64,000 nucleotides of DNA from an uncultured Candidatus Saccharibacteria bacterium (GTDB taxonomy: Bacteria > Patescibacteriota > Saccharimonadia > Saccharimonadales > Saccharimonadaceae): NCBI GenBank assembly GCA_964492765.1, contig CAZBLB010000001.1:1736-65735 (forward strand), written 5' to 3'. Both the position numbers and the translations under genes were made by a program. The notes under the pieces were generated by a model. That model saw only the letters and a list, made by a program, of their open reading frames with translations. It searched no databases and had not been told where the DNA came from. This document shows, piece after piece, positions 1 to 64,000 of the stretch. Position 1 is the stretch's first letter; each line of letters starts with the position of its first letter.

Positions 1-64
1 AAAGCGCGAAGAAGCTGAGGTGGGCATTAACGAACAACTAATCGTTGAGTATTACTCACGCTAA
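1..64 (+). CDS. rpsD: 30S ribosomal protein S4, C-terminal fragment (cut by window start)
   Basis: Frame 2 reads KREEAEVGINEQLIVEYYSR*, matching the S4 C-terminal motif NEQLIVEYYSR; directly upstream of rpoA as in the alpha operon. Confidence 0.9.
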   Translation, partial: KREEAEVGINEQLIVEYYSR

Positions 65-85
65 AGGTAAGGAGAGAAGAAAAAT

Positions 86-1024
86 ATGACAACTAAAGCC
101 ATCCACGAAGCAAATCTCGCCGAAGTCAACAGCCTCGGAGAGAACAGTGCTGAGTTTGTTATCAGACCGCTTTACTACGGCTATGGCAACACCCTCGGCA
201 ACTCCCTTCGCCGCGTTCTCCTGTCCAGCATCAAAGGCGCCGCCATCACGTCCTTCTCTATCGAAGGCACTAACCACGAATTTTCCGCCATTCCGGGCGT
301 TCGCGAAGATGTCGTCGACATCATGCTAAACCTTAAAAACATCCGTCTTAAGTCCCACTCCGACGAAGCTTACGAAGCCACCCTCGAAGTCAAAGGCACA
401 AAAGACGGCAACAAAAGCGTCACTGCTGCCGACATCAAGCTCCCCAGCAACGTCGAGCTCGGCAACCCTGACCAAATCATCTGCCACATCGACGACCCAA
501 ACTTTACGCTTAAAATGCGTTTTGTCATCGAGTCCGGTCGTGGCTACCTTACCATTGACGAGTCCAGCGCTTCCCGCACTCATGTCGACATGATTGCGCT
601 CGACGCTGTCTTTACCCCAGTTCTTCGTGTTCGCTACAAAGTAGAGAACACCCGCGTTGGTCAAGACACAAACCTCCAACAGCTCACGCTCACCGTCGAC
701 ACTGACGGCACTATCACCCCGCGCGAAGCTTTTGAAGAGGCCGCCGCCATCCTCGTCAACCAATACAAAGCCCTCGCTGGTGCAACCGAAGTCGAATCTG
801 CCCCAGCCCCAGGCGTTATGACCGAAGAAGACAACTCTGGTCTTACTCTTCCTATCGAAGAACTCGGTCTTTCCGCTCGCACTGCTAACGCGCTCACCAA
901 CAACAACATTAAGAACTTGAGCCAACTCATCAGCCTCACCGAGGCCCAGCTCAAAGAACTTAAAGGTTTTGGCGCAAAAGCTCTCGAGGAAGTTCAAGAA
1001 AAAATAACGGAGTTTAGAAAATAA
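86..1024 (+). CDS. rpoA: RNA polymerase alpha subunit
   Basis: GYGNTLGNSLRRVLLSS, HEFSAIPGVREDVVDIMLNLK, DAVFTPVLRVRYKVENTRVGQ; alpha-CTD IEELGLSARTANAL. Confidence 0.99.
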   Translation: MTTKAIHEANLAEVNSLGENSAEFVIRPLYYGYGNTLGNSLRRVLLSSIKGAAITSFSIEGTNHEFSAIPGVREDVVDIMLNLKNIRLKSHSDEAYEATLEVKGTKDGNKSVTAADIKLPSNVELGNPDQIICHIDDPNFTLKMRFVIESGRGYLTIDESSASRTHVDMIALDAVFTPVLRVRYKVENTRVGQDTNLQQLTLTVDTDGTITPREAFEEAAAILVNQYKALAGATEVESAPAPGVMTEEDNSGLTLPIEELGLSARTANALTNNNIKNLSQLISLTEAQLKELKGFGAKALEEVQEKITEFRK

Positions 1025-1025
1025 C

Positions 1026-1451
1026 ATGCACCGCCACGGATACAAAGGCCGCAAGTTCGGCCGCGAAACCGACCAGAGGCAAGCACTTCTTCGTGGGCTG
1101 ATGTGCTCTCTCGTTAAATACCAAACCATAACCACAACTCTCGCCAAAGCGAAGGAAATCCGTCGCCCGACCGAGAAGCTTATATCCCTCGCCAAAAAAG
1201 GCGACCTCGCTTCTCGCCGTCTCGTCATCGCTCGTCTCGATGACATCGCGACCGCCAGCCTTCTCGTCGACGTTATTGTTCCCCAGCTCAAACGCAATTC
1301 TGGCTACCTCAAAATCGAGCGCGCCGGTTTCCGCAAGGGCGACCACGCCGAAATGGCGACCATCTCTTTCGTCGACTCTATTGACACCGACTTAAAGGTC
1401 AAGACCGAGCCTAAAAAGCCAGCCGCTAAGGCCGAGAAAGGGAACAACTAA
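1026..1451 (+). CDS. rplQ: 50S ribosomal protein L17
   Basis: MHRHGYKGRKFGR, ITTTLAKAKE, RKGDHAEMA; follows rpoA. Confidence 0.98.
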   Translation: MHRHGYKGRKFGRETDQRQALLRGLMCSLVKYQTITTTLAKAKEIRRPTEKLISLAKKGDLASRRLVIARLDDIATASLLVDVIVPQLKRNSGYLKIERAGFRKGDHAEMATISFVDSIDTDLKVKTEPKKPAAKAEKGNN

Positions 1452-1453
1452 TC

Positions 1454-1879
1454 ATGAAAACTTATTCCCAAAAATCCGCTGAGATTTCCCGCGACTGGTG
1501 GGTCATCGACGCCTCGACTATGCCCCTCGGCAAGCTCGCCGTCGTCATCGCCGACAAGCTCATGGGCAAAAGCAAAGTCACTTTCACCCCCCACATCGAC
1601 AACGGCGACTACGTTATTGTCACCAATGCCAAAAACCTCGTCGCAACCGGCGACAAAATGACCGATAAAAAATATTATCGTCACTCTGGCTTCCCAGGTG
1701 GTTTGACCGAGCTCAGCCTCGCCGAAGTCATCGAAAAAGACCCCGCTCTCGTCATCGAGACCGCAGTCAAAGGCATGCTCCCGAAGAACAAACTTTCAAG
1801 CGACCGTCTCTCTCGCCTCCGCATTTTCGCAGGCAAAGAGCACACTCACGCCGCCCAAAACCCAAAGGAGATTAAATAA
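1454..1879 (+). CDS. rplM: 50S ribosomal protein L13
   Basis: WWVIDA, TPHIDNGDYVIVTNA, YYRHSGFPGGL, VKGMLPKNKL. Confidence 0.99.
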   Translation: MKTYSQKSAEISRDWWVIDASTMPLGKLAVVIADKLMGKSKVTFTPHIDNGDYVIVTNAKNLVATGDKMTDKKYYRHSGFPGGLTELSLAEVIEKDPALVIETAVKGMLPKNKLSSDRLSRLRIFAGKEHTHAAQNPKEIK

Positions 1880-2280
1880 TGCCCGAAAAAACCAAATATA
1901 TCTATGGTCTCGGCCGCAGAAAAGCCGCTTCCGCCCGCGCTCGCCTCTATAAAGGCAAGGGAGAAATCACCATCAACGGCAAATCCGCCCTTGAATATTT
2001 CTCCGGTAACAAAAGCTATGTCGCCGAAATCACCGACCCGCTTGCCCTCACCCAAAAACAAAAGGATTATGACATCTCTATCCGCGTCCTCGGTGGTGGC
2101 CTCGCTGGTCAAGTCGACGCTATCAAACTAGCTATCTCGAAGGCTCTCCAGACCGAGTCTCCTGACCTTCGTCCTGTTCTCAAGAAAGCTGGCTCGCTCA
2201 AGCGCGACCCACGCGAAAAAGAGCGCAAGAAATACGGTCTTCGCTCTGCTCGTAAGAAAGAACAGTTCAGCAAACGCTAA
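1879..2280 (+). CDS. rpsI: 30S ribosomal protein S9
   Basis: GLGRRKAASAR, GGGLAGQVDAI, RDPREKERKKYGLRSARKKEQFSKR. Confidence 0.99.
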   Translation: MPEKTKYIYGLGRRKAASARARLYKGKGEITINGKSALEYFSGNKSYVAEITDPLALTQKQKDYDISIRVLGGGLAGQVDAIKLAISKALQTESPDLRPVLKKAGSLKRDPREKERKKYGLRSARKKEQFSKR

Positions 2281-2289
2281 ATCGTTCAG

Positions 2290-2320
2290 AAAAATAGGAA
2301 GTTCGCTTCCTATTTTTTTT
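2290..2320 (+). terminator. Rho-independent terminator after rpsI
   Basis: AAAAATAGGAAG-TTCG-CTTCCTATTTTT hairpin with T-tract. Confidence 0.9.
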
Positions 2321-2363
2321 GATGTCAATCACACTACAAAATACCCCATCAAACTCGCTACTA

Positions 2364-2392
2364 TTGACTATCCTCACCATTAGTGCTATAAT
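2364..2392 (+). promoter_or_regulatory. sigma70-type promoter
   Basis: TTGACT-17 bp-TATAAT with extended TG; AGGAGG RBS before ATG 2420. Confidence 0.8.
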
Positions 2393-2419
2393 AAAGACAT
2401 AATCTATTCAGGAGGCCTC

Positions 2420-3100
2420 ATGGCCGCTTTTTTTATCAGAAAATCTCCTAATTTTTCCTCTTTCCGCTCTCTAAAAGCTTTCTTTTCAAAAACTAAAAAT
2501 AAAGACGACACCCCCGACGCCCGCCCCATCGAAGAAATCCAACGTTCCGAAGCTCTCGAGATTCTCGCCGAAATCTTTATTTCTTGGCAATCTCTCTGGA
2601 AAAACACCAAAGACACCCTCGGCGACCTTCACCTCTCCGAGCACAATCTCCGTCGCGTCAATTTTTACGAGACCGAACAACGTCGGTCTGTCGTCATTCT
2701 CCTCTCCGAGCTTCTTGTCGCCTGGGAACTTTCCGACACTCCTACTTTCTCCGACCTCACCGTCGCCCTCGCTAAAGAACTCCGCCCCTCCTACCCCTAT
2801 GTAGAATATGACCCCGAAGAAACCCTTACCCTCTCGCCCACCGAATTTTCTATCCTCAGAAACTACATCAAATCCATCTCTATCCTCCTTAAAGAGTCTA
2901 TCTCCGACCTCCAAAACCTCGCCACCAAACGTCTTTCTTTCAGCTCCAAACCTCTCACGCTCGACGCCGCCGAAGCCCTCCTCCGCGACCGTCTCGGCCT
3001 CTCTTATTTCGATTTTGTTGACTTTGACTCCAAAAAAGGCTTCCAAAAAGGTTATTATCCCGCCCTTCTTCAAGAGTCCACCGACCTCAATCTTATCTAG
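2420..3100 (+). CDS. hypothetical protein (226 aa)
   Basis: ORF with its own promoter and AGGAGG RBS; host-like C-ending codons; no motif recognised. Confidence 0.8.
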   Translation: MAAFFIRKSPNFSSFRSLKAFFSKTKNKDDTPDARPIEEIQRSEALEILAEIFISWQSLWKNTKDTLGDLHLSEHNLRRVNFYETEQRRSVVILLSELLVAWELSDTPTFSDLTVALAKELRPSYPYVEYDPEETLTLSPTEFSILRNYIKSISILLKESISDLQNLATKRLSFSSKPLTLDAAEALLRDRLGLSYFDFVDFDSKKGFQKGYYPALLQESTDLNLI

Positions 3101-3128
3101 CCTCGACCCTGTTCGACGCTATCCCATA

Positions 3129-3157
3129 TTGACTTTTTTACTAGCTTATGCTATAAT
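3129..3157 (+). promoter_or_regulatory. sigma70-type promoter
   Basis: TTGACT-17 bp-TATAAT; AGGAGG RBS before ATG 3203. Confidence 0.8.
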
Positions 3158-3202
3158 AAGAGAGTTAGGCTTTGCCTACGCATCTTAAAAGGAGGTCGGT
3201 TT

Positions 3203-3703
3203 ATGAAACTGTACCAAGTCTATCTGCCAGACGGCTCCGAAAAACTCCGCGCCGAGCGCGAAGAAAACGAAATTGTTATCATCGAATCCGACACGTTCGC
3301 GGGTGTCGAGGAGCTCCTGGATAAGGGTCTCCACGTCCCCGACGCCGCCAAGCCTTTTCTGAACAACCTGCTCTCCGGAACCTCTCCCCAGGTTCTCGAA
3401 AGCGTCACGATTACCGACAACGCCCTCGTCGTCGAAGCGAGCTGTTCGCATGCGACTAAGCATCGCGGGAACATCTTGAGGAAGTATGAACACGTCCTCG
3501 GATATCTCGAAACGGCCACAGCTCAGGTCATTCGCGTCAGCGCGCTCAAAAACGATATTCCGCACCAGGAAATCGTCGCCATCATCGGCGACGAAGAAAT
3601 CCTCATCTACGACTTCACAACGAAACAGAGCGGTTTAGACGAAGACAGCACGTATTACATCTCGCGCCACCACCCCGTCGAGTTCATCGACGAAGAGGCC
3701 TGA
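3203..3703 (+). CDS. hypothetical acidic protein (166 aa)
   Basis: ORF with promoter, RBS and terminator; TGA stop; weaker C-skew than neighbours. Confidence 0.8.
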   Translation: MKLYQVYLPDGSEKLRAEREENEIVIIESDTFAGVEELLDKGLHVPDAAKPFLNNLLSGTSPQVLESVTITDNALVVEASCSHATKHRGNILRKYEHVLGYLETATAQVIRVSALKNDIPHQEIVAIIGDEEILIYDFTTKQSGLDEDSTYYISRHHPVEFIDEEA

Positions 3704-3778
3704 ACCTGTCCTCGCCCCACGAGCGCCCGCTTAGGCCTAAGCGTCCGTCCTCACCGTCGCCCCGCCTCCGACCCCTCC

Positions 3779-3806
3779 GCCCTGCCACACGGCAGGGCTT
3801 TTTCTT
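3779..3806 (+). terminator. Rho-independent terminator
   Basis: GCCCTGCC-ACAC-GGCAGGGC-TTTTTCTT. Confidence 0.85.
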
Positions 3807-3902
3807 ACCCAAACGCCCGCCTACCACCAACCGCCTCTCTCCACTCGCCCCAACCACCCCCTCCACTCCTCCAACCGTTCTATCTCCCACCCTCCTCGCT
3901 AT

Positions 3903-3930
3903 CAAAAAAAAGACCTTCATGGTCTTTCTC
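3903..3930 (-). terminator. terminator downstream of tRNA-Leu
   Basis: Minus strand AAAGACC-ATGAA-GGTCTTT followed by a long T-tract. Confidence 0.75.
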
Positions 3931-4017
3931 TGGTGGGCAACTCGGGAATCGAACCCGAACTCCCTTGCGGGAACCAGATTTTGAGTCTAGCGCGTCTACC
4001 AGTTCCGCCAGTCGCCC
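3931..4017 (-). tRNA. tRNA-Leu(CAA)
   Basis: Reverse complement GGGCGAC...TGGTAGACGCG CTAGA-CTCAAAA-TCTGG, long variable arm, GGTTCGATTCC T-arm, encoded CCA; 87 nt. Confidence 0.96.
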
Positions 4018-4136
4018 AACACCTCTATTTTACCACCCCTCGCCTCTCCCCGCAACCGCCCTGCCATTCTATTCCGTCAAATCCTCCGCAACCGCCCCGA
4101 CGTTCTAATCCGTCCAACTCCCCACCACCGCCCCCT

Positions 4137-5420
4137 CTACGGCAATATCTTCTCCTCAAACCACCTCTTTATCCGCTCAAACAACGTCTCCTCATTCCTC
4201 GGCATCTCCACCCCCTCCTCCGGCTCCGCCACCGCCGGCTCATCACCTTTCTCTGCCGTCTCATAACTCGGGCTAATCTGCTCTGCCGTCACGAGCAACC
4301 TATACCTACTCGTCCCTAGCGGCCAACACGTCACCAGCGTCAATATCGGCTTATCCGTCTCGTAAACCAACTTCGACACCTCCGACGGCTCAATCACCTC
4401 ATTTTTCACCATCTTATACGTATATCTCGTCTCGTTATAATGCACATAAATAATATCTCCCGCCTCAAGCCTCTCCAGTCCCGAAAAAATAAACTTATAC
4501 TGATTGTTCGAATAAATATCCCCCGCCGAATGTCCCGTAATCACAAAGTTTCCTATCTCGCCCGGAAACGCACTCGCCCCAGAAATGCGATAGTGCACCA
4601 CTCCTTGATTCATCGCTTTCATCACCCCATCAAGCCCCACCCCAAACTCAATCGGCACGTCCACGTTTAGCTTCGGAATAATCAACTTATTTTCCGCCGA
4701 CACCTTCGTCAGCGTCACCGTCGGATCAAGCGGAGAAATTTCCTCCGGCAACTGCTCCCCAGGCGACACGTACGCCATAATCGGTGCAAAAATCAACCTG
4801 TTATACTGCAAAAAGAGAATCGTTAGCATCACCGCCACCCCCGCAAAAATCGGCGTCAGCCACCTCCTTCTCGACCACCTCTTTTTTTCCTCTGCTCTTG
4901 CCCTTATTCTCGCCTTAAAACTTCGCTCTTCGCTCGCCTCTTTTTCCGCCGCCCCCGACATCACCGCCCCTTTTATTCCTCCATCATGCACGTCGCTCGG
5001 TTTCGCACTCCCCTCTGCCTGCGCCCGAATATTTTTTACCTGTTCTTTCGCAACATATTCCTTCGCCGCGTTCATATAATATTCACTATAATATTTCTGA
5101 TAATAATCCTGCCAAGCTGTATGATACTTCTTCCATTCCTCATTAGAAACCTGCCGAATTACCGGCGTCGAACTCACCCCCAAAACCCCTCGCGACCTCT
5201 GTAAATCCGTATTTTTGAGCGCGGAGCGATTTTCCGACATTTTTCCCGCCACCCCCTCAGATTTCTGCTCCTCTTTTTCCTGTTTCTTAATAAAATCCGC
5301 CGCTACCTCTACCTCTTTTTTCTCATACGCAAGCAAAACCTTCCGCCGCGCAATCTCGGCGGCGGTCTGTCTCTGACGTTCCTCAGGAGATAACCCACCG
5401 TTTTTAGAATCCATATACAT
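4137..5420 (-). CDS. sortase family protein with long N-terminal region and one TM anchor
   Basis: LIIPKLNVDVPI, NFVITGHSAG (His), TLVTCWPLGTSRYRLLV (TLxTC and Arg). Confidence 0.92.
   Translation of the reverse strand: MYMDSKNGGLSPEERQRQTAAEIARRKVLLAYEKKEVEVAADFIKKQEKEEQKSEGVAGKMSENRSALKNTDLQRSRGVLGVSSTPVIRQVSNEEWKKYHTAWQDYYQKYYSEYYMNAAKEYVAKEQVKNIRAQAEGSAKPSDVHDGGIKGAVMSGAAEKEASEERSFKARIRARAEEKKRWSRRRWLTPIFAGVAVMLTILFLQYNRLIFAPIMAYVSPGEQLPEEISPLDPTVTLTKVSAENKLIIPKLNVDVPIEFGVGLDGVMKAMNQGVVHYRISGASAFPGEIGNFVITGHSAGDIYSNNQYKFIFSGLERLEAGDIIYVHYNETRYTYKMVKNEVIEPSEVSKLVYETDKPILTLVTCWPLGTSRYRLLVTAEQISPSYETAEKGDEPAVAEPEEGVEMPRNEETLFERIKRWFEEKILP
5213..5239 (+). repeat. dispersed motif TTTTGAGCGCGGA-N7-TCCGAMA, copy 1 (in sortase, antisense)
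   Basis: TTTTGAGCGCGGA-GCGATTT-TCCGACA. Confidence 0.9.
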
Positions 5421-5458
5421 TATTATATCATAAAGTCCTGTGTTATAATAAAAATATC

Positions 5459-6001
5459 ATGTTCGACACTACACCTTACGAAAAAGCTATGACCGAAGCT
5501 TTAAACCACTTCAAAGACGAGCTTAAAAAAGTTCGCACCGGTCGCGCCCACCCCGACATGCTCGCCGGCATCAAAGTCGAGGCCTACGGCCAATGGATGC
5601 CCCTTAACCAAGTTGCCAACACCACCGCCCAAGGCGCTTCGCTCCTCCTCGTCACCCCTTACGACCCTTCCACTATCCCCGCCATCTCAAATGCCATCCG
5701 TTCCGACTCCACCCTCGGGCTTAACCCCGCCGACGATGGTCGTGTCGTCCGCGTCCCTATTCCTCCTCTAACCGAAGAACGTCGTAAAGAAATCGTCAAA
5801 ACCACCTCACATTTTGTCGAAGATGCCAAAGTCAAGGTTCGCAACGTCCGCGAAGACGCCCGTAAATCCCTCAAAGCCGCCGAGCTCCCCGAAGACGCCA
5901 AAAAGCGCGCCGAAAAATCCATCGACGACCTCACCAAAAAATTCAACGACGCCATCGACTCCGAGTTCAAACTCAAAGAAAAAGAACTCCTCACGCTCTA
6001 A
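5459..6001 (+). CDS. frr: ribosome recycling factor
   Basis: RTGRAHPDML, LGLNPADDG, IPPLTEERRKEIVK, VRNVREDA. Confidence 0.98.
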   Translation: MFDTTPYEKAMTEALNHFKDELKKVRTGRAHPDMLAGIKVEAYGQWMPLNQVANTTAQGASLLLVTPYDPSTIPAISNAIRSDSTLGLNPADDGRVVRVPIPPLTEERRKEIVKTTSHFVEDAKVKVRNVREDARKSLKAAELPEDAKKRAEKSIDDLTKKFNDAIDSEFKLKEKELLTL

Positions 6002-6022
6002 AACTTGTGTTAAAATAAACAT

Positions 6023-7408
6023 ATGCAAGTTATTTTAGGTATTATTGTTGGTCTTTTATCTTTAATGTTTCTCATCGTCGCGCACGAGTTTGGTCATTTT
6101 CTCATGGCCAGAAAAAACGGCGTCCGCGTCAAAGAGTTTGGCATCGGCTTTCCCCCGCGCGCCGTCGCCTGGATAAAAACCTCTAAAAAACCCAAAATTT
6201 TGAGCGCGGACAAAACTTCCGACATAAAAAAGTCCAAGAGCTCTAAATCCGCCTCCTCCGCCCCTGTTAAATCTTGGTCTCTCCTCAAAAAATCCGACTG
6301 GAAAAATCCTCAAGATTCTTTAATTTTCAGTCTCAACTGGCTCCCGATTGGCGGCTTCTGTGCCATGGATGGCGAATCCGACGCCGATACTAAACCTGGT
6401 ACGTTCGGCGCCGCCTCCTTCTGGAAAAAGACCAAAATCCTCTTCGGTGGCGTCCTCATGAACTGGCTCGTCGCCTTCATTATTTTCACCATCCTTTGTT
6501 GGACTGGCTTGCCCGAAATCCTAAACCACCAGTTTACGGTCAAGTCCGACGAAAAAGTCTCCGTTTCCGCTCCGCTGACAGTCGCCGAAGTATTAGAAGG
6601 CTCGCCTGCCGCCGAAGCTGGGTTCTTGCCAGGAGATGTGTTGCTTGATGTTAGTTATAAAGAAAGCGCCGAGGTCACAGAAACCAAAACCCTGTTGACT
6701 GCCGACGACGTCATAGATTTTAACGCCACCCATGCCGGCCAAACTCTCACCTACACCGTCGTCGAAAGCGACCGCTCTGACGCCACAAAAGATGATGTCA
6801 AGACAGAGAACAACGAAAACGAAACGGCCAGTAAAACCCCCGTCAACGAGTTCGGAGAAAAAACTTTAACCGTCAAACTTAACGACGCAGATGCCGATTA
6901 TCTTTTAGGTATCACTATGGATTCAGGCATAAAAACCATGCGTTATGGCTGGTCTGCCCCTGTCGTTGGCGCTGGGCTGACCGTCCAAACCACCCTCGAG
7001 ACCTATCACGGGCTCTGGCTCATGCTTAAAAATCTCATCACCGGCGCCGCTCGCCAAATTTCCCCCGACGCCGAAACCAGAAAAGAAGGCCGCACCCAAG
7101 TCTCCGAGGCCACCGAAGGCGTCTCTGGCATCGTCGGCATCATCGGCGGATACTTCCCAGGCCTAGTCTCCTCTGGCGCAACATACGTCTTTCTGTTTAT
7201 GGCGGTCATCTCTGTTTCGCTGGCTTGCATGAACGTCCTGCCCATCCCTGCGCTCGATGGCGGCCGGTGGCTTATGATAGCTATTGCTAGGTTGAGACAT
7301 AAAAGGCTCACGAAGGAAAGGGAACAGACCATCGTCGCCAAAGCCTTCATTTTCCTTCTCATTCTCATGGCTATCATCACCGTCGTTGACATCATAAGGT
7401 TGTTTTAA
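6023..7408 (+). CDS. rseP: M50 intramembrane metalloprotease with PDZ domain (RseP)
   Basis: HEFGH zinc motif, LPIGGFC, NVLPIPALDGG. Confidence 0.93.
   Translation: MQVILGIIVGLLSLMFLIVAHEFGHFLMARKNGVRVKEFGIGFPPRAVAWIKTSKKPKILSADKTSDIKKSKSSKSASSAPVKSWSLLKKSDWKNPQDSLIFSLNWLPIGGFCAMDGESDADTKPGTFGAASFWKKTKILFGGVLMNWLVAFIIFTILCWTGLPEILNHQFTVKSDEKVSVSAPLTVAEVLEGSPAAEAGFLPGDVLLDVSYKESAEVTETKTLLTADDVIDFNATHAGQTLTYTVVESDRSDATKDDVKTENNENETASKTPVNEFGEKTLTVKLNDADADYLLGITMDSGIKTMRYGWSAPVVGAGLTVQTTLETYHGLWLMLKNLITGAARQISPDAETRKEGRTQVSEATEGVSGIVGIIGGYFPGLVSSGATYVFLFMAVISVSLACMNVLPIPALDGGRWLMIAIARLRHKRLTKEREQTIVAKAFIFLLILMAIITVVDIIRLF
6198..6224 (+). repeat. dispersed motif copy 2 (in rseP)
   Basis: TTTTGAGCGCGGA-CAAAACT-TCCGACA. 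Confidence 0.9.
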
Positions 7409-8202
7409 TGAATACTCAGTCAGAAAAAGCCGAAGCGCAAAAAAAGCACGCTAAACCCAAAAAAACACAGAATAACACCGTTGTTCGGAGAGTCATAAAC
7501 ATCATCCTTCTGACCGCCTGGGTCGGCGTCGTCCTTTATCTCTGTGGCTATATCGTTTCCTACGGCGTTTACGGGCTTTGTTGGCTGCTTAGAGTCCCTA
7601 TGCCGACCACTCCGGTCTGGATGACTCTTTACAATACCCTTATTTACACACTGGCCGTCATCATTATCGTTTTTATCCCCGTTAAAGTCTTTAAGGTTTG
7701 GAAAACCAATCGAAACGAACTTGGTTTTTCTCGTCTCCTTCCGACTTGGAGCGACCTCGGGCTTGCCCCTATCGGCTTCATTGTCTATCTTTTCGCCGCC
7801 TATCTTTTTCTCCAAGTCGCCGCCCAACTTTTCCCCGGCCTTAATCTCGAAGAGGCTCAAGAACTCGGCTATGACTTTTTGTCCAGTGGTCTCGACCGCG
7901 TCGTCGCTTTCTTCGCCCTCTGTATCGTCTCCCCTATCGCCGAAGAGCTCATCTTCCGCGGCTGGCTCTACGGGAAACTCCGCGCCAAAATCCCCGGAAA
8001 ATTTTCCGTCGTTTTGTCCACCCTTATCGTCTCTATTCTTTTCGGATTCATGCACGGTCAATGGAATGTCGGACTTAACGTCTTCGTCATGTCCCTAGTC
8101 CTCTGCGCCCTCCGAGAAATCACCGGTACTATTCATTCTGGTATTGTTCTCCACATCTTAAAAAACACCGTCGCCTTCGCTCTTCTTTATCTAATTATCT
8201 AA
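7408..8202 (+). CDS. CPBP/CAAX-protease family intramembrane metalloprotease
   Basis: PIAEELIFRG, FGFMHGQ, HILKN; multiple TM segments. Confidence 0.92.
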   Translation: MNTQSEKAEAQKKHAKPKKTQNNTVVRRVINIILLTAWVGVVLYLCGYIVSYGVYGLCWLLRVPMPTTPVWMTLYNTLIYTLAVIIIVFIPVKVFKVWKTNRNELGFSRLLPTWSDLGLAPIGFIVYLFAAYLFLQVAAQLFPGLNLEEAQELGYDFLSSGLDRVVAFFALCIVSPIAEELIFRGWLYGKLRAKIPGKFSVVLSTLIVSILFGFMHGQWNVGLNVFVMSLVLCALREITGTIHSGIVLHILKNTVAFALLYLII

Positions 8203-8221
8203 TATATGTTATAATATATTT

Positions 8222-9724
8222 ATGACAACATTAGCCGATTATAGAAACGAACGCTTGCGCAAACTTGAAGAAATCAAGTCTTTAGGCATAGACCCCTACC
8301 CTCCAAAGTCCCACCGCACCCATAAAATCGCCGACATCACCGAAAAATACAGCGAGCTAGAAGAAAAAACCGTTTCTATCACCGGCCGTCTCGTCGCCAT
8401 CCGCTCCTTCGGCAAGCTTGCCTTCCTTAAACTCCGCGACCTCTCCGGCGAGGTTCAAGTTTTCATGACCGCCGCCGATTTATCCCCCAACGCTTCCACT
8501 CTTTTCAACACCAAACGCCTCCGCCTCCTCGACACCGGAGATTTTGTCGAAGCCACCGGTCGCGTCGGCAAGTCCTCCACCGGCGAGATTTCCGTTTTCT
8601 GCAACGCCGTCCGCCTTCTTGGAAAGTCTCTCCGTCCGCTCCCCGGCCGCGACGGCTTCACCAACAAAGAAGAACGCTATCGTCGTCGCTATGTTGACAT
8701 GAACGTCAATCCCGAAGTTCGCGACCGTCTCGTCCGTCGCAGTCGCTTCTGGCAAGCCACTCGCGAGTTTATGCTTTCGCACGGTTTTGTCGAGGTCAAC
8801 ATCCCCGTCCTCGAGCACACCACCGGTGGTGCCGACGCTAATCCTTTCATTACCCACATGGACGCCCTCGACGAAGATTTTTACCTCCGCATCTCTCATG
8901 AGCTACCCCTAAAGCGCCTTCTTGGTGGTGGCTTCGAAAAAGTCTTTGACATCGGCCCTCGTTTCCGCAACGAAGGCATCGACGACGAGCACCTCCCCGA
9001 GCACATCGCTTTCGAGGCCTACTCCGCCTACGAAGATTACGAAGATGGCATGACCTTCTACGAAGAAATGATTAAATACGTCGCTAAGAAAACCTGGGGC
9101 ACGCTCAAATTCAACGTCTCCGGCTTCGATATCAATCTCGACCAACCTTGGCCTCGCATAAAATACGCTGACCTCCTCAAAGAAAAATACAACGTCGACG
9201 TCTTTAATCCCGACCGCGAACAGCTTAAATCCATCCTTCGCGAAGATTTTACTCGCTCTGAAGATAGCCACGACCCTGCCGCGAAAAAATCCCTTGAGCA
9301 CACTCTAGAGACCGTTTCAACACCCCACCTCATCGACCACGTCTGGAAACTCATCCGCAAAACCTCTGCCGGCCCGTTCTGGCTCGTCGAAGAGCCTCTC
9401 GAGCTTTCGCCTCTCGCCAAAGTCAGTCCCGAAAACCCCAAAGTCACCCAACGTTTTCACCCGATTATCGCCGGTACCGAAATGGGCAACGGTTTCTCTG
9501 AGCTTAACGACCCTCTCGACCAGCTCGCTCGTTTCAAAGAGCAACAAGCCGCTCGCGACGCTGGCGACTCTGAGGCTCAAATGCTCGACATGGACTTTGT
9601 CGAAATGCTCGAATACGGCATGCCTCCCGCCTGTGGCTGGGGCAACAGCGAACGCAACTTCTGGCTTCTCGAAGGCGTCTCCGGCCGCGAGGCCGTCCCC
9701 TTCCCGATAATAAAACAAAGATAG
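8222..9724 (+). CDS. lysS: lysyl-tRNA synthetase (class II)
   Basis: RSFGKLAF, RYRRRYVDM, GGADANPF, YLRISHELPLKRL, FRNEG, GNGFSELNDPLDQ, EYGMPPACG. Confidence 0.99.
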   Translation: MTTLADYRNERLRKLEEIKSLGIDPYPPKSHRTHKIADITEKYSELEEKTVSITGRLVAIRSFGKLAFLKLRDLSGEVQVFMTAADLSPNASTLFNTKRLRLLDTGDFVEATGRVGKSSTGEISVFCNAVRLLGKSLRPLPGRDGFTNKEERYRRRYVDMNVNPEVRDRLVRRSRFWQATREFMLSHGFVEVNIPVLEHTTGGADANPFITHMDALDEDFYLRISHELPLKRLLGGGFEKVFDIGPRFRNEGIDDEHLPEHIAFEAYSAYEDYEDGMTFYEEMIKYVAKKTWGTLKFNVSGFDINLDQPWPRIKYADLLKEKYNVDVFNPDREQLKSILREDFTRSEDSHDPAAKKSLEHTLETVSTPHLIDHVWKLIRKTSAGPFWLVEEPLELSPLAKVSPENPKVTQRFHPIIAGTEMGNGFSELNDPLDQLARFKEQQAARDAGDSEAQMLDMDFVEMLEYGMPPACGWGNSERNFWLLEGVSGREAVPFPIIKQR

Positions 9725-9744
9725 CTCCACTCAGATAGTCAAAG

Positions 9745-10046
9745 AAAGAGCAAAAATAGCTTTTAGGATTATAAAGAATTTTTACAATGAACTATTTTTA
9801 ACCACTCGGTTTGTTTTTGATTTTTATGGCGTCTAAAGAAATACTCACCGAGATAGTCGAAAAAATCCACGGATGAGCGAAATCGATGGCCGGTGTTTCC
9901 CGAAGCGCATTTCGCGAATCCGACTGGAGTTTTGAGACTATCCCGGATGAGTGTTTCCCAAGCCAGAAAAATGCAAAAACAAACCAGATGGCCAAAAATA
10001 ATTCTTGCCTAAAAATTCCCAATCCTAAAAACTATTTTTGCTCTTT
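9745..10046. repeat. 302-nt rod-like imperfect palindrome (element A)
   Basis: 9745-9770 pairs with 10021-10046 (25/26); successive arms pair inward to a tip near 9886-9905; core shared with 21287-21458. Confidence 0.88.
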
Positions 10047-10079
10047 TTCGCACAATACGCTTATGCTATAATATTATAT

Positions 10080-10997
10080 ATGTCTAACAAAGTCATGGTT
10101 ATCGGCACAGGCAACGTCGGCGCTTCCATTGCCTTTTCTCTTATAAACCAACGCACCGCCGTCAACGAACTCGTCCTCGTCGATATTAACGTCGATGACG
10201 CCGAAGGCGAAGCTATGGATCTTCGCGACGCTCTCGCTGTCGCCCCTAGCTACCTTAAAATAAAATCCGGCTCATATAAAGACGCGCGCAGTTGCGATAT
10301 TATTATCATCACCGCCGGCGCCAACCAAAAACCCGGCGAAACTCGCCTTGACTTACTCAAGAAAAACTCCTCTATCTTCCGCCCCATGGTCAAAGAAATC
10401 ATGGCCTGTGGTTTTCGCGGCATCTTTCTCGTCATCACTAACCCCATGGACGTCATGACTTATCTCACCTGGAAATATTCCGGCCTCCCCTCCGACCACG
10501 TCATCGGCAGCGGCACCGTCCTCGACTCTGCTCGTCTCCGCCTCAAGATTTCCGAAAAACTTTCTATCCACCCAAAGTCCATCCACGCCTACCAAATTGC
10601 CGAACACGGCGACACCGAGTTTGCTCTCTGGTCTTCCGCCGACGTCGCCGGCCAGCCTTTAACCACTCTGCTCTCCGAAATCTCCCTCATGGAGATAGAA
10701 GATTTTGCCCGCAACGAGGCCTACGAAATCATCGCCAAAAAAGGCGCCACTCACTATGGCATCGGCGTCTGCACCACCCACATCATCCACTCCATCTTAA
10801 ACGACGAACGTCGCGTCATGCCTATCTCCTCCTACGACGACATTAATGATGTCTATACCGGTTTCCCGACCGTCCTCGGTCGTCGTGGTGCCATCAAACG
10901 CCTCGATATTAAAATGTCCGAGTCCGAAGCCATAAAATACCAAAAGTCCGTCAACACCCTAAAAAGCGCCATCAAATCTCTCCACGTCCGCGCCTAG
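10080..10997 (+). CDS. ldh: L-lactate dehydrogenase
   Basis: GTGNVG Rossmann motif, TAGANQKPGETRLDL (Gln at the specificity position), DSAR, EHGD, KKGATHYGIG; ATG 10080 lies 7 nt after TATAAT. Confidence 0.95.
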   Translation: MSNKVMVIGTGNVGASIAFSLINQRTAVNELVLVDINVDDAEGEAMDLRDALAVAPSYLKIKSGSYKDARSCDIIIITAGANQKPGETRLDLLKKNSSIFRPMVKEIMACGFRGIFLVITNPMDVMTYLTWKYSGLPSDHVIGSGTVLDSARLRLKISEKLSIHPKSIHAYQIAEHGDTEFALWSSADVAGQPLTTLLSEISLMEIEDFARNEAYEIIAKKGATHYGIGVCTTHIIHSILNDERRVMPISSYDDINDVYTGFPTVLGRRGAIKRLDIKMSESEAIKYQKSVNTLKSAIKSLHVRA

Positions 10998-11006
10998 CCC
11001 TGACAG

Positions 11007-11040
<34 letters not shown>

Positions 11041-11077
11041 CCTAGTTTTTGACCCATAAAAATGCTATACTAAAATC

Positions 11078-12988
11078 ATGAAAAAGCTCTCGTCTTTCTT
11101 GCTTTTATTAACTTTATTCAGCCTCGTTTTCTCTCATGACTCCGCTCTTGCAAGCGCCAACGATTTTTATTTTTCCTCCGCCACGTTTGACTATTATCTA
11201 GAAAAAACCGCCGACAGCTCCTCGTCCATGTCCGTCAAAGAAACTCTAACTGCCGTCTTTCCAGGCTTTGACCAAAACCACGGCATCGAACGTTGTATCC
11301 CGACCAAATATCGCGAGGTCAAGTCTCTCGACGAAAGCTCTGTCTCCGTCCTCCGTAATGGCGTCGCCGAGCCTTTCACTTCTTCCCTTAACGAAAAGGG
11401 CGAAATCTGCCTCCGCATCGGCAGCGCAAGCACCTATGTCCACGAAACCCAGGTTTACGAAATCTCCTACGCCCTAGAAAATGTCATCCTCCTTCCCGAC
11501 GACTCCACAAACCAAGAACTCTACTGGGATACTAACGGCACCGGCTGGGAACAAACGTTCGAACAAATCACCGCAAACGTCCACCTCCCACCCTCTTTAT
11601 CGTCCGCATACCTCGATAGCCCTTCTTGTTATGTCGGCTATTACGGCACCAGCGGTATCAGCGCCACTTCTCGCTGCAAAATCTCTAGCACCAATACCTC
11701 AGACCCGTCAGAGAATACCGAGAATGGCTCAGTTTCAGAAAAGCTCATCACCTTTACCGCCACAAACGTCCGCCCCGGAGAAACTTTGACTTTCGATTTA
11801 GAGTTCTCCCCCGACACTTTCTATGTTAAAACTCCTGACTATACCGTACGAAACATTTTTTACACCCTTTTTGGAATAGTCGGCGTCTTGCCAGTTATCT
11901 TTGGTGTCGTTCAAGTTAAAAAATCTTTTAACGAGGTCAAAGAAAAGCGCGCCATCGCCAAAGAAAAAATCGTTCCTGTCCAATACACCCCGCCTAAAGA
12001 CCTCACCGTCGGCGAGTCCGCCGAACTTTCATTAAACGTCATAGAGCCTTCCGAGGTCGCCACCCTGCTCGAGCTTGCCGTCCGCCACCACATTTCTCTC
12101 GAGCGCGGAGAAAAGAAAACTTTTGGCGGCTATAAGTGGAAAATCCATGTCCTAGACATAGAAAAAATCTCCAGGGCCGAAGAGGACATCCTTAAAATCC
12201 TTAACGGCGGAGATTCCGTCAAAAACGGCGACGTTATAGAAGTCAAACGTCGCTCCGCCACTTCTCGCATGATTCATCTCGGAAACGATTACCGCGAAGA
12301 AAACAAAACTACGCTCGCCTTGAAAGCCATGTTCGAGCCAACCAAAGACAGAAACGGACTTAAAAGCGTCAAAACCTCTCTAAGTCTTATTATAGTGGCT
12401 TTCTTCATTATGATAGCTTTGTTTGTCGCCAGCGATTTTATCCCCGAACTTTTCCGCTCCGTCGACGGTATCGAAACCGTCTTTAATGTCATCCCGTTCG
12501 TCTTTTTCTTTAACATCTTCGGTCTCATCATTATTTTAAGCATCGAAGGCTCACTTAAACAATATCGCGACCGCACTATTTTAGGTCTTCAAACCTCCAA
12601 ATATCTTGACGGACTAAAAACTTATATGGCCATGAGCGAAAAAGAACGGCTTGCTTTCCTGCAAAGTGTTTCCGGAGCCGACACATCTAGCGCCGGTATC
12701 GTTAAACTTTACGAAAAACTCCTCCCCTACGCCGTCATCTTCCGCCTCGAAGATTCTTGGCTCAAAGAGCTTAATCACTATTACGAAACCGAGTCCGTCG
12801 ACAGGCCAAACTGGTTGGTCGGCGCGGCCATCATCAACAGCTCCGATTTTCGCACCTTTAAGACCTATACCGCTTCCGCCATCAGTCAAAGTACCTCGGC
12901 TTCGTCCAGTTCCTCCGGCAGTTCCGGTGGTGGAGGTGGCGGATTCTCCGGCGGCGGTGGAGGTGGCGGCGGAGGTGGCGGCTGGTAA
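11078..12988 (+). CDS. DUF2207 family membrane protein
   Basis: Signal peptide, HGIERCIP, ELYWDTNGTGW, two TM regions, YEKLLPYAVIF, terminal SSGGGGGGFSGGGGGGGGGGGW. Confidence 0.9.
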   Translation: MKKLSSFLLLLTLFSLVFSHDSALASANDFYFSSATFDYYLEKTADSSSSMSVKETLTAVFPGFDQNHGIERCIPTKYREVKSLDESSVSVLRNGVAEPFTSSLNEKGEICLRIGSASTYVHETQVYEISYALENVILLPDDSTNQELYWDTNGTGWEQTFEQITANVHLPPSLSSAYLDSPSCYVGYYGTSGISATSRCKISSTNTSDPSENTENGSVSEKLITFTATNVRPGETLTFDLEFSPDTFYVKTPDYTVRNIFYTLFGIVGVLPVIFGVVQVKKSFNEVKEKRAIAKEKIVPVQYTPPKDLTVGESAELSLNVIEPSEVATLLELAVRHHISLERGEKKTFGGYKWKIHVLDIEKISRAEEDILKILNGGDSVKNGDVIEVKRRSATSRMIHLGNDYREENKTTLALKAMFEPTKDRNGLKSVKTSLSLIIVAFFIMIALFVASDFIPELFRSVDGIETVFNVIPFVFFFNIFGLIIILSIEGSLKQYRDRTILGLQTSKYLDGLKTYMAMSEKERLAFLQSVSGADTSSAGIVKLYEKLLPYAVIFRLEDSWLKELNHYYETESVDRPNWLVGAAIINSSDFRTFKTYTASAISQSTSASSSSSGSSGGGGGGFSGGGGGGGGGGGW

Positions 12989-13036
12989 TCGCCCCTAGCC
13001 CTAGAAAAGTTCTATAAAATATGAGATAATATCACC

Positions 13037-14287
13037 ATGTTAGACATCAACTTCATCCGAGAAAATCAATCGGCCGTCGAGCGCGCCGTCCGCGAAAAAC
13101 GCTACAAAATCTCTATTAAAGACCTTCTCTCCGTCGACGATTCTCGTCGTGAACTCTTAAAAAACGTCGAGTCTCTCCGACAAAAAAAGAACGAAATTGC
13201 CACCCAAATAAAAACCACCAAGAAAAAGCCTGACGCTTCGCTCATCGAGGCCGGGAAAAAGGTCAAAGAAGAACTCTTTGTCCTAGAAAAATCTCTCAGC
13301 GAAAAAGAAGCCGAGCTTAAAACCGCTCTCAAATCCGTTCCTAACGTTATCTTTGACGACGTTCCGCTTGGCGGGGAAGAATGTTCCGTCGAAATTAAAT
13401 CTTGGGGCGAAAAAAAGTCCTCTGGCGTCGACCATCTCGACTACGCTACTTCTCGCGACTGGGTTGACTTTGACCGTGGCGCCAAAGTCGCCGGCAGCAA
13501 GTTTTATTATCTAAAAGGCGATCTTGCCCTCCTAGAAAACGCTCTTATCCAATACGGTCTCAAAAAAGTCACCGAAGCCGGCTTTACTTTCATGACCGTC
13601 CCCGACCTCGTCTCCTCCAAAGTTCTCGAAGGTTGCGGGTTTAATCCACGCACCTCCGACCAGTCCGACGAATATTTTGTCGAAGGCGAAGACCTTGCGC
13701 TCATCGCCACCGCCGAAATGCCTCTCACCGGTTATCACATGGACGAAATCCTCGAAGAAAAAGACCTTCCACTTCTCTATGCCGGCCTTTCCGCCTGCTT
13801 CCGCAAAGAAGCTGGCACCTACGGCAAGCACACTCGCGGTCTTTTCCGTGTTCACCAGTTTAACAAACTCGAGATGTACGCCTTCTGCCTCCCCGAACAG
13901 TCCAAGGACCTCCACGAAAAAATCCTTTCCGTCGAAGAAGACATCTGGCAAACCTTAGGTATTCCTTATCGAATTATCAACATCGCCGCTGGCGACCTCG
14001 GCGCTCCTGCCGCCAAAAAATACGACATCGAATATTGGTCTCCTGCTGACCAAACTTATCGCGAGCTTACTTCTTGCTCCAACTGTACCGATTTCCAAGC
14101 TCGTTCGCTCAACATCCGTGTCCGCAAGAAAAACGGCGAACTTGTTGTCGCCCACACCTTAAATGGCACCGCTATCTCTCTTGCTCGCACCATGGTTGCC
14201 GTCATCGAAAATTACGCTCAAAAAGACGGCAAACTCATTATCCCCGAAGTTCTTCGACCCTATCTAAACAACAAGAAGGAGCTATAA
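13037..14287 (+). CDS. serS: seryl-tRNA synthetase
   Basis: MLDINFIREN, LIATAEMPL, CFRKEAG, RGLFRVHQF, SCSNCTDFQAR, HTLNGT. Confidence 0.99.
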   Translation: MLDINFIRENQSAVERAVREKRYKISIKDLLSVDDSRRELLKNVESLRQKKNEIATQIKTTKKKPDASLIEAGKKVKEELFVLEKSLSEKEAELKTALKSVPNVIFDDVPLGGEECSVEIKSWGEKKSSGVDHLDYATSRDWVDFDRGAKVAGSKFYYLKGDLALLENALIQYGLKKVTEAGFTFMTVPDLVSSKVLEGCGFNPRTSDQSDEYFVEGEDLALIATAEMPLTGYHMDEILEEKDLPLLYAGLSACFRKEAGTYGKHTRGLFRVHQFNKLEMYAFCLPEQSKDLHEKILSVEEDIWQTLGIPYRIINIAAGDLGAPAAKKYDIEYWSPADQTYRELTSCSNCTDFQARSLNIRVRKKNGELVVAHTLNGTAISLARTMVAVIENYAQKDGKLIIPEVLRPYLNNKKEL

Positions 14288-14288
14288 A

Positions 14289-14654
14289 ATGATAAACAAA
14301 ATCGACATCAGCGGCAGCAACTACAAAATCGAAGACCACCTCAAAAAATACACCACCAAAAAAATCGGCAAGCTCGACCGCTATCTCCCCCGTGGCAACA
14401 AAAAAGACGTCGTCGCTAAAGTTGTCATCACCGAGTCCAACAAAGACAAAGGCAATCGTTTTGAAATTTCCGCCGCCATGGAAATCCCTGGCGGAAAAGT
14501 TCTCTCCGCCAAAGACGACTGCTCTAACCTCTACGCCGGCATCGACATCGTCGAGGCCAAGCTCGCCGGCCAAATCCGTCGCTTTAAGCTCGAACAAACC
14601 CCCCATCTTAAAAAAGAAAAACGCGGCCTCCGCGGTTTGTTTCACAAAAAATAA
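14289..14654 (+). CDS. hpf: ribosome hibernation factor HPF/RaiA
   Basis: KYTTKKIGKLDRYL, NLYAGIDIVEAKLAGQIRRFK; upstream of secA as in Firmicutes. Confidence 0.88.
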   Translation: MINKIDISGSNYKIEDHLKKYTTKKIGKLDRYLPRGNKKDVVAKVVITESNKDKGNRFEISAAMEIPGGKVLSAKDDCSNLYAGIDIVEAKLAGQIRRFKLEQTPHLKKEKRGLRGLFHKK

Positions 14655-14710
14655 TGTGCTACACTAATACTACCTTAATTTAAGATAACGCCGTTTGGAG
14701 AATCGCCTGC

Positions 14711-17542
14711 ATGTCTAAAGAAAAAACTACCGCAAAAAAGTTTCCTAAGCCAAAAACCGGAAAAAAGCCCAGGAAAGAAAAAAAGCCGACCGACAAATTG
14801 GCTGATAAAACCGCTCTAGAAAAGTTCCTCCAGAGCATTTTTGGCGATGCTCAGAAAAAGACTCTTCGCCGTCTCTATAAAAAGGTTCAAGAAATCAACG
14901 CTCTTGAGCCAAAATACGAAAAAATGTCCGACGAAGAACTCGCCGACCAAACCAGCATTTTAAAGGCCAAACTCGACAAGCTCCTCAAAAAATCCGAGGC
15001 CGATTCCGCCAAAGAAAAACTCGCCAAAGACTCTAAAAAGTCCAAGAAAAAATCTAGAACCACTCCAAACGAAGCTTACGAACGCGCCCTTGCCGTCATT
15101 CTCCCCGACACTTTCGCTCTTTGTCGCGAAGCCACTCGTCGCGTCCTCGGCATGCGTCCTTACGATGTCCAGCTCATCGGCGGTATCGCTCTCCACGAAG
15201 GCAACGTCGCCGAAATGAAAACTGGCGAAGGAAAAACCCTCGTCGCCCTCCTCCCCGCCGTTCTAAACGGTCTCTCTGGTCGCGGCGTCCATGTCGTCAC
15301 CGTCAACGATTATCTCGCGCAACGTGATGCCGGCTGGAACGGCCCTGTCTATGATTTTCTCGGTCTCTCCGTCGGCGTCATCATCAACAACGCTTCTTAT
15401 CTTTACGACAAAAACTACTCCAACGAAGACCACGAAGACGAGCGTTTCCGTCATCTTCGCCCCGCCACCAGAAAAGAGGCCTACGCCGCCGACATCACTT
15501 ACGGCACTAACAACGAGTTTGGCTTCGACTATCTCCGCGACAACATGACCAGCGAGGTTAAATACCTCCGCCAACGCGAACTAAACTATGCCATCGTCGA
15601 CGAAGTCGACTCTATCCTTATCGACGAAGCTCGCACTCCGCTCATTATCTCCGCCCCTGCCGGCGACAACCCCGAGTCCTACTATCAGTTCGCTAAAATC
15701 GCCTCCCGTCTCACCCCCGAAGATTACGTCCACGACGAAAAGCGTCGCTCCGTCACCCTCACCGACAAGGGCGTCGAAAAAGTCGAGTCTCTCCTCGGCA
15801 TCACCGACCTCTATTCCACCAAACACACCCGCCTCGTCTATCACATGGACCAAGCTCTCCGTGCCGAAGTTGTCTTTAAGCGTGACAAAGATTACGTCGT
15901 TACCAATTCTGGCGAAGTCATCATCGTCGACGAGCACACTGGCCGTCTCATGCAAGGTCGCCGCTATAACGAAGGTCTCCACCAAGCTATCGAGGCCAAA
16001 GAAGGTGTCGCCGTCAAACAAGAATCTACCACTCTTGCAACCATCTCTTTCCAAAACTTCTTCCGCCTTTACAATAAACTCTCTGGCATGACCGGCACCG
16101 CCTTCACCGAAGCCGAAGAGTTCCAACAAATCTACGCCCTCGACGTCATCCAAATTCCGCCTAACCGCCCCATCGCTCGCATCGACAAAGACGACCTCAT
16201 CTTCCGCACCAAAGCCGGCAAACTCCGCGCTATCGCTGACGAAATCGAAAAATACCACGCCAAGGGTCAGCCCGTCCTCGTCGGCTCCGACTCTATCGCT
16301 AACAACGAAGAAATCGCCCGCTACCTAGACGCCCGCAATATCTCCTACGAAATCCTAAACGCCAAAAACAACGAACGCGAAGCCGCTATTATCGAAAAAG
16401 CCGGCGAAAAAGGCGCTATTACTCTTGCTACTAACATGGCTGGTCGTGGCACCGACATTAAACTCGGCCCTGGCGTCAAAGAGCTCGGCGGTCTCGTCGT
16501 CATCGGCTCCGCCCGTCACGATTCTCGCCGTGTCGACAACCAGCTCCGCGGCCGCGGCGGTCGTCAAGGCGACCCCGGCACCACCCAATTCTTTGTTTCT
16601 TGCGAAGATGACCTCATGCGTATCTTCCAAGGCGAACGCGTCGCTATGCTTATGTCTCGCCTCGGAGTTGACGAAAACACTCCTATCCAAACCAAAGCCA
16701 TCTCCAAAACTCTTGAATCCGCCCAGAAAAAAATCGAAGGCTTTAACTTTGACTCCCGCAAAAACGTCGTCCAATACGACAACGTCATCAACCGCCACCG
16801 CAAAGTCGTCTATGCTATGCGTCGCAAGATTCTCGAAGGCGCCAACATCCGCCCCGAAATCATGAACCTCATCAAAGAAGAAACCGATTTTCTCACCATC
16901 TTTAGCTCTCGCGTCAACAAAAACTTCAAGTCCGAATTTCTCGCCGTCTTCAAACTAGACGAAGATCTCATCGACGAAATCGGTCGCATGCGCAAAGAAA
17001 AAGAACGCGCCCGCCTCGCTCGTATCGCTGTCGAAGAAGCCTATTCCATGAAAGAACTCGAAGTTGGCGCCGAAGTCATGCGCAAAATCGAACGCGAGGT
17101 TTATCTCCGTGTTCTCGACGTCCTCTGGATGCAGCATCTCGAAAACATGCAACATCTTCGCGAAGGCATCCACTGGCGTTCCGTCGGCCAACGCGACCCG
17201 CTGGTCGAATATCGCTCCGAGTCCCAAAAACTCTTTGACAACTTAAAACGCAACCTCCGCGAAGAAGTCCTCCGCGTCCTCCTAAACATCACCAAAGAAG
17301 AAACCGCCTCCGAAAGCACCGTCTCCGACGAAGAATATGACTCCGAACTGACCAAGATGGCAGAAACCGCCACCGAAAAAGGTGTCAACGAAATTTCCGC
17401 CGGCGACAAAAACCTTGACTCCGAGTTTAAAAAAGACGGCGACAAATCTCTCTCCAAAGGTTCCAACATCAGCCGCAACACTCTCCGCAACAAAAACAAG
17501 AAAAAACGTAAAAAACAGCGCCAAAACAAACGCAAAAAATAA
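14711..17542 (+). CDS. secA: preprotein translocase ATPase SecA
   Basis: EMKTGEGKTL, VVTVNDYLA, DEVDSILIDEARTPLIIS, ATNMAGRGTDI, RRVDNQLRGRGGRQGDPG; no C-terminal SEC-C motif, basic tail instead. Confidence 0.99.
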   Translation: MSKEKTTAKKFPKPKTGKKPRKEKKPTDKLADKTALEKFLQSIFGDAQKKTLRRLYKKVQEINALEPKYEKMSDEELADQTSILKAKLDKLLKKSEADSAKEKLAKDSKKSKKKSRTTPNEAYERALAVILPDTFALCREATRRVLGMRPYDVQLIGGIALHEGNVAEMKTGEGKTLVALLPAVLNGLSGRGVHVVTVNDYLAQRDAGWNGPVYDFLGLSVGVIINNASYLYDKNYSNEDHEDERFRHLRPATRKEAYAADITYGTNNEFGFDYLRDNMTSEVKYLRQRELNYAIVDEVDSILIDEARTPLIISAPAGDNPESYYQFAKIASRLTPEDYVHDEKRRSVTLTDKGVEKVESLLGITDLYSTKHTRLVYHMDQALRAEVVFKRDKDYVVTNSGEVIIVDEHTGRLMQGRRYNEGLHQAIEAKEGVAVKQESTTLATISFQNFFRLYNKLSGMTGTAFTEAEEFQQIYALDVIQIPPNRPIARIDKDDLIFRTKAGKLRAIADEIEKYHAKGQPVLVGSDSIANNEEIARYLDARNISYEILNAKNNEREAAIIEKAGEKGAITLATNMAGRGTDIKLGPGVKELGGLVVIGSARHDSRRVDNQLRGRGGRQGDPGTTQFFVSCEDDLMRIFQGERVAMLMSRLGVDENTPIQTKAISKTLESAQKKIEGFNFDSRKNVVQYDNVINRHRKVVYAMRRKILEGANIRPEIMNLIKEETDFLTIFSSRVNKNFKSEFLAVFKLDEDLIDEIGRMRKEKERARLARIAVEEAYSMKELEVGAEVMRKIEREVYLRVLDVLWMQHLENMQHLREGIHWRSVGQRDPLVEYRSESQKLFDNLKRNLREEVLRVLLNITKEETASESTVSDEEYDSELTKMAETATEKGVNEISAGDKNLDSEFKKDGDKSLSKGSNISRNTLRNKNKKKRKKQRQNKRKK

Positions 17543-17545
17543 CCA

Positions 17546-18820
17546 GTGAAACATTCTGTCGAAGAAATCACCCTCAAAAATGGCGCCAAGGGACTGCTTA
17601 TTAACGTTCCTGGCGCCAGCGTTATGTCGACTCGCGTCCAATTTCGCGGCGGTCTGCGCTATTGCAAAAAACCCGAGCTTTACGAAATCGCCCACGTTGT
17701 CGAACATCTTTCTTTCGGCGCCAATTCAAAATACAAAAACGAAAGCGACTACGAATCCGAATTTACCAAAAACGGTGCCTATCACAACGCCTGGACTTCC
17801 GACCTCTCTATTTGCTACGAAACCGAATGTGCCGACTTTGAATGGGACCGTATTCTCGACCTTAAACGTCTCGCCCTCTGCGAACCACGTTTTAATGACC
17901 TCGAGCTTAAAAGCGAAAAAGGCAACGTTAAGTCTGAGCTTACTGGCTATACTAACGACTACAACCGCCTCCTCTGGCCTCGTCTCCAACGTTCTATCGG
18001 CGAAGCCGTAGAAGACCTCCCAACCCGCATCAAAACCCTCCCAAACATCACCCTAAAAGACATTCGCGAGCATTATCGCCGCACCCATACCTCCAAAAAC
18101 ATGCGCTTCGTTATTGCTGGCAATATCGGTTTTTCCCGCCGTCGAAAAATTATCAAAATGCTCAACTCTTGGAACTTAAAAGAAGGCGAACGCCTCGAAG
18201 TTCCTCTCGACTCGCTTCATTCCTCCGACCCTGTCCTCATCCGTCGTAAAGACGCCAGCAACATCACCTTCGGTTTTTCTTTCGTCACTCCTCGCCGCCT
18301 CGACTCCGCCTGCACTATCGCCCTCTTCTGTCTTAATCACATCCTCACCGGCACCATGTCCTCCAAAATCCTCGGCGAGGCTCGCCGGCGTGGACTTCTT
18401 TACAGCATGGGAAGCTCTCTTAATCTCGACGAGTCTAAAGCCTCCTGGGATTTTGACGGCGAAGTCGAAATCGAAAACGCCGAAGAGCTTTTTCTTCTCA
18501 TTCGCCACGAAATCGCCAAAGTTTTAAACGGCGAAATCAGCGAGTCTGACCTCTCCGCCGCAAAAAGCTATACTCTGGGGCGTTTCCAAATGTCTGCCCA
18601 AACTGTCTCCCAAATCGCCGACGTCTATGCTGAAGGTTATTTCAAATCCGACGAAATCGAAGATTACGCCGAAATCCCCGACATCGTCCGCACCGTCGAT
18701 AAAACCGAAATCGTCGAGCTCGCTCGCGAGCTCATCGGCTCCAGCATCAACGCTCTCGTCGCTGTCAGCTCTTGCGACAAATCTCTCATCACTTCTCTTG
18801 CCGACCACCTAAAGTTCTAG
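17546..18820 (+). CDS. M16 (insulinase-like) zinc peptidase
   Basis: Inverted zinc motif HVVEH, NAWTS, EKGNVKSE; GTG start. Confidence 0.9.
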   Translation: MKHSVEEITLKNGAKGLLINVPGASVMSTRVQFRGGLRYCKKPELYEIAHVVEHLSFGANSKYKNESDYESEFTKNGAYHNAWTSDLSICYETECADFEWDRILDLKRLALCEPRFNDLELKSEKGNVKSELTGYTNDYNRLLWPRLQRSIGEAVEDLPTRIKTLPNITLKDIREHYRRTHTSKNMRFVIAGNIGFSRRRKIIKMLNSWNLKEGERLEVPLDSLHSSDPVLIRRKDASNITFGFSFVTPRRLDSACTIALFCLNHILTGTMSSKILGEARRRGLLYSMGSSLNLDESKASWDFDGEVEIENAEELFLLIRHEIAKVLNGEISESDLSAAKSYTLGRFQMSAQTVSQIADVYAEGYFKSDEIEDYAEIPDIVRTVDKTEIVELARELIGSSINALVAVSSCDKSLITSLADHLKF

Positions 18821-18859
18821 CTCGCCAACTTTTTCTCTACTTTATGCTATAATTTTTTC

Positions 18860-20212
18860 ATGAACATCCTTATTCTTGGTTATGGCCTCGAAGGCAAGTC
18901 TGTCGAAAACTACTTTAAGTCCGGCCCCTCTCTCTACGAACACACCAAAATCGACGTCCTAGACAAATTTGCCCTAGACGACCTCAAAGAAAAAGATTTT
19001 ACCGGCTACGACCTCATTTTTCGCACTCCTTCCGTCCGCCCCGACGCCATCCCCGCCCCCCAAGAAAAAATCACCAGCCTCACCAAATTCTTTTTTGACC
19101 GTTGTCCGGCGCCGATTATTGGCGTCACCGGCACCAAAGGCAAGGGAACTACCTGCACCCTCATTCGCGACTTACTCAGAAGCTTCCTCCCGCTCACTTC
19201 AAAAGTCTTTCTCGTCGGCAACATCGGCACTCCCGCTCTCGACGTCCTCCCCGAACTTACTAAAAACGACGTCGTGGTTTACGAGCTTTCCTCTTTTCAA
19301 CTCTGGGACCTAGAGAAATCCCCCCAGGTTTCTGTCGCGCTCCGCATCGAGCCCGACCACCTCGACGTCCACAAAGATTTTTCCGAATACCTCACCGCTA
19401 AAAAGAACATTACTCTCCACCAAACCCCCGACGATTTTCTCGTTTATTTCCAAAACAACAAAAACACCAAAGCTCTCGCCGACGTCTCTCCCGCCCAAAA
19501 ACTCTCCTATCCGTTAAAAGAAAAATCCCCTCTCGAGACCGAACTTTTAAACTCGCTCGCTATCCCTGGCGACCACAACAAAGAAAACGCCGAGGCTGCC
19601 CTTCTCGCCTGCTTTGTATATGCCAAAAAGCTCAAAATCACCCCTGAAAATACTCGTTTTGAGGACTTTTTAGACGCTAATTTTTCGGAGTTTCGCTCCG
19701 CGCTCAAAAATTTTCAACCCCTCCCCCACCACATCGAATTTGTCCGCGAACTTAACAGTATAAAATACTACGACGACTCCTTTTCGACCGTCTATCCTGC
19801 TCTCGAAGTTGCCATCAAATCCTTCCAAAACACCCCGCTCGTCCTCATCGCTGGCGGTAAGGATAAAGGTTTTCCTCTCGACCCCGTTAAAAGAATTATT
19901 TTTGACAACCCCAACCTCATCAAAGCCGTCCTTATCGGCGAAACCGCCCCTGCTCTCGCCGAAAACGAAGACCCCAAAAAGTTCTTCCACGCCGGCACTG
20001 ATTTTGACCTAGCCGTCCAAAAAGCCCGCGAATTTGCCGAAGACTATCTTTCTCGCGCCGAAGCAAATTCCGACACTTGTCTCGTCGACGCCAAAAAGCC
20101 CATTGTCCCTCCCGTCGTTCTGCTTTCGCCCTGCGCCTCCTCTTTTGATATGTTCGAAAGCTACAAACAGCGTGGCGACCTTTTCAAAGAACTCGTAAAC
20201 TCACTAAACTAA
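18860..20212 (+). CDS. murD: UDP-MurNAc-L-Ala:D-Glu ligase
   Basis: GVTGTKGKGTT, VGNIG, ELSSFQL, DHLDVH, YYDDSFST, LIAGGKDKG, LLSPCASSFDMF. Confidence 0.96.
   Translation: MNILILGYGLEGKSVENYFKSGPSLYEHTKIDVLDKFALDDLKEKDFTGYDLIFRTPSVRPDAIPAPQEKITSLTKFFFDRCPAPIIGVTGTKGKGTTCTLIRDLLRSFLPLTSKVFLVGNIGTPALDVLPELTKNDVVVYELSSFQLWDLEKSPQVSVALRIEPDHLDVHKDFSEYLTAKKNITLHQTPDDFLVYFQNNKNTKALADVSPAQKLSYPLKEKSPLETELLNSLAIPGDHNKENAEAALLACFVYAKKLKITPENTRFEDFLDANFSEFRSALKNFQPLPHHIEFVRELNSIKYYDDSFSTVYPALEVAIKSFQNTPLVLIAGGKDKGFPLDPVKRIIFDNPNLIKAVLIGETAPALAENEDPKKFFHAGTDFDLAVQKAREFAEDYLSRAEANSDTCLVDAKKPIVPPVVLLSPCASSFDMFESYKQRGDLFKELVNSLN
19683..19709 (-). repeat. dispersed motif copy 3 (in murD)
   Basis: Reverse complement TTTTGAGCGCGGA-GCGAAAC-TCCGAAA. 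Confidence 0.9.
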
Positions 20213-20213
20213 C

Positions 20214-21293
20214 ATGGACTCGCTCAAAAAACAACTCGCCGCTCTCCAAAACGACCTCGACCAAAGCTGGGCGCGCCTTTCTCTCGACGAAAAACTTAAA
20301 AAACTTGACTCTCTAGAAAAAGAAATCGCCCTTCCTGAACTCTGGACTAATCCCGACCGCGCCAAAGCCAAAAACGCCGAGTTTTCTCACCTAAACGACG
20401 AGGTCGCCCCGTGGTCTCTCTTAAAGTCTCAAGTCTCCGACCTCTCCGAGCTTATCGACCTCGGCGGGGAAGAGCTCAAGGATGAAATCTCCGCCCAACT
20501 TTCCGCCATGTCCACCTCTCTCGAAAACCTCAAAAAATCCCTCCGTTTCACCGGCGAGTTCGACCAAAACAACGCCATCTTGCGTATTACCGCCGGCGTA
20601 GGCGGCACCGAAGCTATGGATTGGGCGTCCATGCTCGAGCGCATGTATCTCCGCTTTTTCGAGCAAAACGGCTTCCGCGCCACTCTCGTCGAACGCGTCG
20701 AAGGCGAAGAAGCCGGCATTAAAACCGCCGTCTACGAGATAACCGGTACGAACACCTACGGCACTCTAAAATCCGAGCATGGCGTTCACCGTCTCGTTCG
20801 GCTGTCTCCCTTTAACGCCGACAATCTCCGCCAAACTTCCTTCGCTCTCGTCGAAATCCTCCCCGTTTTGACGGACGACTCCGAAATAAAAATCGACGAC
20901 AAAGACCTCCGTATTGACGTCTATCATTCTGGCGGTCATGGCGGCCAATCCGTCAACACCACCAACTCCGCCGTCCGTATCACCCACCTCCCGACCAACA
21001 CCGTCGTCGCCATCCAAAACGAACGTTCCCAACTTCAAAACAAAGAAAAAGCCCTCGAAATCTTACGTGGCAAGCTCGCTCAAATGAAACTCGAACAAAA
21101 AGCCGAATCTATCGACAAACTTCGCGCCGGCGAGTCCGCCAAATGGGGTCAACAAATCCGCAACTACGTCCTGCAACCTTATAAATTAGTCAAAGACACT
21201 AGGACCAAGTTTGAAAGCGCTGAAGTAGAGAAGGTATTAAACGGCGACATTTCAGACTTCATAGACGCATACTTAGAATCAAGAACAGCTTAG
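20214..21293 (+). CDS. prfB: peptide chain release factor 2, no programmed frameshift
   Basis: GVHRLVRLSPF (SPF), GGHGGQ, ERSQLQNK, IRNYVLQPY. Confidence 0.97.
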   Translation: MDSLKKQLAALQNDLDQSWARLSLDEKLKKLDSLEKEIALPELWTNPDRAKAKNAEFSHLNDEVAPWSLLKSQVSDLSELIDLGGEELKDEISAQLSAMSTSLENLKKSLRFTGEFDQNNAILRITAGVGGTEAMDWASMLERMYLRFFEQNGFRATLVERVEGEEAGIKTAVYEITGTNTYGTLKSEHGVHRLVRLSPFNADNLRQTSFALVEILPVLTDDSEIKIDDKDLRIDVYHSGGHGGQSVNTTNSAVRITHLPTNTVVAIQNERSQLQNKEKALEILRGKLAQMKLEQKAESIDKLRAGESAKWGQQIRNYVLQPYKLVKDTRTKFESAEVEKVLNGDISDFIDAYLESRTA

Positions 21294-21458
21294 ATTGGCT
21301 TAGACTAACTTTGCTTATATAAAAATTTTTACAATGAATTATTTTTGGTTTAGTCGTTTCGAGCACGCGTCCCATCCGCGCCGCAGAAACAGATTAAACC
21401 AAAAATAATTCTTGACTAAAAATTCCATAAGCGAAGCTAGTCTAAACCAATCTAAGCT
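21287..21458. repeat. 172-nt rod-like imperfect palindrome (element B)
   Basis: 21287-21318 pairs with 21427-21458 (3 differences in 32); GAATTATTTTTGGTTTA/TAAACCAAAAATAATTC is perfect; core shared with element A. Confidence 0.9.
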
Positions 21459-21507
21459 AATCTAAGCTAATGTTGCATATTGGTTGAGTTTATACTATTA
21501 TAGAAAC

Positions 21508-22275
21508 ATGATATTGCTCGACCGCGTCACGAAAATTTATCCGGGCGACAAACGCCCTGCCCTTGACGACGTGTCGCTTCATATCGCTCCGAACGAATTT
21601 GTCTTTCTTGTTGGAAAATCCGGCGCCGGAAAGTCCACCCTCATGAAAATGATTACCAAAGAAGAAACCCCCGACTTCGGTAAAATCATCATCGGCGGCA
21701 TCGACCTCGACTACGTCAAATATCGCCACATTCCTCATTATCGCCGTCGTCTCGGCGTCGTCTTTCAAGATTTTAAACTTCTCCCTCGTCGCACCGTCTA
21801 CGAAAACGTCGCTTTCGCCCTCGAAATCGCCGGCATGTCTGGTCGCGACATCCGCCACACCGTTCCAAAAGTCCTCGACCTCGTCGGTCTCACCGACCAA
21901 GCCGACAAATTCCCCTCTCAGCTCTCCGGTGGTCAACAACAGCGCGTTTCTATCGCTCGCTCCGTCGCCCGCCAGCCTAAAATCCTCATCGCCGATGAGC
22001 CGACCGGAAACCTAGATAAACTCACCCGCACCGAAATCATCTCTCTCCTTCAAAAAATCAACGACTTCGGCACCACCGTCCTCGTCACAACGCACGACGA
22101 GACCATAGTCAATAACCTCGGCAAGCGCGTCGTCACCTTAAAAAACGGTCGCATAGTCGCCGACCAAAAAACCAACGGCGTCTATCGTCTCGACGGCGAA
22201 CCCGAAGTCTTAATAGATAATTCCCCCAAAGCCCCCGGGCACAAAAACCAACCCAGAGGAAGAAAAGCACGATGA
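21508..22275 (+). CDS. ftsE: cell division ATP-binding protein FtsE
   Basis: GKSGAGKST, VVFQDFKLL, LSGGQQQRV, ADEPTGNLD; ATG 21508 preferred over the upstream TTG. Confidence 0.96.
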   Translation: MILLDRVTKIYPGDKRPALDDVSLHIAPNEFVFLVGKSGAGKSTLMKMITKEETPDFGKIIIGGIDLDYVKYRHIPHYRRRLGVVFQDFKLLPRRTVYENVAFALEIAGMSGRDIRHTVPKVLDLVGLTDQADKFPSQLSGGQQQRVSIARSVARQPKILIADEPTGNLDKLTRTEIISLLQKINDFGTTVLVTTHDETIVNNLGKRVVTLKNGRIVADQKTNGVYRLDGEPEVLIDNSPKAPGHKNQPRGRKAR

Positions 22276-23300
22276 GTACAAAAACCGAAAAAGCCCTCAC
22301 CAAAAAAAATCTCCGCACCCTTACCAAAAACGGCCACACTAAACATCTACGCAACGCTTCTCGCGTCATAAAATACGGCACCATTAACTTCGGTCGCAAC
22401 ATCTGGCTCTCCACCGCCGCCACCATGATTATGACTTTAACCCTCATCGTCCTCTCTATTACTCTCGTCGCCACCATCGTCCTCTCCGAGACCGCCGATG
22501 CCATGCGCGACCGCATCGACATCACTCTCTTCTTCAAGCCCGAAACTAGCGAAGAAACCCTCGCCCTCTTAAAGTCCAAAATCCTCGAAGACGGAAACGT
22601 CAAGTCCGCCGAAACCCGCACTTCCGAAGAAGAATACCAAAACTTCCTCCAAGAAAACGCCGACAACACTCTCCTCATCGAAACCCTCGAAGACCCCGAT
22701 ATGGACATGCGTTCCACCATGATTTCCACCATGCAGTCCACCATGCGTCTCAAAGTCCACAACGTCGACGACCTGACTTCCATCAAAGAGCTCGTCGCCT
22801 CCGACATCGATTTTGTTAAAAATCTCGACGAAAACGAAGAACCGACCTACGACGTCAACCAAGCCGAAATCGCCACCATCACTCGTTGGGCCAACATCGC
22901 CAAAACTGGCGGGCTTATTCTCTCTATCGTCTTCTTGGTTATCTCCATCCTTGTCATTTTCAACACTATTCGCATGGCTATCTTCTCGAGGAGGGAAGAG
23001 ATTTATATGATGAAGTTGGTCGGCGCCGACAAAAACTTTATTCGTGGTCCGTTCCTCGTCGAAGCCCAGTTGTCAGGGATTTTGTCCGGTTTGTTAGCGT
23101 CAGGGTTAAGCTATCTTGGCTTTAGATTTTTAGAGCCGAGACTGGCTAATTATGGAATAAATATCACTACCGTATCTAATATATTAGATTCCAATAAAAT
23201 CGTTTATGTTATTTTAGCCATGATATTATCCGGAATGGTAATTGGCAGTTTGTCCGCAAGGTTAGCCATTCATAAATATATTCGTGACGCTACCAAATAA
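22272..23300 (+). CDS. ftsX: cell division permease FtsX
   Basis: RNIWLSTAA, IFNTIRMAIFSRREEIYMMKLVGADKNFIRGPFLVEA. Confidence 0.96.
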   Translation: MSTKTEKALTKKNLRTLTKNGHTKHLRNASRVIKYGTINFGRNIWLSTAATMIMTLTLIVLSITLVATIVLSETADAMRDRIDITLFFKPETSEETLALLKSKILEDGNVKSAETRTSEEEYQNFLQENADNTLLIETLEDPDMDMRSTMISTMQSTMRLKVHNVDDLTSIKELVASDIDFVKNLDENEEPTYDVNQAEIATITRWANIAKTGGLILSIVFLVISILVIFNTIRMAIFSRREEIYMMKLVGADKNFIRGPFLVEAQLSGILSGLLASGLSYLGFRFLEPRLANYGINITTVSNILDSNKIVYVILAMILSGMVIGSLSARLAIHKYIRDATK

Positions 23301-23319
23301 AACGTGCTATAATATATTC

Positions 23320-24432
23320 ATGGTAATGCTTAAACGACTTAAAATCTTTCTTGTCGCTGTCGTAGTTTTTGCGATGTCGAGCATTATTATCGCCGAGAGG
23401 GTTCGTGCGACCGATTATTGTGTCACCGCCGAATGTCGCGCCGCCGCCGAAAAAGAGGCCGAAGCCCGCGAACGCGCTCGAGACGCCGCCGCTGCCGCCG
23501 AAAGCCTAGAACAAGTCGTCCAAAGCCTCGAGCTAGAAATCTTTGCTCTCCAAGCTAAAATCGCTTCTAACGAAGCCGTCGCCGCCGACCTCGCCGAAAA
23601 AATCCGTCTCAACGAAGAAAAACTTAATGTCCAAAAAGCCGCGCTCGCCTCTCTGCTTGTCGACAACTATTTCGAGTCCAATCCCGACACCATCATGATT
23701 CTCGCCGGCAGTTCCTCTCTTTCCGATTTAACCGAAAGACAGTCTCGCGCCGAAACCGTCAAACAACAAATAAACCTCTCCGCCAAAAACATCAAGGCCG
23801 TCAAAAACGAGCTCGAAGAGCAAAAGGCCGAGGTCGACCGCATTTTAGTAGACCAAAACAACCAAAAAGCCGTTATCGCCGAAAAACGCGCCGAGCAACA
23901 GAGGCTACTCGAGAAATATTCTAGAAATGCCGAAGCGTATAGCGCCGAAGCCGAAGAAGCCAGAAAAATCAAAGAGCAAGAAATCGCCGAAGAAATCGCT
24001 CGACTGAACAGTTCCGGTGTCGCCGCTTTCGGCGTTAATACCTATCCGTACCAAAACGACTGTCCGCAAAAAAATCTTTGGTATTCGACACAGTGGGGGT
24101 ATGTTTGCCAGTGTACGAGTTATGCCGGATATAAGGCTTATGAACACTGGGGTGTTTATATTGCCTACTGGGGCAACGCTTATAGCTGGGACGAGAGTGC
24201 CGTTGCTAGAGGTTATAGAGTAGATAGAAATCCTGCACCATATACCGTCGCCGTCAGTAACTCTGGCGCGTGGGGACATGTTATGTGGGTAGAGTCCGTC
24301 AACGCAAACGGCACCATAAATATTTCCGAATATAACAATAGCTATAGTTCAGCGAGTCATAAGGCCGGCGATTACGGCTATCGCTCTGGCGTCAGTACAG
24401 CGGGGCTGGTATTTATTCATTTTGATAGATAG
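23320..24432 (+). CDS. coiled-coil + CHAP peptidoglycan hydrolase (PcsB/CwlO-like)
   Basis: Signal peptide, long coiled coil, QCTSYA (Cys), WGNAYSW, GHVMWVE (His), ISEYN. Confidence 0.92.
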   Translation: MVMLKRLKIFLVAVVVFAMSSIIIAERVRATDYCVTAECRAAAEKEAEARERARDAAAAAESLEQVVQSLELEIFALQAKIASNEAVAADLAEKIRLNEEKLNVQKAALASLLVDNYFESNPDTIMILAGSSSLSDLTERQSRAETVKQQINLSAKNIKAVKNELEEQKAEVDRILVDQNNQKAVIAEKRAEQQRLLEKYSRNAEAYSAEAEEARKIKEQEIAEEIARLNSSGVAAFGVNTYPYQNDCPQKNLWYSTQWGYVCQCTSYAGYKAYEHWGVYIAYWGNAYSWDESAVARGYRVDRNPAPYTVAVSNSGAWGHVMWVESVNANGTINISEYNNSYSSASHKAGDYGYRSGVSTAGLVFIHFDR

Positions 24433-24503
24433 CTATAGTTAGAAAAAGTCAATAGAATCGTAGGGAATTTTGTTTCCACTGGCGCCCGTGCTATAATATA
24501 AGA

Positions 24504-25688
24504 ATGAAAAAATTGGAGTGGAAAGAAAAAACCGTCAGACTTTCTAGCGCTATTATTGGCGGATTTGTCGCGTTGGTTGCCGGCGTGTTTTTAGGGTCAA
24601 AATGGTCGACTTATTCACCATATCTCGGAGGAAAGAGCGGCGGAGAGTCCATATCGTGGAGTGGATTGAACGAAGTTTATTCTGCCTTAATCAAAAATTA
24701 CGATGGCGAAGTCGATAGGCAGTCCGTTTTAGACGGTGCAAAGAAAGGTATCGCTGATTCCGTCGGCGACGTCTACACCGTCTATATGACCAAAGAAGAA
24801 AGCGAAGAATTCTCGAAATCGCTTCATGGCGACGTCGGCGCTGGCGTCGGTATTGAGATGGGGCTTCGTGATGGTTATGTTCGCGTCATTCGCACCCTCC
24901 CCGACAACCCCGCCCGCAGTGCAGGCGTCCTCGCCGGCGACATCATCTATAAAGTTGACGACAAAGAAGTTTATGACTGGTCGGCCGAAGACATCGCTGG
25001 TGTCCTCCGCGGCTCCGAAGGTTCTTCCGTCAAACTTACCGTCGTCCGAAACGGCGAAGAAAAATCTTTTGACCTCATCCGCGAAACCATCAACAACGTC
25101 TCCGCCTATTACGACTTCAAAGACAACAACACCGCCGTCATTACGATTACTCGCTTCGACAACGACACCGGCACGCTTGTCCAAAGTTTTGCAAATGACA
25201 TCCTAAACCACGGCACTCAAAAAATCATCCTCGACCTCCGCGGCAACGGCGGTGGCTACGTCAACGCCGCTCGCGACCTCCTCTCGCTCTGGCTCGACAA
25301 CGAAAAAATCCTCATCCAAAAATCTCGCCTCACCCCCGTTGATGACATCACCTATTCCTTGCGCGGAAAAGCCCTTTTTGCTAACACTAAAACCGTTATT
25401 CTCGTCAACGGCAACACTGCCTCCGCTTCAGAAATCGTCACTGGCGCGCTCAAAGATTACCAAAAAGCCACCGTCATCGGCGAAACCACCTTCGGCAAAG
25501 GCGTCGTCCAAACCTTGCTCGACCTTTCCGGCGGTACTTCTCTTAAAGTCACTACCGCCCACTGGTACACTCCGCTCGAAAACACCATCGACGGCGACGG
25601 CATCGAGCCGGACATCGAAGTCGTCAACACTTACGACGACACTAACCATTCTCGCGACCCCCAAATGGATGCCGCTCTTGCATATTAA
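24504..25688 (+). CDS. S41 C-terminal processing protease (CtpA/CtpB-like) with PDZ domain
   Basis: GVGIEM, ILDLRGNGGG, TASASE (Ser), TTFGKG (Lys), IEPDI. Confidence 0.95.
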   Translation: MKKLEWKEKTVRLSSAIIGGFVALVAGVFLGSKWSTYSPYLGGKSGGESISWSGLNEVYSALIKNYDGEVDRQSVLDGAKKGIADSVGDVYTVYMTKEESEEFSKSLHGDVGAGVGIEMGLRDGYVRVIRTLPDNPARSAGVLAGDIIYKVDDKEVYDWSAEDIAGVLRGSEGSSVKLTVVRNGEEKSFDLIRETINNVSAYYDFKDNNTAVITITRFDNDTGTLVQSFANDILNHGTQKIILDLRGNGGGYVNAARDLLSLWLDNEKILIQKSRLTPVDDITYSLRGKALFANTKTVILVNGNTASASEIVTGALKDYQKATVIGETTFGKGVVQTLLDLSGGTSLKVTTAHWYTPLENTIDGDGIEPDIEVVNTYDDTNHSRDPQMDAALAY

Positions 25689-25714
25689 CCACCTCTAGAA
25701 TATAATTATCTTTA

Positions 25715-26788
25715 GTGAGTAAACTATCTCGCTCAAAACATTCCCTTATTTTCTTCGGGTTCTTTCTGCTCGGACTTGTTTTTGCACTTTGTCTAAAATA
25801 TACTCCCGAGACCTTTGCCGAAGACGAAGACGACGCGCTTATCTCTGACGTTCTAGAAGACAAGTTCATCACTGTTTACGACAACAACAAAAAACTCACC
25901 GTCCGCACCTCCGCCGTCACCGTCCAAGACGTCCTCGAACGCCTTAATATCTCTCTCGACTCCACCGACTCCGTTTCTCCCGAACTTTCTGCCGAAATCG
26001 ACGCCGACCACTTCTTTATCAACATCTACCGCTCGCGCCCCGTCATCGTTTCCGACGGGCATATCTCTCGTCTCGTCAACACTTCCGCCGTCGACGCCCG
26101 CTCCGTCGCTCGCTCCGCCGGCTTTGTCGTTTACGATTCTGACATTGTTTCTCTAGAAAAGTCCACCAACTTCCTCGAGTCCGGCGTTTCTTCTGTCTAT
26201 AAAATCACTCGCGGAGAAGGTTCTCTCGTCACCGTCGAAGAAGACCTGCCTTTCCCGACCAATACTATTCGAGATTATAATCTAAAAGTCGGCACCGAAG
26301 AAATCCGCCAGCTTGGCGAACTCGGCAAAGTCCAATATGTCTATGAAGTTAAGTCTATTGATGGCGAAGACGCTGAAAAAACCTTAGTATCTAAGACGGT
26401 TCTCAAAGAGCCTGTGGAGAAAATCGTCGCCGTTGGCACCGCCATCACCAACGCCAAACCTCTCACCGCCGCCATGGGGCGCAACCGCTATACCGCCAAA
26501 AACCTCGCCGGCGAATATGTCGAAAGACAAGAAACGTTCTATGACCTCCCGATGAACGGCGTAATGAGTTTTTGCGGGAAAAGTGGTTACACCGTACGCA
26601 GCGACGGCGTAAAAGTCGACGACGAAGGCTATATTCTCATCGCCGCCGACCTGTCGAGATACCCTCGCTGCACCGTCGTCGAAACTTCTCTCGGTCTTGG
26701 CAAAGTCTATGACACCGGCTCCTTCGCCCTCACTAACCCCGAACAATTCGACATCGCTACCGACTGGACTAACCGAGACGGAAGATAA
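25715..26788 (+). CDS. DUF348/G5-domain protein with 3D-like C-terminal domain (YabE/RpfB-like)
   Basis: TM anchor, TVQDVLERLNI, G5 segment GELG...EPVEKIVAVGT, C-terminal VYDTG...FDIA; upstream of rsmA; GTG start. Confidence 0.8.
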   Translation: MSKLSRSKHSLIFFGFFLLGLVFALCLKYTPETFAEDEDDALISDVLEDKFITVYDNNKKLTVRTSAVTVQDVLERLNISLDSTDSVSPELSAEIDADHFFINIYRSRPVIVSDGHISRLVNTSAVDARSVARSAGFVVYDSDIVSLEKSTNFLESGVSSVYKITRGEGSLVTVEEDLPFPTNTIRDYNLKVGTEEIRQLGELGKVQYVYEVKSIDGEDAEKTLVSKTVLKEPVEKIVAVGTAITNAKPLTAAMGRNRYTAKNLAGEYVERQETFYDLPMNGVMSFCGKSGYTVRSDGVKVDDEGYILIAADLSRYPRCTVVETSLGLGKVYDTGSFALTNPEQFDIATDWTNRDGR

Positions 26789-26790
26789 TC

Positions 26791-27555
26791 ATGAGAAACA
26801 TCAAATCTCTTGGTCAAAACTGGCTCAAAAATCGCGTCATTCTCGACGATATTGCCGAGTTGGCAAGCTCTGAGAAGGGAACTAAGCTCTGCGTAGAAAT
26901 CGGGCCAGGGCTAGGAACGCTGACATCCAGCCTGCTTAAAAGATTCGATAAGGTGATAGCCATAGAGTTCGACCAAACCTTAGCCAAAAATCTTCCAGCC
27001 TCTTTTCCTGGCAAAAATCTCGAAGTCATAAACGAAGATATTTTAGCTTTCGATTTTGCTCAAATTAACGAGCCGTTCGTTGTTGCCGGAAATATCCCCT
27101 ACTACATCACCACCCCCATCATCAAAAAACTTTTATCCTTAGACTTTAAGCCCGAAAGAATCGTCCTCCTTGTCCAAAAAGAAGTCGCCGAGAAAATCTG
27201 CGACCAAACCCATTCCTCGTCGCTTTCTCTCTTCGTCCAAAATCTAGCCACCCCCTCCCTCGGTCCCGTCGTTAAACGTGAATTTTTCACCCCTCCTCCC
27301 AAAGTCGATTCTCGTGTTCTTGTTTTAACTCCTCTAAAATCCCCGCGTTTCTCTAGCGAACTTCTCAGCTTTATAGAAAAATGTTTTATTTCTCCGCGCA
27401 AAAAACTCACCTTTGCTCTCAAATCACTTTCCTCTAAAAACAAAGAAGAACTCGAACTCGCCTTAACAAAAATCAGTCTTTCCGCCTCGGCTAGACCCGC
27501 CGACCTCACGCTCGAAGATTACGCTATGCTTGCTAATATCCTCAAAAAAAGCTAA
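26791..27555 (+). CDS. rsmA: 16S rRNA m6,2A dimethyltransferase
   Basis: KSLGQNWL, VEIGPGLGTLT, GNIPYYITTPI, PPPKVDS. Confidence 0.97.
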   Translation: MRNIKSLGQNWLKNRVILDDIAELASSEKGTKLCVEIGPGLGTLTSSLLKRFDKVIAIEFDQTLAKNLPASFPGKNLEVINEDILAFDFAQINEPFVVAGNIPYYITTPIIKKLLSLDFKPERIVLLVQKEVAEKICDQTHSSSLSLFVQNLATPSLGPVVKREFFTPPPKVDSRVLVLTPLKSPRFSSELLSFIEKCFISPRKKLTFALKSLSSKNKEELELALTKISLSASARPADLTLEDYAMLANILKKS

Positions 27556-27590
27556 AATAATACTAAGTTTCATACAAAGGAAGAGAGAAA

Positions 27591-28217
27591 ATGGATCAAA
27601 CTCAGCTAAACCCTCAAAATCTAGCCACGCCCGACGGCGCCGCTCCACTTAACCCTGCCGCGGCCGCCGCGCCTTCTCTCGCTCCCGCACCCAATCCAGC
27701 CATCTCCGAAACCCCCTCGATGCCCCCGGTTTCCCCTGCGCCAGAAACTTCCTCTCTGCCCCCAAACCCCACTCTCGACCCAGCTCTCGTCGCCCAAGCT
27801 ATCACCGACGTCCCCCAAGAAGCGACAGCTTCTGTCCCCACTCCTTCCGCCGTCCCTCTTAACAGCTTAGATTCCACCCCTTCTCCCGCCCTTAATAACC
27901 CCTCGGAGCCTTCGCCTTTTGCCTCTGCGGCTCCTTCTGCCGATTTTTCGGTTGCCCCTTCCGTCGACCCTACGGCCGTTCCTAACGCCGAAGCTCCCGC
28001 CGCTCCGCCTTCCGTCGCTTTTAACGACCCGGCCACTTCCGCTCCGACCAACTCTTCTGCCCCCGCAGAAAAACCTTCTCTTGCCAAGATGGATCTTAAA
28101 GACATTCGTCTCTCCGACCTCCTCCAAGGCAAAAAGCTCAATCCCATCATCCTCATCGTCGCCGGAAGCGCCATCATCATCATCGGTCTCATTCTTCTCA
28201 TTGCCTTCGCTATTTAA
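27591..28217 (+). CDS. Pro/Ala/Ser-rich protein with C-terminal TM helix
   Basis: Low-complexity PAPS-rich region ending in PIILIVAGSAIIIIGLILLIAFAI; GGAAGAG RBS. Confidence 0.8.
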   Translation: MDQTQLNPQNLATPDGAAPLNPAAAAAPSLAPAPNPAISETPSMPPVSPAPETSSLPPNPTLDPALVAQAITDVPQEATASVPTPSAVPLNSLDSTPSPALNNPSEPSPFASAAPSADFSVAPSVDPTAVPNAEAPAAPPSVAFNDPATSAPTNSSAPAEKPSLAKMDLKDIRLSDLLQGKKLNPIILIVAGSAIIIIGLILLIAFAI

Positions 28218-28222
28218 CCCAA

Positions 28223-29659
28223 ATGTCTAAAAACCTCTACATCACCACCGCCATCCCTTATGTCAACGGCGCGCCCCACATCGGCCATGCGCTCGACTAT
28301 CTTTTAGCTGACGTTTTTTATCGCTATCATATCGCCCTCGGCGAGTCGGTTCGTTTTCAGTCCGGCACCGACGAGCACGGCAACAAAATCTTCAACAAGG
28401 CCAAGTCTCTCGACATCCCCGTCGAAACTTACGTCAAAGAAAACTCCGACAAATTCCGCGAGTTCATCAAAAAGCTCAACGTCGCTCCGACCGATTTTAT
28501 CCGCACTTCCGACCCCGACCACTGCCGACGTTGCCAACTTATCTGGCAAAAACTCTCCCCGCATATCTACCCCGCGACTTACGAAGGTTGGTATTGTTCT
28601 GGTTGCGAACGTTTTGTCACCGACAAAGAACATGACGAGACCTCCGGCATCTGTCCCGACCACCAAACTCCTTACGAGCGCCTCTCCGAAAAAAATTATT
28701 ATCTTAAAATCTCCGACTTTAAAGCTCAAATAAAAACGGCTATCGAAACCGACACTCTCCTTATTCTCCCCGAATTTCGCAAAAAAGAAGTTCTAAATCT
28801 TCTCGAATCCTCCCCTGACGTCTCCATCTCTCGTCCCCGTAGAAACCTCTCCTGGGGCATACCCGTCCCCGGCGACGACGACCAAGTTATGTATGTCTGG
28901 ATTGACGCGCTCGCTAACTATCTCACTGTCCTTGGCTATCCCGAGTCCGACATCTCCGACTTTTGGCCCGCCGACGTCCAATTTGTCGGCAAGGACATTC
29001 TTCGTTTTCACGCTATCATTTGGCCAGCCATTCTTCTTGGTCTCGGTCTTCCGCTTCCTAAAGCCATCATTTCTCACGGACACATTCTCTCCGACGGCCA
29101 GAAAATGTCCAAATCGCTCGGCAATGTCGTTGACCCTCTCGAAGCTATCGACCGCTACGGTCTCGAACCCTTCCGCTACTTTTTCCTTCGCCACATCGAC
29201 ACCTTCGCCGACTCTGACTTTACCTGGGACAAATACTCCGCCGCTTATTCCGGAGAACTCGCCAACGACCTCGGAAACTTCGTCCAACGTCTCTCAACTC
29301 TCATATCCAAAGCCAACCTCTCTCTCGACGAAGATTCTCTAGCCTCCGCCAAATCCGCCCTTAAAACCGACCAAACTTACCAAGACCTCATGTCTAAGTT
29401 TAATTATTCCGGCGCCTTTGACTATATCTGGTCTAAAATCCAAACCTTGAACAAAACCATCGACGAAGAAAAACCGTGGTCTCTTCTCAAAACCGACCCC
29501 GCCTCCGCTAAGTCCGTTCTCTCTCGCCTCACCCTCTCGCTCCTCGAAGCCACCTCACTTCTCGCACCTTTCCTCCCTGCCACTTCCGAAAAAATCTTCA
29601 ATATCTTCTCGAACACCCCTCTCACCCCTCCCTCCACCCCACTCTTCCCAAAAGCCTAA
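28223..29659 (+). CDS. metG: methionyl-tRNA synthetase (short form)
   Basis: PYVNGAPHIGH, GTDEHG, WGIPVP, YVWIDAL, GKDILRFH, KMSKS. Confidence 0.99.
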   Translation: MSKNLYITTAIPYVNGAPHIGHALDYLLADVFYRYHIALGESVRFQSGTDEHGNKIFNKAKSLDIPVETYVKENSDKFREFIKKLNVAPTDFIRTSDPDHCRRCQLIWQKLSPHIYPATYEGWYCSGCERFVTDKEHDETSGICPDHQTPYERLSEKNYYLKISDFKAQIKTAIETDTLLILPEFRKKEVLNLLESSPDVSISRPRRNLSWGIPVPGDDDQVMYVWIDALANYLTVLGYPESDISDFWPADVQFVGKDILRFHAIIWPAILLGLGLPLPKAIISHGHILSDGQKMSKSLGNVVDPLEAIDRYGLEPFRYFFLRHIDTFADSDFTWDKYSAAYSGELANDLGNFVQRLSTLISKANLSLDEDSLASAKSALKTDQTYQDLMSKFNYSGAFDYIWSKIQTLNKTIDEEKPWSLLKTDPASAKSVLSRLTLSLLEATSLLAPFLPATSEKIFNIFSNTPLTPPSTPLFPKA

Positions 29660-29770
29660 CCACCACCCGTCATCTCACTCTCCACTCACCTCACTACTAC
29701 TCCTTCATTCCCTCACTCCATTCTGCTCCACCCCCCACCAAACTTCTATTTTAGCTACTTTCCTCCCACA

Positions 29771-29796
29771 AAAATCGCCCCGAGAGGGGCGATTTT
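29771..29796. terminator. bidirectional terminator, AAAATCGCCCC family
   Basis: AAAATCGCCCC-GAGA-GGGGCGATTTT between convergent metG and MIP genes. Confidence 0.85.
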
Positions 29797-29813
29797 CTTA
29801 CCATTCTAGACTA

Positions 29814-30818
29814 TTATTCCTGGAACGTCTTTGCGGCATCGGACAGATAAAACCCAAGCACACCCCCGACCATCGGGAACAGTACATAAGTATACAGTGC
29901 CTTCACAATTTCCAGTAAAAGCTCCCCAACCCCATCCGCGCTCGTCGGCAAAATCTGATACATCAAAGCTACCGCCGGATTCATCATGAAGCTCCCTGTA
30001 AGCCCGAAATAGTTATAAGACAGTAGATAAACAACCACCACCGCAATCGTAAAACCGCCCGCTACTGCCGCCGCATAAGCCAGCGTATTTTTCTTTACGT
30101 CTTGCGCTCTCGCAAAGAAGAACCCCACAATAGTCGCGCCCAAGAACTCTAAAAGCGTCACCGTCCAATAATTGCCCTCGGCTATCGGCGTCATGCCCGG
30201 AAGTTCCACCTCGGCCCCACCGGCACTTGCGCTCGCCGTAATAAAGGCGGTAATAATAAGCGTCCCTACCCACGCCCCAATCAGTTGCGACAAAAGATAG
30301 AGCACACCCCTAATCGCCGAAACTCTCCTCGATGCCATCATTCCAAGCGTGTTTATCGGGTTCAAATTCGCACCAGACAATCTGTGCGTTATAACAATAA
30401 TCGCGAGCAGAATAAAGAAAAGATAGAGCGGTTGATAAAGGCCAAGTGTAAAAATCACCATCGCAATCAACATCGTTCCGAAGAACTCGCCAAGTATTGC
30501 GCCGTAAATTTTCTTGTCCTTAAAAATCGTCAAAATCGACTCGTCGCCTTCATATTTTTTCGCGAAGAACGCCTTAAAATATCCTTTGACCGCGCAGGTT
30601 TTCTTTTTCTCGACTTTCTTCTTTTCCTCGGTCTCAACATTCAAACTTTTTTCCGAGGTTTTCGCAGTTTTTTCAACAGGAGCTTTTTCTGCCTTTTTCT
30701 CCTCTTTCTTTTCTACGGTCTTTTCTTCAACCGGGTTTTTCTTTTCGGAAAGTTTTTCGTCTTTCGCAGTGGGTTTATTAGTCTTCGGCTTTTTGCCAGA
30801 CTTTTTCGATTTAGCCAT
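29814..30818 (-). CDS. MIP/aquaporin family channel with Lys/Glu-rich N-terminal extension
   Basis: GEFFGTMLI, SGANLNPINT, LEFLGAT, MNPAVA; six TM-like segments. Confidence 0.85.
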   Translation of the reverse strand: MAKSKKSGKKPKTNKPTAKDEKLSEKKNPVEEKTVEKKEEKKAEKAPVEKTAKTSEKSLNVETEEKKKVEKKKTCAVKGYFKAFFAKKYEGDESILTIFKDKKIYGAILGEFFGTMLIAMVIFTLGLYQPLYLFFILLAIIVITHRLSGANLNPINTLGMMASRRVSAIRGVLYLLSQLIGAWVGTLIITAFITASASAGGAEVELPGMTPIAEGNYWTVTLLEFLGATIVGFFFARAQDVKKNTLAYAAAVAGGFTIAVVVVYLLSYNYFGLTGSFMMNPAVALMYQILPTSADGVGELLLEIVKALYTYVLFPMVGGVLGFYLSDAAKTFQE

Positions 30819-30905
30819 TAAACCTCCTTAAATAATATTTATCTGGATTATATCATAGGTATGTTATAATTGTAAGCATAATTCTAATCCAGAAAGGGAA
30901 TCACC

Positions 30906-31139
30906 GTGGGAGTAATGGTCACTAAAGAAGACGACAACAACGTTGCCCTTACCAACAAAATCAACGCCGAGCTTCGCGGAAAAATGGCCCGCACACAGTC
31001 TGACGAAGGTACTGCCACCGACTTTTCCAAAGATGCCGCCTACCTCTCCGACTACGAAAAAACTCATCGTTTTTCTTGGGTCTGGTTTGTACTTATCGCC
31101 CTCGCACTTGCCTCTCTCGTTTTCATCATTCTTCTCTAA
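30906..31139 (+). CDS. small membrane protein (77 aa)
   Basis: ORF with C-terminal TM helix; AAAGGGA RBS-like sequence; upstream TGTTATAAT. Confidence 0.7.
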   Translation: MGVMVTKEDDNNVALTNKINAELRGKMARTQSDEGTATDFSKDAAYLSDYEKTHRFSWVWFVLIALALASLVFIILL

Positions 31140-31158
31140 TCCCCTCTAAGGTGATATA

Positions 31159-31178
31159 ATATATATATATATATATAT
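31159..31178. repeat. (AT)10 microsatellite
   Basis: Run starting in the TGATATAAT -10 box upstream of pheS. Confidence 0.9.
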
Positions 31179-31212
31179 TAATACGCTTATTTTAAATAAT
31201 AAAATATCTTAT

Positions 31213-32160
31213 ATGTCAAAACTAGAAGAGTTTAAACAAGAACTAAAATCGCTGAGTAGCGAATACTCCAAAATAAAATCCCTGCCCGTCGCCGAGCGCA
31301 AAGCTTTTGGCGAAAAAATCAACGCCAAAAAATCCGCTCTTCTTGCCGAAATCTCCGCCCTCGAGGCCTCTGCCGAAACCGCCTCTCTCGAAAAACTCGA
31401 CCTCTCCGCCCCCTTCGCCGAAAACGCCCCCGAAAAAGCTCAGAAACAGGGAACTAAGCACCCTCTCATGACCGAACTTGAACTCGTCGCCGACATTTAC
31501 CGCTCCATGGGCTTTAACATCATCGAATCTCGCCAACTCGACGACGAATTCCACATGTTCGAGTCCTTAAACTTCCCCGAAGGCCACCCCGCTCGCGATG
31601 GCTATGATACCTTCCGCACTTCAGAGGGTTTCATTCCCCCCGCCCAAACTTCCACCATGCAACACCGCGCTCTCACTCGTTTCCGCTCTGACCTCGAAAC
31701 TTACGGCCAAATCGCCGTCGCTATCCCTGGACGCACCTTCCGCAACGAAGACGTCGACGCCACCCACGAACATACCTTCTACCAGTGCGAAGGCATCTAT
31801 GTCTCTAAAACCGCCAACCTCGGCCAGCTCCTCTCCGTCCTTAAAACCTTCTTCGAGACTTATTATGGCCAAAAACTCAACATCAAAACCCAGCCCGGCT
31901 TTTTCCCCTTCACTGAACCTTCTCTCGAGTTCCAAATCGAAAAACCCGCTTCTCTCGGTGGCAAAGGTGACGGCTGGCTAGAAATGTGCGGCTGCGGCAT
32001 GATTCATCCTAACGTCCTCAAAATGGCCGGCATCGACCCCGAAGTCTACAAAGGCTTTGCTTGGGGTGGTGGCATCGACCGACTAATCATGCTTAAATAT
32101 GCCATCAACGACATCCGCTACCTAGAATCCGCCAAACTTGACTTCTTAAAGGAGTTTTAA
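31213..32160 (+). CDS. pheS: phenylalanyl-tRNA synthetase alpha subunit
   Basis: HPARDGYDTF, QTSTMQ, DATHEHTFYQCEG, FFPFTEPS, GCGMIHPNVL, GIDRL. Confidence 0.99.
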   Translation: MSKLEEFKQELKSLSSEYSKIKSLPVAERKAFGEKINAKKSALLAEISALEASAETASLEKLDLSAPFAENAPEKAQKQGTKHPLMTELELVADIYRSMGFNIIESRQLDDEFHMFESLNFPEGHPARDGYDTFRTSEGFIPPAQTSTMQHRALTRFRSDLETYGQIAVAIPGRTFRNEDVDATHEHTFYQCEGIYVSKTANLGQLLSVLKTFFETYYGQKLNIKTQPGFFPFTEPSLEFQIEKPASLGGKGDGWLEMCGCGMIHPNVLKMAGIDPEVYKGFAWGGGIDRLIMLKYAINDIRYLESAKLDFLKEF

Positions 32161-32162
32161 TC

Positions 32163-34646
32163 ATGCTCATCTCTCTAAACGAACTCAAAAAACTCGTCGA
32201 CATCAAAATCAGCGATGACGAGCTCGTCCGCCTCATCGGCTCCCGTCTCGTCGAAGTCGAAGGTGTTTCTGATTGGTCGAAAAAATACAAAAACATCTTC
32301 ATCGTCAAAGTCCTCTCGGCCGACCTCATCGAAGGTACTCATCTTCATCTCTGCAAAATCGACGCCGGAAAAACTTTGAACGCCTCCATCGACCCCGACC
32401 ACGACGGTTTTATCCAGGTCGTTTGTGGCGCGCCCAACGTCCGCAAAGACATGTTCGCCATCTGGATTGCCCCCGGCGCTATCGTCCCCGAAACTTACGC
32501 CACTCCTGAGCCGTTCGAGATTTCCGCTCGCAAACTTCGCGGCTTCATGAGCTTTGGCATGCTCGCCGCCGCCGATGAACTCGCCCTCGGCTCCGACCAC
32601 AACGGCATCCTCGAACTCAACCCAAACGATCCCAAAATCGCCCCAGGCGCTTCTTTCGCCGAAGTTTTTGAGCTTAACGACAAAATCCTCGAAATCGAGA
32701 ACAAATCCCTCACTCACCGCCCTGACTGTTTCGGGCTTATTGGGTTCGCCCGCGAAGTCGCCGGCATCCTCGGCCAACCTTTTGTTATGCCATCAGGAAA
32801 AGACCTCATTCACCATCTAAACATCCAAGAGCCTAAACTTTCCATCAAAATCTCCGACTATTCTCTCTGTCCTCACTACGAAGCGCTCCTTTTTGACCTC
32901 TCCTCGCTCCCTCAAAAATCTCCATATCTCACTTCAAGCGACCTCTTCTTAATAAAATCCGGCATGCGTCCCGTCTCTCCTATCGTCGACGCTACCAACC
33001 TCATCATGCTAAAAACCGGCCAGCCTCTCCATGCGTTCGACTACGACAAGTTTCTCTCCGTAGGCGGCACTAACGAAGCAAACATCTCCGTCCGCCTCGC
33101 CCGAAATGAAGAAAAGCTCACCCTCCTAGACGGAAAAACCATCTCTCTAAACGAAACCGACATCGTCATCTGCTCCAATGACACCCCCGTCGCACTCGCC
33201 GGCGCCATGGGTGGTCAATCCACCGAAATCGACGCCTCGACTAAAACCGTCCTCGTCGAAATCGCCAGCTTCTCCCTCTACAACCTCAGAAAAACCCAGA
33301 TGTCTCACGGCCTCTTCTCCGAAGCTATCACCCGCTTCACCAAAGGCCGTCCCGCGACCGACCTCCTCTCCGCAACCGCCGACACCATTCAATTCTTCAC
33401 CAAAAACTTCGGCGCCAAGTTTCTCGGCCTAAAAACCGTCTCCGACCCTAGCCTTAAAAACGACCGTGACAAGTTTATTCTCCCGACCATCACCATTTCC
33501 GCCCAAGAAATCAACTCTCTTCTTGGCTCAAATTATTCACCCGAACTTATCAAATCCACCCTTGAAAACGTCGGTTTTTCCGTTATTTTGAGCGCGGATG
33601 AAACTTCCGAAACTTTCACCGTCACCGCCCCCGTCTGGCGCGCCGACATCCACATCAAAGAAGACCTCATCGAAGAGGTCGGACGTCTCCTCGGCTACGA
33701 CAATTTACCTCTGAGCTACCCGCTCCGCCCGTTCGTCTGCGCCTCTGTCGAGCCACTCTTTACCCTCAAGTCCAAAATCCGCAACCTCCTCTCCGACCGC
33801 CTCGGTCTAAACGAAGTTTTGACATATTCTTTTGTCTCAAAGAGGCTCCAGTCATCAGCTCTCGAAGACGTCGCCGACAGCTACAAAATCATCAACTCCC
33901 TCTCGCCCGAGCTCGAATGTTTCCGCCAAACCATCGTTCCTTCGCTTCTCGACAAAATCCGCGAGAACGAAAAAGCCGGGCATAAAGACTTTACGCTCTA
34001 CGAGCTTAACCAAGTCACCAAAAAATCCCTCGGCCTAACCGACGAGCACGTCCCCGTCATGGAGACCCACCTCGGACTTGCTGGACAAGGCAGTTTCTAC
34101 GACGTTAAGGCCACAGTCACAGAACTTCTCTCTCGGCTCGGCTACGCTTTCTCTTTTACGCCCCTCGAAACCTCTACCTTCCTTGAACCTTCCCGCTCCC
34201 TTACTATTTTAGGAGAAAACGGCGTCGTTCTCGGCTCGTTTGGCGAAATAAAACTTTCCGTCCTCAAGTCTTTCAAGCTTTCCGCCCCCGTTTTCGCACT
34301 AGAACTTAATCTCTCCGCTCTCGTCGCTCTCCCCGCTTCAATCAAAAAGGGCATTAAACTCCCCAAGTTTCCTTTTGTTTCTCGCGACCTCACTGTCCGC
34401 GTTCCAGTTTCTCTCGCCTTCGCCGACGTCGAGAACATCCTCAAGACCTCTCTCGACTCCGAAAACAACCTTCTCTATCGCCTCACCCCAACGTCTATCT
34501 ATACTAAACCCGGCCTCGAGACCAAAAACCTCTCCTTCCACCTTTCACTCACAAACACCGATAAAACTTTCACCTCCGCCGAAATTTCTGCTATAATAGA
34601 AAAAATCACAAACAATCTCTCGGCGCTCGGTGCGGAAGTAGTCTAG
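32163..34646 (+). CDS. pheT: phenylalanyl-tRNA synthetase beta subunit
   Basis: VVCGAPN, LRGFMSFGML, THRPDC, GQPLHAFD, WRADIHIKEDLIEEVGR, RDLT. Confidence 0.98.
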   Translation: MLISLNELKKLVDIKISDDELVRLIGSRLVEVEGVSDWSKKYKNIFIVKVLSADLIEGTHLHLCKIDAGKTLNASIDPDHDGFIQVVCGAPNVRKDMFAIWIAPGAIVPETYATPEPFEISARKLRGFMSFGMLAAADELALGSDHNGILELNPNDPKIAPGASFAEVFELNDKILEIENKSLTHRPDCFGLIGFAREVAGILGQPFVMPSGKDLIHHLNIQEPKLSIKISDYSLCPHYEALLFDLSSLPQKSPYLTSSDLFLIKSGMRPVSPIVDATNLIMLKTGQPLHAFDYDKFLSVGGTNEANISVRLARNEEKLTLLDGKTISLNETDIVICSNDTPVALAGAMGGQSTEIDASTKTVLVEIASFSLYNLRKTQMSHGLFSEAITRFTKGRPATDLLSATADTIQFFTKNFGAKFLGLKTVSDPSLKNDRDKFILPTITISAQEINSLLGSNYSPELIKSTLENVGFSVILSADETSETFTVTAPVWRADIHIKEDLIEEVGRLLGYDNLPLSYPLRPFVCASVEPLFTLKSKIRNLLSDRLGLNEVLTYSFVSKRLQSSALEDVADSYKIINSLSPELECFRQTIVPSLLDKIRENEKAGHKDFTLYELNQVTKKSLGLTDEHVPVMETHLGLAGQGSFYDVKATVTELLSRLGYAFSFTPLETSTFLEPSRSLTILGENGVVLGSFGEIKLSVLKSFKLSAPVFALELNLSALVALPASIKKGIKLPKFPFVSRDLTVRVPVSLAFADVENILKTSLDSENNLLYRLTPTSIYTKPGLETKNLSFHLSLTNTDKTFTSAEISAIIEKITNNLSALGAEVV
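33586..33612 (+). repeat. dispersed motif copy 4 (in pheT)
   Basis: TTTTGAGCGCGGA-TGAAACT-TCCGAAA. Confidence 0.9.
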
Positions 34647-34662
34647 AATCAAAGGAGGTCTT

Positions 34663-35403
34663 ATGCAAGAAAGTCAACTCAAAACTAGCTGGAAACAGCG
34701 TCTAGTTATCGCTGTTGTTGCGGCCATCCTCCTCGGCTCCTCCGTCGCCATCTATGTCGCTATCGTCCTCGGAAGTGGCAATGTCGACTACTCCCGCATG
34801 ACCACCCGCGAACTAGAATCCGCCTACGAATCCGCCTATACTACCTATACCGAGCGAGCCGCCGAGCTCTCCGCCGAAAATTTCGACACCTTCAAAGAAT
34901 ACAAGTCCAAAGTCAAGGCTTATAACGCCACTACCGCCAACTCCAACGGCGTCACTACCAAAGATTTCCTCGAAGGCGACGGCGAACCGCTCACCGACTC
35001 CAACTATTCCGCCTACTACATCGGTTGGTGCTCCGACGAGTCCATTTTCGACTCCAGTTTCGACAATTTCGACTCTCCTACCTCCCTTAAAGCCCCTATC
35101 GCCGTCGAACCAAACTCCCTCATCGAAGGTTGGTATCTTGGCACCGAAGGCATGAAGCTCGGTGGCATCCGCGAAATCACCATCCCTGGCGCGCTTGCCT
35201 ATGGCGACTCTTACGAAATCTGCGGTGGTCTCAACTCTCCGCTCAAGTTCATCATCTACGCCATCGAGAAAGACAAACAACTTTCCGAAATTAGCGCTCG
35301 ACTCGACAAAATCTACGAAGCGCTCACTCTAGCATATTCCACCGACTATTCCGACTACTCAGAAATCGACTATAGCGATTACGTCAACGCCACCGAGGAA
35401 TAG
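34663..35403 (+). CDS. membrane-anchored FKBP-type peptidyl-prolyl isomerase
   Basis: N-terminal TM, IFDSSF, LIEGWYLGTEGMKLGGIREITIPGALAYG, PLKFII. Confidence 0.9.
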   Translation: MQESQLKTSWKQRLVIAVVAAILLGSSVAIYVAIVLGSGNVDYSRMTTRELESAYESAYTTYTERAAELSAENFDTFKEYKSKVKAYNATTANSNGVTTKDFLEGDGEPLTDSNYSAYYIGWCSDESIFDSSFDNFDSPTSLKAPIAVEPNSLIEGWYLGTEGMKLGGIREITIPGALAYGDSYEICGGLNSPLKFIIYAIEKDKQLSEISARLDKIYEALTLAYSTDYSDYSEIDYSDYVNATEE

Positions 35404-35406
35404 TTT

Positions 35407-36846
35407 GTGTCAAGACAAACTTTCTTCTTTTATGACCTCGAGACTTCCGGTTTAAGCGCCACCGACGACCGCATTATGCAGTTCGCCGGCCAACGCACCA
35501 CACTCGATTTCAAGCCCGTCGGCGCCCCCATTAACCTCCTCGTTAAACTAAATGACGACACTTTGCCCTCCCCCGGTGCTGTCCTCACCACCAAAATCAC
35601 CCCCCAGTCCACTCTCCAAGACGGCATACCGGAAAACGAACTTGCCAAATTCCTCTCAGAAAATGTTTTCACCGCCGACACTATTATTCTCGGTTTTAAT
35701 TCTGTCCGTTTCGACGACCGCTTCATCCAACATCTCTTCTGGCGCAACTTCTACGACCCCTACGAGTGGCAATGGTGCGACGGTCGCTCGCGTTGGGATA
35801 TGCTCGACGTCGTGCGTATGACTCGTGCGCTCCGCCCCGAGGGCATCAACTGGCCCGTCACCGATGACGGGCGCCCCACCAACCGTCTCGAGCTCATCAC
35901 CAAACTTAACGGCATCTCTCACGAGTCCGCCCACGATGCCCTTTCCGACGTCAACGCCCTCATCGACGTCACCCGCCTCATCGCCAAAAAACAAGAAAAA
36001 CTCTTTTCTTATCTCTTCAAAATGCGCGACAAACGCGAGGTCAAAGCCCTCGTAAACCTTAAAAACCCCTCCCCCTTTGTCTATACGTCCGGTCGCTACG
36101 GCTCCGAATTTAACTTTACAACTGTTGCTTACCCGCTTTTCCTTACCAAAAACGGCAACGTCATGGTCATAAACCTCCGCTATAATCTCGACGACATGCT
36201 AAAAACCATCAAAGAAACTTATCCCGCCTTCGACAATGACCACCCAGAAAACACCCCCAACCTAAAACTCAAAAATCTTTTCTTTCCCGCTTTCAAAGAG
36301 CTTTGTTATAACCGTTGCCCCGCCGTCGCCCCGCTCGGCGTCCTCAATCAGTCCTCTGGTTGGTCCAAAATCTCTCTCACTCGCGAAACCGTCCAGAAAA
36401 ATCTCGCCGCCCTCGAAAACCACAAAAACCTTCTCCGTGCGCTCCAAAAAGAAGAAAAAACCGACTCCTACGATAAACCGCCCATCGACGTCGAGTCGTC
36501 TCTTTACGATTCTTTTGTTCCAGACGCCGACCGTCTCCGCCTTACGGTTGTCCGCTCTGCCACCGCCGACTCACTCGCCGATTTTCATCCCAACTTCGCC
36601 GATGAGCGCTTAAGCGAACTCCTCATTCACTACAAAGCCAAACATTTTCCAACTTCTCTTTCTGAATCAGAGCAGAAATCTTGGCGCGAATATCGTCTCG
36701 CCCGCCTTAATCGCCAAGCGCCGCCTTTTCTTGCCGAACTCAAACGCTTCACCGCCGAAGCAACCAAATCTGGCGACAAAGATAAACTTTATTTACTAGA
36801 AGAACTTAATCTCTGGTATCGCTCTCTCCAAGAAATCGACTACTAG
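35407..36846 (+). CDS. sbcB: exodeoxyribonuclease I
   Basis: [39 protein letters not shown]; GTG start. Confidence 0.95.
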
Positions 36847-36891
36847 CCCTCTGGACTTTTTCCGGTTTTTCCTGTATAATGTCTAAGTTTA

Positions 36892-39801
36892 ATGGAGAGA
36901 AACATGGACCAGCCCCACCGAGAATCAGCGGATGACAGCTTTATCAAAATCCGCGGTGCTCGCCAACACAACTTAAAAAACATCGACGTCGACATTCCGC
37001 GCGACAAGCTCGTCGTCATTACCGGCCTCTCCGGCTCCGGCAAGTCCTCTCTCGCCTTCGACACCATCTATGCCGAGGGTCAACGCCGTTATGTCGAGTC
37101 TCTCTCTTCTTATGCTCGCATGTTTCTCGGCGTCATGGACAAACCCGACTGCGACTCTATTACTGGTCTCTCTCCTGCTATTTCTATTGACCAAAAATCC
37201 ACCTCCAGAAATCCCCGCAGCACCGTCGCCACCGTCACCGAAGTTTACGATTTTCTCCGCCTTCTTTTCGCCCGCGTCGGCGTTCCTCACTGCCCTATCT
37301 GCCACCAAAAAGTCTCCCGTCGCTCCGTCGAAGACATCGTAAACGAAGTTCTAAAACTTCCTCTCGGCTCAAAGCTCATGCTTCTCGCCCCTATCGTTCA
37401 ACAGAAAAAAGGCGAGTTCGCCCATATTCCCGACCAATACACCGCCAAAGGTTTCTCTCGCGTCCGCGTCGACGGCATTATTTACGCCCTCGATGAATTT
37501 CCCTCTCTCGAAAAAAACGAGCGTCACGACATCGAGCTCGTCGTCGATCGCTTTATTTTATCCCCAGATTTAATTTCCCGCATCTCCGGCTCTATCGAAC
37601 AAGCTCTAGAACTAGGGCAGGGAATCATTAAACTCCTCAAAATCGCCGACAACTCCACCGCCATCGAAGGCAAAGGCATCAAAGACGCCGAAATCCTCAC
37701 TTTTTCTCAACGCTACGCCTGTGAGCTCCACCCCGACGAGCCTATCCCCGACCTCTCGCCACGCCTTTTCTCTTTTAACGCTCCCGAAGGTGCCTGTCCA
37801 ACCTGTACCGGTCTTGGCATCCGCATGGAAATCGACCCCGCTCTCGTTTTGAACCCTAATCTCACCATCGCCGAAGGCGGCATCCGCCCGTTTAACCGCA
37901 TTTCTTACGATTCTTATTGGCTCAAGCGTCTCGCCGTCGTTGGCGAACGCCACAACTTCTCTATCCACACCCCTATTCGCGACCTCCCCGACTCCGCCAT
38001 CGAAAAAATCCTCTACGGCACCGGCGCCGACAAATACAAAGTCACCGTTTCCGGCCACGGCAAATTTGCCGCCGGCACCGTCTACGAAACCACCTATGAA
38101 GGTGTCATACCTAATCTTGAACGTCGCTGGAACGATGCCAACACTTCCGAATTTGTTAAAAAAGACATCGAACGTTTCATGCGTATCCGCGAGTGCCAAA
38201 CCTGTCACGGCGCCCGTCTCAAACCCGCCGTCCTCGCCGTCACCGTCAATGACCTTAATATCGTCGACATGTGTTCTCTCGATGTTGACGCGACTGTTAA
38301 AGTCCTCAGCCAAGACCTCAAATTCACTCCCGAAGAGCACCTTATCGCCGACCCCATCCTTAAAGAAATCCGCGAACGTGTAAAATTCATGCAAGATGTC
38401 GGTCTCGGCTATCTCGAACTTTCTCGTTCTGCCAACACCCTCTCCGGTGGCGAAGCCCAACGTATCCGTCTTGCCACCCAAATCGGCTCCGGCCTTCAAG
38501 GCGTCCTCTATGTTCTCGATGAGCCTTCTATCGGCCTTCACCAATGCGACAACGACAAACTCATCGCCACCCTCAAACATCTTCGCGACCTTAAAAACAC
38601 CGTTCTTGTCGTCGAGCATGACGAAGACACTATGCGTTCGTCCGACTATATCATCGACATCGGCCCTGGCGCTGGTAGCCACGGCGGCCAACTCGTCGCC
38701 GCCGGCACCCCCGAAGAAATCATGCATAACCCCGCCTCTATCACCGGAAAATATTTAAGCGGCAATCTCAAAATCCCAACCCCCAAGTCCCGTCGCAAGC
38801 CCAAAAAAGACAAGTTTTTAACCGTCGTCGGCGCCCGCGAAAACAACCTCAAAAATCTCACCGTCAAGTTTCCTCTTGGCGTCATGACCGTCGTTTCTGG
38901 CGTTTCCGGCTCCGGCAAATCCACCCTCGTCAACGAAATCCTCGCTAAAGAACTCCAAGCCGAGCTTAATCATGCCCAGACCGTCGCCGGTCTTCACGAC
39001 CGTATCGAAGGCGTCGACAATCTCGACAAAGTCGTCATCGTCGACCAATCTCCTATCGGTCGCACCCCTCGTTCTAATCCTGCAACCTACACCGGCGTCT
39101 TTACCGCCATCCGCGACCTCTTCGCCGCCCAACCCGAGTCCGAAGTTCGCGGCTACAAATCTGGACGCTTCTCTTTTAACGTCAAAGGTGGCCGTTGCGA
39201 GACTTGTCAAGGCGACGGCGTTAATAAAATCGAAATGCATTTTCTCCCCGACGTCTACGTCACCTGCCCCACCTGCCACGGACGTCGCTATAACCGCGAG
39301 GCTCTCGAAATAAAATACAAAAACAAAGACATTTCCGAAGTCCTCGACATGACCATCGACGAAGCTTGCGACTTTTTCTCTAACATTCCCGCCATCTTTA
39401 ACAAACTAAAAACCCTTCAAGAAGTCGGGCTTGGCTATACTCGTCTCGGCCAACCAGCCACCACCTTCTCCGGCGGCGAGGCCCAACGCATCAAACTCGC
39501 CACCGAGCTTTCTCGTCGCTCCACTGGCAAAACTCTCTATATTTTAGACGAGCCCACAACCGGTCTCCATACCGACGACGTCAAACGTCTCCTCGACATT
39601 TTAAACAAACTTGTCTCTGGTGGCAACACCATGATTATTATCGAGCACAACTTGCACGTCATCAAAAGCGCCGACTGGATTATCGACATGGGGCCAGCCG
39701 GTGGTCAAGGCGGCGGCCAAGTCGTTGCCGAGGGCACGCCCGAGTCCTTAGCTCGTAGCGCCACCACCCCTACGGGCCTCTATCTAAAAAAATATCTTTA
39801 A
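36892..39801 (+). CDS. uvrA: excinuclease ABC subunit A
   Basis: [41 protein letters not shown], second Walker A GVSGSGKS. Confidence 0.99.
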
Positions 39802-39865
39802 CCTTGGTTCTTGTGCTATCTTATTTTATGCTATAAAATATAGTTATTATTTTAAGGAGGTATCT

Positions 39866-40549
39866 ATGTCAGATTATAATTTAAGTTTGAGCGTCCGCAC
39901 CGAAACCGGAAAGAAAGCCCTCGCTGTCCGCCAAGAAGGTTTTGTCCCCTCCGTTATTTACGGCGAAAAAGCCCCTGTTCTTGCTAAGTCCCCTTATAAC
40001 GAAACCGAAAAAGTCCTTCGCCTCGCTGGCTACCACTCCCCAATCGACCTAGTTCTAGACAACAAAAAAACCACCGCCCTAGTCAAGTCCGTCGCGACCG
40101 ACCCTGTCTCTCGCCGAATCATCAACGTCGAGTTCCAAGCCGTCTCCGCCAAAAAAATCGTCGAGGCCACCGCGCCTATCGTCCTCGAAGGCTTCGACTC
40201 TTCCGAAGCTAATAAAGCCCATCTCTCTCTGTCCCAAGTCCTCGAAGAAATCGAGATTAAAGCCAAACCTGCCGACCTTCCAGAAAAACTCACTCTCGAC
40301 GCTTCTAAACTAGCTACCTTAGACGACAAATTAACCGTTAAAGACCTCGTTCTTCCTGCCGGCGTCGAACTCGCCAGTAAAGAACTCGACCCAGAAACTC
40401 CAATCGCCATTCTCTTTGACGCCGCCGCTGAAGCCGCCGCTCGCGAAGAAGCCGACAAAGCCGCGGCCAGTGCCAGCGAAATTTCTGCCGCCGATGTCCC
40501 GTCCGACAACGGCACAAAACCAGAAGAAGCTCCCGCTGAAGAAAAATAG
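39866..40549 (+). CDS. rplY: 50S ribosomal protein L25 (long, Ctc-type)
   Basis: VPSVIYG, DPVSRRIINVEF, KPADLPEK; AAGGAGG RBS. Confidence 0.93.
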   Translation: MSDYNLSLSVRTETGKKALAVRQEGFVPSVIYGEKAPVLAKSPYNETEKVLRLAGYHSPIDLVLDNKKTTALVKSVATDPVSRRIINVEFQAVSAKKIVEATAPIVLEGFDSSEANKAHLSLSQVLEEIEIKAKPADLPEKLTLDASKLATLDDKLTVKDLVLPAGVELASKELDPETPIAILFDAAAEAAAREEADKAAASASEISAADVPSDNGTKPEEAPAEEK

Positions 40550-40600
40550 TCTTCTCTCGCCAACCTTTTTGCTCGGTCCAAAATATGCTACAATAAAACC

Positions 40601-42415
40601 ATGAGCAAAATCCTTATTGTTGGCAACGTTCTAAAAGACATTTACCTCCGCTTAAACGAACGCAAGGAGTCTACCGAAACCGACCGCGAAGGTACCAAAT
40701 GGCTCAACTGGGGTTTTAACGGCAGCTCCCATGAATTTTTCCGTCGCACCAGCGTCTATTCCGGCGCCGTCGTTACGCTCGAAGTGCTCAAAAAGTTCGG
40801 TCTCTCCGCCGAAATCTTCAACGACACCGCCAAAATCGACAAAGGCGGCGTCCTCGTCGACGAAGTCAAAACCGCCAACTATCGTTATATCCTCTGCGCC
40901 GGCGAGCAAATTTCCTACCTCGTCCCCTCCCTAAAAACCCCAACCGATTTTCAGCTCCAAAAATTCCCCGAAGATGTCGACTGGGTCTTCGTAGACCGCT
41001 CGGCCATCCTTTCCCCCGAAACCATCAAAAACCTCCTCGCCTGCCTAAATAGCTCTCGCGTCCGTCTCGCCGTCTATGCTCCTAAACGCATCACCCGCCT
41101 CGTCGAGCCGCTCATCGAACGCGCCGACTTTATCTTCACCGACGCCAAAATTACCGGCCTCTATCCAAGAGGAAAGGTTTGCATGCTTTCCGAAACTTCT
41201 ATCTCCCTCGACGGCGCCGAAGTCTCCTTCTCAAAACTCCAAAAAGCCGAGCTCTTCACGCACCTCACGACCTATTCTATTCTCGCCGCCACCATTCTTG
41301 GCGCCAGTCTCCGCGGAAAAACCGTCGAAGACGCCCTCCTCATGGCCAAGCTCAACATCGAAAACACCAAGCTCGACGAAACTGTCCCGTTCAAAGAGCT
41401 CGAGAAACTCGTCCGCGAAGAAAAAGGAAACGGGGTCAATCTCCGCCAAATGGCCGCCCAAATCCTCGCCCCCGGAAAGGGCATCTTGGCCGCCGACGAA
41501 TCTGGTGGCTCAATCCACAAAAAGTTCGAAGCTCTTAACATTCCTGACGATTTTTCTCATCGTCGCGACTATCGCAATCTTTTCTTCACGACCGAAGGTC
41601 TAGAAAAATACGTCAACGCCGTCATTCTCTTCGACGAAACCGCCCGCCAAGAATCCGACGACGGAAAAAACTTCGTCAATTTTCTCACTGAAAAGGGAAT
41701 TATCCCCGGCATCAAAGTCGACCTCGGACTCGCTAACCTCCCTGGCACTACCGAAAAATACACTCTCGGCCTAAATGGTCTTGCGCCACGCCTTGCCGAA
41801 TATTACGAAATGGGGCTTCGCTTCGCCAAATGGCGCGCCGCCTTCGAGCTTACCGCTACCACTCCGTCCAAAAACGCCATCGAAAAAAATGCCGACCTTC
41901 TCGCTTCCTATGCCCTTCTTTGCCAAAAGTCTCATATCGTCCCCATCGTCGAGCCAGAGCTTGTTTACGACGGCGACTATTCTATCGAGGCTTCCGCCAC
42001 CATCACCAGCGCCATTCTCACAAAACTCTTTGAAAAACTCCGCGAAAAAGAAGTCCAGATGAACGCCGTCATTCTCAAGGTCAACATGGTCATCGCCGGA
42101 AAACAATACAAGACTCCCTCCATCCCAAGCGAAGTTGGCGAATGGACTGCCAAAGTCCTTCGCGCTTGCTGTCCTAAAGATCTCGCCGGCGTCGTTTTCC
42201 TCTCTGGCGGCCAAAGCGTCACCCAAGCCACCGAAAACCTCCAAGAGGTCACCAACTGCGGTCCTTTCCCTTGGCCTGTCACGTTCTCCTTCGCTCGTGC
42301 ACTCCAAGCTCCCGCCCTCGAAGCCTGGAAGGGCGACAACAAAAACTACCCCGAAGCCAAAGCTGCCTTTCTCGACCGCCTCAAAGCCAACGCCGCCGCC
42401 CTCTATAAACACTAG
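40601..42415 (+). CDS. fusion of degenerate PfkB/ribokinase-like domain and class I fructose-bisphosphate aldolase
   Basis: C-terminal GKGILAADES, GIKVDLG, FAKWRA, VPIVEPE, LKVNMV (Schiff-base Lys), FLSGGQS, TFSFARALQ; N-terminal ILIVGNVLKDIYL. Confidence 0.9.
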   Translation: MSKILIVGNVLKDIYLRLNERKESTETDREGTKWLNWGFNGSSHEFFRRTSVYSGAVVTLEVLKKFGLSAEIFNDTAKIDKGGVLVDEVKTANYRYILCAGEQISYLVPSLKTPTDFQLQKFPEDVDWVFVDRSAILSPETIKNLLACLNSSRVRLAVYAPKRITRLVEPLIERADFIFTDAKITGLYPRGKVCMLSETSISLDGAEVSFSKLQKAELFTHLTTYSILAATILGASLRGKTVEDALLMAKLNIENTKLDETVPFKELEKLVREEKGNGVNLRQMAAQILAPGKGILAADESGGSIHKKFEALNIPDDFSHRRDYRNLFFTTEGLEKYVNAVILFDETARQESDDGKNFVNFLTEKGIIPGIKVDLGLANLPGTTEKYTLGLNGLAPRLAEYYEMGLRFAKWRAAFELTATTPSKNAIEKNADLLASYALLCQKSHIVPIVEPELVYDGDYSIEASATITSAILTKLFEKLREKEVQMNAVILKVNMVIAGKQYKTPSIPSEVGEWTAKVLRACCPKDLAGVVFLSGGQSVTQATENLQEVTNCGPFPWPVTFSFARALQAPALEAWKGDNKNYPEAKAAFLDRLKANAAALYKH

Positions 42416-42566
42416 CCCCGCCCGCGTCCGTTTTAATTCGGCACTAAACAACTAGTTACACACCAACAAGCTCCGACCCAAAGGCTGTGCCTATCTTGGC
42501 GCTCTAAACACGCCCGCAAAAAATCCCAAAACACCCCCCAGAACTTTTCCAGTTAACTCTAAAACC

Positions 42567-42863
42567 TTATTTTTTAGTTTCTTTAGCTTTTTCATCACCG
42601 AATTTATTATTTATCGCCGCCACCACTGCGTCTTTTACTGCTCCGGTCGTCGTCGTCACATCCGACTTTACTGAATCCACCGTCCCCTCTGCTTTATTTA
42701 CAATTTTCTTACCCTGTTTCGTAATCGCCTCCACCTGTTTTACGACCCTTTTTACGTCATACGACAAGTCTAATACCTTCGTCAGCACATAAATTCCCAG
42801 AATCAAAAACACAAACAGTGTCAACGAGAGAATCGAAACAATAATCCACTCTGCAATATCCAT
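42567..42863 (-). CDS. small membrane protein (YtxG/DUF948-like)
   Basis: N-terminal TM then amphipathic coiled coil; AAAGGTGG RBS. Confidence 0.7.
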   Translation of the reverse strand: MDIAEWIIVSILSLTLFVFLILGIYVLTKVLDLSYDVKRVVKQVEAITKQGKKIVNKAEGTVDSVKSDVTTTTGAVKDAVVAAINNKFGDEKAKETKK

Positions 42864-42887
42864 TTTTTACCACCTTTCTTTTTTATT

Positions 42888-43763
42888 TTAATTATTTTTT
42901 ACAAAATCACGCACTTCCCCCGCATAATCCTCGTTATCTAGCGTATATTTAAGTTGCGCAAGCGCATAATTCTTCGGGTCGCCAGTCGTCATCCAAAGCC
43001 CCGACGTCTGTTTTGCATAAACTTTACCTGTCGGCACAAGCTTTGCTATCGCATCCGCCGTCCAAAGTTCCGCATCAAGCCCTGTATAATCCGGTGAAAG
43101 ATATTTAAAAATCTCTGGCGTCAAAAGATATCGCCCATACGACGCAAGATCCGAAGCCGCCTCTTCTGGTGCCGGCTTCTCCACTAGCCCCTTAAGCACC
43201 TCTGTATTCTTATCATAGTCCACCGAAGCATACTTTTTAATCTCCTCGTGTGGCACTTCTTGCGCCGCAATAATCGCCACCGCATCCGAATGTTTTTCAA
43301 ACGCTTCAATCAGCTCTTTTACCGCCGACTTTCCATACACTACATCATCCGAATAAAGCGCCACAAACGCCTCGTCCGGCCTAATAAACTTCTTCGCAGA
43401 CGCAATTGGTGACCCGTTCCCATACGGAAGCTCTGGGTCTTGCGTAATTACTGTTATCTTCGGAAACTCCAAAACTTTTTCTACGCTCGCATACCTCTCC
43501 TGCTTTCCTTGAGAGTATAGCTGTTTCTTCGCTTTTATCGCCGCATCGTGAAAGAAACTCTCATAAATCGGCTTTCCTTCTTCCGTCGCTACAATAATAA
43601 TCTCTTTTATTCCCGCCTCAACACATTCCTCCACCACCAACTCTATCACTGGCCTATTTCCAATCGGAAGCATCGCTTTCGGTATAGTTTTTGTTATCGG
43701 CAAAAATCGGCTCGCAAACCCCGCATCTGTTATTACGGCCTTCACTGGTTTCTTGTATTTCAT
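42888..43763 (-). CDS. galU: UTP-glucose-1-phosphate uridylyltransferase-like nucleotidyltransferase
   Basis: KAVITDAGFASRFLPITKTIPKAMLPI, GNGSPI, LVEKP, GRYLLTPEIF. Confidence 0.85.
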   Translation of the reverse strand: MKYKKPVKAVITDAGFASRFLPITKTIPKAMLPIGNRPVIELVVEECVEAGIKEIIIVATEEGKPIYESFFHDAAIKAKKQLYSQGKQERYASVEKVLEFPKITVITQDPELPYGNGSPIASAKKFIRPDEAFVALYSDDVVYGKSAVKELIEAFEKHSDAVAIIAAQEVPHEEIKKYASVDYDKNTEVLKGLVEKPAPEEAASDLASYGRYLLTPEIFKYLSPDYTGLDAELWTADAIAKLVPTGKVYAKQTSGLWMTTGDPKNYALAQLKYTLDNEDYAGEVRDFVKNN

Positions 43764-43791
43764 AGGCTAATTATACCACTCCCTGCTATTT

Positions 43792-44409
43792 TTACCCCCT
43801 CTTAGTTTTCTTTGCGTTCCTCTTCCTAGTTCTCGCCGCTATTCTCGCCGACTCCACCCTCGCCTCTTTATCTTCTATCTTCTGCGCTCTATTATGCACC
43901 CCATAAATCAAGCTACACACCCCAAGCGCAAACAAATACGCCCCAAAGAATCTGATAAAGAACTCTCCGGAGTTAAAAATCACTATCCCCATCACCGCCC
44001 CGCACATTCCACAAAGCACCCAAATAAACCTATCCGTCGGGTCAACCGTCGTCCTGAACCCAGAAACAATCTCAAACAGCCCCCTCAGGAACGTATAGAT
44101 AGCAAGTATCACTAAATGCCACGTCGTATCCTGACCTAGTGTAAAGAGTAACGCCAGCGCCACCACCGCGTCCACAATCGCAATCGTCACCGAAACCGCC
44201 CACCCAGTTTTCTGATGCGCACGGTGCAAGGCATTCACGAACTCGATAATCGACAAACTTAGAAGAAACACCCCCACAAGCGCCATCAAAGAGTCAAAAC
44301 TACGTCGCATAGAAAACAGTGCAAGCCACCCAAAAAGCAACGCCACCACTCCTCTCACTACAAAAATCGCCCAGTGGCTATCTATATATTTTCGGTTTAT
44401 GTGCGACAT
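43792..44409 (-). CDS. HdeD/DUF308 family membrane protein
   Basis: WAIFVVRGVVALLFG and repeated hydrophobic hairpins; AAGGAG RBS before ATG 44409. Confidence 0.8.
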   Translation of the reverse strand: MSHINRKYIDSHWAIFVVRGVVALLFGWLALFSMRRSFDSLMALVGVFLLSLSIIEFVNALHRAHQKTGWAVSVTIAIVDAVVALALLFTLGQDTTWHLVILAIYTFLRGLFEIVSGFRTTVDPTDRFIWVLCGMCGAVMGIVIFNSGEFFIRFFGAYLFALGVCSLIYGVHNRAQKIEDKEARVESARIAARTRKRNAKKTKRG

Positions 44410-44481
44410 CTTTTCTCCTTTAGCCTTAAATGTCTTTTCTAGCACAAAAAGTGCCCTTTTCCTTATTTTACCATAACCGCT

Positions 44482-44700
44482 TTACTTCGTAAAGTCGTGC
44501 CCAAGCACCTTTATGTCGTTCTTCAAGTTTTCCAAATTATCTTCTATCTCTTCTGCCAACTTCACCGCCTCTTTATAGCGTGAGCTCGCCTCATCGAGCG
44601 AAAACTCGTCCGAATAAAACCATTTTATCTTCTCGTCAAGTTTCGAGATTTTCTCAGAAATATTTGCTCCCACCTCTTTAATTTGTTCTTTTTCTGACAT
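44482..44700 (-). CDS. xseB: exodeoxyribonuclease VII small subunit
   Basis: FSLDEASSRYKEAVKLA pattern; adjacent to xseA. Confidence 0.85.
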   Translation of the reverse strand: MSEKEQIKEVGANISEKISKLDEKIKWFYSDEFSLDEASSRYKEAVKLAEEIEDNLENLKNDIKVLGHDFTK

Positions 44701-45784
44701 CTTTTACCTCCGCAGAAATCAAATTATCAAATGTTGTAATTTTTACAACGCTACCAGGAGAGATTTTTCCAGAAACTATCGCATAACCCTGTTTTAACAC
44801 CTTCTCCGGATTCAGCGACTCCAATATTTTTTTATCCTTCGCGAGTTCCCCCTCTGCCCGCTCAATTCTCAAAATAATCTCCCTCTTTGCGTTCCCGAGC
44901 TTATTTTTGTTGCTCGACACCACCGTCGAAAGATAATTATCAAGATATTTCCCAAGCGCCACCAGGGAATCGTTCATTCTCCAAAGCTCCGCCTCTTTAT
45001 CTTTCGTCAACATTTCCGCCGCATTCGTCGGCGTCGAAGCTCTTACATCCGCCGCCAAATCCGCCAAAGATTCATCCACCTCATGTCCAATCCCCGTGAT
45101 AATCGGTATTTTCGAGGCCGCAATTTTCCTCACTAGCGGTTCGTCATTAAATACCGCCAAATCATCCGCCGACCCACCGCCCCTCACAATCGCAATTATC
45201 TCTACCTCTCCCTGCTCATTGAAAAAGTCAATCGCACGCATAATCTCGTCTGCCGCCGACGCCCCCTGCACCCCACAATTTGCCACCCAAACGTCAAGCC
45301 CACCCCACCTCGCGTTCAAAATCTTTATAAAATCCGCATAACCCGCCGCCGACACCGAAGAAATCACTCCCAGCTTCTGAAAGTCTTTCGGAATCGGCCT
45401 CTTTTTCGCCACATCAAACAATCCCTGTTTCTCAAGTTTCATCTTCAAAAGCTCAAACGACTTTTTTATACTTCCTTCGCCTATCGGTCTCACACTCGCC
45501 CCCGTAAAAGAAAACCGACCCGCGCCCGTCACTCTTGGACTTCCCGAGACCACCACCTTCATCCCGTCTCTTATTGTCGTCCGTATCTGAAAAATCGTCA
45601 TAAACACCGGCACAGTCGACTCTTTATCTTTCAAATCAAAAAACACCCACTTGCCCTTATTCACCTTAAAATTCGCCACCTCCCCCTCTATCTCAATCGT
45701 CCCGAACGCATAATCTAGCGTCTGATTTAAGACCGCCAAAAAATCGCTAACAGAAAACCTCGGTGTCTCTCTATCGCTATCCAT
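44678..45784 (-). CDS. xseA: exodeoxyribonuclease VII large subunit
   Basis: IEGEVANF, FFDLKD, VRGGGSADDL, TGIGHEVD, RASTPTNAAE. Confidence 0.97.
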   Translation of the reverse strand: MDSDRETPRFSVSDFLAVLNQTLDYAFGTIEIEGEVANFKVNKGKWVFFDLKDKESTVPVFMTIFQIRTTIRDGMKVVVSGSPRVTGAGRFSFTGASVRPIGEGSIKKSFELLKMKLEKQGLFDVAKKRPIPKDFQKLGVISSVSAAGYADFIKILNARWGGLDVWVANCGVQGASAADEIMRAIDFFNEQGEVEIIAIVRGGGSADDLAVFNDEPLVRKIAASKIPIITGIGHEVDESLADLAADVRASTPTNAAEMLTKDKEAELWRMNDSLVALGKYLDNYLSTVVSSNKNKLGNAKREIILRIERAEGELAKDKKILESLNPEKVLKQGYAIVSGKISPGSVVKITTFDNLISAEVKDVRKRTN

Positions 45785-46829
45785 TCCGTCTAATCGCCCT
45801 ATGATATAACAAAAATCCCAACGTCATCGTCTCCCCGAGCACCAACACTCTCGTAATTACCACCACAAGACTCGCCACTCCCACGTTCACCCCAAGGCTC
45901 GCCATCGCGCCCGCCATCCCGAGCTCATAAATCCCATACGGCACCACCACCCCAAGCACCGACCCAATCGCCTCGCCTATCATAATCTGTGGCAAAATCT
46001 CCGGATGCCCGAGCGAACATCCTACAATAAAATATGTCATAATTTCGCAAACACTATAAATCGCCCCCCAAATCACCGGCTTTTTCAGCGCCACCTTATT
46101 TTCCTTCGCAAACAAATAGTTTTCGTGTAGTTCCAACAAAAATCCACCCACTTTCTTCTCGTCCACCACCTTTCTTTTCTTTCCAAAAGTAAAAATCCTC
46201 ACCACAAAGTTCACAAACCTCGTTCCTCTGTCTGCAAACCAATCTATCCTCCTCTTGCTAGAAATCAACACAAAAATCGCGCCCATCAAAAGTCCCGTCC
46301 CTAGCGCCACCAAAAATGACAAAAACACCACCACTCGCCCCGCCGCCGTCAAATCCGTTGTCGCCACTACAAAAAACGTCGCAATCAGTGTTTGTATCTG
46401 GTTCACTCCCACAATAATCACCTGCCTCAAAATATACATAAAACTCGTCTGCGCCGGCGACGACCCATACGGCACTAGCCTCCAAGAAAGATATGCTGCC
46501 GCACTTATCCCCGCCGACGGAAACGCCTGCTTCGTAAAGTTCGACTCCAGCGCAATCCTCATCATCGTCCATGCACGCGGATATTTACGCTTTTTTAGAC
46601 CCTTATGTTCCAGATAGGAAAACAGCACCTTTCCGCCCGCATAAAGCATTAAGAGCTGTTCAGGTATTAAAAGTATCAAAACTAAAAGATTCGCCTCTTG
46701 TATATGCAAAAACGTCGTCTCGATGTCGCCCCAGTTCTTATAAATAACAATTGCGACCAAGATAAAAGTCAAAAACACCAAAAGTGACCGGAACGAAAAG
46801 CTTCGCTTAGTGTTTTTGCTTTTAGACAT
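45777..46829 (-). CDS. UPF0104 / lysylphosphatidylglycerol-synthase TM family (flippase-like)
   Basis: Multi-TM, PSAGISA, PYGIYELGM, VITRVL; ATG 46829 follows TGCTATAAT. Confidence 0.8.
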   Translation of the reverse strand: MSKSKNTKRSFSFRSLLVFLTFILVAIVIYKNWGDIETTFLHIQEANLLVLILLIPEQLLMLYAGGKVLFSYLEHKGLKKRKYPRAWTMMRIALESNFTKQAFPSAGISAAAYLSWRLVPYGSSPAQTSFMYILRQVIIVGVNQIQTLIATFFVVATTDLTAAGRVVVFLSFLVALGTGLLMGAIFVLISSKRRIDWFADRGTRFVNFVVRIFTFGKKRKVVDEKKVGGFLLELHENYLFAKENKVALKKPVIWGAIYSVCEIMTYFIVGCSLGHPEILPQIMIGEAIGSVLGVVVPYGIYELGMAGAMASLGVNVGVASLVVVITRVLVLGETMTLGFLLYHRAIRRNG

Positions 46830-46865
46830 AGAAAAATTATAGCACATATGCTATAATAAACACCA

Positions 46866-48086
46866 ATGAAATATCTAGCCGAACTTGGAAGGCAGACTGA
46901 GCTTTCTCTCGCTGAACTCGAGAGTCTTTTTTCTCATGTAACACCGCTAAAAACAGGGGTGCTTTCCTCCAAATCCACACATTCTTTCGGAGAATCGCTC
47001 CGCGCTCAAAATTCTGCCAAACCAAGCGTCGCTCTCGCCACTTTCGAGTCCGAAACTGTCCCCGACCTCACCCGTCTCGGCGGCACGCTCAAAATCGGCG
47101 TCGAGCTCACTCGCTCCGTCCTCGACGAGCTTCGTGCTCTACCCGAAGGCAAAATCACCCTCGGTGTCTCCGATTACCGAAAGTCCGCCTCAAAAGCCTC
47201 TGCCCGCGCCGAAGCCCTAAAGCTCAAAAAAATCCTCGCCCGCCACGGCCGTAGCGTTCGGGTCTTAGAAAACAAATCCGCCGTCCTGTCAACCGCCACT
47301 TCCCACCACAATCAACTTGCAGAAAAGAAAAATCATGTCGAAATTATGCTCACCGACGTCGGGGCTTTCCGCCTTCTCGCCGTCCAAAACATCACCCTCT
47401 ATGCCAAGCGCGACCAAGCTCGCCCCGCCCGCGACGCCAAAGTCGGCATGCTTCCTCCAAAACTCGCCCAAATCCTCCTCAATCTCTGCGGCCCTCTCCC
47501 CGAAAACGCCCGCGTCCTCGACCCCTTCTGTGGCACAGGTGTCGTCCTCCAAGAAGCCTTGCTCATGGGCTACCGTGTCATGGGCTCCGACCTCTCTGAA
47601 CGCATGGTGGACTATTCGAGGAAAAACCTCGCTTGGCTCTCCGAAAACCTCTCGACTTTCCAAAAATCCACCACCGAAAAAAGCACACCTCTCCCCGACT
47701 CTCCTGTCCTTCTCGCTGGCGACGCCACCTCTCTTTCTTGGCCTGCCGCCATTGACGCCGTCGCTACTGAAGTCTTCCTCGGCTCTCCTCTGTCCGCCCC
47801 TCCCGCCGAAATAAAACTTAAAACCGAAAAAGACACCTGTAAAACCATCATTCTCGACACTCTCAAAAACCTCGCCCCCCAACTCAAAAAAGACACTCCT
47901 CTCGTCCTCGCCGTCCCCGCTTGGCTCCGCCCTAACGGTTCCTACTCTAGATTAGAACTCCTTGACGAAATCAAATCTCTGGGTTATAATGTAAAAAGTT
48001 TCAAAAACTTGGGCGCTTCCGCCCTTCTCTATCACCGAGAGGGTCAAGTCGTCGCCCGAGATATAATAGTATTAAGGAAATCCTAA
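46866..48086 (+). CDS. Trm11/TRMT-like SAM-dependent RNA methyltransferase
   Basis: RDAKVGMLPPKLAQIL, VLDPFCGTGVVLQEA, GSDLSERM. Confidence 0.85.
   Translation: MKYLAELGRQTELSLAELESLFSHVTPLKTGVLSSKSTHSFGESLRAQNSAKPSVALATFESETVPDLTRLGGTLKIGVELTRSVLDELRALPEGKITLGVSDYRKSASKASARAEALKLKKILARHGRSVRVLENKSAVLSTATSHHNQLAEKKNHVEIMLTDVGAFRLLAVQNITLYAKRDQARPARDAKVGMLPPKLAQILLNLCGPLPENARVLDPFCGTGVVLQEALLMGYRVMGSDLSERMVDYSRKNLAWLSENLSTFQKSTTEKSTPLPDSPVLLAGDATSLSWPAAIDAVATEVFLGSPLSAPPAEIKLKTEKDTCKTIILDTLKNLAPQLKKDTPLVLAVPAWLRPNGSYSRLELLDEIKSLGYNVKSFKNLGASALLYHREGQVVARDIIVLRKS
46985..47011 (-). repeat. dispersed motif copy 5 (in Trm11-like gene)
   Basis: Reverse complement TTTTGAGCGCGGA-GCGATTC-TCCGAAA. 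Confidence 0.9.
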
Positions 48087-48087
48087 A

Positions 48088-48360
48088 ATGTCCCATGTCA
48101 AAGCAGGCGGTACCGCAAAAAACGTCCACAATAACGCTGGTCAGCGCCTCGGCGTAAAACGCTTTGGCGGTCAAAAAGTCAAAGCTGGCGAAGTTATCGT
48201 CCGCCAAACCGGGAGCACAAAGCTCGCTGGCGAAGGCACTTACATGTCCAGAAATTTCACCATCCACGCCAAAAAAGACGGCGTCGTCACCTTCGTCAAA
48301 ACCAAAAAGTCCCACTTCTCCGGCAAGAGCCTCCCTCGTGTCCGCGTTGAAGTTCGCTAG
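48088..48360 (+). CDS. rpmA: 50S ribosomal protein L27
   Basis: MSHVKAGG, GQRLGVKRFGGQKVKAG. Confidence 0.98.
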   Translation: MSHVKAGGTAKNVHNNAGQRLGVKRFGGQKVKAGEVIVRQTGSTKLAGEGTYMSRNFTIHAKKDGVVTFVKTKKSHFSGKSLPRVRVEVR

Positions 48361-48365
48361 AAACC

Positions 48366-48394
48366 AAATAAGGCGCCCGTCGCCTTATTTTTTT
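48366..48394. terminator. bidirectional terminator between rpmA and dnaE
   Basis: AAATAAGGCG-CCCGT-CGCCTTATTT followed by a T-tract. Confidence 0.85.
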
Positions 48395-48418
48395 GTCTAA
48401 AAACGCCCACCAAAACCA

Positions 48419-51400
48419 CTAGACAATTTTTACGCAATCTTCCCCCAAAACTTTCCCCATTTCCTTCAAAAACCCTTCGCTCGAATCCACCCTAAACGGC
48501 ATCTTTAGTGCCTTCTTCTCATCTTTTTCTTGCAACACCAAAATCACATCCTGCATCCCGAGATTTCTATCACAAACCCTCTTTACAGCGCTTAAAACCT
48601 CCACGTCGTCCGGTTTTTTCACCAAAAGATAAACTTTTTCTTTTCGCGTATCCTTCGGCGGCGTCACTGGCCCCCGCACCCGTTCTATCTCCACCCCTCC
48701 GCCATTAGAACCTCCGTAACCTCCAGTGCTCCCGCGACTATATCCCCCCGACCCGACCCCTTCCGCCACCGTTTTTCCTCTCCGCCTAAACTGCGGTGCT
48801 TCCTTTGGCGGCGCCAACCTCGTCCCCGTCGCTTCATATCCCGCCAGCGTCTCATCAGAAATCACCTCGCACGAATCCATCAAAATCTTCACATCCGACA
48901 CAATATTTCCGTTTTTATCTTTTGCGTTCACCCTCCCTATCACCTTTATCACATTATCCTGCACTAGCTTCCCCCCATATTGCTCATACACCGAAGGAAA
49001 AACTATTATCTCTTGCTCGCTCGTCTTGTTCTCTATCTTCACAAACGCCATCTTCGTCCCCGACTTCGTCAAAATCGTCCTCACCCCAGAAATTATCCCG
49101 CCCACCACCACCGTCTTCCCGTCGTTTTCCGCCGTCACTACGCTAAACGGATGCGTCTGCTCATCAAAATACGTGTCATATTTATCCAGCGGGTGTGCCG
49201 ACACATAAAGCCCCATCAAATCTCGCTCCCAAAGTAGCTGTTCTTTCTCCGTATATTGCGTCGGCGCCGGTTTTATCTCTACTTCCGGTATCGCTGTTGC
49301 TGCCCCAAACGCTCCAAAAAGGTCAGTTTGCCCCGACGCGGCGTCTTTCTGCATCTTCGCCCCATACGCCTGTATGCCCTCCAAATTATAAAGTATGTCA
49401 CTCCTCGTCCCAAACCTATCAAACGCCCCCGTTTTTATCGACGACTCCCACGCCTTCTTATTAAACTTCGTCGAATCCACCCTTTTCGCAAAGTCACACA
49501 CGCTCTTAAACGGCCCATTGAGGTCTCGCTCCGGTATCACTTTTTCCTCCACCAGTGCCTTCCCGACCCCTTTTATGCCCGACAGCCCAAACCTTATTGT
49601 GTTTTCTCCGCCCACAATACCAAAATCCCCATAGCTCTGATTAATATCCGGCCCAAGCACCTTCAGTCCCATCCTCTTACATTCCGCAATCTCAATCGCC
49701 AACCTATCCGTCCATCTCATATCCGCCGTCATTAGTGCCGCCATATAAGCGTCCGGATAATGCGCCTTTAGATATGCCGTCCAATAGCTCACCAACCCAT
49801 AGCACGCGGCGTGACTCTTATTAAAACAATAGTTCGCAAAGTCCAGTAATTGTCGCCAAAACTCCTCCGCAATTTCCTCCGTCGCCCCACCGACTTTCAC
49901 CGCGCCCTCAATAAACTGCGGCTTCACTTTCTTCATCAAGTCAATTTTCTTCTTACCTACCGCCTTCCGAAGCGTGTCCGCCTGCCCGCCCGTAAACCCG
50001 CACCACTCACGACTTATCTGCATGAACTGCTCCTGATAAATCATAATCCCGTATGTGCTCTTGAGCGAATTTTCTAGTCCCGGATGAAGATACGTTATTT
50101 CTTCCTCGCCGTGCTTGCGCCGAATAAACGAATCTATAAACTGCATCGGCCCCGGACGATAGAGCGCCACCATGGCGATAATGTCCTCAAAATGGTCCGC
50201 CCTCAAATCCTTCAAATATCTCTTCATCCCCGCCGACTCTAGCTGAAACACCCCTGTCGTTTCGGCGTTCTGAAGCAATTTATAAGTTTTTTCGTCATCT
50301 AGTGGCACCGCATACATATCTATATCGTCGTGATACACCTTACGTATCATTCTCAGCGCATTATTTATCACCGACAAGTTCGACAGCCCCAAAAAGTCCA
50401 TTTTGAGCAGCCCCAGCTCCTCAATCGTCCCCATCGGAAACTGCGCCGCTATCGGCCCTTTCGCCGACACCTCAAGTGGTACAAATTTCACCAAATCATC
50501 CGGCGCAATCACCACCCCACAGGCGTGCACCCCGTGCCCGCGTATTGTCCCCTCTAACCTGCTCGCAAAATCCAACACCTCCCTACTCGTCGGGTTCGTT
50601 TCATACTCATTTTTAAGGTCAGGCACATCTCTTATTGCATCCGGAAGATGCACATGATGTCCCATCACTGGATCAGGCACCATCTTCGCAAGCCTGTCCG
50701 CTTCCGCATACGGCACCTCAAGCACCCTCGCCACGTCTCTCACCGCGTTCTTCGCCATCATCTTGCCAAACGTTGCAATATTCGACACTCTTCCGAACCC
50801 ATATTTCTCCGTACAATATTGAATAACCTCGTCTCGCCTCGTATCTTGTATGTCCGTGTCAATATCCGGCATAGATATACGGTCAGGGTTCAAAAACCGC
50901 TCAAACAGCAGGTCATATTTCATCGGGTCCAGCTCGGTTATCCTTAACGCATACGCAAGAAGCGCCCCCGCTGCACTGCCACGCCCCGGCCCATAAATAA
51001 TACCTTTTTTCTTACCCCAGTTAATAAAATCCCAAACAATCAAAAAGTATCCATTATAGCCCATTTTATCCACCACCGACAGTTCATAATCTATCCTCGG
51101 TAATAGCTTATGTAGCTCATCTCGCTCCTCATCCACCTTCTCTAGTATCTTCCGACACTCTTCGACGCTCATTTTCGGCGTCTCCGACTCCTCCACCCCG
51201 CCGTACCTAAACACAAGCCCTCTAAACACCAACTTATCAAGATAAGTCTTATCGGTCTCTCCCTCCGGAACAGGAAACTTCGGAATCAAAATCCGCCCCA
51301 GCTCAAGTTCAACATTACATCTCTCGGCTATCCTCTTCGAGTTTAGTACTGCCTCCGGACACGTCTCTTGCCATCTCGAAATAATCTCCTCCGGCGGTAT

Positions 51401-52177
51401 CACATGTAGCTGAAACTCTTTCAGGCTCATCCTGTTCGTGTCGGAAAGGTTCGACCCCGTCCCCACGCAAAGCAACACTTCATGCGCATCTTGATCCTCA
51501 TGTTTAAGATAATGCGCATCACACGTCACCACTAGTGGCAGTTTGAACTCCTCCGCATGCGCCATCAGCCAATCATTTATCTTCGTCTGCTCACTCCAAT
51601 GTGTCGGCGACTTCGGATGCCCGTGGTCTTGCATCTCCAAATAAAACCTATCCTTAAACACCCCCGCATACCACTTTATTAACTCCTTCGCTTTTTCCTC
51701 ATCGTCCGCCCGTATCGCCTCCGAAATCTCCGACCCTGCGCACCCCGACAAACAAATCAACCCCTCGTTATATTTTTCCAAATCCTTATGGTCGGTTCTC
51801 GGCTTATAATATTTTCCGTTTATCTCCGCATTACTCATTATCCGGCACAGATTCTCAAACCCCTTGTTATTCATTGCAAGCAGCGTAATATGAAACCTCT
51901 GTTTATCATGTGCCGGGTCCCTATCTTCCAAATTTCTCGCCGCCACATACGCCTCGAGCCCGAGTATCGGCTTTATTCCGGCATCCTTGCAGGTCTTATA
52001 AAGCTCCACCAGCCCCGACATCGTCCCATGGTCCGTCACTGCCACCGCTTCCATACCGTGTTCCTTCACAAAATCTACCAGCTCTGGTATCTTCGTCAAC
52101 CCATCAAGCAGAGAATAATGCGTATGATTATGCAGGTGCACAAAGTCGCTCGGTTTTAGCTCCACTCTTTCTGTCAT
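48419..52177 (-). CDS. dnaE: DNA polymerase III alpha subunit
   Basis: FVHLHNHTHYSLLDG, GRGSAAG, MPDIDTD, KMDFLGL, FQLES, FNKSHA; ATG 52177 follows TGTTATAAT. Confidence 0.99.
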   Translation of the reverse strand: MTERVELKPSDFVHLHNHTHYSLLDGLTKIPELVDFVKEHGMEAVAVTDHGTMSGLVELYKTCKDAGIKPILGLEAYVAARNLEDRDPAHDKQRFHITLLAMNNKGFENLCRIMSNAEINGKYYKPRTDHKDLEKYNEGLICLSGCAGSEISEAIRADDEEKAKELIKWYAGVFKDRFYLEMQDHGHPKSPTHWSEQTKINDWLMAHAEEFKLPLVVTCDAHYLKHEDQDAHEVLLCVGTGSNLSDTNRMSLKEFQLHVIPPEEIISRWQETCPEAVLNSKRIAERCNVELELGRILIPKFPVPEGETDKTYLDKLVFRGLVFRYGGVEESETPKMSVEECRKILEKVDEERDELHKLLPRIDYELSVVDKMGYNGYFLIVWDFINWGKKKGIIYGPGRGSAAGALLAYALRITELDPMKYDLLFERFLNPDRISMPDIDTDIQDTRRDEVIQYCTEKYGFGRVSNIATFGKMMAKNAVRDVARVLEVPYAEADRLAKMVPDPVMGHHVHLPDAIRDVPDLKNEYETNPTSREVLDFASRLEGTIRGHGVHACGVVIAPDDLVKFVPLEVSAKGPIAAQFPMGTIEELGLLKMDFLGLSNLSVINNALRMIRKVYHDDIDMYAVPLDDEKTYKLLQNAETTGVFQLESAGMKRYLKDLRADHFEDIIAMVALYRPGPMQFIDSFIRRKHGEEEITYLHPGLENSLKSTYGIMIYQEQFMQISREWCGFTGGQADTLRKAVGKKKIDLMKKVKPQFIEGAVKVGGATEEIAEEFWRQLLDFANYCFNKSHAACYGLVSYWTAYLKAHYPDAYMAALMTADMRWTDRLAIEIAECKRMGLKVLGPDINQSYGDFGIVGGENTIRFGLSGIKGVGKALVEEKVIPERDLNGPFKSVCDFAKRVDSTKFNKKAWESSIKTGAFDRFGTRSDILYNLEGIQAYGAKMQKDAASGQTDLFGAFGAATAIPEVEIKPAPTQYTEKEQLLWERDLMGLYVSAHPLDKYDTYFDEQTHPFSVVTAENDGKTVVVGGIISGVRTILTKSGTKMAFVKIENKTSEQEIIVFPSVYEQYGGKLVQDNVIKVIGRVNAKDKNGNIVSDVKILMDSCEVISDETLAGYEATGTRLAPPKEAPQFRRRGKTVAEGVGSGGYSRGSTGGYGGSNGGGVEIERVRGPVTPPKDTRKEKVYLLVKKPDDVEVLSAVKRVCDRNLGMQDVILVLQEKDEKKALKMPFRVDSSEGFLKEMGKVLGEDCVKIV

Positions 52178-52276
52178 GTTAAAATTATAACACAGCAAAA
52201 ATCGTTCATCGGCTTGCTTTTTATAGCTCCCCTATGTTAAAATAACCATAAGTAAAACACTAACTTGAGAAAATCC

Positions 52277-53089
52277 ATGGATAACAAACCTCAAAACGAA
52301 ACCAACCCCGCGCCTGACGTCGCCGCCGAGAACGTCCCCGAGCCTACTACTCCTCCGCCCGCTCCCGAAGCGCCTGCGGCCGAGCCTACCGCCAACATTC
52401 CCGTCGTCGACAACACCGCCCCGACCGAGACAGAAGCCCCTAGCGAGACTCCTACGCCCGCCACAGAACCTCTAGCGACCGAAGCTCCCGCGCCCGAAAC
52501 CACCCCGGTTCCTACCGGGCCAACCGCCGAAGCTACCCCTACCCCCGCTGAGCCGACTGCCGAGACTCCTACCGTCTCCTCCGCCGAGCCAGAACCCGCT
52601 ACTACTCCCGACCTCTCCTCTCCAGAAACCTTGGTCGCCGCCGCCGAAGCCGAATCTCCTGTCGAGATGAAAACTGGCGCCTTTGGCCCTGGCCAGCCCA
52701 AGAAAAAATCTTCCGCCGTCGTCCTCCTAATTATCTTCCTTTTACTTCTCCTCGGAGGTGGCGCCGCCTATTACTTCATTATCTACGCTCCCGCTCAAAA
52801 ATCTTCCACCCCTACCGTTCCCATCACGCCTATCACCCCCGCCGACGAGCCAGTAAAGCCGTCCGACGATACTACTCCGGCTTCCGATTCTTCCACCGAT
52901 GACGCTACGCCGTCTTCCGACGCCTCCGACAACACCGAAAGCTCCGAAACTAGCGACGCCTCCGAAAGTTCCGAAAGCGGCTCTATCGCCCCAGAAACTT
53001 CTACTGAAATCGACGCTTCCAAAGATTGTGGCGCCACCGGCGACTGCGCCATCCGCCCCGTCGAACCAAAAACCGAGTCCGACAAATAA
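52277..53089 (+). CDS. Pro/Thr/Glu-rich single-pass membrane protein
   Basis: PAPE/TP-rich N-terminus, TM AVVLLIIFLLLLLGGGAAYYFIIY, acidic Ser/Asp-rich C-terminus. Confidence 0.8.
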   Translation: MDNKPQNETNPAPDVAAENVPEPTTPPPAPEAPAAEPTANIPVVDNTAPTETEAPSETPTPATEPLATEAPAPETTPVPTGPTAEATPTPAEPTAETPTVSSAEPEPATTPDLSSPETLVAAAEAESPVEMKTGAFGPGQPKKKSSAVVLLIIFLLLLLGGGAAYYFIIYAPAQKSSTPTVPITPITPADEPVKPSDDTTPASDSSTDDATPSSDASDNTESSETSDASESSESGSIAPETSTEIDASKDCGATGDCAIRPVEPKTESDK

Positions 53090-53113
53090 TCGCCCCCGCC
53101 TAGGTGTTCTTGC

Positions 53114-53644
53114 CTAGGCTTTTTGGTGTTCCAAATTTTTCAGCGCATAGACCGCTATTCCGGTCGCCACCGAAACATTAAACGATTCTTTCTTGCCCTC
53201 CATCGGTATTTCTAAAAACATATCAAATATATCATATAGCGAATAATCTATCCCCTTCATCTCCTCCCCAAGCACCAAAACTACCTTGTCTCCAAGTGCT
53301 CGCCTTATTCTTTCATAATTCTCCGGCACAAGAGATATTAGTCGCGTGTCTTCAATATTATTCTCCAGCCCAACGACAGAAAAGCCATCATCCTTTAATT
53401 TCTCTAGCTCAGATTTTATATCATCAGACGCATAAAAGTTTACGTATCTCTCCGCCCCTAATGCCGTTTTTGCTATCTGTTTGTTTAGTTTATCTCTGAG
53501 ATGGGGCAAAACCCTCATATCGTCCACCCTCGGCGTATAGCCAGAAAAGATTGCTTTCGCTACCCCAAACCCGTCCGCCGTCCTCAAAATCGCCCCCACA
53601 TTATACGTCGAACGAATATTGTCTAGCGCCAGCCACAATTCCAT
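53114..53644 (-). CDS. TrmH/SpoU family RNA methyltransferase
   Basis: LDNIRSTYNVGAILRTAD, LGEEMKG, EIPMEGKKESFNVSVA. Confidence 0.95.
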   Translation of the reverse strand: MELWLALDNIRSTYNVGAILRTADGFGVAKAIFSGYTPRVDDMRVLPHLRDKLNKQIAKTALGAERYVNFYASDDIKSELEKLKDDGFSVVGLENNIEDTRLISLVPENYERIRRALGDKVVLVLGEEMKGIDYSLYDIFDMFLEIPMEGKKESFNVSVATGIAVYALKNLEHQKA

Positions 53645-53670
53645 TCATTCATGATACAATAAAATAAGTC

Positions 53671-54258
53671 ATGATTCAAATAACCCCTGATAATCTTTCT
53701 CAAATTGCTAAAAGCCTCACCTCTGGTCAGGTCGTCGCGCTTCCGACCGAAACCGTTTATGGTCTCGCCGTCTCTCTTAACTCTCCCACCGCCCTAGAAA
53801 AACTTATTTATCTCAAACGTCGCGACCTAAAATCCGGCAAAGTTTTCACTCTCGTTCCGCCCAGCCCCGCCGACATCAAAACCTACGCGACTGTCACTCG
53901 CCTCGCCCGCACTTATATCGCCAAATATCTCCCCGGAGAAATCACCCTCATTCTTTCCAAAAACCCCGAGTTTTCTCACCCTTATTTTAACCATTTCTCC
54001 ACCATCGGCATCCGCATCCCCAACACCCCGCTCTTTAGCCGCCTCTTGCCCCTCGTCGGACCTATTCTCCTCACCTCCGCAAACCCTCGTGGCGAAAAGC
54101 CCGCCACCTCTTCAGAAGAGCTCATAAAAACCATGCCAAAAATCGACACTCTCGTTGAAGGCAAAACCCCCGAAGGTCGCCTGCCTTCCACTATTGTTGA
54201 CCTCACTAAAAAATCCCCCGTTATCGTCCGTCAAGGCAACCTAGTCATAAACCTCTAA
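53671..54258 (+). CDS. tsaC: L-threonylcarbamoyladenylate synthase (YrdC domain)
   Basis: LPTETVYGL, GIRIP, TSANP, PSTIVD. Confidence 0.93.
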   Translation: MIQITPDNLSQIAKSLTSGQVVALPTETVYGLAVSLNSPTALEKLIYLKRRDLKSGKVFTLVPPSPADIKTYATVTRLARTYIAKYLPGEITLILSKNPEFSHPYFNHFSTIGIRIPNTPLFSRLLPLVGPILLTSANPRGEKPATSSEELIKTMPKIDTLVEGKTPEGRLPSTIVDLTKKSPVIVRQGNLVINL

Positions 54259-54278
54259 ATATGGTATAATCTTCCCCG

Positions 54279-56546
54279 ATGAATCGTTATAACCCTCTTT
54301 CTATTGAACAAAAATGGCAAAAAATCTGGGAGAACACCTCCGCCTTTAAGGCCGACGACAAAGACACTAAAAAAGAAAAACTCTTTATCGCCGAAATGTT
54401 CCCCTATCCCTCCGGCGCCGGCCTCCACGTCGGTCACGTCCGCAATTTTTCCATCGTCGACGCTCTCGCCCGCTTCTACACCCAACAGGGCATGAACGTC
54501 CTGCGCCCCTTCGGCTACGACACCTTTGGTCTCCCCGCCGAAAACTATGCCATTAAAACCGGCACCTCGCCCAAAGACGCCACCAAAACCAACATCCACA
54601 ACTTCCGTACCCAGCTCAAACGCCTTGGCTTCGCAATAGATTGGAGCAGGGAAATAAACACTTCCGACCCCGAATACTACCGCTGGACCCAGTGGTGTTT
54701 CCTCCAACTTTTCAAAGCCGGCCTCGCCTACCAAAAAGAGTCTTATCAGTGGTGGTGTCCAGTCGACCAAACCGTCCTCGCGAACGAACAAGTCGAAAAC
54801 GGTCATTGTTGGCGCTGCGGGCACGAAGTCGAAAAGAAAAAAATGAAACAATGGTTCTTTAAGATTACCGCCTACGCCGACGAACTCTTAAAAGACATAG
54901 ACTCTCTCGATTGGCCGGAAAAAATCAAAACCGCCCAAAGAAACTGGATTGGCCGCTCCGAAGGCGCAGAAATCGACTTTTCCGTCTCCAAAACCCAAAA
55001 AATCACCGTTTTTACCACCCGTCCCGACACCATCGAAGGCGCAACTTTCCTTGTTCTTGCCCCTGAACACCCCCTCGCTAAAACCCTCGCCACCCCAGAC
55101 ACCAAAGCCGCTGTCGAAAATTACATCAAATCTTCTCTTAAAAAATCCGAAATCGAACGCCAAGAAAACAAAGAAAAAACCGGCGTCTTTACTGGCTCCT
55201 ACGCCAAAAATCCCGTCACTGGCGAAAAACTCCCCGTCTGGGTCGCCGACTACGTTCTCTCTGGCTACGGCACCGGCGCTATTATGGCCGTTCCTGCCGA
55301 AGACGACCGCGACCGCGAGTTTGCCGAAAAGTTCTCCCTCCCTGTCGTTAAAATCACTCATGTCCCCGACCCGCTCCCCGGAAAGAAAAAAGTTTCTTAC
55401 CGCATGCGCGACTGGCTTATCTCTCGCCAACGCTACTGGGGCTGTCCTATTCCTATCGCCTACGATAAAAACGGCGCTCCTCACGCCATCCCCGAAGACC
55501 AGCTCCCTGTTCTCCTTCCTGACATCACCGATTACAAGCCCGACTCTTCCGGCCGTTCCGCTCTCGCTAAAGCCAAAGATTGGCTTCACGTCACCATCGA
55601 CGGCGAAAAAATGACTCGCGAGACCGACACGCTCGACGGCTACGCCTGCTCCTCTTGGTATCTCTGGCGCTACGCCTCACCAAAAGACAACCACGCCGCC
55701 TGGGACCCCGACCTCATCCAAAAATGGGCGCCTACCGACGTCTATGTTGGCGGCGACCACGCTGTTGCCCACCTTCTCTACATCCGTTTCTGGTGCAAAT
55801 TCTTCGCAGACAAAGGCCTCCTGCCTTTCCGCGAACCAATCAAACGCCTCCTCTATAACGGCTACATCAACGCCCCCGACGGCAAGAAAATGAGCAAGAG
55901 CAAAGGCAACGTCATCGACCCACTTGACGTCATCGACTCCGGCTACGGCGCTGACACCCTCCGCACCTATGAGCTCTTCATCGGTCCATACAACGAAGAT
56001 GCCGCTTGGTCCACCAAGGCCATCGGTGGCGTCTATCGCTTCCTTAACCGCTGTTATAATCTCGCGTTCGACGCTTCGCTAAAAACCTGCGACCAAAAAC
56101 TTACCGCCTTTATCCGCAACAAAACCACCAAAAAAGTCACCGATGATTTATCCCGCGCCAGCTTCAATACCGCCGTCGCCGCCCTTATGGAATACGTCAA
56201 CGAACTCTATAAATCCGGCAGCTCTCCCGCCGACCTCGTTGTTCTCTCAAAACTCCTCAAGCCTTTCGCGCCTCATCTCGCCTCCGAAATGCTCGAAAAG
56301 CTCGGCGAAGACGACTCTTGGCCATTCTACGATTCTTCCGCCCTCACCGAAAGCTCCGTCGAAGTCGTCGTTCAAATCAACGGCAAGCTCCGCGCTAAGC
56401 TCTCCGTCTCCTCCTCCGACCTTAAAGACCAAGAAAAACTCGCTGCTCTCGCTCGAGAAAACGAAAACGTCCAAAAATTCCTCAAAACCGAGCCTAAAAA
56501 GACCATTTTTGTCGAAAAAGCCCACTTACTAAATTTTGTCGTCTAA
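54279..56546 (+). CDS. leuS: leucyl-tRNA synthetase
   Basis: MFPYPSGAGLHVGH, TTRPDT, RDWLISRQRYWG, KMSKSKGN. Confidence 0.99.
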   Translation: MNRYNPLSIEQKWQKIWENTSAFKADDKDTKKEKLFIAEMFPYPSGAGLHVGHVRNFSIVDALARFYTQQGMNVLRPFGYDTFGLPAENYAIKTGTSPKDATKTNIHNFRTQLKRLGFAIDWSREINTSDPEYYRWTQWCFLQLFKAGLAYQKESYQWWCPVDQTVLANEQVENGHCWRCGHEVEKKKMKQWFFKITAYADELLKDIDSLDWPEKIKTAQRNWIGRSEGAEIDFSVSKTQKITVFTTRPDTIEGATFLVLAPEHPLAKTLATPDTKAAVENYIKSSLKKSEIERQENKEKTGVFTGSYAKNPVTGEKLPVWVADYVLSGYGTGAIMAVPAEDDRDREFAEKFSLPVVKITHVPDPLPGKKKVSYRMRDWLISRQRYWGCPIPIAYDKNGAPHAIPEDQLPVLLPDITDYKPDSSGRSALAKAKDWLHVTIDGEKMTRETDTLDGYACSSWYLWRYASPKDNHAAWDPDLIQKWAPTDVYVGGDHAVAHLLYIRFWCKFFADKGLLPFREPIKRLLYNGYINAPDGKKMSKSKGNVIDPLDVIDSGYGADTLRTYELFIGPYNEDAAWSTKAIGGVYRFLNRCYNLAFDASLKTCDQKLTAFIRNKTTKKVTDDLSRASFNTAVAALMEYVNELYKSGSSPADLVVLSKLLKPFAPHLASEMLEKLGEDDSWPFYDSSALTESSVEVVVQINGKLRAKLSVSSSDLKDQEKLAALARENENVQKFLKTEPKKTIFVEKAHLLNFVV

Positions 56547-56617
56547 CGCTTTCTTCCTTGAAATTTTCTCAAAAGTGTGCTAAAATAGTATAAAGTATCT
56601 ATCACTAAAGGAGCATT

Positions 56618-56818
56618 ATGCCTGAACCTAAAAAACAGAGCAGCCCGCGCAAAACCGGCCTTAGAAGGAGTCACCTCCGCCTAAGCCTCGCTCGCGCCGT
56701 TAACAAAATCTCTCCGGTCAAAGCCTTCGAGACTAAGAAAAAGACCCCTAATCTTAAAGTAAAAACCGCCACCTGCAAAAAATGTGGTTCTAAAAACTGC
56801 AAGTGCAAAAAGGACTAA
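56618..56818 (+). CDS. rpmF: 50S ribosomal protein L32 with Cys-rich C-terminal tail
   Basis: [19 protein letters not shown]; AAGGAG RBS; upstream of nusB and rnc. Confidence 0.88.
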
Positions 56819-56819
56819 A

Positions 56820-57380
56820 GTGGCTTCAAATCGGCACCTAGGCAGAATTATATCGCTCCAGAGCTTGTACGAATACGAGTTCCGCAGCAAGGCGGGCGAC
56901 GCCAACGCCGAAATCGACCATATCGTCGCAAAAAACATCATTCCATACGAAAAAGCCCTAGGAGACACTGAGTTCGTCTATCGTCTTTCTCGTGGCGTCG
57001 TCGAAAAGACCCCCGAGCTAGACGCCGAACTCTCCCCGCTTGCCCCTGAATGGCCGCTTGACACTATCGCCGCCATCGACCGCAACGTCCTCCGTATCGG
57101 ACTTTACGAACTTAAATATTGCGCCGACTCGGTTCCTCCGAAAGTCGCCATCAACGAAGCCGTCGAGCTTGCCAAAGCCTTCGGCGCAGAAAACTCATCA
57201 AAATTCATCAACGGCGTTCTTGGCTCCGCGTTTAAAAAACTCGGTCTTAAAGCCGATAGTTCTGATGGGTCCAAAGAAAAAACTCATGACAACTCCTCCC
57301 AAAACTCCACCTCAGACGACCCCGGCAAAGAGTCTGCCTCCGCGCCGTCCGCCGCTCAAGAGGAAGGGGAACAATCTTAA
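56820..57380 (+). CDS. nusB: transcription antitermination factor NusB
   Basis: [45 protein letters not shown]; GTG at 56820. Confidence 0.95.
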
Positions 57381-57903
57381 AGTTCCGGAAGCCCTTCCGA
57401 AACAATACAAACCTTCCCCGATTAGCAAAATCAAGGAGACCGTCTTCCGCAAAAAGCCGGTCATCCAAGAGATTGTCCGCGAACCGACCGCTGGCGGCAT
57501 TGTTTTTCGACTCACTCCCGACAGTCGCGATATTGAGATTCTTCTTATTCAAGATTCCAAAAATCGCTGGACTATTCCTAAGGGTCACATCGAGCCAGGC
57601 GAGTCCGCCAAACAAACCGCCATCCGCGAAATCGGCGAAGAGGCTGGGCTTTTCCATATCAACGTTCTCTGTTGGCTCGGCAAAATCCATTTCAAATACC
57701 GCCGTCTCGACAAACTTGTCCTCATGACCACCCAAATCTACCTTGTCCACTCCCTTGACCCCCGCGAAACACCCACCAAAGAAAAATGGATGAACGGCAT
57801 CAAATGGTTCAAATTTTCCGACGCCCTCGACGCTATCGAATACGAAGACATAGAAAAACTCATGCTCATAGCAAAGAAAAAAATCCGCTCAGGAGAATTT
57901 TAA
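57286..57903 (+). CDS. NUDIX hydrolase (start codon uncertain)
   Basis: Nudix box [23 protein letters not shown]; the nearest in-frame ATG (57286) lies inside nusB. Confidence 0.85.
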
Positions 57904-57909
57904 ACACAC

Positions 57910-58611
57910 ATGGACACTACCCCCTATCAAACTTTCGCCGAAGAAAAACTCGGCTTCAAATTTAATGACATCAACTTGCTCATTACTGCCCTCACCCACC
58001 GCAGTTACGTCAACGAGCATAAAAAATCCGCCACCGCCCACAACGAGCGTCTCGAATTTCTCGGCGATGCCGTTCTCGAACTCGTTTCCTCCGACTTCCT
58101 CTTTCGTAACTACGACGAGCCCGAAGGTGTCATGACCTCCCTTCGCGCCGCCCTCGTCCGCACCGAGTCCATCGGTGCCGCCGGCGAAGAACTCGGCTAC
58201 GCACCCCTCGTCCGCCTCTCTCGTGGCGAAAAACACGGCACCGACCGCGCCCACGCCGTCATCCTCGCTGACTGTTTCGAGGCCGTCATCGGCGCCATTT
58301 ATCTCGACAAAGGCTACGAAGAAGCCAAAAAGTTCATAGAAAAGCATATTCTGACCAAAATTGACGACATTCTCGATTCCGGCTCTTGGCGCGACCCCAA
58401 GTCCTACTTCCAAGAACTCGCCCAAAAAGCCGACGGAGAAACCCCAGCCTACCACACCATCAAAGAAGAAGGGCCCGACCACGACAAAACCTTCACTGTC
58501 GGCGTTTATGTCGGCAAGTCTATCAAAGGTGTAGGCGTCGGTCACAGCAAACAAGAAGCCCAAACCGCCGCCGCAAAAGAGGGAATCAAAGCCTACAAGC
58601 TCGGAAAATAA
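57910..58611 (+). CDS. rnc: ribonuclease III
   Basis: HNERLEFLGDAVL, ADCFEAVIGAIYLD, dsRBD DPKSYFQE. Confidence 0.99.
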   Translation: MDTTPYQTFAEEKLGFKFNDINLLITALTHRSYVNEHKKSATAHNERLEFLGDAVLELVSSDFLFRNYDEPEGVMTSLRAALVRTESIGAAGEELGYAPLVRLSRGEKHGTDRAHAVILADCFEAVIGAIYLDKGYEEAKKFIEKHILTKIDDILDSGSWRDPKSYFQELAQKADGETPAYHTIKEEGPDHDKTFTVGVYVGKSIKGVGVGHSKQEAQTAAAKEGIKAYKLGK

Positions 58612-58713
58612 TCTCTCACCCTTCTCGTTCGTCTTCGCGCGTCTCCTCACCTCTTTACTTTTTCCCCAAAATCTACTATAATAAACCCACTATTAATTTT
58701 AAGGAGAAATCCA

Positions 58714-59067
58714 ATGCTCGCGATTCGCATGCAGCGTAATGGCCGTACTCACCTCCCGGTGTATCGGATAGTCGTCCAAGAATCACAGCGCCATCCCCTC
58801 TCTGGGCGCGTTGTGGCCGAGGTCGGCTCATACAACCCAGAAACCAAAAAACTCACCCTCATAAAAGAAAAAGTCGAGTTTTATCTTAAAAACGGCGCCC
58901 AGCCTTCTTCTCGCGTCGCTCACGTCCTCGAGAAAAACGGTGTCAAACTTCCTGAGTGGTACAAAAAGCCCCCAGTAAAGTCCGTTAAGGCTAAACACGC
59001 CAACAAACTCCGCAGAAACCAGCCCAAAGAGGCTCCTGCGGACGCCGAAGCTCCCGCCGAGGCTTAG
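58714..59067 (+). CDS. rpsP: 30S ribosomal protein S16
   Basis: MLAIRMQRNG, YRIVV, EVGSYNP, GAQPS. Confidence 0.97.
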   Translation: MLAIRMQRNGRTHLPVYRIVVQESQRHPLSGRVVAEVGSYNPETKKLTLIKEKVEFYLKNGAQPSSRVAHVLEKNGVKLPEWYKKPPVKSVKAKHANKLRRNQPKEAPADAEAPAEA

Positions 59068-59108
59068 CTAACCCCTACAATTCACAAATCGTAGGTTCTA
59101 TGCACAAC

Positions 59109-59137
59109 AAAAATCGCCCCTAAAGGGCGATTTTTTA
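59109..59137. terminator. bidirectional terminator, AAAATCGCCC family
   Basis: AAAAATCGCCC-CTAAA-GGGCGATTTTT between convergent rpsP and khpA. Confidence 0.85.
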
Positions 59138-59144
59138 GTTCCGA

Positions 59145-59519
59145 TTATATATCGAGGTCGTCCAAGTCTTTCAGCTCAGCCCGAGTTTTGTCCGCTACGC
59201 TCTCGTCGGCTTCCTCAGTCTCAGCCTTTTCACTCGCTTCATCCGCCTCTGTCGTTCCACCAGTCTCCGCCCCATCCGTATTCACAATTTTAAGGTTATA
59301 GCGCGCATCGTTCTTCGTTCCAAGCGCCCTAAGAAGCGTACGAATAGACTGCGCCGTTACCCCACGCTTGCCAATCACGCGCCCCACGTCTTCTGGATCA
59401 ACCGACAGAGAAAGAAGCACGCCTTTTTCATCAATTTTTCTTTCAACAGAAACTTTATCTGGATTATTAACGAGAGTTTTCACGATATACTCAACAAATT
59501 GCTGGTCGATGGTTGACAT
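59145..59519 (-). CDS. khpA: KH-domain RNA-binding protein KhpA
   Basis: VDPEDVGRVIGKRGVTAQSIRTLL (GxxG KH loop). Confidence 0.92.
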   Translation of the reverse strand: MSTIDQQFVEYIVKTLVNNPDKVSVERKIDEKGVLLSLSVDPEDVGRVIGKRGVTAQSIRTLLRALGTKNDARYNLKIVNTDGAETGGTTEADEASEKAETEEADESVADKTRAELKDLDDLDI

Positions 59520-59694
59520 TTTTTGCTCCATGTTATTATTTTACCCCTATTATATCACAAACCTTCGCGCTCGCGCCAAAAAAATCGCCCCCTGTTGGGG
59601 GGCGTGGCCAGAAACGGCGCGGAAAAATCGGTAGAAAATCACGGAGCGAACAGCTAGGCAAGAGCCGAAACGAAACGGGCGTAAAAGTCGCGTT

Positions 59695-60138
59695 TTACGA
59701 CTGCTTCGCCTCGCGTTCTTTGCGCTTCGCCTCCACCTTCTTATACATCTCCTCAATCTCATAAAGAGACATCGGCATCGGCACGTCCTTCTTCACCTCT
59801 CTCGCGACGACTCTTCTGTAATAGTCTCTTCGGCTAGCCGACAGATGAAGATTGTTTAAGATTGCCGACTTGTCGCGAGCAGAAGCAGAAAGCGGGATAC
59901 CTTCGGCGTGCGCCACGTCCACGAGTCGGTCAAACCTTCGCGACACTTTTCCGTTCGCGTCGCTTAGTCGCCTCTCAAGACGGTCCCACTCTCCGTGGTA
60001 TCTTTCATTAAAAAGCTCAATCACGCGAGGATGCGGAGTCCGCTCCAGAAGCTCCTTCTTCATAAAATAAATGCGATTAAACGCACCAATATCTTTCAGG
60101 AGCCCCAAAATTTCCAGATAATAAGTTGCGATAGACAC
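59695..60138 (-). CDS. hypothetical basic protein (147 aa)
   Basis: GTG start, GGGGGTG RBS, upstream TGCTATAAT; Arg/Lys-rich; no motif recognised. Confidence 0.75.
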   Translation of the reverse strand: MSIATYYLEILGLLKDIGAFNRIYFMKKELLERTPHPRVIELFNERYHGEWDRLERRLSDANGKVSRRFDRLVDVAHAEGIPLSASARDKSAILNNLHLSASRRDYYRRVVAREVKKDVPMPMSLYEIEEMYKKVEAKRKEREAKQS

Positions 60139-60315
60139 CTATATCACCCCCTAAAAGGTCTATCCTTTTATTATAGCACAAAACTCAAGAAAAATCAACC
60201 TCAAGCCTTCACCACCCCTAATCAAGCCCCATCCCCGCACAACACTAATAAACCCCACAAACCACCGCGCCCCACACGCTCCGTGCCCAAACCAACCCAA
60301 AAAATCCCCACCACC

Positions 60316-60415
60316 AAAAAACCACCGGTAGCCAAACCCGTGGATTTTTGAACATATAAGCTCTCAACTTTTATGTGTAAAGCCGACTCGCAGTTAGCTT
60401 TGTTCAAAAAGAACT
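60316..60415 (-). ncRNA. putative structured sRNA or riboswitch-like leader (~100 nt)
   Basis: Follows a consensus promoter; TTTTTGAACA/TGTTCAAAAA stem enclosing two hairpins, then a GC hairpin and T6. Confidence 0.45.
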
Positions 60416-60421
60416 ATACCC

Positions 60422-60450
60422 AGTATACTCAAATTTCTTATGCTTGTCAA
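60422..60450 (-). promoter_or_regulatory. consensus sigma70 promoter
   Basis: TTGACA-17 bp-TATACT on the minus strand. Confidence 0.85.
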
Positions 60451-60466
60451 GATTTTTTTGAAAAAT

Positions 60467-60491
60467 AAAATCGCCCCCTGTCTAGGGGGCG
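60467..60491 (-). terminator. terminator, AAAATCGCCCC family
   Basis: Minus strand CGCCCCC-TAGACA-GGGGGCG-ATTTTATTTTT downstream of 60552-60995. Confidence 0.7.
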
Positions 60492-60551
60492 TAGGTTTTT
60501 TGGGTTCTAACTAGCCGACGTCTCGGATAATTAATGTTCTGAACGGACGTC

Positions 60552-60995
60552 TCAGCCAATCGCTTTCGTCACAATCTTCCACGCCGTAAGTCTCGGAAAA
60601 ATCGTCGCAATCAGCGCCAGCTCGCGGTCGAAAAGCACAGCCCCCTCCACGGTATTGTTCGGCTTACGCGCAGGTATCTCCGGGGTCGTATAGCAGGCCA
60701 GCTCGCATTTCGGCGCACCCTCGATGTCGGGTCTCAGTGGCCTCGCCACCACGTCGTGTCCACGACTCGGCGCATACACCGCAATCTTGTCCACCCAGAC
60801 TTCCGCGCCCAGGCTAATTCCACTGCCGGCCGCAAAGCCAAACACCATCACGTCCGCCATCTGCGGAATATTCAGTCTCTTGGCCGCGTCGAGCGACCAA
60901 ATCCCTCCCTTGATTAAATAAATCTGGTGGCCGAACTTGCTAAACCTCTCGCGCGCAAAGGCGTACTCTCTAGGCTCCGTTGTCAGGATATGCAT
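60552..60995 (-). CDS. degenerate nucleoside phosphorylase / MTA-SAH nucleosidase-fold protein
   Basis: Motif order matches PNP_UDP_1 (HILTTEPRE; LIKGGIW; VMVFGFAAG; LFDRELALI; KIVT); GGAGGTG RBS before ATG 60995. Confidence 0.65.
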   Translation of the reverse strand: MHILTTEPREYAFARERFSKFGHQIYLIKGGIWSLDAAKRLNIPQMADVMVFGFAAGSGISLGAEVWVDKIAVYAPSRGHDVVARPLRPDIEGAPKCELACYTTPEIPARKPNNTVEGAVLFDRELALIATIFPRLTAWKIVTKAIG

Positions 60996-61051
60996 AAAAA
61001 CACCTCCGTTCCTGCATGCTCCCAAAAGTTCTAATGTGCTACGGATTTCCA

Positions 61052-61080
61052 ACTATAAACCGTTTCCGCCCTTTTGTCAA
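61052..61080 (-). promoter_or_regulatory. sigma70 promoter
   Basis: TTGACA-17 bp-TATAGT on the minus strand. Confidence 0.8.
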
Positions 61081-61098
61081 CTTCGCCCCATGCCCGAT

Positions 61099-61125
61099 TT
61101 TTGAGCGCGGATGAAATCTCCGACA
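61099..61125 (+). repeat. dispersed motif copy 6 (intergenic)
   Basis: TTTTGAGCGCGGA-TGAAATC-TCCGACA. Confidence 0.9.
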
Positions 61126-61327
61126 AAATCTCACAAATTTCTCGTCTTTGCCTCTTTACTTTTTCAATAAAATCCGCTAAAATATTTTTCAAGAAGCAGT
61201 TTGCCGAATTTTTTTGTAGCAAGAAGGGACCGGCGACCCGTCTTGTTAAAAACTCGGCAGTAATCTTCGGCGCTAAAGATTATCTCCCTCAAAAGGGAAC
61301 TACCAAACTTAACCAAAAAGGACCCCC

Positions 61328-64000
61328 GTGAACTCCACCAAATCTACTGGTCGCGTTTTCTTCACTGAAGGCGACCAAGCTCTTCCTATCCCTGACCTTA
61401 TCTCTCACCAAAAGGACAGCTGGGAAGATTTTGTCAAGTCCGGTCTCCGCGAGGTTTTTAACGAGCTTAATCCTATCGAGGACTACACTCACCAAAAACT
61501 CGCGCTCCGCTTTAAAGATTATTACTTTAAAGAGCCGTCCGAATCCGAACGCGACGCCAAATACAACTTAACAACTTATGACGCGCCTCTCCACGTCATC
61601 GTCGAGCTAGAAAACAAGGTCACCGGCGTCAAAAAAGAGCAAGACATCTTCTTTGGCGACTACCCCTGGATGACCGACCGTGCAACTTTCATCATTAACG
61701 GCACCGAACGTGTTATCGTCTCCCAGCTCATTCGCTCCGCCGGTGTCTTTTTCACCGCCGACCACATCGGCGAGAAAAACTACTACGGCGCCAAGGTCAT
61801 CCCTGGCCGCGGTGCTTGGCTCGAATTCGAGACCGCCACTTCCGGCGCTATCTACGTCAAAATTGACCGCCGCCGCAAAGTCCCCGTCACGACTCTTCTT
61901 CGCGCCCTCGGCATCTCCAAAAACTCCGAAATCAAAGAAAAGTTCGCCGGTCTCGACGAAGGTGTTTTCTCTTACATCGACGCCACGCTCGAAAAAGATA
62001 CCACTCGTGGCCAGTCCGAAGCTTTGATTGAGGTTTACCGCCGTCTTCGCCCTGGCGACCTTGCGACCGTCGAAAACGCCAAAGATATGATTGAGCGCAC
62101 TTTCTTCGACTACAAGCGCTACGATTATTCCCGCGTTGGTCGTTTCAAAATTAACCAGAGGCTCGGTTTCGACACTCCAAACGACAGCGAACACCGCACT
62201 CTTCAGATGCAAGACCTCCTCGCGATTATCGCCGAAATCATCCGCCTCAATAACACTCAAGACCCCGCCGACGACATCGACTCTCTCGCCAACCGCCGCA
62301 TCAAACTCGTTGGCGAGCTCGTCCAGCGCCAGTTCCGCCTCGGCATGCTCCGTCTCCAGAGAAACATTCTCGACCGCATGTCCATGGCCAACCTCGACGA
62401 TGTCACTCCATCCCAGCTCCTAAACTCCCGCCCGGTCGTCGCCGCCGTCAAAGAGTTCTTCGCCTCCTCCCAGCTCTCTCAGCTGATGGACGAAACCAAC
62501 CCCTTCGCCGAGCTTTCCCACAAACGCCGTCTAAGCTCCATGGGGCCCGGTGGCCTCACCCGCGAACGCGCCGGTTTCGATGTCCGTGACGCCCACCCGA
62601 CTCACTACGGTCGTATCTGCACCGTCGAAACTCCAGAAGGTGGCAACGTCGGTCTCGTGCTTAACCTCGCTACTTACGCCCGCATCAACGACTACGGCTT
62701 CATCGAAGCCCCTTATCGCGTCGTTAAAGACGGCAAGGTCACGAACGAAATCGTCTACGTTGATGCTTCCGCCGAAGACGACATGATTATCGCCGACGCC
62801 TCGGTCAAGCTCGACAAAAACGGCAAATTCATCGACACTTTCGTCTCCGCTCGTGTTCACGGCACACCAGCCCAGGTCGAGTCTTCTCGTGTCACCCACG
62901 TCGACGCCGCCCACAAAGAAATCTTAGGCGTCAGCGCCTCCCTTATTCCTTTCGTAGAAAAGAACCGTGTTGACCGCTCCCTCATGGCCTGCGCCATGCA
63001 GAAACAAGCCGTTCCTCTCTTAAAGACCGACGCACCTGTCGTCGGCACCGGTATCGAAGGCGAAGTCGCCAAAAACCTTTCTCAGGTCATCTTTGCCGAA
63101 GGCGACGGCGAAGTCAAAAAAGCCGACGGCATCTCTATTATCGTCAAATACGCCGACAAGTCCGAAAAAGAATACAAACTCACCCACTTCGAGAAAAACA
63201 ACGACGACCGCTGTTATAATATGCGCACTCGCGTCGTCCGCGGTCAAAAAGTCAAAAAAGGCGACATTCTCATCGAAGGTGCTTCCGTCGAAAACGGCGA
63301 GCTCGCCCTCGGAAAAGACCTTCTCGTTGCGTTCATGCCTTGGCGTGGCTACAACATGGATGACGCCATCGTCATCTCCTCCCGCCTCGTCGAAGACGAT
63401 GAACTTACATCTATTAACATCAAAGACTACGACGTCGAAGTTCGTGAAACCAAGCTCGGTCCCGAACAAATCACTCGCGACATCCCAAACGTTTCCGAAC
63501 ATTCTCTCCGCCACCTCGGCGAAGACGGCATCGTAGCCGTTGGCTCCGAAGTTTCCACCGGCGACATCCTCGTCGGCAAGATTACCCCGAAAGGCGAACA
63601 AGAGCTCTCTAGCGAAGAGCGCCTTCTCCGCGCCATCTTCGGCGAAAAAGCCAAAGACGTCCGCGACACCTCCGTCCGCATGAACGGCGGCACCGGCAAA
63701 GTCATCGGCGTCCGCATCTACACCCGCGAACAAGGCCACGACCTCAAAGCTGGCGTCCTCATGCAAATCAAAATCTACGTCGCCGAAATGCGCAAAATCG
63801 ACGTCGGCGATAAGCTCGCCGGTCGCCACGGCAACAAAGGCGTCGTCTCTCGTATCCTTCCGGTCGAAGACATGCCGTTTATGGCCGACGGCACCCCGAT
63901 TGACATTCTTCTTTCCCCAATGGGTGTGCCTTCCCGTATGAACCTCGGCCAGCTCTTCGAGACCCACCTCGGCATGGCGGCTCGCGCTCTCGGCTACAAA
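61328..64000 (+). CDS. rpoB: RNA polymerase beta subunit (runs off window end)
   Basis: GTG 61328 after AAAAGGA; INGTERVIVSQL, HKRRLSSMGPGGLTRE, YGRICTVETPEG, GDKLAGRHGNKG, GVPSRMNLGQ; open to base 64000, so absent from the ORF track. Confidence 0.99.
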   Translation, partial: MNSTKSTGRVFFTEGDQALPIPDLISHQKDSWEDFVKSGLREVFNELNPIEDYTHQKLALRFKDYYFKEPSESERDAKYNLTTYDAPLHVIVELENKVTGVKKEQDIFFGDYPWMTDRATFIINGTERVIVSQLIRSAGVFFTADHIGEKNYYGAKVIPGRGAWLEFETATSGAIYVKIDRRRKVPVTTLLRALGISKNSEIKEKFAGLDEGVFSYIDATLEKDTTRGQSEALIEVYRRLRPGDLATVENAKDMIERTFFDYKRYDYSRVGRFKINQRLGFDTPNDSEHRTLQMQDLLAIIAEIIRLNNTQDPADDIDSLANRRIKLVGELVQRQFRLGMLRLQRNILDRMSMANLDDVTPSQLLNSRPVVAAVKEFFASSQLSQLMDETNPFAELSHKRRLSSMGPGGLTRERAGFDVRDAHPTHYGRICTVETPEGGNVGLVLNLATYARINDYGFIEAPYRVVKDGKVTNEIVYVDASAEDDMIIADASVKLDKNGKFIDTFVSARVHGTPAQVESSRVTHVDAAHKEILGVSASLIPFVEKNRVDRSLMACAMQKQAVPLLKTDAPVVGTGIEGEVAKNLSQVIFAEGDGEVKKADGISIIVKYADKSEKEYKLTHFEKNNDDRCYNMRTRVVRGQKVKKGDILIEGASVENGELALGKDLLVAFMPWRGYNMDDAIVISSRLVEDDELTSINIKDYDVEVRETKLGPEQITRDIPNVSEHSLRHLGEDGIVAVGSEVSTGDILVGKITPKGEQELSSEERLLRAIFGEKAKDVRDTSVRMNGGTGKVIGVRIYTREQGHDLKAGVLMQIKIYVAEMRKIDVGDKLAGRHGNKGVVSRILPVEDMPFMADGTPIDILLSPMGVPSRMNLGQLFETHLGMAARALGYK

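What the first reader, a model, noticed from the sequence alone, without database searches (positions are those of the whole stretch)
60316..60450. Promoter- and terminator-bounded ~100-nt three-way-junction RNA candidate
Seen (minus strand): perfect TTGACA-17-TATACT, then GUUC UUUUUGAACA [AAGCUAAC-UGCGA-GUCGGCUU] UACAC [AUAAAAGUUGAGAGCUUAUA] UGUUCAAAAA U CCACGG-GUUUGGCUA-CCGGUGG UUUUUU. A 10-bp closing stem encloses two hairpins, and the 5' GUUC can alternatively pair with GAAC, which is switch-like. There is no RBS-led ORF, and the downstream gene has its own promoter. I do not recognise it as a purine, c-di-GMP, SRP, 6S or tmRNA element.
Basis: partly seen in the sequence, partly recalled or inferred. 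Interest (0 to 1): 0.62.

Follow-up and report, generated by a model that had tools for sequence, protein, structure and literature searches.

The report
Conserved small RNA of Saccharibacteria

Summary
The promoter, the stems and the terminator are all present at 60316-60450 on the minus strand. The unit is conserved. A covariance model finds exactly one copy in 138 of 301 genomes of the same order (Candidatus Saccharibacteria, including Nanosynbacter and Nanosyncoccus). It finds none in about 378 genomes of other orders of the phylum. No Rfam 15 family matches.

The conserved fold is not a three-way junction. It is one bent hairpin: P1 (AAGCUC:GAGCUU, AAGCU:AGCUU in the window), an invariant 5' bulge (N1-3)UGCGAG, and a strongly covarying P2. 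A single-stranded UAUGUG tail and a variable intrinsic terminator follow.

The usual context is rnc-rpsP-khpA-sRNA-(rpoB or trmD). The sRNA promoter often lies inside the last khpA codons. The order has no Ffh/FtsY and no SRP RNA, so this is not a divergent SRP RNA. It is also not a cis riboswitch, because the terminator is independent of the conserved core and the downstream gene varies.

My best guess, about 0.35, is a trans-acting RNA bound by KhpA/KhpB. Transcript evidence is weak because only assembled contigs were available.

The parts
60445..60450 (-). -35 hexamer TTGACA of the sRNA promoter
   Evidence: A -35/-10 pair sits at the same distance in all 27 aligned homologues.
60422..60427 (-). 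-10 hexamer TATACT, 17-nt spacer. The predicted transcription start is about A60415, 7 nt downstream.
   Evidence: The start site is inferred from spacing and from the conserved A of AGUUC; it has not been mapped.
60402..60414 (-). 5' hairpin GUUC-UUUUU-GAAC. It is optional: absent in about half of the genus and replaced by other 5' hairpins plus an AAAACAAAAA linker in other families.
   Evidence: One compensatory variant is seen (GUUU..AAAC in L011).
60396..60400 (-). P1 5' strand AAGCU (AAGCUC in most of the order)
   Evidence: 95% of cells paired and the sequence is nearly invariant. Compensatory variants are AAUCU:AGAUU (L079) and GGGCUC:GAGCC (L230).
60387..60395 (-). Asymmetric bulge AACUGCGAG. 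UGCGAG was invariant in all aligned copies; one copy found by eye has CGCGAG (L232).
   Evidence: The same 9-mer sits in loops of other conserved non-coding hairpins.
60380..60386 (-). P2 5' strand UCGGCUU
   Evidence: 5 of 6 modelled P2 pairs show changes on both sides, 94% of cells are paired, and 0 of 500 shuffles reach the observed score.
60364..60370 (-). P2 3' strand AAGUUGA (part of the conserved GUUGAGAG block)
   Evidence: P2 variants include UCAUCU/AGAUGA, UCAAACA/UGUUUGA, CCAUC/GAUGG, CAGUAAAC/GUUUACUG and CCAGCCGG/CCGGCCUGG.
60358..60362 (-). P1 3' strand AGCUU. G60363 lies opposite A60395 at the helix junction.
60344..60357 (-). Conserved single-stranded tail AUAUGUUCAAAAAU (UAUGUGAYAAAA in most of the order).
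60316..60343 (-). Intrinsic terminator: CCACGG-GUUUGGCUA-CCGGUGG followed by U6
   Evidence: The stem sequence differs in nearly every homologue while the hairpin and U-tract are kept.
59145..59531 (-). khpA-like gene (KH_KhpA-B domain, GKRG motif intact). It is the usual upstream neighbour of the sRNA; in the window it lies downstream with a 147-aa ORF in between.
   Evidence: PF13083, E = 7e-23; the sRNA lies within 1.5 kb of khpA in 52 of 80 loci.

Best explanation
Window 60316-60415 (minus strand) is a real small non-coding RNA gene. It belongs to a previously undescribed family confined to one order of Candidatus Saccharibacteria. It is transcribed from its own near-consensus sigma-70 promoter and ends at its own intrinsic terminator (shown by sequence and conservation; the transcript ends are not mapped). 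The conserved core is a bent hairpin. P1 (AAGCU:AGCUU) and a covarying P2 are separated by an invariant single-stranded bulge, (AAC)UGCGAG. A conserved single-stranded tail, UAUAUGU, follows (shown by covariation). My inferred mechanism is that it acts in trans as a protein-bound RNA, most likely with the KH-domain proteins KhpA and KhpB. khpA is its usual 5' neighbour, and in many genomes the last khpA codons carry the sRNA promoter. The short single-stranded UGCGAG bulge and the UAUGUG tail, held in place by the sequence-invariant P1, would be the contact sites. The RNA would either titrate the protein away from mRNAs and other small transcripts that display the same AACUGCGAG(G) motif in hairpin loops, or be stabilised and delivered by it. 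My confidence that it is a genuine conserved structured sRNA is about 0.9. My confidence in the KhpA/B protein-binding mechanism is about 0.35.
For: Promoter and terminator are confirmed in the window and conserved in position in 27 of 27 genus homologues, while the terminator sequence changes. There is one copy per genome. The structure-aware model R2 hits 138 of 301 genomes of the order (103 of 217 genera), and none of the roughly 378 genomes from other orders in the 401-genome phylum sample. Extra divergent copies are seen by eye 3' of khpA in genomes the model missed. For covariation, 94.5% of cells are paired, 5 of 6 P2 pairs change on both sides, 0 of 500 shuffles reach the score, and slid registers reach at most 52%. 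Single-sequence folding of distant members recovers P1-bulge-P2. Synteny is rnc-rpsP-khpA-sRNA-rpoB/trmD, with the sRNA within 1.5 kb of khpA in 52 of 80 loci and mostly 50-250 nt behind its stop on the same strand. The TTGCAG..TATAAT promoter is embedded in the codons for ..AELAELDDLDI*. KhpA has an intact GXXG motif (GKRG), and a KH+R3H KhpB-like protein is encoded in the same genome. KhpA and KhpB are global sRNA-binding proteins in bacteria that lack Hfq and ProQ (PMC11039985; bioRxiv 10.64898/2026.10.12.757534). The 9-mer AACUGCGAG recurs in loops of other conserved intergenic hairpins whose stems covary. No ORF is conserved.
Against: There is no direct evidence of the transcript's ends or abundance. 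Only assembled contigs of public runs could be laid, and some of them run through the promoter or past the terminator. No KhpA/B binding motif is known, so the protein link rests on gene adjacency alone. In the window itself the sRNA is not directly behind khpA. khpA is present in genomes and orders that lack the sRNA. The motif is only modestly enriched genome-wide: 7.8 versus 5.6 control occurrences per genome for the 9-mer, and rank 12 of 120 permutations for intergenic UGCGAG. A sequence-invariant P1 plus single-stranded conserved stretches would fit a base-pairing RNA equally well.
Confidence: 0.4

Rival explanations
1. It is a trans-acting base-pairing sRNA, built like the 3'-UTR-type sRNAs that have their own promoter inside the upstream coding sequence (DapZ or MicL style). 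The bulge UGCGAG or the tail (C)UUUAUGUGA would be the seed that pairs with mRNAs.
For: It has conserved single-stranded stretches next to a stable scaffold and a Rho-independent terminator. In many genomes the promoter lies inside the khpA 3' end and no terminator separates khpA from the sRNA.
Against: The own genome has no second site complementary to the 11-mer, 10-mer or 9-mer bulge motif; every occurrence is a sense copy. The tail differs between lineages (UAUGUUCAAAAA, UAUGUCUAAAAA, UAUGUGAYAAAA). No target prediction across genomes could be run, and no Hfq-type chaperone was looked for.
Confidence: 0.25
2. It is a cis-acting operon element: a punctuation terminator or attenuator behind rpsP-khpA that sets read-through into the next gene (rpoB or trmD). 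This might work through a ribosome parked on the SD-like GGGAG plus AUG-UGA 'start-stop' just before the terminator.
For: It lies between khpA and rpoB or trmD on the same strand in most genomes. GGGAG-N4-AUG is frequent, and AUG-UGA occurs in 34 of 133 copies. The terminator also serves the khpA transcript.
Against: rpoB has its own promoter and its own conserved leader downstream of the terminator, and trmD has its own extended -10 promoter. In the window and several other genomes the unit sits elsewhere or on the other strand yet keeps its promoter, core and terminator. AUG is absent in 14 of 133 copies. The terminator shares no sequence with the conserved core.
Confidence: 0.12
3. One reading: a ligand-sensing, switch-like three-way-junction RNA (a riboswitch-like element).
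For: In this lineage three folds lie within 4 kcal/mol of each other, and GAAC can pair with either GUUC. The invariant bulge next to a helix junction could form a pocket.
Against: The junction stems are not conserved outside the lineage. There is no expression platform, because the terminator is independent of the core. There is no constant downstream gene and no Rfam riboswitch match.
Confidence: 0.04
4. It is a highly divergent version of a universal housekeeping RNA, either SRP (4.5S) RNA or 6S RNA. This was prompted by the absence of any detectable SRP or 6S RNA in this genome.
For: No RF00169 or RF00013 match appears anywhere in the genome. The size is about 100 nt, the promoter is strong, and the gene sits in the operon that carries ffh in many bacteria.
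Against: The partner proteins are absent too. No Ffh or FtsY is found in the genome, and no credible SRP54-type GTPase in 40 relatives: one strong hit in a contaminated MAG and two marginal P-loop-level hits. The RNA has no GNRA-capped domain IV, the P2 loop is variable, and it is far too short and of the wrong shape for 6S.
Confidence: 0.02

Closest known systems
Type I 3'-UTR-derived sRNAs with a promoter inside the upstream gene (e.g. DapZ, MicL of enterobacteria)
   Same: In most genomes the sRNA promoter overlaps the last codons of the upstream gene (khpA). The sRNA shares the terminator that also ends the upstream mRNA. It is about 100 nt long and has a structured body plus single-stranded conserved stretches.
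   Different: There is no sequence or structural relation. It occurs in a different phylum, the Hfq dependence that defines those examples is unknown here, and no targets are known. In the window the unit is detached from khpA.
Protein-titrating sRNAs (CsrB/RsmZ for CsrA)
   Same: A short invariant motif is displayed in single-stranded loops or bulges, and the same motif appears in hairpin loops of 5' UTRs and other transcripts. The promoter looks strong and constitutive.
   Different: There are only one or two motif copies per RNA instead of many. The motif is UGCGAG, not GGA. The partner protein is only guessed, and no CsrA link exists.
RNA genes encoded next to their protein partner (tmRNA-SmpB, Y RNA-Rsr, FinP-FinO)
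   Same: The RNA gene keeps a conserved adjacency to the gene of a dedicated RNA-binding protein (khpA).
   Different: There is no homology to any of these RNAs, and binding has not been shown.
Bacterial small SRP RNA (Rfam RF00169)
   Same: It is about 100 nt, mostly one hairpin with an asymmetric internal loop, and sits near rpsP.
   Different: It has no domain IV consensus, no GNRA tetraloop and no covariance-model match. The whole order lacks Ffh and FtsY.

Membership tests
Any Rfam 15 family | Covariance-model match at or near the family's gathering score | tested here: not met
   At gathering threshold the only hit in the 64-kb window is a tRNA at 3934-4017. A permissive scan of 60100-60600 at E<=10 gives only hits of 13-18 bits, far below every cut-off.
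Bacterial small SRP RNA | Domain IV motif (symmetric and asymmetric loops, GNRA tetraloop) detectable by RF00169 | tested here: not met
   No RF00169 match at E<=1 in the genome. There is one sub-threshold hit in 60 relatives. The P2 apical loop varies in length and sequence.
Bacterial small SRP RNA | Partner protein Ffh (and receptor FtsY) encoded in the genome | tested here: not met
   No ORF carries the GKT[TS] and D[TS][AS]G motifs together. PF00448 gives no credible hit in the own genome or 40 relatives: 3 genomes reach the cut-off, one strongly in a contaminated MAG and two marginally at P-loop level, while controls are 14/14.
6S RNA | Rod of about 180 nt with a central bubble, detectable by RF00013 | tested here: not met
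   No RF00013 match. The RNA is about 100 nt with a different architecture.
Transcription-terminating riboswitch or attenuator | The terminator competes with the conserved aptamer helix (a shared strand) | tested here: not met
   Terminator stems differ in almost every homologue and share no bases with P1 or P2.
Transcription-terminating riboswitch or attenuator | Constant, functionally related downstream gene without its own promoter | tested here: not met
   The downstream gene is rpoB, trmD, an orphan ORF or a gene on the opposite strand. rpoB and trmD have their own promoters.
Type I 3'-UTR-derived sRNA | Own promoter inside or at the end of the upstream coding sequence, with a shared terminator | tested here: met
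   TTGCAG-18-TATAAT overlaps the khpA stop codon in many families, and no terminator lies between khpA and the sRNA. In the window itself this feature is not met, because the upstream neighbour is a 166-aa ORF with its own terminator.
Type I 3'-UTR-derived sRNA | Acts by base pairing with mRNA targets through a conserved seed | not tested
   Only a search for perfect complements of the 9-11-nt motif in the own genome was done, and it found none. No cross-genome target prediction was possible.
Protein-sequestering sRNA (Csr/Rsm-like logic) | Repeated copies of the protein's recognition motif in single-stranded loops | tested here: inconclusive
   There is one UGCGAG in the window RNA and two in several families (L043, L045, L054, L065). 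A second GUUGAG in the terminator loop occurs in about 16 of 27 genus members (my count by eye from the sequences). The partner is unknown.
KhpA/KhpB-associated RNA | Physical binding to KhpA/KhpB | not testable with these tools
   Only adjacency and the presence of both proteins could be shown. No binding motif for KhpA/B has been published.

The most novel reading that the evidence does not exclude
The RNA is the hub of a lineage-specific post-transcriptional network in Saccharibacteria. A KhpA/KhpB (or other) protein reads the (AAC)UGCGAG(G) motif displayed in bulges and hairpin loops of several small transcripts, 5' UTRs (for example a T4SS-pilin-like gene) and terminators. This abundant sRNA sets the free pool of that protein. 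That would make it a Csr-like system invented in a CPR lineage which has also lost the SRP pathway.
Probability: 0.15. Interest if true: 0.8.

Novelty: new member of a known kind. Interest (0 to 1): 0.6.

Why it matters
Saccharibacteria are the best-studied lineage of the Candidate Phyla Radiation and include cultivable, genetically tractable human oral epibionts. In the literature I searched, no regulatory RNA has been described for them. This RNA is single copy, conserved across the order and covariation-supported, with invariant single-stranded motifs, and it sits next to khpA. It is therefore a concrete and testable entry point into RNA-based regulation in these reduced genomes. It could also provide the first defined high-affinity ligand for the poorly understood KhpA/KhpB proteins. 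The covariance model built here could be used to annotate the family.

Tried and rejected
- **Rfam:** scans at gathering and at E<=10 gave nothing.
- **Divergent SRP RNA:** I considered this seriously because RF00169 finds nothing in the genome or in 60 relatives. I rejected it because Ffh and FtsY are absent as well and the RNA lacks domain IV features.
- **6S RNA:** rejected.
- **Small protein:** rejected, because AUG is not conserved and frame lengths run from 1 to more than 40 codons.
- **Three-way junction:** rejected as the conserved fold.
- **RNA-seq support:** only Logan contigs were available. The sRNA core is present in RNA-labelled runs at higher word depth than the upstream gene, but contigs also cross the promoter and terminator, so this is inconclusive.
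- **Alignments:** MAFFT alignments A1 and A2 mis-place a UAAC insertion in half of the genus, so I used model-based alignments A3-A5 instead.
- **Complementary targets:** a search for perfect complements of the bulge motif in the genome found none.
- **Motif enrichment:** genome-wide enrichment of UGCGAG or AACUGCGAG is only modest.
- **K-turn:** I considered a K-turn reading of the bulge (GA opposite GA), but the loop is 7-8 nt rather than 3 and the register conflicts with P2, so I dropped it.
- **23S similarity:** AGCUCACUG resembles the 23S GTPase-centre sequence (compared from memory), but the CACUG part is not conserved in the family, so I treat it as chance.
- **Literature:** searches on Saccharibacteria sRNA, CPR structured RNA, KhpA motifs and two 2026 language-model surveys found no description of this RNA.

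Full report
**Observation**

On the minus strand the window reads TTGACA (60450-60445), a 17-nt spacer and TATACT (60427-60422). The RNA sequence that follows is AGUUCUUUUUGAACAAAGCUAACUGCGAGUCGGCUUUACACAUAAAAGUUGAGAGCUUAUAUGUUCAAAAAUCCACGGGUUUGGCUACCGGUGGUUUUUU, ending at 60316.

The gene upstream (166 aa, 61052-60552) ends with its own terminator at 60491-60472. The gene downstream (147 aa, 60138-59695) has its own promoter at 60198-60170. The 100-nt RNA folds better than dinucleotide shuffles (MFE -27.3 kcal/mol, z = -2.6).

**Is it known?**

Rfam 15 gives nothing for this stretch at gathering threshold. A permissive local scan at E<=10 gives only noise.

**Organism**

The window lies in a 604-kb, 48% GC genome. 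Public records of close relatives are titled Candidatus Saccharibacteria or Candidatus Nanosyncoccus, from ruminant guts, with Candidatus Nanosynbacter among the more distant carriers.

**Conservation**

- The unit is single copy in its genome.
- blastn finds it in about 29 of 36 genomes of the genus.
- In all 27 homologues I cut out, a sigma-70-like promoter sits at the same distance. The block CUGCGAG is invariant in all 27, and the blocks (AAGC/GGC)U(A/U)AC and GUUGAGAG(C/U)UU are nearly so. The RNA always ends in a hairpin plus U-tract whose stem differs from genome to genome.
- A sequence-only model (R1) reached other families of the order.
- A structure-aware model (R2) finds exactly one copy in 138 of 301 genomes of the order (103 of 217 genera).
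- In the 401-genome phylum sample every one of the 12 hits lay within the order; the roughly 378 genomes of other orders and classes gave none.
- Genomes that R2 missed often carry a visibly homologous but more divergent copy behind khpA. Others have trmD or a plain terminator there instead.

**Structure**

The wider family shows what the genus alone hides. The consensus is 5'-AAGCUC-(N1-3)UGCGAG-[P2 hairpin]-GAGCUU-UAUGUGAYAAAA-terminator.

- P2 changes freely while staying paired. Examples are UCAUCU/AGAUGA, UCAAACA/UGUUUGA, CCAUC/GAUGG, CAGUAAAC/GUUUACUG, CCAGCCGG/CCGGCCUGG, and UCGGCUU/AAGUUGA in the window.
- On 53 distinct sequences, 94.5% of cells are paired and 5 of the 6 modelled P2 pairs show changes on both sides. 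None of 500 column shuffles reaches the observed covariation, and sliding the partner by 1-3 columns drops pairing to 27-51% (a first pass is). That alignment was fitted to the model, which favours the structure. However, the pairs are obvious in the raw sequences, and single-sequence folding of distant members returns P1-bulge-P2 on its own.
- P1 is almost invariant in sequence. Rare compensatory variants exist: AAUCU:AGAUU in L079 and GGGCUC:GAGCC in L230.

In window coordinates:

| Element | Coordinates |
|---|---|
| P1 | 60400-60396 with 60362-60358 |
| Bulge AACUGCGAG | 60395-60387 |
| P2 | 60386-60380 with 60370-60364 |
| Tail | 60357-60344 |
| Terminator stem | 60343-60322 |
| U6 | 60321-60316 |

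- His first hairpin pairs the 5' strand of P1 with the 5' strand of P2. His second hairpin pairs the two 3' strands. In this lineage the four strands resemble each other (AAGCU/AAGUU and GGCUU/AGCUU), so both arrangements are possible, and RNAfold slightly prefers the local one.
- Outside the lineage the first of these hairpins can form in only 8% of copies.
- His 10-bp closing stem needs the 5' GUUC/GAAC hairpin and a GUUC tail. Half of the genus has no 5' hairpin and has the tail UAUGUCU. Other families have UAUGUGA.
- When the closing stem is enforced in the window RNA, the best interior is P1+P2 at -26.9 kcal/mol, against -27.3 for the MFE and -23.3 for 5' hairpin plus P1+P2.
- The window RNA may therefore alternate between a rod and a beads-on-a-string form, but a three-way junction is not the conserved shape.

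**Coding potential**

An AUG stands in the tail in 119 of 133 distinct copies and is CUG or UUG in the rest. The frame behind it runs from one codon (AUG-UGA, 34 copies) to more than 40 codons, with no conserved peptide. The RNA is non-coding.

**Context**

- In 80 loci fetched with the KhpA-like protein of the window, the sRNA lies within 1.5 kb in 52. It is mostly 50-250 nt behind the khpA stop codon on the same strand.
- The dominant order is rnc-rpsP-khpA-sRNA-rpoB. In other families trmD follows instead.
- In many genomes the promoter TTGCAG-18-TATAAT is written in the codons for ..AELAELDDLDI-stop of khpA.
- rpoB has its own promoter and its own conserved leader after the sRNA terminator.
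- In the window the arrangement is rearranged. On the minus strand the order is 166-aa ORF, sRNA, 147-aa ORF, khpA, with rpoB on the plus strand from 61328. The unit nevertheless keeps its promoter, core and terminator.
- This portability, the free variation of the terminator and the changing downstream gene all argue for a trans-acting RNA rather than a leader.

**Housekeeping RNAs**

The genome has no detectable SRP RNA, so I tested whether this could be a divergent one. None of 60 relatives has an SRP RNA above threshold either. However, the proteins are missing too:

- no ORF has the SRP-GTPase motifs;
- PF00448 finds no Ffh or FtsY in the own genome or in 40 relatives, including a closed genome. 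Apart from one strong hit in a contaminated MAG, two relatives just reach the cut-off with P-loop-level hits of 22.7-22.9 bits. All 14 control genomes score.

The RNA also lacks a GNRA-capped domain IV. It is not SRP RNA, and it is not 6S.

**Mechanism**

What is shown is a conserved scaffold that displays two invariant single-stranded stretches, UGCGAG and UAUGUG, beside a sequence-invariant helix. The rest is inferred.

- I favour a protein-bound RNA with KhpA/KhpB as partner. khpA adjacency is the most conserved feature of the locus.
- KhpA here keeps its GXXG motif (GKRG).
- A KH+R3H KhpB-like protein is encoded on contig 2.
- KhpA and KhpB are described as global sRNA-binding proteins in bacteria without Hfq or ProQ, and no sequence motif is known for them (PMC11039985; bioRxiv 10.64898/2026.10.12.757534).

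One further lead supports this reading. The exact 9-mer AACUGCGAG, usually followed by G, sits in the loops of other conserved non-coding hairpins:

- a hairpin followed by GUAGAGUGUGGAGUUAUU, found in eight genomes with covarying stems;
- a second promoter- and terminator-bounded unit, found in five genomes, that also has a UAUGUAUGA stretch;
- terminator loops;
- in the own genome, a hairpin between the Shine-Dalgarno sequence and the AUG of a T4SS-pilin-like gene.

This pattern fits a shared reader of the motif, with the sRNA acting as competitor. The overall enrichment is modest, however, and nothing here shows binding. A base-pairing role is the main rival.

**Transcript evidence**

Only assembled contigs of public runs could be laid.

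- In one RNA-labelled run the core of the Nanosynbacter-type copy has word depth of about 48-76, while 640 nt of the upstream gene have none.
- A wastewater metatranscriptome holds a relative's copy at depth 18.
- However, contigs also cross the promoter and run past the terminator.

This is compatible with expression but not decisive.

**Verdict**

- The reading as a novel independent ncRNA is supported.
- The three-way-junction and switch model is not supported.
- The element is a new, order-wide, covariation-supported sRNA family of Saccharibacteria with an unknown function that can be tested.

Noticed in passing
whole genome G000 and relatives (not in the window): The whole order appears to lack the SRP pathway. 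There is no SRP RNA (RF00169) in the own genome or in 60 relatives. No Ffh or FtsY (PF00448) is found in the own genome or in 40 relatives, including a closed genome, apart from two marginal P-loop-level hits at the cut-off and one strong hit in a 76%-complete, 3%-contaminated MAG, which is probably contamination. All 14 control genomes score. I found no paper stating this. If true, it is notable in its own right.
   Followed up: partly
G000 contig C5 about 8962 (minus); L163, L170, L171, L180, L182, L190, L194: Hairpin family 'X' has the form stem-UAACUGCGAGGAAAA-stem followed by UUUUGUAGAGUGUGGAGUUAUUU. It is conserved in at least 8 genomes of the genus, with covarying stems (GACCGG, GGCCGG, AGCCGG, GGUCGG, AAUCGGU), and lies in non-coding DNA. 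The loop carries the same 9-mer as the sRNA bulge.
   Followed up: partly
L244:950-1110 and L246:930-1080 (also L166, L172, L175, L185, L192): Family 'Y' is a second promoter-bounded (TTGACA..TATAAT) and terminator-bounded unit of about 90 nt in 5 relatives. It has a hairpin UUUUAAGUAG-AAUAAACUGCGAGG-CUACUUAAAA with a covarying stem, then UAUGUAUGACCU, then a terminator. In L244 the terminator loop again holds UAUGCGAGC. It looks like a sibling sRNA. It was not found in the window's own genome.
   Followed up: partly
G000 contig C7 about 2725 (minus); L167/L247: A terminator hairpin GGGCGC-UCAAAACUGCGAGG-GCGCCC followed by a U-tract is conserved between two genomes (family 'Z'). L184 is a further terminator with UUUAAACUGCGAGAA in its loop.
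   Followed up: no
G000 contig C16 about 1355 (minus): The hairpin AAUAA-UCAUUAACUGCGAGU-UUAUU lies between an AAAGGA Shine-Dalgarno-like site and the AUG of a T4SS/TrbC-type pilin-like gene, directly after a TATAAT box. The Shine-Dalgarno site is about 27 nt from the AUG unless the hairpin forms.
   Followed up: no
window 61185-61327 (+), and L091-L153 between the sRNA and rpoB: rpoB has its own conserved leader of about 130 nt: (C)AAGAAG(U/C)AGU(G/U)UGCC ... GGCAGUAAUCUUCGGCGCUAAAGAUUAU ... AACACUAAUAAAGAGG. The hairpin UAAUCUU-CGGCGCU-AAAGAUUA is also present in the window at 61257-61283. It has no Rfam match at gathering threshold.
   Followed up: no
window 60200-60315 (minus strand); G000 contig C2, offset about 49700 on its minus strand (reverse-complement numbering): Strongly G-rich, C-poor tracts (GGUGGUGGGGAUUUUUUGGGUUGGUUUGGG...) fill the spacer after the sRNA terminator. 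A similar tract on C2 ends in three UGCGAG repeats about 13-15 nt apart (GGUUGCGAGAAAGUUGCGAGGAAAAUAAAUGCGAGG).
   Followed up: no
window 60552-61052 (-) and 59695-60138 (-): The two ORFs flanking the sRNA (166 aa and 147 aa) have no Pfam match at E<=0.01. Related genomes carry other, mostly opposite-strand, ORFs inserted between the sRNA and rpoB, so this spacer accumulates insertions.
   Followed up: no
L018, L022, L024, L029, L031, L034, L036 etc. (terminator loops of genus homologues): In about 16 of 27 genus members, counted by eye, the loop or 3' arm of the sRNA terminator contains a second GUUGAG(AG), the same words as the P2-3'/P1-3' junction of the core. In L022 it even reads GUGCGAAAGUUGAGAG, a miniature of the core. 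The window has only GUUUGG there.
   Followed up: no
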